From: Verrucomicrobiales bacterium
GTDB lineage: Bacteria > Verrucomicrobiota > Verrucomicrobiia > Verrucomicrobiales > DEV007
Assembly: GCA_049594415.1 (NCBI GenBank)
Contig: JBMYJM010000010.1
Span: 41,641-105,640, forward strand
Direction of reading: 5' to 3'
Length of the DNA stretch: 64,000 nt
The notes below the pieces were generated by a model. It saw only the letters and a list, made by a program, of their open reading frames with translations, was not told where the DNA came from and made no database searches. The position numbers and the translations under genes were made by a program. Below are positions 1-64,000 of the stretch, piece after piece (the stretch's first letter is position 1; every line of letters begins with the position of its first letter).

Positions 1-726
1 GACAGAAAAGGTCTGGAAACGCCCCTGCACCGGTTGCAGATTGCGATTCAGCAGCATTTCGACCCGCGACTGAGTACCGGGAGCACTAAACTTCTGACCG
101 TTCTCAGTGACCAGGTAGGTTCGTGGAAAAAAGAAGAAGTGTGTTTTGCTGTAAAGATTCTCCTTCTTCAGAATCAGAATATCGTCCTGATCCACCACCC
201 AGTCGACGTGACTGCGACCATACCAGATCTTGTCCCAGAGCCGCTTGGGCAAACCGGGGCGTTCATAGCCCTCGGGAGCGTGTCTCTCCGACACCGGGTT
301 CATGTCCTCGGTCGGATAAGCAATAATCCCGTTCAAGGTCGGCTGCATTGAACCAGTCGGAATCTTGAACTGCTGGATAAAATAAGCACGAATGCCCATG
401 GCGATCACCACCGCCACGAACACTATCTCGATGTTTTCCTTCCAGGCCGAGGTCTTGTAGCCCTTGACCGACTTCTTACAGGTTTCAGTCAGGTCCTCTG
501 CCAGCTTCTCAAGATCCTTGCGCTTGGATGCACGATCCGTAAGCGCCTCGGAAAAAGCGCTGCGCTTATCGCCGATCTCCTCCTTGGTTTTATCCGTGAT
601 GAGATCATCGTTGTAGCGGAGGAATTTCTTTACGCCCTTAATGAGCGCCTTTCCTTCCTTTCGCCCTTTGCGATCCAGTGGCAGTTCGCCCAACTCTTCC
701 GCGCTTGGCTTCTTGAAAAAAAACAT
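1..726 (-). CDS. lepB: Signal peptidase I, N-terminal part (runs off the window edge)
   Basis: Not in the ORF track; translated by hand from ATG at 726: MFFFKKPSAEE...WKENIEIVFVAVVIAMGIRAYFIQQFKIPTGSMQPTLNG (TM helix plus catalytic Ser box). Directly downstream of lepA, the conserved lepA-lepB order. Confidence 0.92.
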   Translation of the reverse strand, partial: MFFFKKPSAEELGELPLDRKGRKEGKALIKGVKKFLRYNDDLITDKTKEEIGDKRSAFSEALTDRASKRKDLEKLAEDLTETCKKSVKGYKTSAWKENIEIVFVAVVIAMGIRAYFIQQFKIPTGSMQPTLNGIIAYPTEDMNPVSERHAPEGYERPGLPKRLWDKIWYGRSHVDWVVDQDDILILKKENLYSKTHFFFFPRTYLVTENGQKFSAPGTQSRVEMLLNRNLQPVQGRFQTFSV

Positions 727-767
727 GGTCTTGGGGGTTTGGTGTCAGGAATGAGCTCCCGGGGGAA

Positions 768-2564
768 TCAGTCAGTCTTCAGTACCTTGATGAAAGCATC
801 CTGGGGGATATTCACCTTTCCGATCGCTTTCATTTTTTTCTTACCTTCTTTCTGCTTTTCGAGCAGCTTGCGCTTTCGAGAAATATCACCACCGTAACAC
901 TTTGCGGTCACGTTTTTTCGCATCGCGCTGATCGACTCACGAGCAATGATCTTGCCGCCAATCGTCGCCTGTATGGCAACCACAAAAAGTTGCTGGGGAA
1001 TCACCTCTTTCAATTTGCCAGCGAGGTGGCGCCCGCGGTATTCGGCCTTATCACGGTGCACAATCACGGAGAAGGCATCCACCGGTTCACCGGCAATCAT
1101 GATATCCATTTTCACGAGGTTGCCAGCCTGGTATTCGCCGTGCTCATAGTCCATGCTACCGTAACCGCGAGTCATGCTCTTGAGACGGTCATTGAAGTCG
1201 ACCAGTATCTCATTGAGCGGCAGCGTCGCCGTCAGGAGCACGCGGTGAGAATCCAGTGTTTCGGTATTCACCAGCTGGCCACGCTTCTCAGCGACAAGCT
1301 TCATCATATCGCTGATATACTCGTTCGGCGTCATGATGTAGGCCGTCACGGTCGGCTCGAGAATTTCGTCGATCAGCTGGGGCTCAGGCAGGTAAGTCGG
1401 GTTGTCCACCTCGATCATCTCACCGTTGTTCAACTTCACTTTGTAGACCACGCCGGGATAGGTGGAGATCACGTCCATGTTGAACTCGCGTCGCAAACGT
1501 TCCTGGACAATCTCCATGTGAAGCAATCCGAGGAAGCCGCATCGAAAACCAAAACCGAGGGCCGTCGAACTTTCTGCCTGGTAACTGAAAGCCGCGTCAT
1601 TGATCTGCAGCTTACCCATCGCGAGCTTGAGCTGCTCAAAGTCATCGGTAGTCACCGGATAAATTCCGCTGAAAACCATTGGCTGAATCTCTTTAAAGCC
1701 GGGCAGTGGTTCTTCCGAGGGATTGCGTGACTCCGTGATGGTGTCGCCGATCTTGACCTCGCTTGAGGTTTTCATGTTGGCGATCAGGTAGCCAACGTCT
1801 CCAGCCTTCAAGGTGTCGCGCTTGGTCTGCTTGGGAGTGAAAACTCCCACCTCTTTCACCTCGTAGGTTTTTCCTGTGGCCATCATCTTGATGCCACTGC
1901 CTCTCTTCACCTCGCCGCTCATGACGCGAACGTAACTGACCACGCCGCGGTAGGCATCAAAGACTGAGTCAAAAACGGAGGCCCGCAAAATATCGTCTTC
2001 AGGTTGCTCCGGTGCGGGAATCCGATCCACCACGGCATCGAGAATATCCTCAATACCCAGCCCCATCTTCGCGCTGGCCTCGATGGCCTCCTCAGCCGGG
2101 ATCGCAAGAATGTCCTCGAGTTGCTTCTTCACGGCTGGGACATCAGCGTTGGGAAGGTCAATCTTGTTGATCACGGGGATCACATGAAGATTAGCTTCGT
2201 GAGCCAGGTGAACATTTGCCACGGTCTGCGCCTCCACCCCCTGCGCAGCATCGACGAGTAAGAGCGCCCCTTCGCATGCCGCGAGACTTCGGCTGACTTC
2301 GTAGGAGAAATCGACGTGCCCGGGGGTATCGAGCAGGTTCAGCTGATAGGTTTTCCCATCCTTACCGATGTAATCCATCGTCACTGGATGCGACTTAATT
2401 GTGATTCCACGCTCGCGCTCCAGATCCATTGAGTCCAGTTGCTGGTCCTGGGATTCGCGCATGGAGACAGTCTGGGTCGTCTCAAGAAGACGGTCCGAGA
2501 GGGTCGTCTTCCCGTGATCAATGTGAGCGATAATCGAAAAATTTCGTGTCAGTTGAATGGACAT
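768..2564 (-). CDS. lepA: Translation elongation factor 4 (LepA)
   Basis: [29 protein letters not shown] and C-terminal [25 protein letters not shown]; 598 aa. Confidence 0.99.
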
Positions 2565-2687
2565 CGTGAGATGCGGAAATCACAGGCGGGCAACCTAGAT
2601 GGATCCTGCGGAAAGTAAACGGCTTTCCACTCAGACCGGGCGGCTTCGAATCACCTGAAGTTGGCTGATTTGCCGCAATTTTCCGTC

Positions 2688-3689
2688 TCAATACGGGATG
2701 CCCTCGTGAGTCAGGACCTTCGCAAGCGCTTTTTCCATGTCGTAGCGACACTGAGCCGTGGTCAGGTGAAGAAACCTATGAAGTTCGGCGTCCTCAACAT
2801 TCTGGTTCTCACACTTCTCGCTGTATTCCTCGAACGCTGTCAGGCTGCGAAGAATCGTGGCCAGATGGCGCGGGCACTCGCACTGTTGCGAGGGTGATAT
2901 TTTTGAGATTCGAACGAGGTCTTCGCCGGAAAACATGCGCGATGGAATGTCGCCCACGGCCTCAAGTTCAAAAACCTTGCCATCGGTCTCTGGCTCCGGA
3001 ATCGGCTGCGAAAGCGCGCCAAGGGCCAACTTGATCCCGGCCGCCTCGATTGGACCCCGCAGCGCAGTGATTTTGGTTCCGGACGTGGAATCGAGGACCC
3101 GGGACTCTGCAAAGCGATAAATCACAAAAGCTCGATCAGCCTCGACTTTGTCGGTCACAGCCTGAATCGCATTCAAATCTTCGAAAAAGAGGGTGTCCCT
3201 CTCCAAGACGATGATGTCCACGGCCCCGGCTTGGAAGGTGTCTTGGAGTTCTTCCAGTTTGTCGAATTCGCCGACAATGCGAAGGTCTGAGGCCCCGTCA
3301 GCTACCTCTCGGACACTTTGCTTGATCATTGAACCAATGAGACCAATTCGCTGTACAGTTTTTGACGAATGCGCGGCATTGGCCCCATTTGCCCCATTCG
3401 AGGCGATTGACTCTTCCAAACGCGCAACTCGTTCGACCAGTTGATCCATCGACAAATCGGCCACACTCCCAATCGCGTGCCCGTTGTCGACCAGGCGTTT
3501 CAGGAGGATTAAACGATCAACGTTCTCCTGGGTGTATTGGCGCCGCTTGCTGTCACTTCGCCTTGGTTCCACAACGCCATAGCGCCTTTCCCATACCCTC
3601 AGGACATGGGAAGAAAGACCCGTAATTCGGGCAACTGCGCTGATTTCATAGAACTGCTCTGTGGTCGGCATACGGCGTTTCTGATCCAT
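2688..3689 (-). CDS. MerR-family transcriptional regulator (CarH/LitR-like N-terminus, Cys/His-rich C-terminal domain)
   Basis: HTH ISAVARITGLSSHVLRVWERRYGVVEPRR..RRQY; C-terminal CECPRHL...FEEYSEKC...LH..LH. Start uncertain (TTG 3704, ATG 3689 or ATG 3671). Confidence 0.88.
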   Translation of the reverse strand: MDQKRRMPTTEQFYEISAVARITGLSSHVLRVWERRYGVVEPRRSDSKRRQYTQENVDRLILLKRLVDNGHAIGSVADLSMDQLVERVARLEESIASNGANGANAAHSSKTVQRIGLIGSMIKQSVREVADGASDLRIVGEFDKLEELQDTFQAGAVDIIVLERDTLFFEDLNAIQAVTDKVEADRAFVIYRFAESRVLDSTSGTKITALRGPIEAAGIKLALGALSQPIPEPETDGKVFELEAVGDIPSRMFSGEDLVRISKISPSQQCECPRHLATILRSLTAFEEYSEKCENQNVEDAELHRFLHLTTAQCRYDMEKALAKVLTHEGIPY

Positions 3690-3748
3690 AATAATACGTT
3701 TCAAATCGCTGTAGGAACCGGCGTGGCAATTTTTTCTGAAGTTTTTTC

Positions 3749-3783
3749 TTGTCTAATTACTGTTCATAGACAAACCTTTGACA
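3749..3783. promoter_or_regulatory. Putative operator between the MerR and ECF sigma genes
   Basis: Inverted repeat TTGTCTA-N11-TAGACAA (3749-3773). TnnACA boxes 11 bp apart on + (TAGACA 3767, TTGACA 3778) and on - (TGAACA 3766, TAGACA 3755). Confidence 0.5.
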
Positions 3784-3803
3784 TCAACACGAGCTATATC
3801 CCC

Positions 3804-4424
3804 ATGTCTAACCCAGATAAACTCCAGGAACGTCAGGCAGAAGCCGAACTAATGCGTCGAGTGGCCGAACGAGACCACGAAGCCTTTGCAGAGCTGTCGC
3901 AGAAATACTCCGCACTCATTTTTTCAACTGCCTTCAAAGTGCTCAACCACTACGAAGACACGGAGGACGTTATGAGCGAGGTGTTGAACACAATTTGGAA
4001 AAAAGCGGACACCTACCACTCCAAAAAAGGAAGCCTCGTCACATGGATTTGCACCACCGCCCGCAATCGAGCGATCGATCGGGTCCGAAGTGTGCAGCGC
4101 CGCAGCGCTCTCTATGACAAGTTCGAAACTAAGCTCGAAGGCGACAAGCCCGATGCTCGCACCACCGGCCGCGAAGACCTTTACCGTTCCGACGCACGCC
4201 AGGTTCTGCGTTCTGCTGTTGTAGCTCTTTCCCCCGACCAGCGCGAAGTCATCGAACTCGCCTACTTCGAAGGTTTGACCCAAAAGCAGATTGCCGAGCG
4301 CATCCACAGCCCGCTTGGGACTGTCAAAGCTCGCATCCGCCGCGGTGTCGAGCGTCTACGTGTCTCCATTAACGACCGCCTCAAGGGAGAAGGTCAACTA
4401 CTGCTCAACAGCGTTACCGACTGA
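3804..4424 (+). CDS. ECF sigma-70 factor (RpoE/SigK-like)
   Basis: Region 2 DTEDVMSEV..W..A..Y..KKGSLVTWICT.ARNRAIDR; region 4 QREVIELAYFEGLTQKQIAE....PLGTVKARIRRG. ATG 3804 preferred over the ORF-track start at 3537, which overlaps the MerR gene. Confidence 0.93.
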   Translation: MSNPDKLQERQAEAELMRRVAERDHEAFAELSQKYSALIFSTAFKVLNHYEDTEDVMSEVLNTIWKKADTYHSKKGSLVTWICTTARNRAIDRVRSVQRRSALYDKFETKLEGDKPDARTTGREDLYRSDARQVLRSAVVALSPDQREVIELAYFEGLTQKQIAERIHSPLGTVKARIRRGVERLRVSINDRLKGEGQLLLNSVTD

Positions 4425-5150
4425 TTCGGAGTTTCCTTCCCGGGTAAGAGCTGTAAGAACCCCATGCAACAGCTGGAGTTCCGGCTTATCCATTTTTGTC
4501 TTGGTAAACACGGACCGAAGCGTCCTGAGGCTGTGTGGCTTCATTTCAGGCGTTAGAAAAAATCCATTCCGGTCCAGCGCGTCTTCAAGCCGTGACAGAA
4601 AAACATCCACCTCCTCCCGGGTGGGTAGATTACCTTCAAAAGAGGCCGTTGGTAGATCGCCGAGCCTCCTCCACTCCCATCCGAAAAGCAGGACAGCCTG
4701 AGCCAGGTTCAAAGAACTGAAATCCGGATTCGTCGGGAAACGCAACAGGGTGTCCGCCCTCGCGATGGCGTCGTTGTCCAGCCCGGATGCCTCCGGTCCG
4801 AAAAGGATCGCCACCGTTTCATCCCCTGCGATCCCCTCTTCGGCCTCAACCACTGCGTCGGCTACATTGAGCTGTGGCACGTTGAGTGATCGATCCCTCG
4901 CCGTGGTGGCGAACACCCGTTGACAGTCGTTAAGCGCCTCGGCGAGCGTCCCAAACACCTCGGCTTCATTCAAAACAATATCGGCATCGGCCGCGGTCGC
5001 CTTGGCCGCTTTATTGGGCCACCCCTGCCTCGGATTCACCAGCCGCAGCCGCTGCAATCCACAGTTCAACATAGCACGGGCGCACATCCCGATGTTTTCA
5101 CCGAGTTGAGGTTCCACCAGAATAATAACGGGCTGCGAATTGATTGCCAT
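4398..5150 (-). CDS. trmJ: tRNA/rRNA SPOUT methyltransferase, TrmJ/LasT family
   Basis: VIILVEPQLGENIGMCARAM.NCGL..LRLVNP; ILFGPEASGLDN; SSLNLAQAV. Confidence 0.88.
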   Translation of the reverse strand: MAINSQPVIILVEPQLGENIGMCARAMLNCGLQRLRLVNPRQGWPNKAAKATAADADIVLNEAEVFGTLAEALNDCQRVFATTARDRSLNVPQLNVADAVVEAEEGIAGDETVAILFGPEASGLDNDAIARADTLLRFPTNPDFSSLNLAQAVLLFGWEWRRLGDLPTASFEGNLPTREEVDVFLSRLEDALDRNGFFLTPEMKPHSLRTLRSVFTKTKMDKPELQLLHGVLTALTREGNSESVGNAVEQ

Positions 5151-5176
5151 GAAGCTGTGTGCAAATATTGACGTCA

Positions 5177-5431
5177 ATGGACGTTCCTAAACAGATCACC
5201 TGCGTCGACTGCGGGCAACCTGCCTATCGCCTCACCTATCCCCCGGAAGAGGGGTGGGAAGTTGGTGACTATGTCGCCTATCGCTGCTCAGGATGCAACG
5301 ATCGCTGGGACCTAATCGTAAATGAAGAGGACGCTGCAAACCAAATGCCCACAGCTCCAACTATTGCTGATGAAGCCCGCCTTATCCTCGAGTCCCGTAT
5401 CGAGGAAATGCGGAAGAAAAATTCCGAATAA
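5177..5431 (+). CDS. Small putative zinc-ribbon protein
   Basis: MDVPKQITCVDCG...YRCSGCNDRW: two CxxC pairs and an acidic/helical tail. 8 nt upstream of the next same-strand gene. Confidence 0.7.
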   Translation: MDVPKQITCVDCGQPAYRLTYPPEEGWEVGDYVAYRCSGCNDRWDLIVNEEDAANQMPTAPTIADEARLILESRIEEMRKKNSE

Positions 5432-5439
5432 CCTGCCCC

Positions 5440-5853
5440 ATGCGCCGCGACAAGCACGTCCTCCTCTTCGATAGCGATTGCCCCATGTGCACGTTCCAGA
5501 GCCGAACCCTCGGTTGGCTCGACTGGTTCGGTTGTGTCGAAATGATTCCTCTCAAGGATACCCGCACGCAGAAAATCGCTCCTGACATCACTCGCGAAGA
5601 TCTCCTCGAAGCGATTCACTGCATCACTCCGGAGGGTGAAATCCATCGCGGCGCCCGCGCGATTCGCTTTCTCGGGATGCGGGTTCCTCTTCTGGTCCCG
5701 GTTGGCCTGTTTCTTTGGCTTCCCGGGATCATCTGGATCGCGGAGAAGGTCTACGCTTTCGTTTCACGCAACCGACACTTCTTCAGCAAGATCTTCGGCT
5801 GCAAAGGCGCCTGCGCCATTATGCCGGAGAAAGGCGAAAATCAGGGCTCCTGA
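5440..5853 (+). CDS. DCC-family (DUF393) thiol-disulfide oxidoreductase-like protein
   Basis: VLLFDSDCPMC (DxxCxxC), G.RAI..L, Y.FVSRNRH. Confidence 0.88.
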   Translation: MRRDKHVLLFDSDCPMCTFQSRTLGWLDWFGCVEMIPLKDTRTQKIAPDITREDLLEAIHCITPEGEIHRGARAIRFLGMRVPLLVPVGLFLWLPGIIWIAEKVYAFVSRNRHFFSKIFGCKGACAIMPEKGENQGS

Positions 5854-6941
5854 GGCTCGAAGGTATCTTCGATTCTCTCCTCTCCGATGATGAGAGCCGG
5901 CCGTTTGGTGGATCGGGGCTCCTGCTCTTCTGCTGCTACCGTTACTCCGACCTCTGCCGGTGAAGCCGCGGCCGCCGTGCCGGGAGGCTTGATTTCGGCG
6001 CGAACCACAATCGCGGCACGCCCGGGATTGTCCGAATCTTCAGCTCCGAGAAAATATCGATTGAACTCATCGCTGGCACCGGAAAATCCATATACCCGCC
6101 CGATCTCGCCGTTGGGCACTTCCATCACGGTGCGGTAATCGCGCATGTCGATTTCAACAGGTTTGCGCGGCGACTGACCCCCCGGATCAGGATTCTCAAT
6201 CGTAAATCGCGGCATCATATCGAGGTGCACTGAGCCGAGGCGAACGGTTGGCTTGATCACCACTGACGTGGAAATGCGGGTGGTCGATATGACCGGCACG
6301 AGGATGTCGCCCGAATTGATAAACGATCCGAAGAAACCGGGATTCGACACCGGCCCCTGAATCGGCACTGTGCCGACCGTATCTGTCGGCAGGATCGCCG
6401 AGCCGTAGTTGATGAACCCTTCGAACTCGGTGTGCTCGGCATTGATATCGAGGTTGATGGATCCATCGGGATTGATGCTGGTCAGCGTTTCACTGGTCAC
6501 CCCGATATTTCGCTTCATGAATTTTGTCGGCGTCGCAGGTATGACAGTGGATACCCCGTTCGGACCAACAAAGATCGTGGGCGCTCGATATTCTACTGGG
6601 AAAGGCACCTCCTGCGCCACTACGATCGAGCTACTGCGAGTAGGGAGGCCGGTTACAAATTTAAAACTGAGCTCCACATCCACCCGGGGAAAGTCCGCCT
6701 GCGCCAGGGCACTCTCCGCAGAAAGGATGCCTTCGGGCGTATCGATGACCATGATACTGCCCTTGCCGGGTAGCATCACAAACTTCCCTGCCGGAGAAAG
6801 GGCTTCCTGAAGAACCGGCTTCACCAGGTCCATCGGGGCGAAGCCTACGTCGATTTCTTTTTTGATGGTCGTCTCGGAAACCGCCCACACTGGAGTGAGA
6901 AGCCCGAGGGCAAAGAAGATCGGCAAGGGAACCAGTTTCAT
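5841..6941 (-). CDS. Exported secretin-like protein (one N-domain plus a shortened secretin-like domain)
   Basis: Signal peptide MKLVPLPIFFALGLLTPVWA; N3-like LSPAGKF....GSIMVIDTPE; PATPTKF..RNIGV...INPDGSI.L.I..E..EFEGFINYGS.I, a motif I recognise from verrucomicrobial secretins. Confidence 0.55.
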   Translation of the reverse strand: MKLVPLPIFFALGLLTPVWAVSETTIKKEIDVGFAPMDLVKPVLQEALSPAGKFVMLPGKGSIMVIDTPEGILSAESALAQADFPRVDVELSFKFVTGLPTRSSSIVVAQEVPFPVEYRAPTIFVGPNGVSTVIPATPTKFMKRNIGVTSETLTSINPDGSINLDINAEHTEFEGFINYGSAILPTDTVGTVPIQGPVSNPGFFGSFINSGDILVPVISTTRISTSVVIKPTVRLGSVHLDMMPRFTIENPDPGGQSPRKPVEIDMRDYRTVMEVPNGEIGRVYGFSGASDEFNRYFLGAEDSDNPGRAAIVVRAEIKPPGTAAAASPAEVGVTVAAEEQEPRSTKRPALIIGEERIEDTFEPQEP

Positions 6942-7078
6942 CGTGAGGAGCATATCCGAATCAGCAACCTTACGGGTTAGTCGGATGAACACACAGTCCT
7001 ATGCTAAGACTCATTGCAGAATAGTGTATCAACTATTTGCCGAATGGAGAAGCCTCAAATAGCAAGGCTGCTCCCAAC

Positions 7079-7107
7079 AAAAAAGGCACCCTGTTTCCAG
7101 GGTGCCT
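7079..7107 (-). terminator. Intrinsic terminator of the MFS gene
   Basis: Perfect 10-bp stem AGGCACCCTG/CAGGGTGCCT with a 4-nt loop, followed on the minus strand by a T run, about 30 nt past the MFS stop. Confidence 0.8.
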
Positions 7108-7136
7108 CCGTTTGAAACAGTCGAAAATAATTTCGA

Positions 7137-8729
7137 TCAGGCGTCCTCGATCTTAACCGGACGATAGCCGCCCTTCGCCTTAAAATAGAGGAGCAAGAGC
7201 AGGTAGATCACTGCCATAGCTGCAGGAATGAATGCATCTGCACGAAGGGTCTTACGGTCCCCCTCAATACTGGATTCCTGCGCCATCGCTTCGGCCTCAG
7301 TCAGCTCTTCGCCACTATCCATCTTGGCTTTGATCCCCCCCATCTTCTTACCGTCAAGAGCACCGCTCTCAAGAAAGAGGAACGAACTGCGAACGTCGTT
7401 ACCTTCGGCATCGACCGCCTTGTACTCGGCGTAGACAGCAGGATCCTTGGCTTCCAGGCCCTCAGAGGAGAACTTGTCCTTGGCAAATCCAAGACCAACG
7501 GAACCGATCAGGCCCGCTGACATCATGCCGATACCACCCATGAGCGACATCGCCACCGCACCCGATTTCGGGAAACGGTCTCCAACCACCGCAAGCATGG
7601 TCGGCCAGAAGAAGGTTTTACCAATCGCATAGACCGCCAGCGCGAGGAAGGCCAGTCCGAAACTAGTGATATTGCTCGCGAGGAACAGTCCAACCACGGC
7701 AAAGATTGAGCAGACAAAAAGCAAACCGATCGGAGAGAGGCCAAGCTTGTTCTCAATGAAGTCGGCGCAGAAGCGAAGACCAAACATGATCAACGAGGTG
7801 AACACGAAAAGGATCTTACCTTGTTCGGCGGTGAGGATGTTACCGGTAATGTTCTGAATCCATCCATCCGTTCCCAGCTCAACGGCACCAATCAGTGCGT
7901 GCGTGATGAAGAGAACGAAAAGAAGCAGCGCTCCAATAGAGAACTTGGTGATGCGGCCAATACCCACGACCGAAGCAACGCAAATCACCCAGCCGATCAA
8001 GGGCGGGAAACTAGGAGTGAAAACGCCACCTGCGAAGTTGATGAACATGCCAACAAGAAGACAGACAACGAGTCCACCGAGGATACCCACGTCTTTCATC
8101 ATCTCGCCGAAGCTGAGTCCCTTCTCGGACGCCTCAGACTTAGGCATCTTCTGACCCATGAACATGATGCCGTAAACGAAAGTCGGGATGAGGAAAAGAG
8201 CGAGCTGGATCTTCCAGTTAAGATCACCCATGGTCCAACCAATCAAGCCACCGAAAACGAGGCCGAGCGGCCAGCTGGCGTGAAGGATGTTGAGATAGTG
8301 GGTTCGGTTATTCGGGAAGAGCGTCGCGACAAGCGGGTTGGAGACCGCCTCAAGCACACCGTTCGCAATCGCGAAGGTGAACGTCCCCCAGAAAAGGAAC
8401 TGGAAAGCGGTGTCCTGCGGCTGTCCGCTGACAGCGCCAAAGGTGATGAAGGCGGAAAGGACGTGAAAAAGGAACGCGGCAAAAACCAGCTTTCCGTAAC
8501 CAAGTTTATCGACGACCAAACCACCGAGAATAATTCCCGGGCAAAAACCGAGTAGTCCTGCTGCACCAATTTCACCCAGTTGGGCGCCAGTGAAGCCAAA
8601 TTCAGTTGCCCAGTTAGCAAGAATTCCACCTCGGACACCGAATCCCACACCAGCAGCAAGAATCGCTGTAAAACCGGCCCAGAGCAGTCTGCCTGCGTTG
8701 GGGGCGATCCCGTCTTGTTTTATATTCAT
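7137..8729 (-). CDS. MFS transporter (sugar/organic-solute type)
   Basis: About 12 hydrophobic segments; motif [13 protein letters not shown]; HASWPLG; [19 protein letters not shown] 8729 chosen. Confidence 0.9.
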
Positions 8730-8920
8730 AGCGTATGTTTTAAGTATTGAGTTTCTGGATCTAACATGCCCAGAGAAGAGGCGTTTCTTAACAAACAGGC
8801 AAACTTCCTCAAGAACAAATCGAGACAAAATTGCGCCGGTAATTCCGAATGAAACTCGTTAGATCTCACAGTGAAAGCATCAAACTAACCAATAATTAAG
8901 ATTCTCGAATTTATTAAAAC

Positions 8921-8949
8921 TTGTATTTTTGAAACCGAAATATGATAAT
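8921..8949 (+). promoter_or_regulatory. Putative sigma70 promoter
   Basis: TTGTAT-N17-GATAAT in an AT-rich spacer upstream of the P-loop gene. Confidence 0.35.
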
Positions 8950-8975
8950 TTGACTAGTTGCTGCTATTGGCCAAA

Positions 8976-11204
8976 ATGCTTGATCTCACTTCTTCCAGTT
9001 TCATGGAGCAGGGCGCCATCAATCCTTTTTCCGACGATTTTTTTGTCGATCATCCCCACAATTTGCCGGGGATTTCGCAAATTCATGCCCCGACCTTCAA
9101 TCGCGTCGTGGACGCGATCGACAGCCTCGTCAATCGCGCCGAGAAACAGACGCCCGCGGACCAGCTGGGCCGAACCATCCTCGTGACCGCTCCCGAAGCC
9201 GGCTACGGCAAATCACATCTCACAGCCCGACTCCGAGATCATCTCAAAGCTTCAGCCACAGCGGTTTCACTACCCCTTGATCCTTCCCGTCCCGTCGCCT
9301 GGCCGGTTCTACTCGGGGCCATCATCCGGCAGTTTTCTAACCAGCCTTCGCCCCACTTTGACGACACCTCGCTCTTCGCGGAAACCGGGCGCAACTTTCT
9401 GGCACGACTGGTCATTCACCACATCCATTCCGGAGACAGCCTCAACTGCCCTGAACCCGAGCAAAAAATTGAGCAGGAGTTTGCCCATCTTTTTCGAAGT
9501 GATTCTCCCTCCTCGATCCTTGGCTGGACCGACTCACACTCGAGGGACCTGAGCCATAGAGTTTCGGCAGAGTTCCTCGACACCTTGGGAGTCTCCCCCA
9601 ACGAGCTCGGTTTCTGGACTCGCCTCATCATCGACTTTAACTGGCGCGGTGATGGCGCTCTCGAGCCCCTTCGGGGCCTCACCAACGGAGAAGCTCGCGA
9701 GCGCCTGCTGCAATGGCTGCGTCTCGCCTCACTATACCGCCCGGTTCTCATCATCGCCGACGGCCTCGACGGCTTCTTTCAATCTGAAACCGCCGGCATG
9801 CAAATCGCAGGGATTATTACCGGGATTCGCGAAACGGTTCCGCGCTCCGTCACCCTGTTATGTCTCAATCAGGATATCTGGGACTCTGTTTTTAGGCACC
9901 ACCTCCCCTCGGCCTGGCTCGATCGGCTCACCGGTGAACCACAGCCATTGCTCCCCATCTCTGGCGAAGCCGCCTCTGAACTGGTCCAAAACCGCCTCGA
10001 ACGAACCTCATTGAGTTCGGGTTCGGCACAGGGTTTCATCGAAAAATTGAGGACCGAAAATCGTTGGGACGACAGCGAAACACGGCTCTCGCCCCGTCTA
10101 GCCTTGCGCCAGGCCGGCCGGCTCTGGAACTCATACGCCAATGAATACGGGGTGCCCGAGGACGGGCCGCTAACTCCGCCGCCGGCAGCCATCTGCGAAA
10201 GCGCGGAAGAAGAAAATTGCGAGCCAGAGACCACTCCGGAAATCCACCTGCCAACCCTCGGTCCCATCCCTGCTGTCGGATCGCGACCGATTTCACCAGG
10301 GCGAGAAGTTGAGGAAAGCGAACTTCCGGCCAATCCTTTCTTTGTCCCGCCTCCTCCAAAAAACCTTACCGAACACCTCACTGGAATCGATTCTATCATC
10401 AACGATATTCGCGATTCAGGGAAAACCGTGGTCAGCGAATCGGCGGAACGCACAGAACTCGATCTTCCGGTTCAGGAAGAACTCTCCGAACCGGCTGAAT
10501 TATTCCAAGCCGGAGAGCTCAAAATCACCCCGATCGAAAACGGTCAGCTTCTACCTCCCTTCAACGAGAAGAAAGAGAAGTCCAATGTCGTCGATTTTGC
10601 TGCCGCACTGAGACAGAGCCCGGAGCAAACATTCCCTGACACGAAACCTACTTCAACAAACCCGTCACTGGTGAGCCGTGCCACGGTGGAAACTCGTCTC
10701 AAACAAAGAGAACGCGAAATCCTCGACAACAAACCGCTTGAAATGGACCTTCCCAAGGTCGAGAAACTCCTCCAGAAAATGGGTGCCAGCCACCTCGGCC
10801 TTAACCAGACCGAGGAACGTTTCCCCAGCAGCCGCACCGCCTGCCTCCGCTGGAATGTTCGCGGGCAATCCGTCCTGATTGGCTTCGAGTCGCCTCGCAA
10901 TGTCTACTTCTGGAACAACCTGCTTCAACAGTCGCTTTCATCCAACCGACAGGAGAAGATCACTTCATTTTCGCACTCCTCCGAATCGTTCGATCCGGGT
11001 TTGTTTGCCAGCTTCGGATTCAGCCCGTCCGTGATTCGCGGACGAATCGATGCCATTGAAATGTCTGACCAGCAACTGGCGATGCTCTACGCTGCTGACG
11101 ATGTCCTCAGGGAGTTCGAAGCCGCTTCCAACGGCGACATAGCTACCCAGTACATCGCACTCAGCCTCGACCCTCTCTGGCGTCGAATCAGCAAACCGCT
11201 CTGA
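8976..11204 (+). CDS. Uncharacterised P-loop NTPase (AAA+-like) with a Pro/Glu-rich linker and unknown C-terminal domain
   Basis: Walker A-like ILVTAPEAGYGKSHL; Walker B-like VLIIADGLD; low-complexity central region. Confidence 0.7.
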   Translation: MLDLTSSSFMEQGAINPFSDDFFVDHPHNLPGISQIHAPTFNRVVDAIDSLVNRAEKQTPADQLGRTILVTAPEAGYGKSHLTARLRDHLKASATAVSLPLDPSRPVAWPVLLGAIIRQFSNQPSPHFDDTSLFAETGRNFLARLVIHHIHSGDSLNCPEPEQKIEQEFAHLFRSDSPSSILGWTDSHSRDLSHRVSAEFLDTLGVSPNELGFWTRLIIDFNWRGDGALEPLRGLTNGEARERLLQWLRLASLYRPVLIIADGLDGFFQSETAGMQIAGIITGIRETVPRSVTLLCLNQDIWDSVFRHHLPSAWLDRLTGEPQPLLPISGEAASELVQNRLERTSLSSGSAQGFIEKLRTENRWDDSETRLSPRLALRQAGRLWNSYANEYGVPEDGPLTPPPAAICESAEEENCEPETTPEIHLPTLGPIPAVGSRPISPGREVEESELPANPFFVPPPPKNLTEHLTGIDSIINDIRDSGKTVVSESAERTELDLPVQEELSEPAELFQAGELKITPIENGQLLPPFNEKKEKSNVVDFAAALRQSPEQTFPDTKPTSTNPSLVSRATVETRLKQREREILDNKPLEMDLPKVEKLLQKMGASHLGLNQTEERFPSSRTACLRWNVRGQSVLIGFESPRNVYFWNNLLQQSLSSNRQEKITSFSHSSESFDPGLFASFGFSPSVIRGRIDAIEMSDQQLAMLYAADDVLREFEAASNGDIATQYIALSLDPLWRRISKPL

Positions 11205-11213
11205 GCGTCCCGG

Positions 11214-12653
11214 CTATCTCTCTTTCTTCGCCGCTTTGGCGAAAGCACTCTCGATCGCCTTGGCTTCAGCTTCCGCGTCGAAGTCCGGATTCGCCTCAGT
11301 GGGAACGGGGGCGCCAATGGCGTCTCGCCAGTTTTCGAGATCCTTCTTCAGTTCCTCCAACTTCTCAGGATTGGATTGGCTAAGATCAGTGGTCTCGCCA
11401 ATGTCATCGATCAGGTTATAGAGCTCGAAGTCACCACTTTCGAAGAACTGCAACAGCTTCCAATCGCCACGTCGAACCACCGAACAGGGGCGCGAGCGGA
11501 AGAGCGGATCACGCTGTTCGAAATGGCTGACCCCGTAGCTCTGCAGGTAAGCCGGGAAGTGCCAGTAGATTGAACGCTCCTTGCCTTCCCCACCCCTCAA
11601 CAGGGGAACGAGGCTCTCACCGTCGAGAGGTTGCTCCGGAAGACCCACACCTAGCATTTCGCAAAACGTGGGATAAAGATCGACACCAATGATGGGCGTT
11701 TCGTTAATTTGCCCCCCCTCAACAACGCCCGGCCAGTTTACGAAAAACGGAACTCGAATGCCTCCCTCGTAATAGGTCCCTTTGTAGCCTTTCAAGGGTG
11801 CCATATCTGTTGCCGGACCATAGCCACCATTGTCAGAGAAAAAGACGATGATGGTATTGTCACGAGTTCCGGACTCCTCAAGCGCCTTGATGAGGCGTCC
11901 GACGCTTTGATCGACCGACTCGATCATTGTGGCCATGGCCACGTGATTGTGAACTTCGCCGGGTTCCTTTGCCTTGTACTTGGCCACGTATTCCTTATTC
12001 GCATCCAGTGGCGTATGAACCGCAAAATGGGTCAGATAGAGAACCCAGGGGTTGTCCGCATTTTCCTTAATGAAATCGACCGCCCGTAGACTGATGGTCT
12101 TGGTAAGGTATTCGTCATCGGGCACCTCATCGAGGCCGGGCACCCGGGGGTGGGGAGCGTAATACCCTTTCGGCGGACTGCCGGAGTGAGTTCCTCCCAC
12201 ATTGATATCAAAGCCATAGGGAATGGGATCATCACTGAGATGCCACTTCCCCATTGTTGCCGTGTGATAACCGGCTGCCTGCAAAGTCTCTGCCCAGGTC
12301 GCTATGTCAGGATTGAGCGTATCAACGCCCGGGATGAAGTTGATGCGACGGTGTTTCGCGTTCCCGCGCGGACCGGTGCCTACATTGTAGACTTCGTGGC
12401 GTGGCGTGTATTGGCCACTGAGAAGGCAAGCTCTGGCCGGTGCGCAATTTGCAGACGCCGAGTAGGCATTTGTGAAGATCATTCCATCCTCCGCAAGAGC
12501 ATCAATGTTCGGCGTCTCGTAGAAATCAGATCCCATGTAGGAGGTATCCTTCCAGCCGTAATCGTCCATGAAGATGAACAGGAGATTCGGTCGTTCCGCT
12601 GCCTCGCTGGCGGAAAACAGCATGATCGTAAAAAGGGTAATCCAGGGACGCAT
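11214..12653 (-). CDS. Secreted Cys-type sulfatase
   Basis: Signal peptide; FIFMDDYG; CAPAR (CxPxR) SGQY; GKWHL; SDNGG; KGTYYEGGIRVP. Confidence 0.96.
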   Translation of the reverse strand: MRPWITLFTIMLFSASEAAERPNLLFIFMDDYGWKDTSYMGSDFYETPNIDALAEDGMIFTNAYSASANCAPARACLLSGQYTPRHEVYNVGTGPRGNAKHRRINFIPGVDTLNPDIATWAETLQAAGYHTATMGKWHLSDDPIPYGFDINVGGTHSGSPPKGYYAPHPRVPGLDEVPDDEYLTKTISLRAVDFIKENADNPWVLYLTHFAVHTPLDANKEYVAKYKAKEPGEVHNHVAMATMIESVDQSVGRLIKALEESGTRDNTIIVFFSDNGGYGPATDMAPLKGYKGTYYEGGIRVPFFVNWPGVVEGGQINETPIIGVDLYPTFCEMLGVGLPEQPLDGESLVPLLRGGEGKERSIYWHFPAYLQSYGVSHFEQRDPLFRSRPCSVVRRGDWKLLQFFESGDFELYNLIDDIGETTDLSQSNPEKLEELKKDLENWRDAIGAPVPTEANPDFDAEAEAKAIESAFAKAAKKER

Positions 12654-13099
12654 GATTCCTTCAAACCGTTATTCGCTGAGAACCGCAAGGATAAAAGACT
12701 GTCATACCCGACATACGTATTGTCAGCGCCGCCTCCCTTTCCGTGACGATCCTCCCCTTAAACCCGCCAAAAATTGCTGCCGTGCCAAATCGATCGAGAT
12801 GGGCCCGACCATCAAGTTCGACTGAACGGCTCCCGCGGGCGGGCACGTCCCCTTCCTAATCAGGCTGGGTATCACGGGGACCACCAAGGTCGGCAAGGAT
12901 CCGATAAAGATTCGCTTCGAGCCCCCTCAATTAAAAAGCCGGAAAGCTTTGGCACCGCCTGCAATTCTCGCTTTCAGCGCAACCCCCTGATCCCCTTTTC
13001 TTTCGCGGGTTAGAGATTCCTTCGATCGCCCCCGCCATTCTCGGGTTGAATTTATTTCAGTTTTCCTAAATACTGGGATACCCCTCAACTGACTATTTC

Positions 13100-14965
13100 A
13101 TGGCTGCCGAATATACCGAAGAGCACATTCGCTCGCTGGAACCGCGCGAACACATCCGTCTCCGACCGGGCATGTACATCGGAAAACTAGGTGACGGAAG
13201 CGCCCAGGACGATGGAATTTATATCCTCCTCAAGGAGGTCATCGACAACTGCATCGATGAGTTTGTGATGGGCAACGGCAAGCAGATTGACATTGAGATC
13301 GATGACCGTTTTGTCCGGGTGCGGGACTACGGCCGCGGTATTCCACTCGGCAAGCTCAAGGACTGTGCCTCCATCATCAACACCGGCGCCAAGTACGACA
13401 GCGAAGCCTTCAAGAAATCAGTCGGCCTCAACGGTGTCGGTATCAAGGCTGTAAATTTCCTCTCTGACTTCTTCGAGATCGCAGCTTTCCGCGACAAGCA
13501 GACCAAGGGCATCTCATTCGGCAAAGGCCACATCGCCGATGAGATGAAACGGGCAGCCAAGACGACAGAGCCAAACGGCACTATGGTTTCCTTTGAGCCC
13601 GACGAAGAGATCTTCGGTAGCTTCTCGTGGAACCACGAATACGTGGAGACCATGCTGCGCAACTATGCCTACCTTAACACCGGGCTGACGCTGACGCTCA
13701 ACGGCAAGAAGTTCAAATCGAAGAATGGGCTGCTCGACCTGCTCAACGAAAACCTCGATGGCGGGGAGAAACCAATATACCCTATCATTCATTTATCAGG
13801 GAAAGACATCGAAGTCGCTTTCACTCACACTGAACAGAGTGGCGAGGAATACTACAGCTTCGTCAATGGCCAGCACACCACCATGGGCGGCACCCACCTC
13901 GCCGCTTTTCGGGAGGCCATTGTCACTACGGTGCGGACTCACTTGAAGAAACAGTATGACGCCACTGACATTCGGGGTGGCATCGTCGCCGCCATCGCCA
14001 TGAAGGTGGAAGATCCCGTCTTCGAATCCCAGACTAAGACCAAGTTAGGCTCCACTCACATGGCGCCAGATGGCGAAACCATCCGAACCTTTGTCGGCAA
14101 CTTCATCGGTCTGCAGCTCGACAACCACCTCCACCGAAACAAGGACACCACTGCTGCGCTCACTGAAAAAATCCAGCGCTCTGAGCACGAGCGCAAGGAG
14201 ATGAAAGGCATCAAGAAGCTCGCCCGCGAGCGAGCCAAGGTGTCTAAAGTCCACAACAAGAAACTGCGCGACTGCCGTGCTCACTTGAACTCGAAGCACA
14301 AGCTCGCCGACGAATCGACGCTCTTCATTACCGAGGGTGACTCAGCCAGTGGCTCCATCACCAAGGCGCGCAACGTTGACACCCAGGCCGTTTTCTCACT
14401 CCGAGGCAAGCCGCTAAACTCTTTCGGTATGACCCGCAAGGTCGTCTACCAGAACGAAGAGTTTAACCTGCTCCAGGCCGCGCTTGGTATTGAAGACGAC
14501 ATTGAGAATCTTCGTTACAACAAAGTCGTGCTGGCAACCGATGCCGACGTCGACGGCATGCACATTCGCCTGCTCGCTCTAACTTTTTTCCTCCAGTTTT
14601 TCCCCGACCTGATTCGTGAAGGCCATCTTTACATTCTCGAAACCCCGCTCTTCCGAGTGAGGAATAAGCAGGAGACTCGCTACTGTTACACTGAAGAAGA
14701 ACGGCTTCAGGCTCTCGAAGAAGTGAAGAATCCCGAGATCACCCGATTCAAGGGTCTCGGAGAAATCTCGCCAGACGAGTTCAAGTTTTTCATCAGTGAA
14801 AACATTCGCCTTTCACCCGTGGAAATGCCGCCCAAGCCGAAAGCGATCCAGGATCTACTGACATTCTACATGGGCAAGAACACGCCGCAGAGACAGGAGT
14901 TTATTATCCGGAATTTGAAGGTGGAGACAGATCTCATTGAGGAGGAGGACCACGAAGCGGCTTAA
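13100..14965 (+). CDS. parE: DNA topoisomerase IV subunit B (GyrB family)
   Basis: [41 protein letters not shown]-like [23 protein letters not shown]; short 621-aa form. Confidence 0.88.
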
Positions 14966-14982
14966 GCCAAACTAATTTCCTC

Positions 14983-17154
14983 ATGCCTGAAGACACACCC
15001 CAACCCCAGCAGCCCCTCAAGGGCATGTATGCTGACTGGTTTCTCGACTACGCCAGCTACGTCATTCTTGAACGTGCTGTCCCTCATATTGATGACGGAC
15101 TTAAACCCGTTCAGAGACGCATTCTTCATTCGCTCAAGGAAAAAGACGACGGGCGCTTCAACAAGGTCGCTAATATCATCGGCCATACCATGCAATACCA
15201 CCCGCATGGTGACCAGTCCATCGGCGATGCCCTCGTCAATATGGGCCAGAAAGAACTGGTCGTGGATACCCAGGGAAACTGGGGCAACATTCTCACTGGC
15301 GACTCCGCTGCGGCCCCGCGATACATCGAAACCCGGCTCTCAAAGTTCGCAAACGAAGTTTTCTTCAATCACAAGACCACGGCCTGGGCAGCGAGCTATG
15401 ACGGGCGCAACAAAGAACCCGTTACCCTTCCTTCCAAGTTTCCGCTCGTTCTCGCTCACGGTGCCGAAGGCATCGCTGTGGGTTTGGCCTGCAAGATCCT
15501 GCCGCACAATTTTAACGAACTCATCGACGCCTGCATCTCGGCGCTGAAGAAGGAAGACTTTGAGATCTTCCCTGACTTTCTGCAGGGAGGCATTGCCGAT
15601 GTCTCCGAATACAACGACGGCCTTCGTGGCGGGAAAGTTCGGGTGCGTGCCCGAATCGAGCGCGTCAAAGCCCGCCAACTGGTGATTCGCGAGGTTCCCT
15701 TTGGCACCACAGCTTCGAGCCTTTGTGATTCCATCCTCAAGGCAAACGAACAGGGCAAAGTCCGTATCTCACGACTCGAGGATTGCACCGCGGAGAACGT
15801 CGAGATACACGTCTACCTTCCCGCCGGCGTCGATACCGATCAAACCCTCCAGGCACTCTACGCTTTCACCGACTGTGAAGTCAGCATTTCGCCCAACTCC
15901 TGCGTCATCCAGGACAACAAGCCGAAGTTCCTCGGCGTCACGGAAATCCTCAAACACAGCGCCAAGCAAACCCGCGCCCTGCTAAAGCAGGAGCTCGAGA
16001 TCAAGCTCGGTGAATTGGAGGAACGATGGCACTTCTCCAGCCTCGAAAAAATCTTCATTGAGAATCGCATTTACCGCCGCATCGAGGAATGCGAAACCTG
16101 GGAAGCGGTCATCGAAGAAATCTGGAAGGGCTTGAAGCCGTTCCTCAAATTGCTCAAGCGCGAGGTCACAGAGGAAGACATCGTTCGCCTCACCGAGATC
16201 AAGATTAAGCGCATCTCGAAATATGATGCCTTCAAGGCCGACGAACTTATCAAGGGCCTCGAAGACCAGATCAGCGAGGTGAAGAAACACCTTCGCCGCC
16301 TCACCCAGTATGCCATCAAGTGGTATCAGACCATCAAAGAGAAATACGGCAAAGATCGTGGCCGCCGCACTGAACTCGCCCGCTTTGACCGCGTTGCCGC
16401 CAAGCAGGTGGTCGTGGCCAACGACACGCTCTACGTGAATCGCAAGGAAGGATTCGCCGGTTACTCCATGAAGCGCGACGAGTCCGTTGAGAAATGCTCG
16501 CGCCTCGACGACATCATTGCGTTCTCCCGCGACGGCACCATGCGCGTCGTCAAGATCGCCGACAAAGTCTTCATCGGAAAAGACAACCTCATTGTTCACG
16601 TCTTCAAGAAAGACGATCCGAAGTACTACAACATGATCTACCGCGATGGTCGCGGTGGTCGAGCCATGGTGAAACGTTTCCAGGTCACCGGTGTGACCCG
16701 GGAAAAACTCTACGACCTCACCGGAGGAAAACCCGGCACGCGAGTTCTCTGGCTCAGCGAACATGACACTGAGGAAGAAGCCGACGTCGTCGTCCGCGTT
16801 CATCTGAAGTCCGATCTACGTCTTCGTAATTTTCAGATCGACTTCCACTTTGGCGAACTCGCCATCAAGGGACGTGGTGCCAAGGGTAACATCCTGACAA
16901 GGCACCCCGTTGATCGGGTCTCGCGCATTTCCAAGGCGGAACAGGAAGAGATTACCGGGAAGACGCAGGAAGAACCTTCGCCCGAACCGGGACCTGAAGC
17001 AAAACCTGCCGCCACGAAGAAGGCTGCCGTAAAAAAAAAGAACGTAGCTAAAAAGGCACCAGGCAGGAAGAAAGCGGCCGTCCGCAAAGCCACCGGGAAA
17101 AAAACGTCCAAGGAAACGGCAGCCAAGAAAAAGGCGACGAGGCGGCGCAATTAG
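14983..17154 (+). CDS. parC: DNA topoisomerase IV subunit A (GyrA family) with a Lys/Ala-rich tail
   Basis: DGLKPVQRRIL, YHPHGD, catalytic AAPRY; follows parE. Confidence 0.88.
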   Translation: MPEDTPQPQQPLKGMYADWFLDYASYVILERAVPHIDDGLKPVQRRILHSLKEKDDGRFNKVANIIGHTMQYHPHGDQSIGDALVNMGQKELVVDTQGNWGNILTGDSAAAPRYIETRLSKFANEVFFNHKTTAWAASYDGRNKEPVTLPSKFPLVLAHGAEGIAVGLACKILPHNFNELIDACISALKKEDFEIFPDFLQGGIADVSEYNDGLRGGKVRVRARIERVKARQLVIREVPFGTTASSLCDSILKANEQGKVRISRLEDCTAENVEIHVYLPAGVDTDQTLQALYAFTDCEVSISPNSCVIQDNKPKFLGVTEILKHSAKQTRALLKQELEIKLGELEERWHFSSLEKIFIENRIYRRIEECETWEAVIEEIWKGLKPFLKLLKREVTEEDIVRLTEIKIKRISKYDAFKADELIKGLEDQISEVKKHLRRLTQYAIKWYQTIKEKYGKDRGRRTELARFDRVAAKQVVVANDTLYVNRKEGFAGYSMKRDESVEKCSRLDDIIAFSRDGTMRVVKIADKVFIGKDNLIVHVFKKDDPKYYNMIYRDGRGGRAMVKRFQVTGVTREKLYDLTGGKPGTRVLWLSEHDTEEEADVVVRVHLKSDLRLRNFQIDFHFGELAIKGRGAKGNILTRHPVDRVSRISKAEQEEITGKTQEEPSPEPGPEAKPAATKKAAVKKKNVAKKAPGRKKAAVRKATGKKTSKETAAKKKATRRRN

Positions 17155-17350
17155 TGGCATTGCTGAACTGAAAGGCAGTCACAATTTTGATTGGCTGTCG
17201 TTCGTCTAGTTTCTAGATTATTTTCCTGATTAGGTAAATACACTTCTTAATTAGACATAAAAATTTTATTTTGTTGGTGGCACCTTGATGAGTTAATTAG
17301 AGCCCGGCGGAGACCCGTTACTCGCTGATTTATAAAGAGCTTTTCATCTC

Positions 17351-20300
17351 ATGAATACGCCCTGCCTTCATGCCAGACTTACATTTGCCTTAGCATTCTC
17401 TCTCACCTTGGTGGGACTTTCCCTCGAGGCGCAAATCACCTGGGATGGAGGTGGAGGAGATGATAACTGGACAACCGGAGACAACTGGGCGGGAAATGTT
17501 GCTCCTTCTGGAGGAAACTCGCTCATTTTCACCGGCAATATCCAGACGGCTTCCACCAACACACTTGCAAACGGATCTATCATCGATGGCATTCAGTTTA
17601 CCAACGATGGCAGCACGTCTGCAGCTTCAGGGGAGTTTGTGCTCTCCGGAAACAGCGTGACTCTCTCCTCCGGGATCACAACGACCGCAGTCGTTCCGGC
17701 AAACACCACCCTCACCGACATCGTTAATTTCGACATCATCCTGAATGGCAACCGCACCTTCACTGCCAACGGCAACGCCGCCAACAACACCGAACACAAC
17801 CTGATTCTCAACGGTGATATCAGCGGTGCATTTCAGCTTCTCACTGCAGGCGATGCCACTATTACCTTCGCAGGCAACAACACCTTCACCTCCTTCCGAC
17901 TCGGAGATGGTGGTGTCTCGAGCTGGAATGGCACGACAGGCACCCGCGCCGGATTTGTGGTAGTTAGCAACAACGGCGCGCTTGGAACCGGGCTGGTGAC
18001 GTCCCGAGGCGGACAATTGCAGGCAGGGGTTAGCGGCATCAACCTTGCCAATGACTTCAAAGTCAGTGCTGGTGGTCTTCGTGTCGGAGGCAGTAATAAT
18101 TTTGAGATCAGCGGCGCGATTACTCAGGACGCTTCTCGTGACTACGCCAATTACGGCACCGGCACAGTCACACTGAGCGGCGGTCTTGTTCTGGGAACCG
18201 GACAGAATGCTAACTTCACGACTGGCGCTTGGAACTTCACAGGCGCCATCAGCGGCGGCGGTAACTTCCGCAATACCGGAGGCATCAAGACCTTTTCAGC
18301 CAACAACACTTACACGGGCACAACAGAGGTGACTGGCGGCACATTAAATCTCAATGCCAGCAACAACATCGCTGATACCGGCGACATCATTCAGTCGGCA
18401 GGTACCATCAACGTCGGCGACGGGGTGGTCGAAACTGTGAACAGTTACAACGCGACCGCGGGCACCCTGAACTTCGGAGGCTCCAGCGAACTGGTCGTGA
18501 GCGCCAACAGCCGGATTAGCAATGTCACCATCGGCACTCACGGTCGCATCACGGTAGGTGACGGCGCGACACTGACTCAGACTGGTGGTGCCATCAGCGC
18601 CCTCGGCGACAACGATTCCTTCACCTTCAACATGCTCGGCAGCAGTTCTGCCAACATCGCGGGCACGCTCAACTTCGGTGGTAATGGACAGATCAACAAA
18701 GATGGCACCGGAACGGTCACGGTAACAAACAATAACAGTAACTTTGGAGGTGGCACCCGAATCAGGGCGGGGACACTTGAGTTCACCTCAATCTCCAACA
18801 CCGATGCAAACAGCAGCCTCGGACGGGGTGGATTCCAAAACATCCTCCAGATCGGATCTGATTCGAATTCCGCGACCCTCAGGATGATCGGTACCAACAC
18901 GACCAATTCTACCAATCGAAACATGCAGATCGGTGACATGGGCGGCACCGTCGATGTGGTTGAAGCCGCCCAGACGCTCGCGATCAACGGGGTTGTCAGC
19001 GGCAATGGAACCACCGGCAACGGAGCGCTCACCAAAACAGGGGCTGGAACGCTCGTTCTCGCGGGAAACAACACGTGGTCCGGTGGTGCAACAGTCAGCG
19101 AGGGTACACTGCAAATCGGAAACGGCGGCACTTCCGGGACGATCGGTAGCGGCAATGTGGTGAACGATGCCACCCTGATCTTCAACAGCACCGGTTCTCA
19201 TTCTGTCGCTGACATCACCGGCACAGGAGATACCACCATCAGCGCAGGCACACTCAGCCTCAATGGCAGCAACTACACCAATGATATCACGATTGCGAGC
19301 GTGGCGAATGTCACTGGAGATGGTGCCACCACCGGCGCGCTTCTTTTCGAGGGTGCGACGCACACCATCACCGTTGATGCCACAACCAGCGGAGCGCTTG
19401 GCTCTATCGGAGCCGGTTCTACCGACATCAGCTCGGTCGGAGCGGGAAATTTCATCGTCAATACGACAGGATCCGGAGCAGGGGACGTCACCGTACTGCG
19501 CTACGGCAGCGGCGGCTTCAGCGGTAACATTGGTAGTTTTGCCCTCGGCGCCAACAACTCCAGCGTTCGCGGAGCCGGCAGCTTCATCGACAACGGAGTC
19601 GATGCCATCACTATTGACTTAGGTTTTGTGAGTAACACTTGGTCAGGCAGTGCCAGTAACAACTGGGATGTCGGCACAACCGCTAACTGGAACAACTCAT
19701 CCGACACGGTCTTCCAGCAAGGCGATGACGTCGTATTTGACGATACCGCCACGACCAACCTGACCCCCACCCTTCAGGAGAATATCACCGTCGGTGACTT
19801 AGCTTTCAACAATAGCACTAAGGCTTACACCATCTCTTCCAATGCCACTGAAGCGCTCTCCGTGGTTGGCAATGTAAACGCATCGAACGGTGGCGACGTT
19901 ACCGTCAACAGCGATGTCAATGTCACCGGGACAATCAACGTGAACGGTTCGGGATCGACCATCTTCAACGGTAGTGTGACCGGATCAAGCGGCCTCACCT
20001 TCGACGGTAGCGGTGACTCCACTTACTTCGGGGGCATCGCCGGTTCCGGCGACCTCATCAAGAACGGATCTGGAACGGTCCGATTTCAAACGGTAGCACC
20101 TTCTTTCACCGGCACGCAATATGTGAACGAAGGAACACTCCTCTATTTCAGCAACGCGATCAATGACAACAGCAACGAAGCGAACCTGACCACGATCATT
20201 GCCGCCGGAGCGACCCTTGAGTTCAATACCAACGGTGTAGGTGAGAGCATCCAGACTTTCGACTTTGGAGGAGGCGGCACGTTCAAGAAATCCGGAGGCG

Positions 20301-23300
20301 GACAATTCAACCAGGTTTCCTCCCAATCAGACATCACCTTTTCGGCAACTGGCCTCGTCCACGTTGCTGGTGGTGAATACCAGTTCGGTGGCGGCACTCC
20401 GGGTAACTGGTCTGCCAACCTCGGAAGTATGCAGATCGATTCAGGAGCTACTTTCTCGGCACGCGCGACATCCATCTGGATCGACACGCTCACCGGCGAC
20501 GGTCGATTCCAGGTAGGCGGTAAGGGAACCAATGGCACCTACGGTTTGACCCTCGGTGTCTCCGACGGAACCGGCATTTTCAACGGTCTCATTGAGAACG
20601 ACTCCGGCGCCGGAGAAACCCAGTTCACCATCAACAAGGTCGGAACCGGCACTCAGACTCTCAACGGCGACAACACCTACACCGGTGATACAACCATCAG
20701 CGGCGGCCAACTCAACATCAACGGCACCAACGTTTCCAGCTTCTTTGTCGGCAGCGGCACCAATCTTGGGGGCGAGGGCAGCACCAGCGGTGATATCACC
20801 TTTCAAGGAACAACCCACACGCTTGACGTTAATGCCCTGACATCAGCCGCACTGGGATCGACTGGAACAGGAACTCTCGACGTCAGCGCCGTCGGCACCG
20901 GCGGATTCACCGTAAACGTGTCAGGTGTCGCCGGAGATGTCACCGTTCTCACATACGGCAGCGGCGGATTTACGGGCGACCTCAATGCTTTTTCGCTGGG
21001 AACCAGCAGCACCGGGTCACGCGGTATTGGCGGCTTTTATAATGATACCAATGATTCTGCTATCAAAGTTGACCTGGGCTATGCCGATAATACCTGGACC
21101 GGTAGCATCAATAGCAACTGGAATCTCAATGACACCGCAAACTGGAACAACTCCAGCGACAGTATCTTCCTCAACCTTGATGATGCGACATTCGATGATT
21201 CAGCCAACAATTTCACCCCAACGCTCGCAGCAGACATCACGGCCAGCAGGGTCACCTTCGAGAACAATACTAATGATTACTCACTTGGAAATGACAACGG
21301 GAGCCGTGTTCTCACCTCCAACAACGGGTTCGATTTCACCGGAAGTGGAAATGTCACAGTGAACGTGGAGCTCTCGGGAGCGGCAGGCCTAACCCAGAGC
21401 GGGAGCGGAACCACCACGATTTCCTCGACCAACAGTTATACCGGCACGACCACGATTGGGAACGGAACAATCGTTGCGAATGCGGCTTCCGCGTTCGGAA
21501 CCTCCGGCAATATTACCTTCACCGGTGGCACCCTCCAATTCACTGAGAATGGAACCACCGCCAACTACGGCGCCCGTATCGAGAACAGCACCGGCATCAT
21601 CATCGACAGCAACGGACAGGATGTCACCTTGTCCGGTTCGATAGACAGTAGTAATAGCGGCGGTCTTACTAAGAATGGAACGGGCCAACTCACCATCACA
21701 GCAGCCCGCAACTACACCGGCGCCACCACGGTCAACGAAGGCACTCTCACGCTTCGTGGTGCTGCGATCGGCACATCAAAGTCGTACGCCCCCATCGCCA
21801 ACGGAGCAATCCTTGAGTTTGATTCAACCGGCACCGGCGCAAACGGAGGAACCATCACGCTCAACGGGAGCGGCACTTTCAAGAAGTCCGGAACCAATGA
21901 ATTTGTTCAAACCTCTGCCGGAACAAACGTTGCCCAAAGCTCCGGCGGCCTCTTCCACGTCGCCGCGGGCACCTATCGCTTCGGTGCAGGCGGCCTCGGA
22001 ACGTGGGCTTCTAACCTTGGTGATATGCAGATCGATGCGGGTGCTACTTACCAAGGCCGAGCCTCACACATCATCATTGATGCCCTCAACGGCGACGGCA
22101 CCATCGGAATCGGGGGTACCAGTGCTGCCGCCTCTGGAGTCGGACTGCGCCTCGGTGTTGATAATGGAACGGGTGTCTTCGGTGGAACAATCCAGAACAC
22201 CAATGGTGATGGTGCTCTTTTCACTCTCGAAAAAGTTGGCTCTGGGACCCAGACTTTGAATGGTAATAACACTTACACTGGTGCCACCACCATCAGCGGC
22301 GGCCTCCTCAACATCAACGGCACCAACGTATCCAGCATCACAGTCGCCGCTGGCGGAAACATCGGCGGTGAAGGCGCCACTTCTGGTAACATCATCTTCG
22401 CCGGGACCACCCACACCCTCGCGATTGATGCTGGCTCCAGTGAAGCGCTCAGCACCAGTGGCACACTCGATGTTAACGCTGTCAGCGCCGGCAATCTGAC
22501 CGTGAATGCCACCGGCAGCAGTTCAGGGAGCGTCACCGTGCTTGATTACTCGGGGGGTGTCTTCAGCGGTAATATTGATCGCTTCACTCTTGGCTCAGGT
22601 GCCAGCCTTCGAGGTGCTGGCAGCTTTGTTGATTCCGGCAGCGCGATAACCATTGATCTCGGTTTCGAAACTCGCACATGGGCTGGCAGTAACAATGGTG
22701 TCTGGGACGGCAACACGACTGCCAACTGGCAGGAGGGAGACTCTCTGTTTGTCAACGGCGACAACGTGATCTTCGATGACACACTCACGGGTAACAGCCT
22801 TATCAATCTGAGCGGAAATATTCAGGCTGGTTCGATTACCTTCAACAACAACTCGACCGCCTACACTCTTGATTTCGACACGGACGAGCTCTCTGTCATG
22901 AGCGGTTTGGTTCTCAGTGGTAATGCCAGCGCCACCATCAACACCAACGTCGGGACTATCGTTGGTGGCATCCTTGCCAGTGGTGCCGGAGATCTTGTCA
23001 TCGGCGGTAATGTGAGTGAAATCGACGACATCAGCGTGACTGGTGCAGGTGAGTTTACCCTCAGCGCTGGTTCCAGCATCTCCAACCTCACCGGAACCTT
23101 GAGCCTTGAGGGCTCCGGCAACGGCACCCTTAGCGGTACGATTGCGGGTACTGGATCACTCTCCAAATCGGGAGGAGGCACTGCCATTCTCAATGGAGCT
23201 AACACCTTTACCGGAAATACTTCTATCTCTGGTGGAGCACTGGTGATCAACGCCAGTGAAGTCCTGAGTGACTCGGCCGATGTCTCGCTGACGGGAGGTA

Positions 23301-24688
23301 ATTTTCGCATGGTCAATGGAACGACGGAGACCGTGAACAGTTTCCGTCAAACCGCTGGACTTGTGGGATTCGGATTCACGGCTACAGGAAGCCAATCCGG
23401 AAGTTCGAGACTCAACATCAACGGGGACAGCGCCTTCACCAATATTCAGATCGGCAACGCCGGCACGCTGGGAGTGGCAGCGAATGTGACCGCCACCCTG
23501 ACCGGTTCTATCTCTCAACTCGGAAACAATGATAGCTTTAGTTTTGACATTGCCGAAAACGGACAGGCCAATGTCTCCGCGGCAATCAATACCGGCAAAG
23601 GAAATGGCCAAATCAACAAGTCAGGGGCTGGAATCCTGCGACTCACCGCCAACAACAGCCAATACGGCGGCGGCAACCGTTTCACCAACGGAACGGTCGA
23701 ATTCACCTCCATTGTCAACGCCGGAACTGATCAGTCCAGTAGCCTGGGTGATGCCGACTTCCAGGACGTTCTCCAGATCGGTTCCGACGCCACTTCCGCC
23801 ACCCTTCGGATGACCGGCACCAACGGGAAGAACACTTCAGATCGTTCTGTCCAAATCGGCGATGCCGGCGGCAGCATCGAAGTAGCTGACGCCGCTCAGA
23901 TCCTGACCTTGAACGGGATTATCACCGGAAACGGAACCGCCGGGAATGGAGCTCTCACGACAGGTGGAGCAGGAACGCTCGTTCTCGCCGGTAACAACGC
24001 CTTCACCGGAGGCACGACAGTCACTTCCGGCACCCTTCTCGTAAACAATACCGCCGGCAGCGGAACCGGAACCGGTGCTGTAGTCGTAAACTCAAATGCG
24101 ACGATTGGTGGCAGTGGCGCTATCGGTGGAGCTACAACCATTTCAGGCGCCCACAGTGCGGGAGGCTCGCTCGCCAAAACTTCGGTTGCCCAGCAGACTC
24201 TCTCCGGGGATCTCACTTACAATTCGGGTGCGACGGTCTCATGGGATCTTATCGCGAACTCAAGCTCGAACCCGGGCACTGACTTCGACCAGTTCGCAGT
24301 GGGAGGAGCACTCGACTTCTCCGGCCCCACCTCTATCGACCTCAACTTCGATGGGGGCACGGTTGACTGGACCGACAGTTTCTGGGATGCTGACCAGACC
24401 TGGACCATTTTCTCCGGAGCCACCTCCCTAACCAATGCCAACAATCTCAGCATTCTGGCGGAGGACTGGGAAGATGCGAACGGAGTCCTATTCAGCACGG
24501 CCCGCGCGCTTCCCAACGAAGCCTCCTTCTCCATTGGCGCATCCGGCAATAGTATTATTCTCACCTTCAACGCCGTGCCTGAACCAAGCACCTTTGCCCT
24601 GACGGGTCTCGGCCTAAGCGCATTCGGCTGGGTTGCACGTAAGCGCCGCCGCAAGCCGGCAACCGAAAGCATTGACGGTGCGTCGTAA
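17351..24688 (+). CDS. Large secreted PEP-CTERM protein with autotransporter-associated beta-strand repeats (2445 aa)
   Basis: Signal peptide; many L.K.G.GT..L.G.NTY.G.T.I..G.L repeats; C-terminal VPEPSTFALTGLGLSAFGWVARKRRRK; no beta-barrel translocator. Confidence 0.93.
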   Translation: MNTPCLHARLTFALAFSLTLVGLSLEAQITWDGGGGDDNWTTGDNWAGNVAPSGGNSLIFTGNIQTASTNTLANGSIIDGIQFTNDGSTSAASGEFVLSGNSVTLSSGITTTAVVPANTTLTDIVNFDIILNGNRTFTANGNAANNTEHNLILNGDISGAFQLLTAGDATITFAGNNTFTSFRLGDGGVSSWNGTTGTRAGFVVVSNNGALGTGLVTSRGGQLQAGVSGINLANDFKVSAGGLRVGGSNNFEISGAITQDASRDYANYGTGTVTLSGGLVLGTGQNANFTTGAWNFTGAISGGGNFRNTGGIKTFSANNTYTGTTEVTGGTLNLNASNNIADTGDIIQSAGTINVGDGVVETVNSYNATAGTLNFGGSSELVVSANSRISNVTIGTHGRITVGDGATLTQTGGAISALGDNDSFTFNMLGSSSANIAGTLNFGGNGQINKDGTGTVTVTNNNSNFGGGTRIRAGTLEFTSISNTDANSSLGRGGFQNILQIGSDSNSATLRMIGTNTTNSTNRNMQIGDMGGTVDVVEAAQTLAINGVVSGNGTTGNGALTKTGAGTLVLAGNNTWSGGATVSEGTLQIGNGGTSGTIGSGNVVNDATLIFNSTGSHSVADITGTGDTTISAGTLSLNGSNYTNDITIASVANVTGDGATTGALLFEGATHTITVDATTSGALGSIGAGSTDISSVGAGNFIVNTTGSGAGDVTVLRYGSGGFSGNIGSFALGANNSSVRGAGSFIDNGVDAITIDLGFVSNTWSGSASNNWDVGTTANWNNSSDTVFQQGDDVVFDDTATTNLTPTLQENITVGDLAFNNSTKAYTISSNATEALSVVGNVNASNGGDVTVNSDVNVTGTINVNGSGSTIFNGSVTGSSGLTFDGSGDSTYFGGIAGSGDLIKNGSGTVRFQTVAPSFTGTQYVNEGTLLYFSNAINDNSNEANLTTIIAAGATLEFNTNGVGESIQTFDFGGGGTFKKSGGGQFNQVSSQSDITFSATGLVHVAGGEYQFGGGTPGNWSANLGSMQIDSGATFSARATSIWIDTLTGDGRFQVGGKGTNGTYGLTLGVSDGTGIFNGLIENDSGAGETQFTINKVGTGTQTLNGDNTYTGDTTISGGQLNINGTNVSSFFVGSGTNLGGEGSTSGDITFQGTTHTLDVNALTSAALGSTGTGTLDVSAVGTGGFTVNVSGVAGDVTVLTYGSGGFTGDLNAFSLGTSSTGSRGIGGFYNDTNDSAIKVDLGYADNTWTGSINSNWNLNDTANWNNSSDSIFLNLDDATFDDSANNFTPTLAADITASRVTFENNTNDYSLGNDNGSRVLTSNNGFDFTGSGNVTVNVELSGAAGLTQSGSGTTTISSTNSYTGTTTIGNGTIVANAASAFGTSGNITFTGGTLQFTENGTTANYGARIENSTGIIIDSNGQDVTLSGSIDSSNSGGLTKNGTGQLTITAARNYTGATTVNEGTLTLRGAAIGTSKSYAPIANGAILEFDSTGTGANGGTITLNGSGTFKKSGTNEFVQTSAGTNVAQSSGGLFHVAAGTYRFGAGGLGTWASNLGDMQIDAGATYQGRASHIIIDALNGDGTIGIGGTSAAASGVGLRLGVDNGTGVFGGTIQNTNGDGALFTLEKVGSGTQTLNGNNTYTGATTISGGLLNINGTNVSSITVAAGGNIGGEGATSGNIIFAGTTHTLAIDAGSSEALSTSGTLDVNAVSAGNLTVNATGSSSGSVTVLDYSGGVFSGNIDRFTLGSGASLRGAGSFVDSGSAITIDLGFETRTWAGSNNGVWDGNTTANWQEGDSLFVNGDNVIFDDTLTGNSLINLSGNIQAGSITFNNNSTAYTLDFDTDELSVMSGLVLSGNASATINTNVGTIVGGILASGAGDLVIGGNVSEIDDISVTGAGEFTLSAGSSISNLTGTLSLEGSGNGTLSGTIAGTGSLSKSGGGTAILNGANTFTGNTSISGGALVINASEVLSDSADVSLTGGNFRMVNGTTETVNSFRQTAGLVGFGFTATGSQSGSSRLNINGDSAFTNIQIGNAGTLGVAANVTATLTGSISQLGNNDSFSFDIAENGQANVSAAINTGKGNGQINKSGAGILRLTANNSQYGGGNRFTNGTVEFTSIVNAGTDQSSSLGDADFQDVLQIGSDATSATLRMTGTNGKNTSDRSVQIGDAGGSIEVADAAQILTLNGIITGNGTAGNGALTTGGAGTLVLAGNNAFTGGTTVTSGTLLVNNTAGSGTGTGAVVVNSNATIGGSGAIGGATTISGAHSAGGSLAKTSVAQQTLSGDLTYNSGATVSWDLIANSSSNPGTDFDQFAVGGALDFSGPTSIDLNFDGGTVDWTDSFWDADQTWTIFSGATSLTNANNLSILAEDWEDANGVLFSTARALPNEASFSIGASGNSIILTFNAVPEPSTFALTGLGLSAFGWVARKRRRKPATESIDGAS
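18330..24010 (+). repeat. Internal intragenic duplications in the PEP-CTERM gene
   Basis: Matching DNA words at a constant offset of 1596 nt (TTCAAGAA at 20282/21878; ACCATCAGCGGCGGC at 20693/22289; THT codons 20813/22409), 1455 nt (19358/20813) and 4926 nt (GGAACGCTCGTTCTCGC at 19046/23972). Module boundaries are approximate. Confidence 0.85.
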
Positions 24689-24784
24689 ACTCCGCGCTGA
24701 AATTCAAATTCAGGAGAGGACGATTTTCCTGCCGTCTTTTTTGTTGCTGCTATTTTCCGCCGCTACAATACCGAGATTCTCCCG

Positions 24785-25477
24785 ATGTCTGACTCCCGAC
24801 TTATCCTTATTACCGGCGCGTCCCGGGGACTGGGGCGCGCGCTCGTTCAGGGTTTCGCGGCTCGTGGCCATCGCATAACCGGTTGTGCCCGCAGTGAGGT
24901 CTTGATGACTGAATTGCAGGAGCAACTCGGCGAACCGCATCATTTCTCAGCAGTCGATGTCAGCGATGACAGGGCGGTGGCCAGCTATGCCGAAAAGATG
25001 CTGTCCGAAGTCGGAACTCCTGACCTGCTCATCAATGGGGCTGCAATCATCAACCGCAATGCTCCGCTCTGGGAAATTTCCGCAGCAGAAATCGATGATA
25101 TGCTCTCCATCAACATTGCCGGAACGGCGAATGTCATCCGCCACTTCACCCCTGCCATGATCGAGAAGGGAAGCGGTGTCATCGTGAACTTCTCCAGCGG
25201 CTGGGGCCGGTCCACGTCTCCCAATGTCGCGCCCTACTGCGCCACCAAATGGGCGATTGAAGGGCTTAACGAAGCACTGGCCCAGGAACTACCCCAAGGG
25301 CTGGCCACCGTTGCTTTTAATCCGGGCATCATTGATACCGATATGCTGCGCAGCTGTTTTGGCGAAGGAGCTGGCCAGCATGAATCTCCTGAACAGTGGT
25401 CCGAAGCGGCCGTGCCGTTTCTTGAAGCGCTGGGACCATCAGACAATGGCGCAGCCCTCACCTGCCCCGGACACTAA
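24785..25477 (+). CDS. Short-chain dehydrogenase/reductase
   Basis: ITGASRGLG, NFSSG, YCATK (YxxxK), NPG.IDT. Confidence 0.95.
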   Translation: MSDSRLILITGASRGLGRALVQGFAARGHRITGCARSEVLMTELQEQLGEPHHFSAVDVSDDRAVASYAEKMLSEVGTPDLLINGAAIINRNAPLWEISAAEIDDMLSINIAGTANVIRHFTPAMIEKGSGVIVNFSSGWGRSTSPNVAPYCATKWAIEGLNEALAQELPQGLATVAFNPGIIDTDMLRSCFGEGAGQHESPEQWSEAAVPFLEALGPSDNGAALTCPGH

Positions 25478-25689
25478 GTGGCACTGATTTTAGAAAGATG
25501 TGCTGCCTACCAACTCAGCAACTAAGCTTTGAGGAACCCAGGCGGTTGGTCTCCGCCGAGCAGAAAAAGAGACGGTCAAAGAATTCTGGCGTTTCAGAAA
25601 GGTTGATGCCAAATTCGCCCCCGCTTTACCAGATTACCGCTCCGGGATTTTAGCCTTCAAGTGAGCCCGTTATCACCTCCCATCAAACT

Positions 25690-26070
25690 TTGAACTCTCT
25701 CGAAAAAAGAATGAAGCGATGGCAGGTCCGCGAGGAGGATCTTCAGGAACGCTTTGTGCTCGGTTCCGGCAGTGGCGGCCAAAAGATTAATAAGACATCG
25801 TCACGAGTCTACCTGAAGCACCTTCCCTCGGGCATTGAAGTCACTTGTCAGGAATCACGCTCTCGCGAGAAAAATCGCGAGACGGCCCGTCATCGGCTTT
25901 GTGAGGTGTTCGAACGCCGCTCCGTGGAAGCCCGACAAGAATCACGACGCCGGCGTGCCCTTCGTCGCTACCAGAAACGTCGGCCCTCCAAAGCGAGCAA
26001 AGCAGAAAACCGGCGCAAGAAGCAGCAACGCTCCGACAAGAAGTCTCTGCGCAGACGCATCAGTGAATAA
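25690..26070 (+). CDS. Peptide chain release factor-like ribosome-rescue peptidyl-tRNA hydrolase (GGQ)
   Basis: FVLGSGSGGQKINKTSSRVYLKHLPSGIEV.CQESRSR.KNR; very basic C-terminal tail; no codon-recognition domain. TTG start (ATG alternative at 25711). Confidence 0.9.
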   Translation: MNSLEKRMKRWQVREEDLQERFVLGSGSGGQKINKTSSRVYLKHLPSGIEVTCQESRSREKNRETARHRLCEVFERRSVEARQESRRRRALRRYQKRRPSKASKAENRRKKQQRSDKKSLRRRISE

Positions 26071-26169
26071 ATCGTCACCGTCTCAAAGACCTAAACGAAG
26101 GCAAAATGGGCTTGGCGAATAGCCTGATGGGTCGATAGTGACGCCGAACCTGATCAGAGACACCTCTAC

Positions 26170-28137
<1,968 letters not shown>

Positions 28138-28186
28138 TTCCCAGCACCGATATCCTGTAATAAACAGGAACCCGTTCTCCCCATCT

Positions 28187-29551
28187 ATGCGTCAGCGCTT
28201 TATCACGTTTGCCGTTTTCGGCCTTATTCTCGTCATCATTGGCGAGTGGAATCTCAAGACACGAAAAATCGCTCCTCTTGGTTCCCTGGACAAGACCTGG
28301 CTGGAATTCTGCATCGGCAATGCCGGAGACAGTATCGCCAATCCCGCTGTCACCGTCATTCGCATCACCGACGACTACGAACCTCTCAGCATCGGGCAAG
28401 ACCAGCCAGCCGCTGCCGACGGCAAGCTCTCGCGCCTCGACTTCGCCACCATCCTCGGCTTTGTCGGCAAGCTGAATCCCAAGTCAGTCGCGTTTCTTCC
28501 CACCCCAGCTTTTGACGAGAGCCTTGTTCTCAACCAGACCGATATCGTCCCGCTCAAGGACGCAGCGATGCAGCTCCCCCGCTTTCTCGGTGCTGCCAAC
28601 GTAACAGATGAACCGACCAACAAGGCCCAGCAGAAGCCATTGAACTTTCAACCCATCAAGGTTGAGGGAGACCCGGCGAACCTGCTCACATTCACCCGCA
28701 CCCTTCGTTTCCCCGACCCGCAAATCATCGCTAACGCTGACCCGGCTTTCAAAACCATTGAGTCAGCCTCCGGCCTGACAAGCGAAAGCGAAATCCGCGT
28801 GCCTCTCGTCGCCAGCCACAATGGACAGGTTGTCCCTTCTATCACTCTCGCAGCGATTGCCAATCACGCCGGGATCGCCCTTGATCAAGTGACTCTCGAT
28901 CTCTCGGGAGCTTCACCCGTCGTCCAACTGGGTGAGCTGCAGACCATTCCGGTCGAAGCAGACGGCACTTTTATTCTACCACCTGCCTCCGGCCTTGGAC
29001 GCGAACTGACCGGTCTCCAGAAGAACGAGGCGGGCGAAATGGAGGAAGTCTATCACCTGACCAGCCTCACCGTCGACGAACTGGCCTACACCGGTGAAGC
29101 CGACGACGAGGTAGCCAAGCGAATCCTCGCTGACTTCCAGGGCAAGTTTGAATCCGTCAGCAACAACCTGATCGTCATCGGATTTGATCGAAACAACGAT
29201 CGACGGTTCACCACCGCTTACGGCGAAGTGCTCTCCGAAACGATGCTTCTGGCCCGCACCATTGCAACGATCCAGAGCGGCCGCTTCATCGATCAATGGT
29301 CCATGGTCGGACGAATCTTCAGCGTTCTCGTCATTGCCGCGATCGCATTCTTCCTCTTCCGCTTCCCCAAGCGAAAGTTCCTTCCTTTCAGCTTTGTCGC
29401 GGCACTGATCTACTTCGCGATGAACGTGATCATTTTTCGGAGCAGCCTGAGTTGGACCTCGCCTTTTTCAGCTTTCGCTCTCTTCGGCCTGATGTTTTTG
29501 GTCGGACTGGTGCTCTCGGGTGAGACCAAGCCCAGATCCACTGAGAACTAA
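28187..29551 (+). CDS. CHASE2-like membrane sensor protein with no cytoplasmic output domain
   Basis: N-terminal TM, a soluble domain with CHASE2-style elements (VTVIRI..D, SR.DFA.IL, VPSITLAA, LIVIG...TT), then 3 TM helices ending 12 aa before the stop. Confidence 0.6.
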   Translation: MRQRFITFAVFGLILVIIGEWNLKTRKIAPLGSLDKTWLEFCIGNAGDSIANPAVTVIRITDDYEPLSIGQDQPAAADGKLSRLDFATILGFVGKLNPKSVAFLPTPAFDESLVLNQTDIVPLKDAAMQLPRFLGAANVTDEPTNKAQQKPLNFQPIKVEGDPANLLTFTRTLRFPDPQIIANADPAFKTIESASGLTSESEIRVPLVASHNGQVVPSITLAAIANHAGIALDQVTLDLSGASPVVQLGELQTIPVEADGTFILPPASGLGRELTGLQKNEAGEMEEVYHLTSLTVDELAYTGEADDEVAKRILADFQGKFESVSNNLIVIGFDRNNDRRFTTAYGEVLSETMLLARTIATIQSGRFIDQWSMVGRIFSVLVIAAIAFFLFRFPKRKFLPFSFVAALIYFAMNVIIFRSSLSWTSPFSAFALFGLMFLVGLVLSGETKPRSTEN

Positions 29552-31122
29552 TATTCCTCTTCGATCAGGAATTCATCACCCTCTTCACCGAACGGCTCCT
29601 CGTTCGCAAGCTCGAGGACTGCCTCTACCAGAGCGGGCACGTTGTGAGGATTCGCTTCGACATCCACTTCGTAGCCGTTCTCTGCGAGCGTGCTCGAGGT
29701 CACCGGCCCGATGCTTGCGATCATGGTCTCGTCGGGGATCGATAAGCCAAGATCGAAGAAGCCTTCCACCGTCGATGAGCTGGTGAAGGTGATGATATCG
29801 GCACCATCGTCCTTAAACTTCTGCACCGCCCCGGTCGGATCGGCCGTCTCCGACTCCGCCTGGTAGGCAATCGCCTCGTCGAGAATCACACCGGCCTCAT
29901 TCAAACCCTTGGAAAGCACATCCCGGGCACCCTTGGCGCGTACCCAGAGCATGGTCGTATTTTCAATGGATCCGACTTCTTCCTGGAATGCTTTCAACAG
30001 CCCCTCGGCAACATGCTCTTCAGGCATCAAGTCGGTGGCCATGCGATACTCCTTAAGTTTCTCCGAAGTGCCCGGCCCTACCGCTGCGATGCGGCAACCT
30101 CCGATCGCACGAGCGTCGTCACGAATCAGGTCAAAGGCGCGGAAGAAATATTCCACCGCGTTTGGACTCGTGAAAATAATCCAATCGTAGGTGTGGCATT
30201 CGGCCACACAATGAGCAAACTCACGGGCATCATCACCTTCGGACTGGCTGATACGAATTGTCGGCATCTCGAGCACATCGGCTCCCATAGCGCGAAGGTC
30301 GTCCTTCAGCTTGCTGGCCTGCTTGCGGGTCCGAGTCACCACGACGCGCTTGCCGAGCAAAGGCCGCTTCTCAAACCAGTTGAGCTTCTCGCGGCAATTC
30401 ACCACTCCGCCAATGATACAAACGGCAGGCGCTTTGAATTCCGCATCCCGCACGATGTCGGCAATCGTCGCTACCGTTCCGGTCACGGTTTGATGCTGCC
30501 CTGTCGTCGCCTGACGGACGAGCGCAACCGGGGTCTCAGGATCACCCCCTTCTTCGATGATCGTCTCCATGATGTAGGGCAACCGCGCGACCCCCATCAG
30601 CATGATCTTAGTGCCGGGCGCCCTGACAATCTGACGATAGTCGATCGAAGAATTTTCCTTATCCGGTGACTCATGGCCCGTAAAGATGCTGACCTGCGAG
30701 CAATACTTGCGATGCGTCAGCGGGATACCTGCGTAGGCAGGTCCGGCAATCGCCGAACTGATGCCCGGCACAAATTCAAACTCAAGGCCCGCGTCGTATA
30801 ACACGGCCCCTTCCTCGCCGCCTCGTCCAAAAATCAGGGGGTCTCCCCCCTTGAGTCGGGTGACCACTTTCCCTTCGCCGGTCTTTTCAACCAGCAGTTC
30901 GTTGATTTCGGCCTGGCGCATGGCGTGGCACTTGGCCGTCTTGCCGGCAAAGATCAGTTCGGCATCGGGCTTGGCCCAGGACAGAAAATCACCGTTGGCG
31001 AGATTGTCATAAACAATCACGTCAGCTTCCTCAATGCACTCCTTGCCACGCAGCGTGATCAAACCCGGATCGCCGGGACCCGCCCCGACAAGATAACAAA
31101 TACCTTTCTCTTCGCTCATCAA
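29548..31122 (-). CDS. cobA: Uroporphyrinogen-III C-methyltransferase / uroporphyrinogen-III synthase fusion
   Basis: LVGAGPGDPGLIT, RLKGGDP.IFGRGGEE; then HemD domain VVVTRTRKQ, IIFTSPNAV, TFTSSSTV, SIGPVTS. Confidence 0.95.
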   Translation of the reverse strand: MMSEEKGICYLVGAGPGDPGLITLRGKECIEEADVIVYDNLANGDFLSWAKPDAELIFAGKTAKCHAMRQAEINELLVEKTGEGKVVTRLKGGDPLIFGRGGEEGAVLYDAGLEFEFVPGISSAIAGPAYAGIPLTHRKYCSQVSIFTGHESPDKENSSIDYRQIVRAPGTKIMLMGVARLPYIMETIIEEGGDPETPVALVRQATTGQHQTVTGTVATIADIVRDAEFKAPAVCIIGGVVNCREKLNWFEKRPLLGKRVVVTRTRKQASKLKDDLRAMGADVLEMPTIRISQSEGDDAREFAHCVAECHTYDWIIFTSPNAVEYFFRAFDLIRDDARAIGGCRIAAVGPGTSEKLKEYRMATDLMPEEHVAEGLLKAFQEEVGSIENTTMLWVRAKGARDVLSKGLNEAGVILDEAIAYQAESETADPTGAVQKFKDDGADIITFTSSSTVEGFFDLGLSIPDETMIASIGPVTSSTLAENGYEVDVEANPHNVPALVEAVLELANEEPFGEEGDEFLIEEEY

Positions 31123-31125
31123 TTC

Positions 31126-32082
31126 TTATCCTTGTTTCTCCATCAGCTGGTATGCAAGAGCGGCCGGCTCTGCGGCAGAACCTTTTACTTCAGCAATAAA
31201 GGGTTCCTTGTCCGGTTGATCTTCGTCGAATACCCGGACGGACATCGCGAGGGTCGAGCCTTCGTCTTCGAACCAGGTGTAGGCTCCCACCGGTGTCTGG
31301 CACCCGGCCTGAAGAAGACGCAGGAAAGCGCGTTCTGCCGTGATCCGCTGGAAGGTCGGCTCGTCGTTAATCGTCGCAAGAGCTTCTCGGGCTGCCACAT
31401 TCTCGCTCCGAATTTCCATGGCCACAGCACCCTGTCCGGCCGCTGGCAGAAACTCATTCTCCGCCAGTTCGGAGGCGAACACCTCCGTTCCTTCAAAGTC
31501 AAAACTCGCTTCACCGGACGTATAAATGCCAAGACGTTCGATCCCTGCTCGAGCCAGGAGAATACCATCCCACTCATCATTCTCGATCAGCTTGCGAATC
31601 CGGGTCGGGACGTTACCTCGAATGTCGACCACGTTCACTCCGGGGCAGAGCCACCTGAGTTGCTGCGCTCGTCGAACTGAGCTGGTGGCAATGGTTTTGC
31701 CACCCAACAGGTTCAGGTCTCCGATGAGACCCTTTTGGGTTGTCAGGAGAACATCAACGATTTCGGCCCGCGGTAACGTCGCACAGATCTCGAATCCTTC
31801 ACCGAGTTCGGTCGGGACATCCTTGAGGCTGTGCACGGCAAAGTCGATCTCACCACGGATGAGGGCCTCCTCCAGTTCCTTGGTGAAGATTCCTTTGTCG
31901 AGAATGGGGTTGTCGCCCTGGCTGAACTCACTGAGCTTCAAATCCGGGCGCTTATCGCCGATGGTCTTCACTACCTCGATTTGGACTTCAATTCCCTGCA
32001 ATTTCAAAGCAGCCTCAGTCATGCGTGCCTGGGTCAAAGCAAGGTCACTCCCCCGAGTACCTAGAATCAGCGGTTTGCTCAT
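31126..32082 (-). CDS. hemC: Hydroxymethylbilane synthase
   Basis: LGTRGSDLALTQ, KGIFTKELE, AVHSLKDVP, TSSVRR, RGNVPTR, LPAAGQGA, GCQTPVG. Confidence 0.97.
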   Translation of the reverse strand: MSKPLILGTRGSDLALTQARMTEAALKLQGIEVQIEVVKTIGDKRPDLKLSEFSQGDNPILDKGIFTKELEEALIRGEIDFAVHSLKDVPTELGEGFEICATLPRAEIVDVLLTTQKGLIGDLNLLGGKTIATSSVRRAQQLRWLCPGVNVVDIRGNVPTRIRKLIENDEWDGILLARAGIERLGIYTSGEASFDFEGTEVFASELAENEFLPAAGQGAVAMEIRSENVAAREALATINDEPTFQRITAERAFLRLLQAGCQTPVGAYTWFEDEGSTLAMSVRVFDEDQPDKEPFIAEVKGSAAEPAALAYQLMEKQG

Positions 32083-32090
32083 TGAATTCG

Positions 32091-33161
32091 TTAAGATGGT
32101 TGGCTTTCGGATCCCGATCCTCGCTCCGGGTGATCAACGGGAACAGAAACAAGGGCCTCAATACCCTTTTCTTTCAGGAATTCCTGGATAACCCCGCGGC
32201 AGATTTCGATCTGCTTCTGGCGCTGCGCCACACCGGCATCGGCGATGCGCTGGAGTTGGTCAATGTTGTAAAGGTAGACGTTGTCGAGATCGTTCACATC
32301 GTTTTCAATATCTCGTGGTACTGCAATGTCGATGAAGAAGAGCGAATGCCCGCGCCGACGTTTCAGAGCCTTGGCCACGTCGATTTTTTTCACAATTAAG
32401 CCGGGAGCGCCCGTCGAAGAAATCACGATATCGACTTGATCGAGCATGTCAGCCCACGCTTCAAACGGGACCGCTTTTCCTTCGAGCTCGTCAGCCAGAG
32501 CCTCGGCCTTGTCGAAACTGCGATTCGAAACCGCGATGCTCTTGGCTCCGCGGGACTTGAGACTCTGTGCGGTGACTCGCCCCATTTCTCCGGCACCTAT
32601 AACGAGGACGCGGCAACCTTCAAGTTGACCGAATATCTTTTCAGCGAGATCCACCGCAGCAGATCCGATTGACGTCGAGCCCTGCTGGATCCGAGTGCTC
32701 GACCGGACTATCTTACCCACGGAGAACGACTGCTGGAAGAGCTTGTTCATCTTGCGGGAGGTCGCCCCGTTCCTCTGGGCGGTAGAGTAAGCCTTCTTAA
32801 TCTGGCCAAAGATCTCGGTTTCGCCCAGGACCATAGAGTCGAGACCACTCGCTACTTCAAAAAGATGATGCGCGGCCGCTTCCTCTTCATGACGATAAAA
32901 CTCAACGTCACCATCATTTACCTCGAAATGGCTAATGAGATACTCAGCGAGGCGATCCAACGCTTCGCCCGGTTGATCTGCGGCTCCATAGATCTCAACG
33001 CGGTTGCAGGTTGAAAGCACCACCGCCTCTTCGACCGCCTCGAGATCACGGATCTCGTCGAGATGGCGCGGAATTGCCGACTCGACAAAAGCCAACCGCT
33101 CCCGGATCTCAACCGGGGCAGTTTTATGGTTGACGCCAAGACAAAAGATAGACACCGCCAA
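32091..33161 (-). CDS. hemA: Glutamyl-tRNA reductase (short C-terminus)
   Basis: GVNHKTAPVEIRE, STCNRVE, SGLDSMVLGETEIFGQ, IGAGEMG, DIAVPRDI. TTG start. Confidence 0.95.
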   Translation of the reverse strand: MAVSIFCLGVNHKTAPVEIRERLAFVESAIPRHLDEIRDLEAVEEAVVLSTCNRVEIYGAADQPGEALDRLAEYLISHFEVNDGDVEFYRHEEEAAAHHLFEVASGLDSMVLGETEIFGQIKKAYSTAQRNGATSRKMNKLFQQSFSVGKIVRSSTRIQQGSTSIGSAAVDLAEKIFGQLEGCRVLVIGAGEMGRVTAQSLKSRGAKSIAVSNRSFDKAEALADELEGKAVPFEAWADMLDQVDIVISSTGAPGLIVKKIDVAKALKRRRGHSLFFIDIAVPRDIENDVNDLDNVYLYNIDQLQRIADAGVAQRQKQIEICRGVIQEFLKEKGIEALVSVPVDHPERGSGSESQPS

Positions 33162-33181
33162 AACAGAAGACAGGATTAGAA

Positions 33182-33952
33182 TTAAAGAACTGACAGGGCT
33201 ATCAATGCGAAGGTGAAAGCCGCGATCGAGAGCTTCGACAGGGCTTTAGGCCGCAGGCCCCTGAGAAGGTTCAACAGGAGAATTGCAACGTAGACCAACC
33301 ACACCGTTCCAGTCACCATCCAATGAAGAGCGGTCGGATGATAATCCATGAAAAATGCCGACACGATCCCGATGGTCAGCAAACCGCAGCCAATCACGAT
33401 GAGACGCTGCATCGCGTCGTAGAGATACTTCATCGGTGGTAACGAGTAAAAGAGCCTTCCCGGTTTGTGGCTCTTAATTTGTCGATCGAGAATCAGGTCC
33501 ATCACCCCGGCAATTCCGGCGAGGCCGAAAGCGCCATAAGCGAGCAGGGACATCGCCGCGTGCAATTCCAGCCACGGATCCAAGGTCTCCGGCGGACGCG
33601 CGCCCGGATCGTTGATCAGCAGGCTGATGATGGCGATGGATTGGAAAACAAAGACGAGCGGCATGCTGAACACGCCGAGCAAAGAAAGTCGAAAAGCGCG
33701 CCCCAGGGCGAGGTAGAGAATGACGATGCTCCAACTGATGAAAACGAAAACCTCAGCCCCGTTAGTAATCGGGCAGCGAAGGTGCAAATCCCCCCGCTCC
33801 TTGAGAAAGAGACACTGAAAAAACAGGCCGGCAACAGCGAGCCCGACGTTGAGTTTGCCCGTCCCGTGTTTGCCCGTACGCAGCGCTACCACTGCGAGCA
33901 CGAAGCCGCCGAGAAAGATCACAGTCGCCAGTATCAGGTAAATTTTGTCCAT
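33182..33952 (-). CDS. Cytochrome c assembly (CcsA/HemX-like) membrane protein
   Basis: About 8 TM helices, WLELHAAMSLLAY, Q..LK..K......LP; first gene of the hem cluster. Confidence 0.8.
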   Translation of the reverse strand: MDKIYLILATVIFLGGFVLAVVALRTGKHGTGKLNVGLAVAGLFFQCLFLKERGDLHLRCPITNGAEVFVFISWSIVILYLALGRAFRLSLLGVFSMPLVFVFQSIAIISLLINDPGARPPETLDPWLELHAAMSLLAYGAFGLAGIAGVMDLILDRQIKSHKPGRLFYSLPPMKYLYDAMQRLIVIGCGLLTIGIVSAFFMDYHPTALHWMVTGTVWLVYVAILLLNLLRGLRPKALSKLSIAAFTFALIALSVL

Positions 33953-34359
33953 CAGGGAGCCCGGCAGAACAAACCTCCGCCAATCAGAGTCCGAAACGTA
34001 GCGTTGCGGGCCCTCATTGCAAGGGCGGGCCTGGTACCGGCTTTCGCCTCAAAATCGCCCGTAAGATCCCGAAAATCTTTGAGTCGACTCTTCTCGGTGA
34101 CTTCAATGAAATTGAGATTTACCTATGTTTTATTCAATACAACCCCAATTCGGGATCAACTTTGATTCATTTCGATGACAATGGCAGAGGATAAGAACGC
34201 CACGGAATGGATCAGAGGTCTCTGACAACAAAAACCTCAATTTCTTCGAGTGATTCCTGCTGCACTCCGGTTCGCTCAAAAAAGTCGTCCCATACCCCGC
34301 CATGCGGCTTAGACTCGACCAGCTAATCCGGAAAGTGGAGATCATCGTGGCGACGATCT

Positions 34360-34917
34360 TTATTCACCCATCCCGGCAGCCCAGGCCGGATCTCCGTCAG
34401 TCGCGTCGTAGGCCATTACCTGCGCCTTCCTCTTGCCGGTCGCCGTGTCGTACAACTCGATCGTTGCGGCACCGTGGTTGCCCCGGGACTTGATCACGAT
34501 TTGCTGTTGTTCATTGATGAACTTGGTCTTTTCAACAAACGGACGACCAGTCTGACATACCGCTACCTTTCGTTCTCCCTCGTAGATCTTCACCTCTCCT
34601 TTGCCAATTTTTGCCGCGAGCGGCTGCCCGTAAACCGGTTGCCCACTGGCATCGCCGGGCCGGATGCCCTCGTTATAGCCGACTTCGTAACCTTGTTTGA
34701 AAGCGTCCACTTCCGCGGCCGGGTAAGAAACACTGTAACGATCAGGGGTCTTTGACAGGCCCGCCCTGCCGTCAGCGCGCCCCTTTTCCATTCCTAATTC
34801 GTAAGTCGCTGGATGTGGTCCGTTGTAAGGGCCGGGATCTGAATCATTGACTGATACGCACTGACAAAGGGACGCCACGAGAACGCAGGCGAGAGAAGTC
34901 CGGATAGTCACCTTCAT
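34360..34917 (-). CDS. Hypothetical lipoprotein
   Basis: MKVTIRTSLACVLVASLCQCVSV (probable lipobox); YELGMEKGRADG and FKQGYEVGYNEG helices. Confidence 0.65.
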   Translation of the reverse strand: MKVTIRTSLACVLVASLCQCVSVNDSDPGPYNGPHPATYELGMEKGRADGRAGLSKTPDRYSVSYPAAEVDAFKQGYEVGYNEGIRPGDASGQPVYGQPLAAKIGKGEVKIYEGERKVAVCQTGRPFVEKTKFINEQQQIVIKSRGNHGAATIELYDTATGKRKAQVMAYDATDGDPAWAAGMGE

Positions 34918-35252
34918 TTCGTTCAGATACGTTTCAACCGCTCCTTTCAACAGATCGATTACGATCTTCTCCACCTATATCATAACAACACGTTCAGATA
35001 CAGTGATTAACAAATCGGAATCTTAACTATGTCCCAGTCGAGTTACATCATTCATTCATCCGAAAATGAGACCTCTGGGTTCCTTTCACTACCACCTGCT
35101 GGTCTCGACAGCGGTGAAGCCTCGGATGACAGTTGTAATTTATTTCAAAGCCGGCAATGAGTCTACTTGCTCGACCAATGAGTGCTCCGGAAGTAACGCG
35201 ACACTCTCGGAGTCGAGGTTGGAAATTACAGGCGACTTCCTATTACTGGCAG

Positions 35253-36110
35253 TTATGAAACAACTTCCGCCTTGGACATCAATTCCTTGAGCCTGTCGAG
35301 ATCCGTCGCGCTCGTCTTTGCCACAAATCCACGAGCATGGGCAAAGTGAACATCGGGTTCACCATCGATTCGGGTAAAGTCGAGGCGCGGGCTGTCCTCA
35401 TGACGCGAGAGGCCGAAACCGGATCCGCGGCGATCGGGATAAATCAAGCCGTCAACCTTCCTGCCGGTTGATTCTATGTAGCGGATCAAGCCGGATGAAG
35501 GATCATCCGGCATCGGCTCGCAGCGGGGCATGAACAGAACCGACAAAGAATCCTTCCCCTCCCCAATCTCAATAAACTCGGCGTTTTCCGCGACGAAGTC
35601 GACGCGCTCACGCAGGGTCTTGAGAAACATCACCAGATCTTCACCGATCATGCGCATCATTTCCCAAATCGCGTCTCCCCGCTGCCACTCGTTCTTCTGA
35701 GCGAATCGACGGAGAAGCGTGATATCGATCGGGGAATTGAGCTGATTCATCACCGCCCGGTCTACCCCCAACCACTTGGCGGTTGCGAAAGGCCCGCGTG
35801 TATCGAACCACTCAGCGGGTTCCAGCCATTCGCAGAACTGGCGGGCATCATCATAGAGACCCAGGTCCTTCAACACTAATGACAAGGCACAAATCGGCTT
35901 GTGATCGCGGGGAAACTGGTGGTGATCAAAATTGCTTCGGGACGGTTCGTGCTCGCCGCCAACATCGACCACCGCAATCTCTTCATCGTTCAAATCCTCC
36001 TCAGTCGGTTCACGGCGGTAGACCGGAACTTCGTGTTGAGCAATGAGCAGGCAACAGGCCAACAGGTCATCTTTGTGAGCGCTGCCGGGATGAGTGACGA
36101 TGGCTTTCAT
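35253..36110 (-). CDS. MYG1-family (DHH-type) exonuclease
   Basis: IVTHPGSAHKDD, VVDVGG, FDHHQ, FAHARGFVAK. ATG 36110 lies 7 nt after the waaF stop. Confidence 0.85.
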   Translation of the reverse strand: MKAIVTHPGSAHKDDLLACCLLIAQHEVPVYRREPTEEDLNDEEIAVVDVGGEHEPSRSNFDHHQFPRDHKPICALSLVLKDLGLYDDARQFCEWLEPAEWFDTRGPFATAKWLGVDRAVMNQLNSPIDITLLRRFAQKNEWQRGDAIWEMMRMIGEDLVMFLKTLRERVDFVAENAEFIEIGEGKDSLSVLFMPRCEPMPDDPSSGLIRYIESTGRKVDGLIYPDRRGSGFGLSRHEDSPRLDFTRIDGEPDVHFAHARGFVAKTSATDLDRLKELMSKAEVVS

Positions 36111-36117
36111 ACAGGAT

Positions 36118-37164
36118 TCAGTTTCCTGCCGGAGAGATGTCCTGCAGGAGCGTCTCCATTTCGGCCAGTACCGTCTCCGGTTCAACCCGTAACATGCAGC
36201 GATAGTCCACCGGACACTCCCGAAGGAAACATGGGCTGCAATCCACCTTGTGACGAATGACGCGGTGGACGGTTCCAATCGGAGCCGTGAAGGCCGGCTC
36301 AGTGGAGCCGAAAATTGCGACTGTAGGCACTCCCAGCGCCGCGGCGAGATGCATTGTGCCAGTGTCGTTGGTCGCGACAAAGTGACAGGTCTTCAGCTCG
36401 TCGACAAGGTCTGCCATGGAAGTCTTCCCGGCCCGGTTCTCACGAGGCTCGTCAAGAAGTCCTGCCAGCTCCTCGCCGATCCCTTCTTCAGCCGGGCTGC
36501 CGAACACAGAAATTCGAAAAGTCGCTTCCGGGTGATTCCGGCGCAGTGTTTGAAGCGCCTTGGCGTAGCGATCAATCGGGTATCGCTTTGCGTTGCCATA
36601 CTCGGCACCCGGACAAACCCCGATGTGTAGCTCGGTAAGACCCGACTCTATCGGTGACGGGGCCGCGGGAATCGCGAGCAGGTCATCGAGATCAGAAATA
36701 TCTGCCCCCATTGCCTCGGCGAGATGCAAATAGCGGTGAACGTGATGCGCCTTGTCACCACTTGCTTCAGATTCGCGGACTGCGTTTTTAAGCAACAACC
36801 CGCGCCCGTAGCGCTTGTAACCGGTCAGCTTGTTAACGCCACCGAGTCGCAGCTCGAGCGCGGAGCGAAATGAATTGGGAAGCAGCAAACCTTCATCAAA
36901 CTTCCCGTGCTCCCGAATGATTCGACCCACCTCGCGAGGCTTAAGCCCTTTCTTAAACGGGATCACCTCATCGATCTCGTCACGTGCCACCCACATCGCG
37001 GTGAGATTGTCACGACAGCACACCGTGATTTCGGTGCCAGGACTGCGCTGCTTGAGTGCACGCACGGCGGGTAACGACATGCAGGCGTCACCCAGGGGAT
37101 TCGGAGATCGAACGATCACGCGGTGGCGGCCGTTGGCTTCCGTCATTTGCGAGGGAGCACTCAT
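36118..37164 (-). CDS. waaF: Lipopolysaccharide heptosyltransferase II (GT9)
   Basis: IVRSPNPLGDACM, LLPNSFRSAL, CPGAEYG.AKRYP, TNDTGTMHLAAALG.PTVAIFG. Confidence 0.88.
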   Translation of the reverse strand: MSAPSQMTEANGRHRVIVRSPNPLGDACMSLPAVRALKQRSPGTEITVCCRDNLTAMWVARDEIDEVIPFKKGLKPREVGRIIREHGKFDEGLLLPNSFRSALELRLGGVNKLTGYKRYGRGLLLKNAVRESEASGDKAHHVHRYLHLAEAMGADISDLDDLLAIPAAPSPIESGLTELHIGVCPGAEYGNAKRYPIDRYAKALQTLRRNHPEATFRISVFGSPAEEGIGEELAGLLDEPRENRAGKTSMADLVDELKTCHFVATNDTGTMHLAAALGVPTVAIFGSTEPAFTAPIGTVHRVIRHKVDCSPCFLRECPVDYRCMLRVEPETVLAEMETLLQDISPAGN

Positions 37165-37239
37165 GCCGGGGTTACCGCCTCAGAATCGCGGTTTGGTGAA
37201 AGCGGACGTCAGTGGCGCTGAACACCCGCATCACGAAAA

Positions 37240-37806
37240 TTACTCAGCGCCTTCGCCTTTGGCAACTTCCTTGCCTTTGGCTGTGGCTTTGGCTTTGCCC
37301 TTCCCTTTGGGAGCTTCTTGAGCTTTGGGCTGCTCTGCCGTCTTCTCCTCGGCGGCAGGCTTCTCTTCGGTAGTCTCTGCCGGAGCGGAGTCAGCCTCAT
37401 TCGCTTTGTCGTCGAGCAGAGAGCCCGCGGGCGCTTGGTCGAGATTCACAGGTGCCGGAGCAGAAGTATCGAGTGCAGGCAAGTTGGAAAGCTCAGGCGG
37501 AAGACCGGGCAGCTGGGGCTCACGATCCTTCACTCCTTCGAGAACGTCGCTTGCTGCAGTCGCCTGGAACTGGCGGGTCTTCACCATTGCCAGACCAATT
37601 GCGGAAACGAAAAAGATGATTCCGAGCCAGGTTGTGATCTTCTGGAGAATATCCGTGGTGTGGGCACCGAGAGCAGAATCGAGCGTGCTACCACCGAAGG
37701 CGGCACCTAAGCCCTCCTGCTTGGGACGCTGAAGCAACACCACCAGCACCATCAGAATACTGACGGCGATGATGATCACGGTTAACAAAATCGAGAGAAT
37801 TGCCAT
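37240..37806 (-). CDS. secG: Preprotein translocase SecG with a long C-terminal tail
   Basis: VLLQRPKQEGLGAAFGG, LQKITTW between two TM helices. Confidence 0.92.
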   Translation of the reverse strand: MAILSILLTVIIIAVSILMVLVVLLQRPKQEGLGAAFGGSTLDSALGAHTTDILQKITTWLGIIFFVSAIGLAMVKTRQFQATAASDVLEGVKDREPQLPGLPPELSNLPALDTSAPAPVNLDQAPAGSLLDDKANEADSAPAETTEEKPAAEEKTAEQPKAQEAPKGKGKAKATAKGKEVAKGEGAE

Positions 37807-37815
37807 GGGGCGGCG

Positions 37816-37844
37816 AATATGCGACACAGGTAATGGCTTGTAAA
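37816..37844 (-). promoter_or_regulatory. Putative sigma70 promoter of secG
   Basis: TTTACA-N17-CATATT ending 9 nt before the ATG. Confidence 0.45.
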
Positions 37845-37888
37845 GGGCGAGAATTGCCTCTCTCGAGCCCCCCGTTTTTCCCCATTTC

Positions 37889-40078
37889 ATGAGTTCGCAC
37901 CCCCAAAACGAGCCCCCGGAGGCCCTGCAAATAGAAGGATCGGTGCATTCTATCGTTTTTCATAACGAGGAGAACGGCTACACCATCATGCAGGTGGAAA
38001 CGGCCCAAAACGGCACAGTGACGGTGCTGGGGAACCTTCCGGCGGTCATTGAGGGAGAACAAATACGGGCCCGGGGTAACTGGAAAGACGACCGCCGTTT
38101 CGGACGGCAGTTCCAGGCACAGCACATTCTCGCCGTCGCGCCCATCTCCACGGATGGTATCTGTCGCTTTCTCGCCAGCGGACTGATCGACGGAATTGGC
38201 AAGACCTATGCCAAGCGGATCGTAGAAAAATTCGGCACCGAAACCTTCCGGGTCATCGAGGAGGAATCGAAAAAACTCGAGGAAGTCAGCGGCATCGGTC
38301 AAGCCCGACGCGTCCGCATCAAGGACTCGTGGAAACGGCAGAAATCCGTTCGCGACATCATGATTTTCCTTCACGAACACGGCCTCTCCACGGCCCGCGC
38401 ACTTCGCCTCTTCAAAACCTATGGTGAGGAAGCCACCAATGTGCTTCGCGCCGACCCCTACCGGCTCGCAAGAGAGATTCCCGGAGTCGGATTCAAGACT
38501 GCGGACCAAATCGCCCGACAAATGGGCCAGGCTGATGATTCACCGCAACGAATCTCCGCGGGCTTGCTCTACGTCCTTGAGCAGGGCGCCCGCCAAGGCC
38601 ACTGTGCCCTCCCCCGCAACAAGCTGGTCGAGGAAGCAGTCAACATTCTCGAAACCACCATGGAGGCCGTTGACCGGGCCCTCGGCGAGCTCGTCCTCGG
38701 GGCCAGAATCATTGTTGAAGATACCGACGGTGAGCCACTGGTCTTCACCACCGAACTACACACTGCCGAAGCAGAAGTGGCTGAGCGCCTTCACCAATTG
38801 ATGGCGCGCGAGATCACCCTTCCCAAAGTCCAGTCTGAACAGGCTATTGCCTGGTTTGAGCGCCATCACCAGCTTAAGCTCAGCGAAGAACAGGCCGAAA
38901 CTGTGATCCAGGCGACCCGGCATCGTTTCTCCGTCATTACCGGAGGTCCCGGCGTCGGGAAAACCACCATCCTCAATGCGGTCCTCGAAATCCTCGCGAC
39001 CAAGAAGGTCGAGCCTGTCCTCTGCGCCCCTACCGGCCGTGCCGCCAAGCGGCTCCACGAGTCGACCGGTCGCGAAGCGCTTACCATTCACCGCGCCCTC
39101 GAATACCAGCCCGAAATCGGTTTCACCCGCAACCAGGACAAACCACTCGAAGGTGATTTTTTTGTCATCGACGAAGCCTCCATGATTGATGTCGAGCTCA
39201 TGGCCAAGCTGCTCGATGCCATCCCCGAGAACGGACATGTCCTCCTCGTAGGCGATGTGGACCAGCTTCCCTCCGTCGGTCCGGGAAGCGTCCTGCGGGA
39301 TATCATCGACAGCGGAGTCGCCCCCGTGGCCCGACTGACTCGCATCTACCGTCAAAGCGAAACCAGTCGTATCGTCGAAGCGGCCCACGATGTGAATGAG
39401 GGAACGATTCCGCCGCTCGAAAACACCGCCGATGCCGATTTCTTTTTCATCGAACGCGGCAGCCCCGATGCCATTCGCGAAACACTCCAGCACCTCGTGA
39501 AGGAACGCATCCCGAAGGGCTTCAACCTCGATTCCCGGGATGACATCCAGGTGCTCACTCCAATGAATCGTCAGTCTCTTGGCACCGCGGAACTGAACTC
39601 GCTGCTCCAGGAGACCCTCAATCCGCCTGCCGAGCTTAAATTCGAGATCGAACGCTTCGGTTCCATCTTCCGCACCGGCGACAAGGTGATCCAGACCCGG
39701 AATAATTACGAAAAGGAAGTCTTCAACGGCGATATCGGTTATATCGCCGAGATCACCACGGAGCCTTCTCACGTCATTGTTGCCTTCGACGGCAATCAGC
39801 GGGTCAACTATGAGCCGGGCGAACTCGACGAGTTGCAGCTCGCCTATGCCATCACGATTCACAAATCCCAGGGCAGCGAATTTCCGGCAGTGGTGATCCC
39901 GTTGGCAGGTCAGCAGTTTGTGCTATTGCAGCGCAACCTGCTCTACACTGGAATCACCCGCGGACGAAAACTGGTGATCCTGGTAGGAGAAAGAAGAGCG
40001 CTTGAGATGGCTGTGAGAAATGAACAGAGCTCGCGACGATTTACGGGACTGGCAAACAGGCTGGCCTCTTTTTCCTGA
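37889..40078 (+). CDS. recD2: ATP-dependent RecD-like DNA helicase (RecD2)
   Basis: OB-fold N-terminus, GIGKTYAKRIV, TGGPGVGKTT, LCAPTGRAAKR, IDEASM, GDVDQLPSVGPG, AYAITIHKSQGSE. Confidence 0.95.
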   Translation: MSSHPQNEPPEALQIEGSVHSIVFHNEENGYTIMQVETAQNGTVTVLGNLPAVIEGEQIRARGNWKDDRRFGRQFQAQHILAVAPISTDGICRFLASGLIDGIGKTYAKRIVEKFGTETFRVIEEESKKLEEVSGIGQARRVRIKDSWKRQKSVRDIMIFLHEHGLSTARALRLFKTYGEEATNVLRADPYRLAREIPGVGFKTADQIARQMGQADDSPQRISAGLLYVLEQGARQGHCALPRNKLVEEAVNILETTMEAVDRALGELVLGARIIVEDTDGEPLVFTTELHTAEAEVAERLHQLMAREITLPKVQSEQAIAWFERHHQLKLSEEQAETVIQATRHRFSVITGGPGVGKTTILNAVLEILATKKVEPVLCAPTGRAAKRLHESTGREALTIHRALEYQPEIGFTRNQDKPLEGDFFVIDEASMIDVELMAKLLDAIPENGHVLLVGDVDQLPSVGPGSVLRDIIDSGVAPVARLTRIYRQSETSRIVEAAHDVNEGTIPPLENTADADFFFIERGSPDAIRETLQHLVKERIPKGFNLDSRDDIQVLTPMNRQSLGTAELNSLLQETLNPPAELKFEIERFGSIFRTGDKVIQTRNNYEKEVFNGDIGYIAEITTEPSHVIVAFDGNQRVNYEPGELDELQLAYAITIHKSQGSEFPAVVIPLAGQQFVLLQRNLLYTGITRGRKLVILVGERRALEMAVRNEQSSRRFTGLANRLASFS

Positions 40079-40106
40079 TAAAGAAAAAGAGGCCTCCCAA
40101 ACAGGG

Positions 40107-40135
40107 TTGAGTCCCTCAACTAACCCTGCTAGCTT
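40107..40135 (+). promoter_or_regulatory. Putative extended -10 promoter (leaderless transcript)
   Basis: TTGAGT-N17-TAGCTT with TGn extension; ATG 6 nt downstream; no Shine-Dalgarno. Confidence 0.5.
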
Positions 40136-40141
40136 CGCGGC

Positions 40142-41191
40142 ATGAGCTTTAATCGTCGCCGATTCATCACCACCACGACAGCAGCACTCTCAACGGGTGG
40201 CCTTCTATCCGCCTGCGGAGACAGCCCCTCAGGTTCAGAAGAAACCTCAGCTCCGGCATCTGTGGAGCCCCATTTCAAAATCTCGCTGGCTCAATGGTCT
40301 CTTCACGTTGCCCTCAAAGCCAAGGAACTCGACAACCTTGATTTCCCCAAATACACCAAGGACACCTTTGGCATTGATGCTGTCGAGTTTGTGAACTCTT
40401 TCTTAAGCGAGCCTCACGATACTCTCGGCATTCAGCCCAAGGGAGGGGCCAGTGGTGCTTACATGCAGGATCTTAAGAAACGCTGCGAAGATAACGGTGT
40501 GAACCCGATTCTCATCATGTGCGACCGCGTCGGCAGGCTGGGTGATCCTGATGCTGCCAAGCGCACCGCCGCCGTCGAAGGGCACTACGCCTGGCTCGAC
40601 GCTGCCAAGTTTCTCGGCTGTCACAGCATCCGCGTGAACGCCGCCTCCGACGGCAAAATCAACCCGGAGAAGCAGGCTGACCTTTGCGTCGATGGCCTCA
40701 AGCGACTTTCCGAACACGCCGCTCCCATGGGACTCAACGTGATCGTCGAGAATCACGGTGGACTTTCCTCCAACGGCAGCTGGCTCGCTAACGTGCTCAG
40801 CACGGTCGGCATGGAAAACTGCGGCTCCCTTCCCGACTACGGCAATTTCTACGTCGCCAAGAATCGCGGCAACGCGGAAAAATATGCCGCCGACAAGGCT
40901 CCCTATGAAGGTGATCCTGCCTACAGCGAAGACAGCGTTGGCCTCGGTTACGACCGCTACAAAGGAGTCGAGGAACTGATGCCCTTTGCCAAAGGCGTAT
41001 CCGCCAAGGCTCATGACTTCGACGAGAACGGCAACGAGATTCACACCGACTTCGAGCGCATGATGCAAATCGTCCGCGATGCCGGCTACAAAGGTTACAT
41101 CGGCATCGAATACGAAGGCAAAAAACTCGGTGAAGTCGAAGGCATCAAGGCGACAAAAGTGCTTCTTGATCGGGTCATCGCCGCGGTGTGA
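40142..41191 (+). CDS. Sugar-phosphate isomerase/epimerase family (xylose isomerase-like TIM barrel), Tat-type lipoprotein
   Basis: MSFNRRRFI...LLSACG; ISLAQWSLH; VENHGG; LPDYGNF; KGVSAKAHDF; GIEYEG. Confidence 0.88.
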   Translation: MSFNRRRFITTTTAALSTGGLLSACGDSPSGSEETSAPASVEPHFKISLAQWSLHVALKAKELDNLDFPKYTKDTFGIDAVEFVNSFLSEPHDTLGIQPKGGASGAYMQDLKKRCEDNGVNPILIMCDRVGRLGDPDAAKRTAAVEGHYAWLDAAKFLGCHSIRVNAASDGKINPEKQADLCVDGLKRLSEHAAPMGLNVIVENHGGLSSNGSWLANVLSTVGMENCGSLPDYGNFYVAKNRGNAEKYAADKAPYEGDPAYSEDSVGLGYDRYKGVEELMPFAKGVSAKAHDFDENGNEIHTDFERMMQIVRDAGYKGYIGIEYEGKKLGEVEGIKATKVLLDRVIAAV

Positions 41192-41206
41192 TTTGAACGA
41201 CCGCAT

Positions 41207-42469
41207 ATGGCGAGTCAATACACAACTCCGCGCCTCGGGCTGAATTTCCCAGCCCCGTCGCGGCTGGCAGACGAGCTCCGGCACCTTCCCGGGTTCGTTT
41301 ACCTCGACTCATCTTCATCCGGAGAGGACACCGACTCAGACGCCTATTCGCGCTTTTCTCTGATCACGGCCCTGCCGGAGGAAGTCATCACCGGTAATAT
41401 CTTCGACCAATCCGACCGCTGCGCCCTCGAGACGGCTTATCAGGAGAGCAGCTCCTCATCGGACTCAACACCGGACCTCGGATTCCCCGGTGCCGGTCTC
41501 TACGGCTATGTCACCTACGAAGGCGAATTCAACTTCGGTCTCTATCGCAACTGCCTGATCTACGAGCACCAGAATCATAACTGGATCGAGATTGGAGACC
41601 TCTCCAGCCATCGGCAAGCGCCTGCTCCATCCCCCGCGTTTCCCGGGATTGAGTTTGAAGGCGAAATCCAGCGTGAACAGTTCTGCAACATGGTGGCGAC
41701 AGCACAGGAATACATCGCTGCGGGAGACATCTACCAGGTCAACCTTTCCCACCGGTTCTCCGCTCACGTTGGTGGCCCCTTTGAAACGCTCGATCTCTAC
41801 CATCGCCTTCGCGAGCGCTCCCCCGCTCCCTATGCTGCCTTTCTCGATCTCGGCGAACGCGAGATCATTTCCTCGTCTCCCGAGCAGTTCCTCAGCCTGA
41901 GCGGGCGCACCATCCAGACGCGCCCCATCAAGGGTACCCGCCCCCGTTTCCGCGACCGCGAACAGGATGAAAAGTCCGCCTACGATCTCATCACCTCGAC
42001 CAAGGAGATCGCTGAACTGATCATGATCACCGACCTTGAGCGCAATGACCTGGGTCAGATCTGCGAGTTTGGAACCGTCACTGCGACCGAACTGCTCAAA
42101 CTTGAGCGATTCGCCCAGGTGTTCCACCTCGTCTCAACCGTGGAAGGCACCCTGCGTCCCGACCTCAGTCCCGTCGAGGCGCTGCACGCCTGCTTCCCGG
42201 GCGGCAGCATTACCGGAGCTCCCAAGAAGCGTTCCCGTGAAATCATCGAAGAACTCGAACCCTCTCCGCGCGGAGTCTATACCGGCGCTATCGGCTGCTT
42301 CGGATTCAACGGCGAGAGTCGTTTCAATATCGCCATCCGCACAGCGGTGAAGGAGGGAGATCAACTGCACTTCCACGTCGGCGCAGGTATCGTGGCCGAC
42401 TCCGTACCGGAGAGAGAGTGGGAGGAAACCCTGCACAAAGCGGCAGGAATTTTTCAGGCGACTCAGTAG
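41207..42469 (+). CDS. pabB: Aminodeoxychorismate synthase component I (anthranilate synthase-like)
   Basis: GDIYQVNL, SSSPEQFL, TRPIKGTRPR, MITDLERNDLG, FPGGSITGAPK, IAIRT, VGAGIVADS. Confidence 0.85.
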   Translation: MASQYTTPRLGLNFPAPSRLADELRHLPGFVYLDSSSSGEDTDSDAYSRFSLITALPEEVITGNIFDQSDRCALETAYQESSSSSDSTPDLGFPGAGLYGYVTYEGEFNFGLYRNCLIYEHQNHNWIEIGDLSSHRQAPAPSPAFPGIEFEGEIQREQFCNMVATAQEYIAAGDIYQVNLSHRFSAHVGGPFETLDLYHRLRERSPAPYAAFLDLGEREIISSSPEQFLSLSGRTIQTRPIKGTRPRFRDREQDEKSAYDLITSTKEIAELIMITDLERNDLGQICEFGTVTATELLKLERFAQVFHLVSTVEGTLRPDLSPVEALHACFPGGSITGAPKKRSREIIEELEPSPRGVYTGAIGCFGFNGESRFNIAIRTAVKEGDQLHFHVGAGIVADSVPEREWEETLHKAAGIFQATQ

Positions 42470-42482
42470 GCCTGACAATTCG

Positions 42483-43157
42483 TCACCCCACTATATCCGG
42501 CCGGTTTCGGCGAGTGCGCTCCTCAGCTTTTTCATGGCGCCATCCATCGATCGCTGCGTGATTCCCGGACAACAGCACCTTTGGAACCTCCATTCCCCGA
42601 AACTCCGGTGGCCGAGTGTAGTGAGGCGCTTCAATCCGGGTTCCATCACCGGCAAAGGACTCCTCCTGAGCGGACCTTTCATCCCCGAGAACACCGGGAA
42701 TCAGTCGAATGACCGCATCAGCCAACACTGCCGCCGCAATGGTTCCATTGGTCAGCACATAATCACCGATAGAGATCTCTTCATCCACGAGTGCTTCAAC
42801 GACGCGGTGATCCACGCCCTCGTAATGGCCGCAAAGAATAATCAGGTGGGACAGTCCGGCGAACCGCTCTGCTGTCGCCTGCCTGAATGGCTGCCCTTGG
42901 GGTGTCATTAGGAGCACCTTGGCCTCTTCAGTTTTCAACTCCTCAACGGCGGCAAAGAACGGCTCCGGTTTCATCACCATTCCGGGTCCACCGCCGTAGG
43001 GAATGTCATCGACCTTGTTGTGCTTGTCCGTGGTCCAGTCGCGAAGATTATGAAAGTTGATTTCAACAGCACCAGAGTCGACAGCGCGCCCCATGATACT
43101 GGAACGCAGTGGCACTTCAGCAATTTCCGGAAAGATGGTGACGATATCGATTTTCAT
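42483..43157 (-). CDS. trmD: tRNA (guanine-N1)-methyltransferase
   Basis: MKIDIVTIFPE, VDDIPYGGGPGMVM, CGHYEGVD.R, EISIGDYVL, PHYTRP, LLSGNH. Confidence 0.97.
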   Translation of the reverse strand: MKIDIVTIFPEIAEVPLRSSIMGRAVDSGAVEINFHNLRDWTTDKHNKVDDIPYGGGPGMVMKPEPFFAAVEELKTEEAKVLLMTPQGQPFRQATAERFAGLSHLIILCGHYEGVDHRVVEALVDEEISIGDYVLTNGTIAAAVLADAVIRLIPGVLGDERSAQEESFAGDGTRIEAPHYTRPPEFRGMEVPKVLLSGNHAAIDGWRHEKAEERTRRNRPDIVG

Positions 43158-43182
43158 CGAGCGAGGCGCTGCCACTCTAGGC

Positions 43183-44109
43183 CTATTTGCGAAATCTTGC
43201 CAGCGGAGACCACCCGTTCTCGGATTCTGTCGCCAGCAGCACCCTGGTCTCCTTGAAGTCACCGTAGCGTCCCTCCGATTCGATGCGAATCACCGTGCTG
43301 TCGAGGGAAATGAGATCCGCAATCTCCGCATATTCGTTTTCGGACAGGCCGAGCAAAGCCTGCACCTCGCCCATATCGGTGAACTGGTAGTCGTCAATCG
43401 TGCCACGAATACCGTCATCCCCGTTTCGAACCGCGACAAAGTTCAGCGCCGAATCCTGCGTCGTTCCGGTAACGGCCACGATGGCTTCCCATTCCGCCGC
43501 ATTGAGATCCAGCAAGCCGTCGCCGTGAATCGTGAAGTAGTCACGCCACATCGGCTGGAAACGGGCCACTTCGTCCATACCTTGCACGAACAGCATTTGC
43601 TCCAGTGAGGTAAAGGGCAGATTCGCCGGAAACTCGGGACGATCCAAGCTCGAGTAGAAGGCATTCTCAGCCCCGTTCGAGAGCACCTCATTGTCGTCGT
43701 CGATCCAGTCGGCCAACGACTCCGTCGCAATACTGGCTGTTGCAGCATCCATGCCCCAGAGAACAAACAACTCGACAAGAGCGACCCGCCATCGCTCATC
43801 AGTCAGACGGTTGACCAGAATCCGGCCACCCTCACTGGTAATCAACACGCGTATCTCCTGCTCGGGTCCGAATCCCTGCCGTAAGGCCACATCTCCAGGT
43901 TCAATGTCAGGGTGCATAGCGAGAGCGAAACCACTCTCCGCAAGCAACCCCGCCTTGTAGCGAACGCGGCCAAGATCGCTCTCTTCCCAACCTGGTTGGC
44001 ACGTCTCCCACAGCGTGCCAATGATCAACACCAGCGCCATGACGGTGACTAGGACCAGCAAAAGGGCCATGCCTCTCTCTCGGGAGCGCTGAACGAAGAA
44101 AAGTCTCAT
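43183..44109 (-). CDS. gspK: Type II secretion GspK-like minor pseudopilin
   Basis: RGMALLLVLV, SLADWIDDD, LEQMLFVQGM, LDLNAA. Confidence 0.8.
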   Translation of the reverse strand: MRLFFVQRSRERGMALLLVLVTVMALVLIIGTLWETCQPGWEESDLGRVRYKAGLLAESGFALAMHPDIEPGDVALRQGFGPEQEIRVLITSEGGRILVNRLTDERWRVALVELFVLWGMDAATASIATESLADWIDDDNEVLSNGAENAFYSSLDRPEFPANLPFTSLEQMLFVQGMDEVARFQPMWRDYFTIHGDGLLDLNAAEWEAIVAVTGTTQDSALNFVAVRNGDDGIRGTIDDYQFTDMGEVQALLGLSENEYAEIADLISLDSTVIRIESEGRYGDFKETRVLLATESENGWSPLARFRK

Positions 44110-45101
44110 TGACCGCCCCCTCCGGTTCCACCGCCGCCACCTTGACCACTGCCACCACCGGGTCCGCGCCCTCCGGGACCACCCGGACCACCCGGACCAC
44201 CCGGACCACCGGGTCCGCGCCCTCCGGGGCCACCCGGGCCACCCGGGCCACCTGGACCTCCAACTTCGGGACCACGACCACCGGGCCCGCGCACTCCACC
44301 GGGCCTTCCGGCTCCGGGCCCACCGGGTCGAGCAATACCACCACCACCCGAAGACGAAGTCGTCGAAGTCTGTGTCGAGGAATTACTTCCCGAAGTCGTT
44401 TGGGTTTCTTCTTCCGGGTTCACGAGACGGTTCGGCACTTCGAAAACAAAACGCTGAGGATTGGAGCCAGGCGCATCAATCAGGGCAAACTCGAGCAAAG
44501 GAGGCAAGACCTCGTCATCCGTCCACTCATCAATCCACTCCTCCTGATCTTCATCCCAGTAACGCCACGTCGCTGCTGAAATCCCGGAAAGAAGTGGCAA
44601 CCAGTAGCGCCCCTGCTCATCAGCAACCAGATCCTCGCTACCGCCGGAACGAATCGCCATGCCACTGCCGTCAGTATCTTCGGGAAAGAAATCATTCCGG
44701 CTCAAAGCCAACTCGTAGGTAGGCACCCCTTCGAAACTGTTCTCCGGCCGCATCGCGATGTAGGCTTCCTCTGCGCTGCCAATCATTTCGCCGAAAACAA
44801 AAGCCGTCGGAGTGTTTTCAAGAAGCATCTCGTGATTACCCGACTCCGAAGACTCTGCCGGGTTCATGGTGATGGTGGCGTCGGGCGGCAAACCTTCAAT
44901 CGATTCACGAAGTAGCATGACAAAGCGGTTCACTTCCTCATCTCTCCGGTCCAGGTAACGAAGCTCCGCTGCGGTATCTCCGGCCTGCCATAGAACCGAA
45001 AGCACTGCGGTTGCGATCATGCTCAGAATCGCCATGGCAACAACAATCTCAAACAGCGAAAACGCTGCTCTCGAAGTATTGCTTCTAACTGTTATCCTCA
45101 T
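44106..45101 (-). CDS. GspJ-like minor pseudopilin with a Gly/Pro-rich C-terminal tail
   Basis: RAAFSLFEIVVAMAIL; W.DEW...LP..LE motif; position between the I- and K-like genes with ATGA coupling. Confidence 0.7.
   Translation of the reverse strand: MRITVRSNTSRAAFSLFEIVVAMAILSMIATAVLSVLWQAGDTAAELRYLDRRDEEVNRFVMLLRESIEGLPPDATITMNPAESSESGNHEMLLENTPTAFVFGEMIGSAEEAYIAMRPENSFEGVPTYELALSRNDFFPEDTDGSGMAIRSGGSEDLVADEQGRYWLPLLSGISAATWRYWDEDQEEWIDEWTDDEVLPPLLEFALIDAPGSNPQRFVFEVPNRLVNPEEETQTTSGSNSSTQTSTTSSSGGGGIARPGGPGAGRPGGVRGPGGRGPEVGGPGGPGGPGGPGGRGPGGPGGPGGPGGPGGRGPGGGSGQGGGGGTGGGGQ
44154..44255 (-). repeat. Two tandem 51-bp units containing 9-bp subrepeats, encoding GGP/GGRGP
   Basis: ACCACCGGGTCCGCGCCCTCCGGG at 44154 and 44205, each followed by (CCACCCGGA/G)n. 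Confidence 0.9.
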
Positions 45102-45493
45102 CGTCGTTCCGGCTGGTAAATAATGATCTTGGCGGTTTCGGTCTGTGGCTCACCGCTCTCCATGAACATCGCCTCGGCGGTGAGCATGTAGAGATCGCTC
45201 AGGGCATTGCCCTCGCCGTTGTCCACTTCCATCTCCTCGACGTAAGTCCGATAGGTAATGTCGGTCACTTCATCGAAGCGCTCGCTGTTCATGCTGCTCA
45301 CCGGCATCACCTTGGTTTCAGCGAGCAACGAAGTGAGCTGATGCTGGATCATACGATCGCGCGCCAATTCAGCGGAGGTCTCGTTGATGCTCTGGAGAAC
45401 GCTAACCAGGCCAGTGACAGTGAGGGCGAACAAAGCCACGGCCAGCACAACGTCCAGCAAAGCGTAACCACGACTGTTTCCATTCACGATCAT
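45098..45493 (-). CDS. GspI-like minor pseudopilin
   Basis: RGYALLDVVLAVALFA; ATG 45493 overlaps the upstream TGA. Confidence 0.7.
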   Translation of the reverse strand: MIVNGNSRGYALLDVVLAVALFALTVTGLVSVLQSINETSAELARDRMIQHQLTSLLAETKVMPVSSMNSERFDEVTDITYRTYVEEMEVDNGEGNALSDLYMLTAEAMFMESGEPQTETAKIIIYQPERR

Positions 45494-46161
45494 TCCACCC
45501 ACGAACGCTCCCGCTTCACATCCGCCGTCAGCGGATGAAATTCGATTTCAAAGAAGGCGCCCTCCGATTGCACCTGAATCTTAAGCGGTTCGCACATTCC
45601 CGATGGCTGAAACACCCAGCGTCGAAATTCTCCACCGTTCATATCGATCCAGTCCGTGTCGTCCCAGAAGCGGAGCTTGTAGTCGACCCCGTTCTCGAGG
45701 TCATACTCTTTCAGAAACCGAATCCCCTCCTCGACCTGCTCCCGTTGCAGATCCACTTCCTGCGGCCCGGACATGTCGATACCGCGCGCTTGAGACGCCT
45801 CGATAATCGCATCCCTCTGGTCGAGTTGATCGAGCTTCATCTTCAGTTCATCGAATTCCTCGCGACCGCCGTAAGGGTGGTAAAATCTCGAGGCTTTGAA
45901 GCCTTCATTGTCGAAAAGAACCTGGTAGGGACGCTGCTCAGACATGGCGCGCAACCGAACTTCGCGAGCCATTGAATAGAGCTGATTGACCGGCTCACGC
46001 GCAACGCGGGCACGCTGTGCGCTGTCGATGGCAGGTACAGCGATTCCGGTAAGAATCGACAGCACTGAAATCGCGATAATGAGCTCGACCAGCGTCATGC
46101 CGCGAGCCCCGTTCGCCGGTCGAGTCTGTTGACGGGAAATCGCCTTACCAATTCCCGACAT
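45490..46161 (-). CDS. GspH-like pseudopilin
   Basis: RGMTLVELIIAISVLSIL..IAVPA; C-terminal FQPSGMCEP. Confidence 0.75.
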   Translation of the reverse strand: MSGIGKAISRQQTRPANGARGMTLVELIIAISVLSILTGIAVPAIDSAQRARVAREPVNQLYSMAREVRLRAMSEQRPYQVLFDNEGFKASRFYHPYGGREEFDELKMKLDQLDQRDAIIEASQARGIDMSGPQEVDLQREQVEEGIRFLKEYDLENGVDYKLRFWDDTDWIDMNGGEFRRWVFQPSGMCEPLKIQVQSEGAFFEIEFHPLTADVKRERSWVE

Positions 46162-46576
46162 CGTCGTCGCTTTCCACGCCGTCTTCGCCGAGGGAAAAGA
46201 TGTCATACTTCTTGGAACTCTGCTGTGCGGGGAAACGGTATTGATAGGGAATTCCCCAGGGATCGAGCATTTCCTCTTCGAGATACTGCCTCCACCGCTC
46301 AGGCTGAGGATCGCCTGAGGGACGCTCTGCCAAGGCCATGAGCCCCTGCTCCTGAGTTGGGGGCTTGAAGTAATTGTTCCGCTCGTAGGCCTTCAGCGCA
46401 ATATCGAGCGCTTTGAGGTCAGAATCAATCCGCTGATACTTGGCATCGTCAATGAAACCCACCACCAGGTAGATTCCGGAACCGGCGAGGACCGCAATAA
46501 TCGTGATCACAATCACCAGCTCCACGAGGGTAAAACCTGATGCTCTTCTTTTACGTTTGTCAGGACTCAGTCTCAT
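46145..46576 (-). CDS. gspG: Type II secretion major pseudopilin
   Basis: GFTLVELVIV, PTQEQGL.AL, LDPWG.PYQY, DIFSLG.DG....DD.GNW. Confidence 0.92.
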   Translation of the reverse strand: MRLSPDKRKRRASGFTLVELVIVITIIAVLAGSGIYLVVGFIDDAKYQRIDSDLKALDIALKAYERNNYFKPPTQEQGLMALAERPSGDPQPERWRQYLEEEMLDPWGIPYQYRFPAQQSSKKYDIFSLGEDGVESDDDVGNW

Positions 46577-46599
46577 ACAGTTTTCTTTGGGATAAATTT

Positions 46600-47847
46600 T
46601 TAACGACCGCGAATTCCGGCCATCGATCCGAAGATCGTATTAATCATGCAATAGGCGACCACTCCAACGATCATCGCAACAAAAACAAGCATGACCGTCG
46701 GGACCAGTGTCGTCAATCGCGAGATACGAACGTCAAGGTCTTCGTCATACTTGGCCGCAGCCTTGGAGAATGCTTTACCCAGCTCACCCGTTTGCTCACC
46801 GATTGCCACGCGATCTACGAGAGCTTCGGGAAAGGCTTCGGTGGTTTCCATCGCTTTCGCCAGGCTGGTTCCTTCTCCAACATCCAACACCACGTTCTCG
46901 AGGTGGTTGCGGATATAGAGGTTCGGAGTTCCACGGGTAATCAGCTTCAAGCTGTTGAGAAGAGGAACTCCATTGTTCACCAAATTCGAAAGCGTGTGGC
47001 AGAACTGGGCGTAGAAGCGCCCAAGAATCACCGGCCCGAACGCCGGCATTCGCATCTTGTAGCCATCCCACCAGGCGTGCCCCTTTTCCGTTCCGATGTA
47101 GACCCGAAATGAGGTGGCTGAAATCACGATGATTCCGAGAATCACCCACCACCACTTCGACATGAAATCGGTGAACATGATGAGCAGTTCGGTGATCATG
47201 GGAAGGTCCTGACCCGTTTTCTCCATCATGTCGCTGAGCGAAGGCATCAGGACCGTGGAAAAGACAAAAAGCAGGATCACGCAGGCCAGCAACACAGTCA
47301 GCGGATAAATCATCGCCCCGGCCGTGCGGCGCTGCAGGTTAAAGAGCTGTTTCAAGTTCACCACGAGACGTCGCAGGATCTCCGGCAGCGATCCGCTCGC
47401 CTCACCCGCGGCCACGAGACTGCGATAGAGCTCATCAAAAGAGGGAGAGGATTTTGCAAGCGCTTTGGAAAACCTGGCCCCTTCGCGAATCTCGTCCCGG
47501 AGAACGCCCGCCACCGCTCGAATGGAGGCGTTGGTCTGGCGTTCGTGCAGAATCTTGAGGGCTCGCTCCAGCTGCATCCCGGCGTCGAGCAGATCGGCCA
47601 ATTCTTCGGTAAAGAGCACCAGTTCCGGGCGCTTCAGCTTGGTAGGCCCATGTTTCTCCTCACTGCCGCCGATGGCGAAGCTTCGCTTTTTCTTTTCTGC
47701 CTTTCCGGCGGCCTCGGCATTGACTCGAATCGGAGTGAGCGTCTTTGACTCCAGCTCGCGATACACATCCGACTTATTGCGCACGACGATGCTGCCGGAA
47801 ACCTGCTTTCCGGCGGTGTCGATGGCAGTGTAGGAAAAGGACGGCAT
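46600..47847 (-). CDS. gspF: Type II secretion / type IV pilus platform protein
   Basis: FSYTAID..G, FTEELA.LL.AG..LE.AL, GEASG.L, GEQTGEL; 3-TM layout. Confidence 0.9.
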   Translation of the reverse strand: MPSFSYTAIDTAGKQVSGSIVVRNKSDVYRELESKTLTPIRVNAEAAGKAEKKKRSFAIGGSEEKHGPTKLKRPELVLFTEELADLLDAGMQLERALKILHERQTNASIRAVAGVLRDEIREGARFSKALAKSSPSFDELYRSLVAAGEASGSLPEILRRLVVNLKQLFNLQRRTAGAMIYPLTVLLACVILLFVFSTVLMPSLSDMMEKTGQDLPMITELLIMFTDFMSKWWWVILGIIVISATSFRVYIGTEKGHAWWDGYKMRMPAFGPVILGRFYAQFCHTLSNLVNNGVPLLNSLKLITRGTPNLYIRNHLENVVLDVGEGTSLAKAMETTEAFPEALVDRVAIGEQTGELGKAFSKAAAKYDEDLDVRISRLTTLVPTVMLVFVAMIVGVVAYCMINTIFGSMAGIRGR

Positions 47848-47972
47848 CGATGGAATCAAACCTCAAACACCGCGAAATGTCAGCCGTTTCCTGTCTTTTT
47901 CACCGAAAATGCGGTCCCGAAAAGCGCCACATTTCGAAGGTGGAAAGCGTATTCACAAAAGCCTGAGCACCA

Positions 47973-49436
47973 CTAGGTCCCGCAGAATGTTGCCTGAACC
48001 ACTTCAGAGGGTTCCGGAGCCAGCTCGTATTCGACAGATTCCGGCTGTTCCGAGAACGGATTCTGCAGCACGGCATTGAGGCGCCGAAAGGGCTCATAAT
48101 CGCCTTCGTAGCCGGCAGCAATGACTTCCTCCACCCGGTGGTTCCGGGGAATAAAGACCGGATTGGTCCGCCTCATCAAAGCGACTGCATTGGCTCTCTC
48201 ATCTTCAGGAATTCGCTCTCGCCAGCTCTTCATCCAGGAACGAATGGCTTCAGAAGCGGAAAAGAGCCTCTCCACCAATTCATCGTCACCACTCTCCAGC
48301 GCACCGCTGAGATGTCGGAAGACGAGCGTGAAATCAGCTCGACCGGCTGCCATCGCCGACAGCAACTGTTGAACCAGTTCCCAGTCGTTTTCGGAATTGC
48401 TTTCAATTCCTATCTTCTCCGAATACCTAGCCCTGAGCGCTTCGCCGTGAATTTCGGGATATCGATCGAGGGCGCCCTCCGCCAATTCGATGGCCTTCTC
48501 CTGGTCATCATCAATCAGCGGGATCAAAGTCTCCGCGAGACGGACCAGGTTCCAGTGCCCGATTGGTCCCTGCTGGGCGTACGCGTAGCGTCCGTTCTGG
48601 TCGATCGAACTGAACACTTTTGTAGGGTGATAGACATCCATGAAAGCGCAGGGACCATAGTCGATCGTTTCACCTGAGATACTCATATTGTCAGTGTTCA
48701 TGACGCCATGAATGAATCCCAGCTGCATCCAATGAGCGATGAGCTTGGCCTGCTTTTCAATCACGCCTTCAAGCAGAGCGAGATATGGATTGTCTGCCTC
48801 CCCGGCCTCAGGATAGTGGCGGCCAATCGCGTAGTTCGCCAGGACCCTGACATTTCTCCAGTCTTCCCGGGCGGCAAAAAATTGAAAGGTTCCAATTCGG
48901 ATATGGGACTGGGCCACACGTGTAAAGACTCCTCCCGGGAGCATGCTTTCTCTCGCGACCTTGTCTCCCGTAGCGACCGCAGCAAGCGCCCGGGTCGTCG
49001 GCACGCCCAGCGCAGCCATCGCTTCCGAAAGAACATACTCGCGGATGACAGGCCCCAGCGCAGAAAGTCCGTCACCCCGCCGCGAGAACGGGGTCGGGCC
49101 GGAACCTTTCAGTTGGATGTCACGGCGGACTCCGTCCTGACCAATCACTTCTCCAAGCAACAGAGCCCGCCCGTCACCCAGCTGCGGTGAGAACCCGCCG
49201 AACTGGTGACCGGCATAAGCCAATGCGATCGGGTCTGCCCCATCCGGAATCCGGTTACCCGAGAAATACTCCAGCCCTTCCGGGGAATCGAGGCCATCCA
49301 CGTCCAACCCCAGCTTGCCAGCCAGATCCCGATTGAACTGAATCATGACAGGAGCGCTGGCCGTGCTCGGATCCACCCACTGATAAAAACGGTCCGGCAG
49401 TTTCGCGTAGGTGTTGTCGAAGGGAATGAGGGTCAT
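47973..49436 (-). CDS. selO: Protein adenylyltransferase SelO (YdiU)
   Basis: AYAGHQFGGFSPQLGDGRA, QLKGSG.TPFSRRGDG, GFIHGVMNTDN, IDYGP, TFCGT. Confidence 0.96.
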   Translation of the reverse strand: MTLIPFDNTYAKLPDRFYQWVDPSTASAPVMIQFNRDLAGKLGLDVDGLDSPEGLEYFSGNRIPDGADPIALAYAGHQFGGFSPQLGDGRALLLGEVIGQDGVRRDIQLKGSGPTPFSRRGDGLSALGPVIREYVLSEAMAALGVPTTRALAAVATGDKVARESMLPGGVFTRVAQSHIRIGTFQFFAAREDWRNVRVLANYAIGRHYPEAGEADNPYLALLEGVIEKQAKLIAHWMQLGFIHGVMNTDNMSISGETIDYGPCAFMDVYHPTKVFSSIDQNGRYAYAQQGPIGHWNLVRLAETLIPLIDDDQEKAIELAEGALDRYPEIHGEALRARYSEKIGIESNSENDWELVQQLLSAMAAGRADFTLVFRHLSGALESGDDELVERLFSASEAIRSWMKSWRERIPEDERANAVALMRRTNPVFIPRNHRVEEVIAAGYEGDYEPFRRLNAVLQNPFSEQPESVEYELAPEPSEVVQATFCGT

Positions 49437-49553
49437 TGGAATCGGGCTTTAATCGGGAACAAAATTCAGATCCGACGTCATCGTTGAATAGGCCCCGGGG
49501 AAACTCCCCAGTTCACTCGTCCGGAAATGCCCCCAGATCAATCCAACACTTTT

Positions 49554-51827
49554 CTACCACTGGCTGAAATCGGGAGCCGACTCCACCGGCACAAAATCGA
49601 TGAAGCCCTTGATGTGATTCACCCGGAGAAGTTGCACACTGACCGTTCGCCCGGCCGCCAGGGTCGGCGCGTTGCAGCGACTCTTGAACTGCTTGTGGAT
49701 GCGGTCGAAAAAATACTCATCGCGGGGCGAGAGATCTTCCTTCCGGATCAGCCCCTTGATCATGAGATCATTCAATTCGACGAAGGCACCGATAGGACGC
49801 ACCTCCAACACGGTGGCATCAAACGCCGCATCGGGATCTTCGCGACAGGTGCGCTCGAGGTATTCGATCATCTTGAGACGCTGAGTCTCCATTTCCGCTT
49901 CGGCGGCGACGCGTTCGGTCCTGGAGATGCGGTAGGAGATGTCTCCCATTTCCGCCGCTGTCGGCGTGCGCCCCGGCACATCAGGTGCCGTGGCTTCTCC
50001 ACGTTTCGACAGAATCCGCCGCAACACCCGGTGAACCACGAGATCGGCATATCGTCGTATCGGGCTGGTGAAGTGAGTGTAGTTCGTCTTGGCCAACCCG
50101 TAATGCCCCATTGGTTCAGCGCGATAGTCAGCCCGTCGCAGACTTCTCAACAATGCCACCTTGATGCTGTGTTCTTCGACATTGCCCTTGATGCTCTGAA
50201 GAAGTTTCTGAAGTTCCGGACGATGAGTCACATCCCCTACCCGATGCCCAAAGCTGCGGGCGAGATCAGCGAACTCTTCCAACTTGCCCGGGGCGGGATC
50301 TTCGTGAACCCGATAAATTGAGGGAGCCGGAGCATTCTTCGTTTCGTAGGCCACCGCCTCGTTAGCGGCGAGCATGAATTCCTCGATCAACTGGTGACTC
50401 TCATCGTAAACGCTGCGCTTCACCCCGATGGCACGGCCCTCTTCGTCCAACACCACCCTGACCTCGGCGAAGTCGAGATCGAGGGCTCCGTTTTGATATC
50501 TTCTCTCGCGAAGCAGTGATCCCAGTTCCCAGGCCCGCTTGAGATGAATGGTCAGTTGTTTCTGCTTCTGATCCTCAATCGCCTCGACCTCCTCATCAGT
50601 TAGCATCATCTGCTCGTAGGCCTGCTCATAGGTGTAGCGATGGTGACTCCGGATTACGGCGGAAACAAAGCGGGCTTTTGTCATTTTGCCGCGCGAGTCG
50701 AAATCTATGACCGCGGCATGAGTGAGTCGCTCAACATGGGGCTTGAGACTGCAGACCCCGTTACTCAATTTCTCCGGCAGCATCGGGATAACACGATCGG
50801 CCAGGTAGACACTATTCCCGCGCTTCCGCGCTTCCTTGTCCAATGCCGAGTCGGGTTTCACATAGTGCGACACGTCAGCAATATGAACGGCCAATTCCCA
50901 GCCACCGTCAGGTTTCTCCGTCACGCAGATGGCATCGTCAAAATCTTTGGCATCTTCCGGGTCGATCGTGAACACCTCGCGCTCACGCCAGTCCTCTCGT
51001 CGCACAATCTCCTCCTCAGGCACGACCTCGTCGATCAAGTCGGCTTCGGCGAGGACGGTCTCAGGAAATTCGAGCGGCAATCCATATCGGTGAATGACTT
51101 TAAGAATATCGACTCCAGGCGCATCCTCGCGACCTAACACCTTCACCATTTCTGCCATGGGAGGCTGGTGCACATCACTCCATTCGGTAAACGAAGCCAC
51201 GACGATGTCACCCGGTTTTGCCTCGGGCAAAATACTCATGAGCCGGAACGAGGCCGGCAGGCGACCGTCTTCCGGGGCTACGGTGGCGCGGGCTCCCTTG
51301 CCATGGAAAATGCCTACAATGGGCCGCCCACTGCGTTCCACGACTTCCACCACCCGGGCCTGAAGATACTCCGTGTCGTCATGCATCCGGGCACGATGCT
51401 TCGGCGAATGCTTGTGCCACTTCGGCGGCGCGCCCCGCTGAATCTTCACATCGACCGTATCTCCGTCGAGAGCCGTTGAAGTGAAGCGACCGGGAACGAA
51501 TACACGCGGCCGTTCCATGTCCCGGAAGATGCGGCTGCTCGCTGGATCCTCGGGCACAAAAAACGCGCTGCGTCGCTTGCGGTCGTTTGACATCTGGAGG
51601 TAGCCGCGAATCAATTCTCCGTCACTCTTCCGGTCAGGAACCCGATAGCGGGCCTTCTTGCCACGCATCAACTCCCCCTTGGCTTCCAGTTCAACCAGGG
51701 CCGCCCGAAATTCAGCCCGCTCGTCAGATGGCACGCCGAGATCCCGGGACATTTCGGATTTGTTCATCGGCTGATAGTCCGGCTCCTTCACCCGGGCCCG
51801 GATTGCCTCGATAAAATTCTTCTTCAA
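49554..51827 (-). CDS. rnr: Ribonuclease R
   Basis: N-terminal HTH and CSD; FTIDPEDAKDFDDA, HIADVSHYV, LIEEFMLAANE, HYGLA...YTHFTSPIRRYADL; S1 domain. TTG start. Confidence 0.95.
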   Translation of the reverse strand: MKKNFIEAIRARVKEPDYQPMNKSEMSRDLGVPSDERAEFRAALVELEAKGELMRGKKARYRVPDRKSDGELIRGYLQMSNDRKRRSAFFVPEDPASSRIFRDMERPRVFVPGRFTSTALDGDTVDVKIQRGAPPKWHKHSPKHRARMHDDTEYLQARVVEVVERSGRPIVGIFHGKGARATVAPEDGRLPASFRLMSILPEAKPGDIVVASFTEWSDVHQPPMAEMVKVLGREDAPGVDILKVIHRYGLPLEFPETVLAEADLIDEVVPEEEIVRREDWREREVFTIDPEDAKDFDDAICVTEKPDGGWELAVHIADVSHYVKPDSALDKEARKRGNSVYLADRVIPMLPEKLSNGVCSLKPHVERLTHAAVIDFDSRGKMTKARFVSAVIRSHHRYTYEQAYEQMMLTDEEVEAIEDQKQKQLTIHLKRAWELGSLLRERRYQNGALDLDFAEVRVVLDEEGRAIGVKRSVYDESHQLIEEFMLAANEAVAYETKNAPAPSIYRVHEDPAPGKLEEFADLARSFGHRVGDVTHRPELQKLLQSIKGNVEEHSIKVALLRSLRRADYRAEPMGHYGLAKTNYTHFTSPIRRYADLVVHRVLRRILSKRGEATAPDVPGRTPTAAEMGDISYRISRTERVAAEAEMETQRLKMIEYLERTCREDPDAAFDATVLEVRPIGAFVELNDLMIKGLIRKEDLSPRDEYFFDRIHKQFKSRCNAPTLAAGRTVSVQLLRVNHIKGFIDFVPVESAPDFSQW

Positions 51828-51955
51828 ACCGTGGTCAAAAAATCTACCAATTTGGCTGGACGCGCCGATTGGCCATGTGTTTACATTGTATTGTCAATAA
51901 TTGAAGCGCGAATTCAGAAAAAAGAACTCGTCACCACGGTATCAACCCGCTAAAC

Positions 51956-52570
51956 ATGCCCCCAAACATGAGAAAATCACTCGGAAAACCAAATCGGAAA
52001 CGTTATGCGGGCTTCACGCTGCTGGAGTTGCTTGTCGTGATCGCCATCATCGGAATTCTCGCTGGCCTGATGTATCCGGCCGCTACCGGCGTGATGCGCA
52101 GAGCCGAATCTACCCGTGCCTCCAATACCGCCTACAACCTGAAGGCAGCTATTTCCTCCTACTTCACCGAATATCGCAAGTATCCCGTCGAAGGAGATCG
52201 CGAAGAAACCGCGGAACTGCGTTCCGACAATGAACTCATGGATGTTCTTCTTGGATCTGACAGCGAAGCTGAAGAGGGTGGATTGAACCCCCGACGCATT
52301 GCTTTCTACTCGGGTAAGCAGGGTAAGCGGGGAGAAGGTGGCAAGTACAAGAGCGGTATCAGCATGAGTGACGACGGCGGCGGTGAGCTATGGGATCCGT
52401 GGTTCGATTACTACTACCTGCGTCTCGACCTCGACTACAACAACCGCGTCGAGAAGCCCGAATGGGACAACAAAACCGAATCTCAGTATATCCCGGAATC
52501 CATCCTGATCTGGAGCTCCGGCAAATCAGGGGACGAAGAAGACACCTCCGACAACATCACGACCTGGTAA
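51956..52570 (+). CDS. Stand-alone prepilin-type (N-methylation) protein
   Basis: AGFTLLELLVVIAIIGILAGLMYPA; DPW..YY, LIWSSG..G.....DNI.TW. Confidence 0.88.
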   Translation: MPPNMRKSLGKPNRKRYAGFTLLELLVVIAIIGILAGLMYPAATGVMRRAESTRASNTAYNLKAAISSYFTEYRKYPVEGDREETAELRSDNELMDVLLGSDSEAEEGGLNPRRIAFYSGKQGKRGEGGKYKSGISMSDDGGGELWDPWFDYYYLRLDLDYNNRVEKPEWDNKTESQYIPESILIWSSGKSGDEEDTSDNITTW

Positions 52571-52602
52571 GGCTTTCCCCTGAACAAAACCACTCAATGC
52601 AG

Positions 52603-52634
52603 AGCACGTCCCCACCGGACGTGCTTTTGTTTTT
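52603..52634 (+). terminator. Intrinsic terminator after the pilin gene
   Basis: 9-bp stem AGCACGTCC/GGACGTGCT, 5-nt loop, then TTTGTTTTT. Confidence 0.8.
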
Positions 52635-52650
52635 CAGACATTAAGCTATC

Positions 52651-53427
52651 CTACTCAACGATAAAGAAGGGATTGAGCAGGTTCTCCTTATTGTAAACCA
52701 GATCACAGCCGGTTTCGTGATTGATCACACGTCGTCCAGACTCCAGCGCAACAGCGTGGGCAGCCCCGGTATCCCACTCCATGGTCGGTCCGAGGCGCGG
52801 ATAAACATCGGCACCGCCCTCCGCAACGAGGCAGAGTTTCAACGAACTGCCGGCTGAAAGGAATTCCACCTCTTTGCCCTCCGCCTTGAGCGCATCCACA
52901 AATGCCTGGACCTCATCGGTCAGATGGGAGCGGCTCGCCACCACAGTGACAGAGTCCTTCGCGGAGTAGTGCTCGCCTCCTTCAAGTTTGAAGACTTTAC
53001 CCCCTCCCGTTATCTTCCAGGCTCCCTGCCCCTCCTGAGCCCAGTAGAGATGATCCCCCACCGGCTGGTAGACGACGCCGAGAATTGGCATCTGACCTTT
53101 TACCAAAGCAATATTTACCGTGAACTCTCCATTACGCTTGATGAATTCCTTAGTCCCGTCGAGCGGATCGACGAGCCAGAAATAATCCCAGTGCTTTCGC
53201 TCGGAATACTCAACCGCCCTAGTCTCCTCTGAGATCACCGGAATATCCGGATAGAGGCGGTTCAGAGCTTCAATAATCACATTATTGGAACGCTGGTCAG
53301 CTTCCGTCAGCGGTGATGTATCCTCTTTGACATCAACAGAAAACTCGGTGCCATAAACGGCCAGGACTTCGTTGCCAGCACGTTTCGCGATATCCTTAAC
53401 GTCTTCGATCTTAACGGTCTCGATCAT
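52651..53427 (-). CDS. cysQ: 3'(2'),5'-bisphosphate nucleotidase
   Basis: SPLTEAD, ISEE, WLVDPLDGTKEFI, GSSLKLC.VAEG.AD.YPR.GPTMEWDT.A. Confidence 0.95.
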   Translation of the reverse strand: MIETVKIEDVKDIAKRAGNEVLAVYGTEFSVDVKEDTSPLTEADQRSNNVIIEALNRLYPDIPVISEETRAVEYSERKHWDYFWLVDPLDGTKEFIKRNGEFTVNIALVKGQMPILGVVYQPVGDHLYWAQEGQGAWKITGGGKVFKLEGGEHYSAKDSVTVVASRSHLTDEVQAFVDALKAEGKEVEFLSAGSSLKLCLVAEGGADVYPRLGPTMEWDTGAAHAVALESGRRVINHETGCDLVYNKENLLNPFFIVE

Positions 53428-53474
53428 GGGGGCCAAACCAAGCGTTTGTCGGCAGGAAATCAACCGCCGATCTG

Positions 53475-56321
53475 CTATAAGCCCCTCAACTGGTCGGTGG
53501 TCCACTTCACAGCCTGCTCGGCATCCGTGTCATCAGGATTGGCCTGAACGTAGGATTCCCATTCCGCCTTGGCTAATTCGAGATGTTGTTTTGCCTCGGC
53601 CTTCTGGCCGGCTTTGAGACAGGCAAATCCGGCTAGGCCGCGGGCCCGGGCCAGAGCCCTGCGGTATAAGGCAACTGAGTTGTCGCGTTCGGAAATTTTC
53701 TCAAGAACATTGATCGCCTCGCCAAGAGGCTGCCGGGACTCATCAAACTGCCCCCCGTCCCCCAGCAACTCCGCCAGGTGCGCCAGTCTCAATGAGTAGG
53801 AATAGAGCACATCGGGAGGCGTTTTAAGCCCGTTCTCACGGACGATCGGTTGCAGGATCGAAATGGCTTCCTGTTCAAATTCGATCGCGTTGGAGAGGCG
53901 TCCCCCATCCCGCTGATCGCGAGCCAGCACACCATAGACATCGGCCAGGGTCTTCTGGTAAGACGGCTCGAAAGGATTGTGCACCACCACCCGGCCAAGA
54001 ATGTCGACAGCTCCTTTCAGTTTGTCCATGTCCCGCGAGAGAAGACCAACCCGGGCGAGGCTGTTGCCAAGACCCAACTGATACTCGTCCACGGCCGCAT
54101 TGAGCTTCACCGCCTGAGCATAGAGATCAGCGGATTGTTGATAGGCTTCTGTGGCCAGTTCTGTCTCGCCTTTAGCTTCCATGATCCGCCCGGCGAGTGA
54201 AAACGAATAGGCCAGAGCCCCAATGACACGATCGTTTTCGGGGTCCAATTCCTGGAACTTCAACAACTGAACCCCGACCGACCGCGTCGCGTCCAGGGCA
54301 GCATCGCGGCGTCCGATGGCAAATTCGCACTCGACGACGGAAAGCGAGTTTTCATGAATACTGACCCCGGCCTCGTTCGATAAATTAGAATCCATCGACC
54401 TTGCCTCCGTCCAATAACTGGAAGATTCCGAGAAATAATGGCGGGCGATTGCATACTTTCCTTCCTTATAGGAAAGCTGGCCAAGAGCCCGCTTCGCGAC
54501 CGCGAGGTTTTTCATAAACTGCACGCTCCCGGTTCGACTGTCTTCAAGCAGGGCGACGTATCGCCTCTCCGCTTCGCCAAAGACTGCCAATGCCTTCCCA
54601 AACTCACCCATCTCGCGATAAATGCGACCAAGGTAGAAGAAAGCGTTAGCAGTCGAGATAATGAAATCCGGAGCATCTCCGTAGACTTCGATCAGGTTCT
54701 CATAATGTTCCCGCCCTGAGATGAGGGCTTCGGCACGCTTCTCACGAAAACCGGGAACGTCAGTATCGCGGTTGTCCAAGACGATTCGGAAGAACTCATC
54801 TCCATTTTCCTGCGTTTGACGGACAATCTGCCTGGCTAGCTTTGCTTCACCGAGAAGTCGGCTACGGCTGTTTTCCACTTCATTGAGTTCAGACTGCAAG
54901 TGCTTTGAGTTTTCGCGGTTTTGGGCCAACTCCATCAGGTAGGCCTCAGCCTGTTCATCGACGCTGGCCTGAAGCTCAGAGGTCTTGATCGTTGCCTCTG
55001 CTTGAACCGACTTCAGTTCCTGATAGTTTTTGACCGCCAAAATACTCAACGGGATAACGCACAGTATTGCAACAACCGCCGTGATCTGCCAAATCAACGC
55101 TGGACGATCGCGAACCACTCCCCCCACGATATCGGGAGGTCTCTTGACGCCTTCCCCGTCGCGATCCGGGAGTTGGCCTCCAATCACTCCGCTCTCCGGC
55201 AATTCTTCTCTAGAGTCATCAAGAGCGGTGGATTCTTCGACCGATTTAGCCCTGGATTCTTCCTTCGCTGCCTTATCTTCAACAACGGACTCGAGCGCTG
55301 GCACAGTCAATGCTGCCTTCTCAGGAGGTGCAATGAAAGCCGGTTCAGCTGGGGTCGGCTCGGATGCCAGTGCCACCGGCTTCGAAGCGGCGTCCTTATC
55401 CGCTTTGTCGCCGATTCGGCAAATGGCTTCGTTGACCTCAACCATGGAATCGGGCCGATCCTCAACATCAAACTCGAGGCAGGACTCAATAATCGAACGC
55501 AAAGCGATGCCGCGTTCGTCAGAAGCCTCTTCCGGCCACTCAACTGGCTTCTCTTTTTCGAGCTGATTCAGAAAATGTTCCGAAACAGGGGTCAGCTCGC
55601 CATAGGAAATTGCCGCTGCCGCATTGAAAGCTTTCTGGTGCTTGGCGCACTGTTGCTGCAGGCGCTCCAGACGCGGAAGGTGCCCGGTCAGGATCTGGAA
55701 GGCAATGACGCCAAAAGCGTAGACATCCCACTTGAATCCGAGTCCATTTGAGAGGTCTCTGTTAGCCAGTTGTTCCGGGCTGACATAAAACATGAGATCA
55801 CCCGCTTCGAGATACTGCAGCCCCCCCACCAAGGCCTGCCCAAAGTCTCCAATGAGGACATCTTGAAACCCTCCCGAGTCCCCGGTCACGAAAATGCTCG
55901 CGGGTCGAAGGCCTCCGTGAAACACACCTTCGTAGTGAGAGTTGGAAAGGCTCCCGGCAAGATCACGAACCACTTCAACGGCCTGATCGCCCTGAAAGAA
56001 ACGCCGCAGTCGCTTCACCGAAGTGACCTGCCAGCGCTTATCCTTGCTCTTCCATCCGAAAAACGGAGTCGCAACTGCCGTCAGTGAATCTGGTCCTTCG
56101 ATCCCATAATCGAATACCTGCACAGTTCCCTCGATCGCAAACTCTCGATCGTTGAATGTCTTGAGGTAGCGTCTCAGAAACGACTCATCAGTCGCCTGGG
56201 ATTTGAGAACTTTCACCACCCGGCGCTCGCCGCTTTCATGCGACGCCACAAAAGACCAGCCGTAGGGATCCTCCCCAAGGAGATCTTCATACTGATACCC
56301 AGGTAATTCCGGCAGCCGCAT
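53475..56321 (-). CDS. Membrane protein: Ser/Thr kinase-like (probable pseudokinase) domain, TM, coiled coil, TPR-like repeats
   Basis: VVKVL, HGGLRPAS, DFG, SPE, DVYAFG; TM LIWQITAVVAILCVIPLSILAV; helical repeats such as ANAFFYLGRIY..GEF.KAL. Confidence 0.82.
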   Translation of the reverse strand: MRLPELPGYQYEDLLGEDPYGWSFVASHESGERRVVKVLKSQATDESFLRRYLKTFNDREFAIEGTVQVFDYGIEGPDSLTAVATPFFGWKSKDKRWQVTSVKRLRRFFQGDQAVEVVRDLAGSLSNSHYEGVFHGGLRPASIFVTGDSGGFQDVLIGDFGQALVGGLQYLEAGDLMFYVSPEQLANRDLSNGLGFKWDVYAFGVIAFQILTGHLPRLERLQQQCAKHQKAFNAAAAISYGELTPVSEHFLNQLEKEKPVEWPEEASDERGIALRSIIESCLEFDVEDRPDSMVEVNEAICRIGDKADKDAASKPVALASEPTPAEPAFIAPPEKAALTVPALESVVEDKAAKEESRAKSVEESTALDDSREELPESGVIGGQLPDRDGEGVKRPPDIVGGVVRDRPALIWQITAVVAILCVIPLSILAVKNYQELKSVQAEATIKTSELQASVDEQAEAYLMELAQNRENSKHLQSELNEVENSRSRLLGEAKLARQIVRQTQENGDEFFRIVLDNRDTDVPGFREKRAEALISGREHYENLIEVYGDAPDFIISTANAFFYLGRIYREMGEFGKALAVFGEAERRYVALLEDSRTGSVQFMKNLAVAKRALGQLSYKEGKYAIARHYFSESSSYWTEARSMDSNLSNEAGVSIHENSLSVVECEFAIGRRDAALDATRSVGVQLLKFQELDPENDRVIGALAYSFSLAGRIMEAKGETELATEAYQQSADLYAQAVKLNAAVDEYQLGLGNSLARVGLLSRDMDKLKGAVDILGRVVVHNPFEPSYQKTLADVYGVLARDQRDGGRLSNAIEFEQEAISILQPIVRENGLKTPPDVLYSYSLRLAHLAELLGDGGQFDESRQPLGEAINVLEKISERDNSVALYRRALARARGLAGFACLKAGQKAEAKQHLELAKAEWESYVQANPDDTDAEQAVKWTTDQLRGL

Positions 56322-56354
56322 CTTCGCCCTTTAAACGGATTCCAGCACCAATCC

Positions 56355-56648
56355 TTATGAGAAATTTGCCCTGACGATTCTCTCCCACTCGTCATCGATC
56401 CCGGCAGCTGTAATCGTAGGCTCCCCGGCTCGATGAAACCAATAGGCTGAATTGCCAAAATCACCCTCGATAGCGTGAAGCAATCCGTGAATCCATGAGC
56501 CCATCTTGGAGGGAATATCCTGGGCAATATCGTGGGCGGCATCCCACTGTCCCGTCTTGGTCAACCAAAGCGCCCTCAGCTCCGGACTGATGTCTTTCGG
56601 GGCTGAATCGTCGCTATTTACCGAGTCGAGAAAGTCTTCCAACGTCAT
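56355..56648 (-). CDS. Small conserved-looking helical hypothetical protein
   Basis: WDAAHDIAQD...SWIHGLLHAIEGD..NSAYWF; coding-like composition. ATG 56648. Confidence 0.75.
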   Translation of the reverse strand: MTLEDFLDSVNSDDSAPKDISPELRALWLTKTGQWDAAHDIAQDIPSKMGSWIHGLLHAIEGDFGNSAYWFHRAGEPTITAAGIDDEWERIVRANFS

Positions 56649-56721
56649 TCGCTGATATTTTAAGTCTCCTTGATAGCGTCGGCAAGACGGGTTTTGTGAG
56701 ACTTTCTCAGCAAATTCACCC

Positions 56722-58365
56722 TCAGGCGTGATTCCTCGCCCGCTTCGAAACATCCCCGGGAATCGGCACCGCAGAAATCAGCCTTTGTGTGTAGTCAGTT
56801 TGAGGATTTCTGATCAACTCAATCGTCTCTCCAGCCTCCTCTACTTTACCCTGACGCATCACCACAGTACGGTCGCAAATCCGCTTCACGACGCTCAAAT
56901 CGTGGGAAATAAACAGGTAGGAAAGGCCAAACTTCTCACGAAGTTCCATCAGCAAATCAATGACCTGCGCCTGAATTGTAACATCGAGAGCAGAAACCGC
57001 TTCATCACAAACGACGAACTTCGGTTTCATTGCCACAGCGCGCGCAACGCAAATACGTTGGCGTTGCCCGCCGGAAAACTCGTGGGGATAACGATTGATT
57101 ACGTCCGCCGGCAAACCCACTTCCTCCAGCCAGTGCGCAGCCACATCAGGGGCATCTCCTTCGAGCAGTCCATGCTCAATAAGCCCTTCCGTCAAAATCT
57201 CCTGCACTGTCAATCGTGGATTCAGTGATGAAAACGGATCCTGGAAAATCATCTGGAGATCCTTCCGCATGTGACGCATGCCGTGATAGCCGCGCCCGCG
57301 AATCTCTTCACCTTCAAAACGGATTGAACCGGAACGAGTCTCTTCCAGTCCGAGAATCGATCTCCCCAGAGTGGTCTTTCCGCTACCCGATTCCCCGACC
57401 AATCCAAGGCACTCACCGGGAAAAACATCGATGCTAACATCCTCAACGGCCTTGACCCAGTCCACGGTCCTGGCAAACACACCTCGCTTCACCGGAAACC
57501 AGGTCCTTAAACTCTTCACTTCAATGAGGGGCTGATCATTATCAGGATCGAAAGAAGACTTCAGAGGTTCATCCGTCAATCTGGGCACCGCACTGAGCAG
57601 TTCACACGTGTAAGGCTCCTTCGGAGATTTGAAGATAGTCTCCGCCTCGCCCCGCTCTACGATTTCGCCGTCCTTCATCACGAGAACACGATCGGCGAGT
57701 TCCCAGATGACCCCCATGTCGTGGGTAATAAAGAGAATCGAAGTGTCATCCGCCTTCATTTCGAGGATCAAGTCGAAAATCTGCGCCTGCAGAGTCACAT
57801 CAAGCGCCGTAGTGGGCTCGTCGGCAATGATCAGCTTCGGTTTGAGGATTAGCGCCATCGCAATCATGACGCGCTGACGCATCCCACCGGAAAACTGGAA
57901 CGGGAACGCTTTGGCCCGCTCTTCCGGATCCGGAATACCTACCCGAGCAAGCCATTCAACAGCGCGGTCCCAGGCATCCTTGCGTGAGACGTCAGGCTCA
58001 TGCACCAAAACCGCCTCGGCGAGTTGCCTTCCGACAGGATGGAGAGGCGAAAGAGCCGTCATCGGCTCCTGAAAAATCACGCTGATGTCTTTCCCTCGAA
58101 CTTTGCGCAATTCGTCGATGGGCAATTCAAGCAAGTTCTTTCCCCCAAAAATAATCTCCCCTCTCTCTATCTGCCCGGGAGGACAGGGAACCAGTCTGAG
58201 TGAGGACATCGCACCAACTGATTTTCCGCTTCCGGATTCTCCTACCAATCCAACGATTTCACCCGGCTGAATTTCAAAGGAAATTCCTTTGACCGCCTCG
58301 ACCGTCTTCCCCTCCACATGGAAAGAAATCGCCAAATTTTTCACGTTGAGCAATGGATCAGGCAT
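56722..58365 (-). CDS. yejF: Peptide ABC transporter, fused dual ATPase
   Basis: Two GESGSGK Walker A motifs, FSGGMRQR and FSGGQRQR, DEPTTALD. Confidence 0.88.
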   Translation of the reverse strand: MPDPLLNVKNLAISFHVEGKTVEAVKGISFEIQPGEIVGLVGESGSGKSVGAMSSLRLVPCPPGQIERGEIIFGGKNLLELPIDELRKVRGKDISVIFQEPMTALSPLHPVGRQLAEAVLVHEPDVSRKDAWDRAVEWLARVGIPDPEERAKAFPFQFSGGMRQRVMIAMALILKPKLIIADEPTTALDVTLQAQIFDLILEMKADDTSILFITHDMGVIWELADRVLVMKDGEIVERGEAETIFKSPKEPYTCELLSAVPRLTDEPLKSSFDPDNDQPLIEVKSLRTWFPVKRGVFARTVDWVKAVEDVSIDVFPGECLGLVGESGSGKTTLGRSILGLEETRSGSIRFEGEEIRGRGYHGMRHMRKDLQMIFQDPFSSLNPRLTVQEILTEGLIEHGLLEGDAPDVAAHWLEEVGLPADVINRYPHEFSGGQRQRICVARAVAMKPKFVVCDEAVSALDVTIQAQVIDLLMELREKFGLSYLFISHDLSVVKRICDRTVVMRQGKVEEAGETIELIRNPQTDYTQRLISAVPIPGDVSKRARNHA

Positions 58366-58367
58366 AG

Positions 58368-59960
58368 TTACTGAAGCTTCGATTCGGTTCGCGGATCAAA
58401 GGCAGCTCGAACGCCTTCACCAATAAAAATTCCCAGCAGGCTCACGATGAAGAGAGCAATCGCCGGATAGAAAATCAGCCACCAAGCATAGGGCTGGACC
58501 TGGCCCTGATCCAGAAGATTACCCCAACTTGGTGTTCCCGGCGGCAAACCGAAGCCCAGGTAGTCTAATGAGGTGAGGGTAAAAATGGCACCCACTAAGG
58601 CGAAGGGAAAAAAGGTGATCACAGGCACCAGCGCATTCGGAAGAATGTGCCTGAACATGATCTTCCATCGTCCGATTGCCATAACCCGGGCCGCCTCGAC
58701 AAAAGGCTGTTTCCTCAAGCGCAGAAACTCGGCTCTCATGTAATAGGAAATCGCGATCCAACTGAAACCACAGTAGACAGCACCGAGAAGACCGAAACTC
58801 CTTCCATAGACCGAGCTGAGAAAGATCATGATAAAAAGAAAGGGCATGGCTTCCCAAATCTCGGTCAATCTCTGCCCGAACATATCGATCTTGCCGCCGA
58901 AGTAACCCTGCACTGCCCCGAGGAGAATCCCGATCAGGTAGGTGACGATGGTCAGGCTGATGCCAAATATCAACGCCGAGCGCGTCGCATACAAAATCCG
59001 CACACCCACGTCTCGCCCACTATTGTCGAGGCCCAACCAGTGCCCTTTAACGGGACGAAACGGGAATTCCACTGTTTCGCTTTCAAACTTCACACTGATT
59101 TTTCCGTCAGAACTGCTCACTGCAAGATCCTCCTGAGGCACAATCAACGCTTCTTTGGCTCTCGCCAGAACAGCCGCCCTCGCCTCATCTCCCAGTCCTT
59201 CCCATGCTGATGGAGCCTCTCCCTCCCATTCCATTTCCGGAGTAATTACCCCCTTTTCTTCTTCGCTGGCAACAGCACGACGCTCCATCGAAATGCGCAC
59301 CAGCTTGGGAGCGCTGCTTCGGGGACGATGGGCCGAAAGAGAAAATACAATTCCCTGATCATTCGTCGCCAGAACTTCGGGTGTTTCCACATTTTCAAAA
59401 CGCTTGGCAACTGCTGCGTTAATCGCCTCCGGAACCTCGACCGGCCCGGCAGCCAGCGGCACACGCCTCAACTCAAACTCAGAGGCTTTCCCGTAAAAGC
59501 CGGCTGCACCTCGGCTGCGCTGTATGCTCAATTGCGAATCCACCTCAACCGTGGCCAACTGATCAGCCGGTGAAAAGCTCAGTGTCAGGGTTGAATCAAT
59601 TTCAATCTGGCTCGCTTCGAGAGACTCCTCCGGACCATTTCGAATGATTGGCCAGAACATCCAGTTGTCCGCATTCTCTTCGAAGAGAGGTCTCCTCTCC
59701 AACTGCTTGTAGCGCGGCCGGGTATTCACCCCGTTGCCCATGAAAGCGTCTTCGGGATAGAACTTAAACACGGGGAAAAACCACTGCCCGTTCGCTTTGG
59801 CAATAAGAGGCTTATCGTTGGCGATAAAGTTAGAAAGAAGGCTGATGATAAAGATGGCTAACAGAAAAGTCAGCGACCACTTGGCTCGCTTGATCTTACC
59901 GAATCGACGTAGTCGCCGTCTTGTGTTCGGATCGAGAATATGAAGCAGCCATTTCCTCAT
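58368..59960 (-). CDS. yejE: Peptide ABC transporter permease with a large periplasmic insertion
   Basis: NFIANDKPL, HWLG.D..GRD, EAARV.....HILPN, TSLDYLGFG.P...SWG. Confidence 0.82.
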   Translation of the reverse strand: MRKWLLHILDPNTRRRLRRFGKIKRAKWSLTFLLAIFIISLLSNFIANDKPLIAKANGQWFFPVFKFYPEDAFMGNGVNTRPRYKQLERRPLFEENADNWMFWPIIRNGPEESLEASQIEIDSTLTLSFSPADQLATVEVDSQLSIQRSRGAAGFYGKASEFELRRVPLAAGPVEVPEAINAAVAKRFENVETPEVLATNDQGIVFSLSAHRPRSSAPKLVRISMERRAVASEEEKGVITPEMEWEGEAPSAWEGLGDEARAAVLARAKEALIVPQEDLAVSSSDGKISVKFESETVEFPFRPVKGHWLGLDNSGRDVGVRILYATRSALIFGISLTIVTYLIGILLGAVQGYFGGKIDMFGQRLTEIWEAMPFLFIMIFLSSVYGRSFGLLGAVYCGFSWIAISYYMRAEFLRLRKQPFVEAARVMAIGRWKIMFRHILPNALVPVITFFPFALVGAIFTLTSLDYLGFGLPPGTPSWGNLLDQGQVQPYAWWLIFYPAIALFIVSLLGIFIGEGVRAAFDPRTESKLQ

Positions 59961-61003
59961 TTCTCACCTCCAAAGCTAATTCGAGGATCAACAAGCACGT
60001 AGCAGAAATCGGAAAGGATTCGACCGATCAACCCAAGGATGGAAGTGAGCGCCAGCACTCCCATGAAAACCATGTAGTCGCGGCCGACCACAGCATCGAG
60101 TGTCAGCAAACCGATCCCGCTAATTGAAAACACCCGTTCGATCAGCATCGAACCGGCAAACATAATCGTGAGGATACCGCTGATGCCTGTCACAATCGGT
60201 ATCAGCGCGTTGCGCAACGCATGCCCCCAGACCGCGCGGCGCATCGAACCACCCTTGGCCAACACCGTCCTGACATAGTCCTGAGCAATCTGGTCGAGCA
60301 ACGAGTTCTTCATCAGGATCGTGAGAACCGCAAAGTTGCCGATCACATAACAAAGCACCGGCAGAAACATATGCTCGACCTGGTCTTTTACTTTGCCCCA
60401 CGAAGAAAGTTCGTCCCAGTTCTCAGCCCGGAATCCACCAATTGGCAAGATATCCCAGAAAGTGTCTGATGTTCCGCAAAAAAGGGTCTTCAGAACCATC
60501 CCGAAGGCAAACGCAGGAATGGCGTAAAGCACCAGAACCACCACCGAGGAGGCAACATCAAATCCACTGCCGTTCCTCAGAGCTTTGGCAATGCCGAGCG
60601 GAATACAGATCAGGTAGGTGAGAACAAATCCCGAAATCCCAAACGTGAGTGAAATCGGAAACCGTTCCTTGATCAGCTCCCAGACAGTTTTGTTGTTGTA
60701 CTTGTACGAGTACGACTTCATGCCCATCGCATCTGGGACCAACCAGGTCCAGTAACGCTCGAGGAAAGGCTTGTCGAAACCAAACTCCTTCTCAATCGCT
60801 TTGCGCTGGTCTTCGGAGATACTGACGCCACCGGTAGCTCCACCACCCGCCTCGCCACCACCAAATCCGCGAATCGCCGCCAATTGCTGCTCCACCGGGC
60901 CGCCGGGAATAAACTGTGTCAGTCCAAAAACAAGAAACGTGATCCCCAGGAAGGTGGGAATCACGAGAAGCAGTCTTCGGATAAAGTAGCTGAGGCGTTC
61001 CAT
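59957..61003 (-). CDS. yejB: Peptide ABC transporter permease
   Basis: YFIRRLLLVIPT.LGIT, FIPGGPVEQ, KNSLLD...DYVRT..AKG, H.LRNAL. Confidence 0.85.
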   Translation of the reverse strand: MERLSYFIRRLLLVIPTFLGITFLVFGLTQFIPGGPVEQQLAAIRGFGGGEAGGGATGGVSISEDQRKAIEKEFGFDKPFLERYWTWLVPDAMGMKSYSYKYNNKTVWELIKERFPISLTFGISGFVLTYLICIPLGIAKALRNGSGFDVASSVVVLVLYAIPAFAFGMVLKTLFCGTSDTFWDILPIGGFRAENWDELSSWGKVKDQVEHMFLPVLCYVIGNFAVLTILMKNSLLDQIAQDYVRTVLAKGGSMRRAVWGHALRNALIPIVTGISGILTIMFAGSMLIERVFSISGIGLLTLDAVVGRDYMVFMGVLALTSILGLIGRILSDFCYVLVDPRISFGGEK

Positions 61004-61039
61004 CTGGCAGGACCAGGAAGAGTCGATCTAGCTTACAAC

Positions 61040-62842
61040 CTACTGCAGGGGAGTCGGCAGCAGCGACTGCGCCACACCGGGTTGGAAAACTTCGTCAAAA
61101 ATCACTTCTCGCGGAGGCGGTGGCAACTCCGAACCACTTTCACGGGCAGCCTCCAAATCCTCCGCCAGGAATTCGTCATTCCACCAGTAGTCCACCGCTG
61201 CCCACTCTTCGTCGAACTTGCCGAGAACATGGTCAGGCATTCCGAACTTGTTCCAATAAAGCAGACGAGTGTGATCGAGGTGCCAGAGGAGCACATAAGG
61301 GGTTTCTTCAAAAAGAATCTGGTCAATCTCTCGAATGATATCATGACGAACCTCCACATCAAACTCTCCGCGGGCCTTCTCGATCAGCGCATCGACTCGG
61401 TCATTTTTAAAGCCTGTAATATTGTTGCTCGATTTCAGCTCTGCCGTACTGGAATGCCACATCGTTTCCGGGTCCTTGAAGGGTACTGCTCCCCAGGGGG
61501 CCCACGTAATTTCGAAATTGAATTCGTCCATGTCGCGGGCCCATCCAGCCCAGTCTTTCTGGTCGATCTTCAACTCAATGCCCACATCATTGAGGGCTTC
61601 CTCGAAAATCAGGAGAAACTTCACGGTGCTAGGATCACGAATCAGGAAAGTAATGACGAAAGGCTTCCCATCCTTTTCGAGCTTTCCGCTGTCCTTGTTC
61701 ACTTCCCAGCCGGCTTCAGAAAGAAGGCCGCGGGCTTTTTCGACATCAAAAGGAATCAGCTCATTGGGATTCTGGTGGTCACCGCCCCACAGATCCTCCC
61801 AGTAGGAGCGGGACAATGGGTATTGATTGAACATAATTGTTTCATTCATTCGCTCACGGTCCATGAGGTAAGCGAGAGCCTGGCGCACTTTCTTATCATC
61901 ATAAGGTGCCCGGCGCATGTTCATCGCCATTCCCTGAAATCCCACTGGCTGACGATTGAAAACGGACTGTTTGACGATCCAGTTCTTCTTGAATCGCTCG
62001 GACTCAGTCTCCTTGATCCAACGACTCGAAGTATAAACCGCAAAGAGGTCAAACTCCCCTTTCTTGAACGCTTCGAAAGCGATGTCCCTCTGAGTATAGA
62101 ACCGGTATTCAATGGTATCAAAATTCAACTGCCCTTCACCTACGGCATCCTCGGCACGCCAGTAGTCACCACGTTTTTCAAGGCGCGCAAAATGCTGCTC
62201 TTTTACCTCTCCGAGGCTGTAGGGCCCGGAAACAATCGGGAACTCAAAGTTCACCTTATTGAAGTCCTGACTTTCCCACCAATGCTTCGGCATGATGTAA
62301 AACATTGAGCAGGCCAGTTGGTTCTTCCAGTGAACTTCATCGGCAGTGATACGAACGGTTTTTTCATCCAGCGCTTCGATCTCGATCAAACGCTTCATCG
62401 AAGCCTGAAGCGGCCCCGTAAGATGCTCGGGATTTTTGACCGCATTGAAGCTCCAGGCGACGTCCTCGGCGGTGATCGGCTCCCCATCACTCCAGTTAGC
62501 GCGAGGATCGATATGAAATGTGAATTGCTTCTTGTCTTCGGAAACTTCCCATCGATCAGCAATCCCAGGCCCAAACGTGAGAGTCACATCGTCAATGGTG
62601 AGCAATTGCTCGAACATGAGACGGAAAATCTCGCGGGAAAAAACGTTGTTTTCGATCTGGTAATTAAAACTTTTCGGAAACTGCGAGGCATACATCGAGA
62701 TCTTTCCACCCGGTTCCGCAAACTCTGAAGCAAGCGGAGATGGAACATCCTGCCATTCGGCGCCGGGGAATTCTTCAGCATGGGATAAAGATAGAAACAG
62801 AGCTGCGGGAAGAACGGGGTAGAGAAATTTCTGAATCATCAT
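61040..62842 (-). CDS. yejA: Peptide ABC transporter substrate-binding protein
   Basis: Signal peptide; A.WSDG.PITAEDVAWS, SGPY, FQGM.MNMRR..Y.D.KVRQAL. Confidence 0.82.
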   Translation of the reverse strand: MMIQKFLYPVLPAALFLSLSHAEEFPGAEWQDVPSPLASEFAEPGGKISMYASQFPKSFNYQIENNVFSREIFRLMFEQLLTIDDVTLTFGPGIADRWEVSEDKKQFTFHIDPRANWSDGEPITAEDVAWSFNAVKNPEHLTGPLQASMKRLIEIEALDEKTVRITADEVHWKNQLACSMFYIMPKHWWESQDFNKVNFEFPIVSGPYSLGEVKEQHFARLEKRGDYWRAEDAVGEGQLNFDTIEYRFYTQRDIAFEAFKKGEFDLFAVYTSSRWIKETESERFKKNWIVKQSVFNRQPVGFQGMAMNMRRAPYDDKKVRQALAYLMDRERMNETIMFNQYPLSRSYWEDLWGGDHQNPNELIPFDVEKARGLLSEAGWEVNKDSGKLEKDGKPFVITFLIRDPSTVKFLLIFEEALNDVGIELKIDQKDWAGWARDMDEFNFEITWAPWGAVPFKDPETMWHSSTAELKSSNNITGFKNDRVDALIEKARGEFDVEVRHDIIREIDQILFEETPYVLLWHLDHTRLLYWNKFGMPDHVLGKFDEEWAAVDYWWNDEFLAEDLEAARESGSELPPPPREVIFDEVFQPGVAQSLLPTPLQ

Positions 62843-63054
62843 TTCGGGTGTTTACGACCTCTGTGTCTTTTTGAATAAAGACAGATAACGAAATCGGTCA
62901 ATTCAACGGTGAAATCAACGGCGGAAACTCGTCTTTCAAACGGAAACATTCTTTCGCGCCCGTGACGCTTTCGCCGACGTCCTATGATCCAGTTTTGACA
63001 GTCGATCCCTGCCTCCAGCCGGTGTCATCGGACCGAATCAGTAGGTTTCCAACG

Positions 63055-63083
63055 TTGACGGATCTGGCTCTTCTGGCCATTTT
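63055..63083 (+). promoter_or_regulatory. Putative sigma70 promoter (leaderless)
   Basis: TTGACG-N17-CATTTT ending 7 nt before ATG 63091. Confidence 0.4.
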
Positions 63084-63090
63084 TTCCGAA

Positions 63091-63732
63091 ATGAACGAAA
63101 CATTGATCGAAAAGCTGAACTGGCGCTATGCCACCAAAGTCTTTAATCCGGAAAAGAGGATCCCCGAAGCCGACTGGAAAACTCTTGAAGAAGCGCTCAT
63201 TTTGACCCCTTCTTCGTACGGACTTCAGCCTTGGAGATTTATCGTCATTCAGGATCAAGAACTCAAATCTTCTCTGGTTCCCGCCTCATACAAGCAGCAA
63301 CAGGTAGCGGACTGTTCCCACCTGCTTGTATTTGCAGTTCGTACTGAAATGACCGAAGGCGACGTCGACAAGCTGATCGCAGCAACCGCCACTGCCCGCG
63401 GCGTTGAGGTGGAATCGCTCGCCTTCTACAAAAATATGATGATCGGCGACATCGTCGAAGGACCACGCTCTGAAGACTGTATTGGCTGGGCCAAGCTCCA
63501 AAGCTATATCGCACTGGGGAACTTCATGACCTCAGCTGCCCTGCTAGGGATCGACTGCTGCCCCATGGAAGGATTCGTTCCGGCGATGTATGACGAAGCC
63601 CTCGGTCTTGCTGAGAAGGGACTTACGACTGCCGTTGTCTGCCCGGCGGGCTATCGTGCCAAGGATGACAAGTATGCGTCCTCACCGAAGGTTCGCTATT
63701 CGGCCGACGAGCTGATCGATCACATTGGGTGA
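63091..63732 (+). CDS. NAD(P)H nitroreductase (NfsB-like)
   Basis: WRYATK.F, PSSYGLQPW.F, LGIDCCPMEGF, GYRA..D...PKVR. Confidence 0.93.
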   Translation: MNETLIEKLNWRYATKVFNPEKRIPEADWKTLEEALILTPSSYGLQPWRFIVIQDQELKSSLVPASYKQQQVADCSHLLVFAVRTEMTEGDVDKLIAATATARGVEVESLAFYKNMMIGDIVEGPRSEDCIGWAKLQSYIALGNFMTSAALLGIDCCPMEGFVPAMYDEALGLAEKGLTTAVVCPAGYRAKDDKYASSPKVRYSADELIDHIG

Positions 63733-63738
63733 TAATCC

Positions 63739-64000
63739 CTAAAGATGCGCGCGCAGCATCTTCAGACTTCGTTCAGCTCCTGACAAAACATCCTCGTTAC
63801 CTTCAAACTCGACAGAGAGATATCCACGGAAGTTTGCCTGCTTGAGAATGGCGGCAACTCTGCTGTAGTCGAGGTCAAGGGTGTACCAGGTGCCTCCCCC
63901 GTAGTAAGTCTTCGCCTGGACGAGGACGCAGTGCGGAGCCAGCGCTTCCATTTGCTCGTATTTCTGCTCGAGGAAATTGCCCGTATCCAGCGTGGCCTTC
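63739..64000 (-). CDS. Sugar-phosphate isomerase/epimerase family protein, C-terminal part (runs off the window edge)
   Basis: ATLDTGNFLE..YEQ...LAPH...VQAKTYYGGG.WYTLDLDY...FRGYLSVEFEG. Confidence 0.85.
   Translation of the reverse strand, partial: KATLDTGNFLEQKYEQMEALAPHCVLVQAKTYYGGGTWYTLDLDYSRVAAILKQANFRGYLSVEFEGNEDVLSGAERSLKMLRAHL

Follow-up and report, generated by a model that had tools for sequence, protein, structure and literature searches.

A probable B12-independent LitR/CarH-family regulator encoded head-to-head with a LitS-like ECF sigma factor in a Verrucomicrobiales bacterium

In a 64,000-nucleotide stretch of a Verrucomicrobiales genome (the window), we identified a gene whose product, P0001, is probably a B12-independent MerR-type regulator of the LitR/CarH family. 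Within Verrucomicrobiota, P0001 most likely corresponds to the class III LitR known from Burkholderia, and its partner would be the LitS-like ECF sigma factor that is encoded by the divergently oriented neighbouring gene. The litR-like gene is located on the minus strand at positions 2688 to 3689. According to its open reading frame and translation, it specifies 333 amino acids (aa) from an ATG, with alternative starts at M7 (3671) and at a TTG (3704), and it is present in a single copy in the genome. The features of P0001 and of the sigma factor are far beyond chance, as can be judged from the more than 1,800 full-length homologues of P0001 that were retrieved in a homologue search.

The N-terminal part of P0001 consists of a CarH-type MerR winged helix-turn-helix (HTH) and a subsequent long helix (aa 12-100; 3390 to 3656, minus strand), as delineated with Pfam, NCBIfam, PDB and hhalign. 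This part includes the RxWExRY signature of the CarH-subtype winged HTH, which places the protein in the LitR/CarH family. The matches in the Pfam, NCBIfam and PDB searches were confined to this region. Specifically, Pfam matched MerR_1/MerR alone (aa 14-78; 1.8e-16 for MerR_1), the NCBIfam CarH model covered aa 12-73 alone (4e-14, 52 bits versus a cut-off of 400), and the PDB entry 5c8d of CarH aligned with the HTH alone (9e-12), while the sensor region yielded no match in any of these three databases. Class I CarH proteins are recognised by PF02607 with W-x9-EH and PF02310 with the His of E/DxHxxG, and P0001 has neither. Moreover, the Pfam models B12-binding and B12-binding_2 gave zero matches among 31 homologues, even at E<=10. 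Both models did match the proteins of loci L100 and L003, which served as positive controls, and both B12 motifs were visible by eye in the open reading frames of L100 and L003 to L010. The sequence-only reading of this DNA had proposed a CarH/LitR-type HTH without a B12 module, and a sole Trp located in the HTH; the profile searches bear out the former, and the only Trp is indeed W33. A profile-profile comparison of P0001 with a canonical Verrucomicrobial CarH (hhalign probability 99.7, 47% identity) was limited to aa 11-95. As no similarity past aa 95 was seen, this comparison gives no grounds for regarding the middle domain as a degenerate B12 domain.

This middle domain (aa 113-223; 3021 to 3353, minus strand) is predicted by AF2 and Foldseek to be a receiver-like, flavodoxin-fold α/β domain. 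The AF2 model of P0001 has a pLDDT of 85 overall and of about 90 in the β-α-β domain, and Foldseek aligned the latter with CheY-like and CpaE-type receivers (4dad, 3snk, 4myr and 3q7s) at target-normalised TM values of 0.62-0.69. The predicted fold is thus that of a CheY-like (βα)5 protein, in agreement with the receiver-like middle that had been suspected from the letters of the sequence. When the full P0001 model was used as the Foldseek query, mostly CarH, MerR and receiver matches were obtained. At the sequence level, the attributes of a receiver were missing: Pfam detected no Response_reg match among 31 members at E<=10, the acidic pair after β1 was absent on inspection, and β3 is followed by a Glu (E163) instead of the phospho-acceptor Asp. 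Almost no residue of the middle domain is conserved across phyla.

The C-terminal part of P0001 is predicted by AF2 to be a three-helix domain with the pattern C-E-C-P-x-H ... F-x-x-Y-x3-C ... D-x3-H (aa 249-331; 2697 to 2945, minus strand). A model of aa 244-333 reached a pLDDT of 92.4 and a pTM of 0.83. The profile and AlphaFold checks proposed earlier thus delivered a confident three-helix model and no known domain or fold, since Pfam gave no match to this domain in P0001 or in 31 members, and Foldseek found no significant fold relative of the isolated domain in the PDB (best E 1.3). Stand-alone C-terminal-domain proteins of 50-158 aa were not found in our search. In an alignment of 18 sequences from Verrucomicrobiota, Gammaproteobacteria and Betaproteobacteria, HTH-less forms included, the sole invariant columns of the whole protein were ten residues of this domain, namely C270, E271, C272, P273, H275, F286, Y289, C293, D300 and H304 (2778 to 2882, minus strand; codons checked). 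Judged from this conservation, the invariant core is a candidate cofactor, metal or chromophore site. Five of the Cys and His residues are therefore invariant across phyla, yet H275 is replaced by Q in one Verrucomicrobial homologue (P0032). P0001 contains four Cys residues in total (270, 272, 293 and 314). Of the cluster CECPRHL-x17-C-x10-H-x3-H that had been read from the sequence, the CECPRHL segment, C293 and H304 stand, but the gap to C293 is 16 rather than 17 residues, and the final H-x3-H has to be abandoned as a conserved element because H308 is Y, G or R in other members. In the monomer model, a 22-residue helix separates C270 and C272 at one end from C293 and H304 at the other, which implies that a single site shared by all four would need an inter-subunit arrangement.

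The divergent gene (3804 to 4424, plus strand) encodes P0002, an ECF sigma factor of 206 aa with Pfam Sigma70_r2 and r4_2 domains (TIGR02937, 3e-30) that is SigK/RpoE-like (NF007228, 1e-40, below the cut-off). A convergent SpoU-type methyltransferase gene overlaps its 3' end. Across the genus loci P0002 is 77-96% identical, whereas the regulator is 45-53% identical in most of them and 84% in the closest one (L040). No anti-sigma gene adjoins the P0002 gene, and none is conserved beside the ECF gene in any locus examined. The divergent promoter/operator spacer between the litR-like and ECF genes (3690 to 3803) measures exactly 114 nt, confirming the earlier estimate of a head-to-head distance of about 115 nt, and it contains conserved blocks in an alignment of 30 genus loci. 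A candidate operator at 3749 to 3783 includes a perfect inverted repeat, TTGTCTA-N11-TAGACAA, at 3749 to 3773. Alternatively, it can be read as a series of 11-bp-phased TnnACA boxes, with TGAACA (3766-3761) and TAGACA (3755-3750) on the minus strand and TAGACA (3767-3772) and TTGACA (3778-3783) on the plus strand. Boxes 1, 2, 3 and 4 fit TnnACA in 30, 29, 26 and 4 of 30 loci, respectively. As Jost et al. reportedly described in 2015, the CarH operator is made up of 11-bp-phased TnnACA boxes, the same vocabulary as in the present spacer. The same TGTCTA/TAGACA half-site recurs in L100, where TGTCTA repeats with 11-bp spacing are located upstream of a canonical CarH gene. The inverted repeat is unique in the 4.0-Mb genome (no second site at 0 mismatches), and no operator copy was found elsewhere in that genome, the crt promoter region included. 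No sigma-70 -35 and -10 elements could be convincingly assigned in the spacer. A bipartite ECF-type motif, GTnnACnAA-N13-16-CGWW, was present in 12 of 30 crtN upstream regions and in none of 30 regulator-ECF spacers. Since the motif is not common to both sets of sequences, neither autoregulation of the ECF gene nor control of the crt genes by the sigma factor has motif support.

The association of the regulator with the sigma factor, whose absence from relatives would have counted against the sequence-only reading, is conserved across the GTDB family. Within the genus, 28 of 29 loci have the two genes side by side; in a sample of 20 regions, mostly from other genera, 16 do so, in divergent, tandem and inverted orders. 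In many relatives from the same GTDB family, the pair directly flanks the C30 carotenoid genes crtN-aldH-crtP. A crtN-like gene follows the ECF gene in L094 to L097. Behind the regulator gene, L049, L050, L052 and L098 carry crtN-aldH-crtP(-GT) and the short locus L099 carries crtN, and ECF, regulator and crtN are co-directional in L049, L050 and L099. In one relative's genome, a photolyase gene adjoins crtN. In L100, from genus g165, a canonical CarH (MerR_1, B12-binding_2 and B12-binding) is encoded between crtN-aldH-crtP and an ECF gene whose product is 50% identical, so that in this locus the B12-dependent protein occupies the same ECF/crt niche as the B12-free regulator elsewhere. Among 134 genomes of the family, with crtN scored as present or absent at E<=1e-60, 65 contain the regulator and crtN, 24 the regulator only, 16 crtN only and 29 neither, which corresponds to a co-occurrence odds ratio of 4.9, uncorrected for phylogeny. 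The 24 genomes with the regulator and without crtN indicate a regulon that is broader than carotenoids. The source genome has its own crt cluster on contig C5 (91630 to 97851; crtN-crtP-glycosyltransferase-acyltransferase and aldH), and no crt or photolyase gene adjoins the pair, as had been noted for the window. The proposal of a light/oxidative-stress switch thus gains a photoprotection link through the crtN/aldH/crtP operons of relatives, but none from its own locus.

B12-independent LitR regulators are already known as classes III to V. Class III LitR of Burkholderia is a regulator without a recognisable C-terminal domain that displays a light-dependent absorption change and requires a chromophore other than B12 (PMC9758184, PMC6739363). 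P0001 agrees with this class in combining a LitR-type HTH with the lack of a recognised C-terminal domain and of B12 domains, and in having a partner ECF sigma gene in its cluster (3804 to 4424). In a scan of named genomes, full-length homologues were found in Gammaproteobacteria and Betaproteobacteria, and those of Burkholderia, Caballeronia, Pseudoduganella and gammaproteobacteria matched MerR_1/MerR alone in Pfam. Over 328 aa, the homologue from Burkholderia anthina has 30% identity to P0001 (2e-37); it shares the C-terminal signature and is encoded among cfa, folE, an ECF sigma gene, SDR and FAD oxidoreductase genes and a photolyase gene. A MerR protein of B. arboris is homologous to P0001 as well, the sigma factor of the Burkholderia cluster is 32% identical to P0002 (7e-31), and a sigma gene is also present in the Caballeronia locus. 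Judging from genus, architecture and gene context, the B. anthina protein is presumably orthologous to the LitR that was published for B. multivorans. The class III LitR/LitS system of B. multivorans (Sumi et al. 2018, J Bacteriol 200:e00285-18; classes defined in PMC9758184) resembles the Verrucomicrobial family in its CarH-type HTH, the absence of B12 domains, a domain-less C-terminus and an ECF partner within a photoprotection gene cluster, and the homologue from the Burkholderia cepacia complex aligns end-to-end with P0001, with CECPxH...Y...C...D...H in common. The present system differs in that it belongs to Verrucomicrobiota rather than Betaproteobacteria, with an identity of about 30%, that C30 carotenoid genes are linked to it in relatives whereas folE, cfa and phr are linked in Burkholderia, and that its operator consists of TAGACA/TGAACA boxes and sister genera have HTH-less forms. 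Such a regulator is not a novelty of PVC bacteria: Proteobacteria, including Burkholderia, have the same architecture in the gene context of class III LitR; the concept is therefore already known. RudS/DUF1722-type genes (RudS-type desulfidase) were also noted among the proteobacterial neighbours. In a phylum-wide sample of 301 genomes, matches outside the source family were at the level of the HTH alone, and eight of these (L003 to L010) were read as canonical CarH, which Pfam confirmed for L003.

Compared with class I CarH/LitR (Thermus thermophilus CarH, 5C8D/5C8E, and Myxococcus CarH), P0001 belongs to the same HTH subfamily and its relatives occupy the same niche beside crt and ECF genes, but the four-helix-bundle/Rossmann B12 module, W-x9-EH and DxHxxG are lacking, and in P0001 the α/β domain precedes the helical one, whereas in class I proteins the helical domain comes directly after the HTH and the α/β domain last. 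In Streptomyces coelicolor and S. griseus, the MerR-type light regulator LitR controls the ECF sigma factor LitS and thereby the carotenoid genes, all of them clustered (PMC11519972; Takano et al. 2005). The clustering of regulator, sigma and crt genes is similar to that in the Verrucomicrobial relatives, but the LitR of Streptomyces, unlike P0001, binds B12 and falls into class I. Class II LitR proteins, such as PplR and PmlR of Pseudomonas, retain the B12-binding_2 bundle and depend on a short-LOV partner protein for light perception (PMC9758184). They are, as P0001 would be, B12-independent LitR-family repressors of light-induced genes, and RudS/DUF1722-type neighbours occur as they do in proteobacterial members of the P0001 family, but no B12-binding_2 bundle is detectable in P0001, and no LOV gene is located beside the regulator-ECF pair within the window. 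With the ZAS factors ChrR and RsrA, P0001 has in common a Cys/His module that is genetically tied to an ECF sigma factor in a photo-oxidative context, and with PhyR a receiver-fold domain, the sigma-like domain of PhyR being absent from P0001. Assignment to ZAS/class I anti-sigma domains was rejected, as neither HxxxCxxC nor a match to zf-HC2 or to the four-helix anti-sigma fold was found (best Foldseek E 1.3 for the C-terminal domain, and the top hits included no anti-sigma protein). The metal-sensing MerR proteins CueR, ZntR and SoxR were likewise set aside, being about 130-150 aa long compared to 333 aa for P0001, with equivalog models that scored far below their cut-offs and matched the HTH alone.

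These data suggest the following mode of action. Its sequence strongly supports that the CarH-type HTH would bind the TnnACA-repeat operator at 3749 to 3783 as a dimer or higher oligomer. In resting cells, that is, in the dark and without stress, the bound regulator may keep the ECF gene, and probably also its own, from being transcribed. The receiver-like domain and the Cys/His C-terminal module would sense light or photo-oxidative stress, as the synteny and the published behaviour of class III proteins suggest. By analogy, the C-E-C-P-x-H...Y...C...D...H core may hold or form a chromophore or cofactor, and the signal would lower DNA binding. The sigma factor would then be made and would direct transcription of photoprotection genes, presumably chiefly the C30 carotenoid cluster. 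The existence of HTH-less versions implies that DNA binding cannot be the sole mode of action of the module.

The same regulator-ECF circuit could also operate without a photoreceptor, the three invariant Cys and the His residues then acting as a thiol switch, or as ligands of a labile metal or Fe-S centre, in response to oxidants (singlet oxygen, peroxide or disulfide stress), comparable to SoxR, Rrf2-type proteins and ChrR/RsrA. We regard this as rather unlikely, although several observations are in its favour. Three Cys and two His are among the few residues that do not vary across phyla, and a set of three Cys and one His is a common set of ligands for labile [2Fe-2S] or Zn sites. Some carotenoid regulons, such as those of M. 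xanthus CarQ/CarR and Rhodobacter RpoE/ChrR, respond to singlet oxygen and not to photons, and 24 of the 89 regulator-bearing genomes lack crtN. However, the opposite locations of C270/C272 and C293/H304 on the helix of the monomer model argue against such a site, the proteobacterial neighbours (photolyase, folE, cfa and the RudS-type desulfidase) are classic light-induced genes, and the spectrum of the published class III LitR changes with light in vitro (PMC9758184). An ordinary metal-responsive MerR of the CueR, ZntR or CadR type, serving metal homeostasis next to an unrelated ECF gene, is a most improbable identity for P0001. It would account for a MerR HTH accompanied by conserved Cys and His residues and for the weak NCBIfam matches to CueR, ZntR and MerR over the HTH alone, but the HTH groups with CarH, two extra domains replace the short dimerisation helix and metal loop, the family is accompanied by ECF, crt, photolyase, folE and cfa genes rather than by transporter genes, and the ECF pairing is conserved across phyla.

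HTH-less forms encoded beside a sigma gene raise the question of a second mode of action, in which the receiver-like and C-terminal module acts directly on the ECF protein, either as a soluble anti-sigma factor or by partner switching, with the HTH adding transcriptional control or a promoter tether. In g150, g157 and two more genera, the sole homologue is an HTH-less protein of about 250 aa, and no other CarH-type HTH was found in those genomes at E<=1e-10. The HTH-less gene of g157 lies about 120 nt downstream of a co-directional ECF gene, which is the standard sigma/anti-sigma layout; also consistent with this mode of action are the lack of a conventional anti-sigma gene conserved beside the ECF gene at any locus, and the far stronger conservation of the ECF factor than of the regulator. 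Nonetheless, this is quite an unlikely account, since no zf-HC2 or RskA match was obtained at E<=10, the C-terminal domain has no significant Foldseek match and no likeness to known anti-sigma domains, and Sumi et al. in 2018 reportedly presented transcriptional repression as the model for Burkholderia. A broader proposal, which we consider doubtful, is that the C-terminal domain of about 80 aa represents a previously undefined photosensory or redox cofactor domain common to Verrucomicrobia and Proteobacteria, with a site that may be inter-subunit, and that the module formed with the receiver-like domain also acts as a DNA-binding-free soluble regulator of the partner ECF sigma factor. If so, this domain would supply the chromophore site that class III LitR has so far lacked, and the module would in addition be a cytoplasmic, light-gated anti-sigma-like factor of a new kind.

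Concerning the preferred identification of P0001 as a class III-like LitR, the ten invariant residues in one small helical domain provide a precise target for mutagenesis and spectroscopy, and the conserved, genome-unique candidate operator is a ready DNA probe. The identification would also allow thousands of genes annotated as 'MerR family transcriptional regulator' to be named more precisely, and would mean that a B12-free regulator takes the place of the canonical B12-CarH in the ECF/carotenoid slot. With 453 representative clusters at E<=1e-30 to P0001, clustered at 50% identity, the Burkholderia-type architecture is widespread in marine and freshwater Verrucomicrobiales.

The regulator P0001 is encoded by a 333-aa ORF on the minus strand of the window (2688-3689; translation might instead begin at M7, position 3671, or at a TTG, position 3704), and the 206-aa LitS-like ECF sigma factor P0002 by a gene on the plus strand (3804-4424). 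As the sequence-only reading had described, the two genes stand head to head, and 114 nt separate the facing start codons. The regulator gene is followed on the same strand by lepA and lepB, while a SpoU-type methyltransferase gene is convergent with the sigma gene. Because the 3' ends of the latter two overlap by 27 nt (4398-4424), P0002 has no adjacent anti-sigma gene. Pfam matches of P0001 are confined to MerR_1/MerR (aa 14-78), the NCBIfam CarH equivalog matches aa 12-73 only (52 bits, cut-off 400), and the best PDB sequence match of a profile of 31 homologues is CarH 5c8d, in the HTH only. At E<=10, none of these 31 homologues matched the Pfam families B12-binding, B12-binding_2, Response_reg or zf-HC2. 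P0001 thus has a CarH-type HTH and no B12 module, as proposed earlier, and its single tryptophan (W33) indeed lies in the HTH; its four cysteines are at positions 270, 272, 293 and 314.

An AF2 model of P0001, built on the 31-sequence alignment (mean pLDDT 85), starts with a winged HTH and a long helix (aa 13-100); a linker of low confidence leads to a β-α-β domain (aa 113-223), and a second, disordered one (aa 227-241) to a helical C-terminal domain (aa 255-328). In a Foldseek search with the whole model, the top match was full-length CarH, which superposed poorly because the domain order differs; it was followed by MerR HTHs and by CheY-like/CpaE-type receiver domains (target-normalised TM 0.62-0.69). 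The latter matches indicate a receiver or flavodoxin fold for the middle domain and bear out its earlier description as receiver-like. The domain belongs to no Pfam family, and by inspection it lacks the acidic pair after β1 and has Glu163 at the position of the phospho-acceptor Asp, so that it is at best a pseudo-receiver. Modelled separately, the C-terminal 90 aa form three helices, one short and two long and antiparallel (pLDDT 92.4, pTM 0.83), for which Foldseek found no significant fold relative in the PDB (best E 1.3).

The strongest conservation is found in this C-terminal domain. Across 18 aligned sequences from Verrucomicrobia, including one HTH-less form, and from Gamma- and Betaproteobacteria, ten residues of the whole protein are invariant (C270, E271, C272, P273, H275, F286, Y289, C293, D300 and H304), all of them within the C-terminal domain; the receiver-like domain shows hardly any conservation. 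The Cys/His cluster noted before is therefore present with invariant core residues, but the gap between CECPRHL and the next Cys is 16 rather than 17 residues, and H308 is replaced by Y, G or R in homologues. In the wider Verrucomicrobial set, one homologue (P0032) has Q in place of H275. The model places C270 and C272 ahead of the first long helix, C293 at its end and H304 early in the second helix, and a single site using all four residues would therefore probably have to sit between subunits.

A word-indexed search returned more than 1,800 full-length homologues of P0001, every named match being Verrucomicrobi*, with 453 representative clusters at E<=1e-30. In the GTDB family of the window, 98 of 134 genomes have matches, 89 of these with the C-terminal domain. 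Outside this family, a phylum sample of 301 genomes contained HTH-level matches only. The eight of these that were inspected (L003-L010) read as canonical CarH with W-x9-EH and xHxxG motifs, and the one put through Pfam (L003) matched B12-binding_2 and B12-binding. In profile-profile comparison, the B12-less type and canonical CarH align over aa 11-95 only (47% identity); in the two types a common DNA-binding head is joined to sensor halves that are unrelated or diverged beyond recognition.

The pairing of regulator and sigma gene is widely conserved. The divergent arrangement recurs at all but one of 29 genus loci, where the sigma factor is 77-96% identical and the regulator 45-53% in most loci and 84% in the closest (L040). 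A further sample of 20 loci, drawn largely from the family's other genera, has an orthologous ECF gene next to the regulator in 16 cases. Since gene orders vary between divergent, tandem ECF-then-regulator and regulator-then-ECF, this adjacency points to a functional link and not to an inherited gene order. A locus with two tandem B12-less regulator copies, 35-37% identical to P0001 (L051 3251-5447, genome G410), showed no ECF gene over its 10 kb.

The spacer between the two genes contains the inverted repeat TTGTCTA-N11-TAGACAA (3749-3773), the sole zero-mismatch site in the 4.0-Mb genome, and CTTGTCTAA.T..TGTTCATAGACAA is conserved in a spacer alignment of 30 genus loci. The site can also be read as mirrored TnnACA boxes phased by 11 bp: boxes 1 and 2 on the minus strand (TAGACA, TGAACA) and box 3 on the plus strand (TAGACA) fit in 30, 29 and 26 of the 30 loci, respectively, and box 4 (TTGACA in the window) in only 4. 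These phased boxes running through the site explain why the inner 'spacer' of the palindrome is conserved. In CarH operators, direct repeats of 11 bp reportedly share a TnnACA core, and three DNA-binding domains make contact with them. A canonical CarH gene (L100) likewise has TGTCTA repeats spaced by 11 bp upstream of it, and in other genera TTGTCTA/TAGACAA half-sites occur at differing spacings beside the ECF or regulator gene. No -35 or -10 elements could be assigned in the window's spacer. Most loci of the genus also have a separate block, GGTTACGAA, about 45 nt from the start codon of the regulator gene; this block has diverged to ACGTTTCAA in the window (3714-3722 region) and in its closest relative.

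Carotenoid genes accompany the pair in several relatives. In the sister species L094-L097 a second crtN-like gene of the phytoene-desaturase family, 48-50% identical to the main CrtN, lies immediately downstream of the ECF gene in the same direction (in L095 and L097 between ECF and trmJ); the window's genome lacks this gene. In L049, L050, L052 and L098 a crtN-like, an aldehyde dehydrogenase and a crtP-like gene come after the regulator gene, in some cases together with a glycosyltransferase gene, and in the short locus L099 a crtN-like gene does; L049, L050 and L099 have ECF, regulator and crtN all transcribed in one direction. A photolyase gene abuts crtN in L101. In L100 (genome G412) a canonical B12-CarH (2851-3888; MerR_1, B12-binding_2 and B12-binding) is flanked by a divergent ECF gene, 50% identical to P0002, and by a crtN-aldH-crtP-...-GT operon, and so fills the slot held elsewhere by the B12-less protein; G412 also carries a B12-less copy (L047). 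The window's own genome has a C30 carotenoid cluster outside the window (contig C5, 91630-97851), consisting of crtN-like (513 aa), crtP-like (506 aa), glycosyltransferase and acyltransferase genes and a divergent aldH. Over the 134 family genomes, regulator and crtN occur together in 65, the regulator alone in 24, crtN alone in 16 and neither in 29 (odds ratio 4.9, uncorrected for phylogeny); the association, though real, is not exclusive. Comparison of the crtN upstream regions with the regulator-ECF spacer revealed no shared promoter motif. Between crtN and aldH on C5 lie an inverted repeat, CCGTAAT-N4-ATTACGG, and an element GTGAACC-N17-CGTAAT that the six-genome subclade of the window retains with minor differences. 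In other members of the genus (L071-L093), crtN upstream regions of many species share an A-tract followed by GTCGACGAA-N14-AACGATGAATA, which is absent from this subclade and from the regulator-ECF spacer and could serve as a promoter or be bound by another regulator.

Among named species genomes, a scan revealed full-length homologues (28-38% identity) outside the Verrucomicrobia, in gammaproteobacterial MAGs (Chromatiales, Methylococcaceae, Ahniellaceae), Methylotetracoccus oryzae and Pseudoduganella flava. In two Gammaproteobacteria MAGs (L147 and L156, 2953-4966) the homologue shares an overlap with a RudS-type gene (2-thiouracil desulfurase plus DUF1722) at the latter's 3' end; upstream, the opposite strand holds other ORFs, one of them, in L156, FAD-oxidoreductase-like. 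Searching plasmid and replicon records with tblastn added copies in Burkholderia anthina, B. arboris, Caballeronia, Ralstonia and Methylomagnum. The Caballeronia copy precedes folE and SDR genes and has a sigma gene in its vicinity and a photoactive-yellow-protein gene about 7 kb away. The B. anthina cluster encodes cyclopropane-fatty-acid synthase, chalcone-isomerase-like, DUF2256, GTP cyclohydrolase I, ECF sigma, DUF3429, SDR, FAD oxidoreductase, α/β hydrolase, DUF2878 and photolyase proteins. P0001 can be aligned with the B. anthina regulator over the full length (30% identity over 328 aa, 2e-37), and the sigma factors of the two loci are 32% identical (7e-31). In B. multivorans, litR is said to adjoin folE2, cfaA, litS, phrB2 and cryB, its product reportedly being a repressor and LitS being required for part of the light regulon; the B. 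anthina protein presumably corresponds to this LitR. PMC9758184 divides LitR/CarH proteins into five classes. Class III, 'mainly distributed in Burkholderia', has a C-terminus that resembles no known domain, and as a recombinant protein it changes absorption with light; according to PMC6739363 it requires a non-B12 chromophore. On the basis of the Burkholderia homology, the gene context and these descriptions, we assign P0001 to the class III type as a remote member, taking the B. anthina and B. multivorans proteins to be equivalent. The sequence-only reading was sound in observation and largely right in interpretation, but its concept is not new: P0001/P0002 adds a member, new at phylum level, to a B12-independent LitR/LitS-type system that is already known. 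The conserved C-terminal residues are useful pointers toward the sensing site of B12-independent LitR.

Most likely, P0001 occupies the TnnACA operator and in this way controls the ECF promoter, probably together with its own, presumably as a repressor. Its Cys/His domain, probably with a cofactor, would take up a signal, perhaps light or an oxidant, and release P0001, whereupon the sigma factor would switch on carotenoid and other photoprotective genes, in the window's genome possibly the C5 cluster. A rival or additional mechanism, in which the receiver-like/C-terminal module regulates the sigma factor directly, is retained mainly on account of HTH-less forms. In the genera g150 and g157 and in G413 and G415 (also G361-363) the family is represented solely by a protein of about 250 aa consisting of the receiver-like and Cys/His domains, and no other CarH-type HTH was found in these genomes, which indicates that the module can function without DNA binding. 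In g157 an ECF gene precedes its gene on the same strand by about 120 nt (L057 4289-5750; L058 4995-6446).

At 5159-5853 the window also encodes a 90-aa, zinc-ribbon-like protein with two CxxC pairs and no Pfam match, followed by a DCC1-like thiol-disulfide oxidoreductase. Judged by its N-terminal sequence, the DCC1-like ORF is seen again in the sister species L095.
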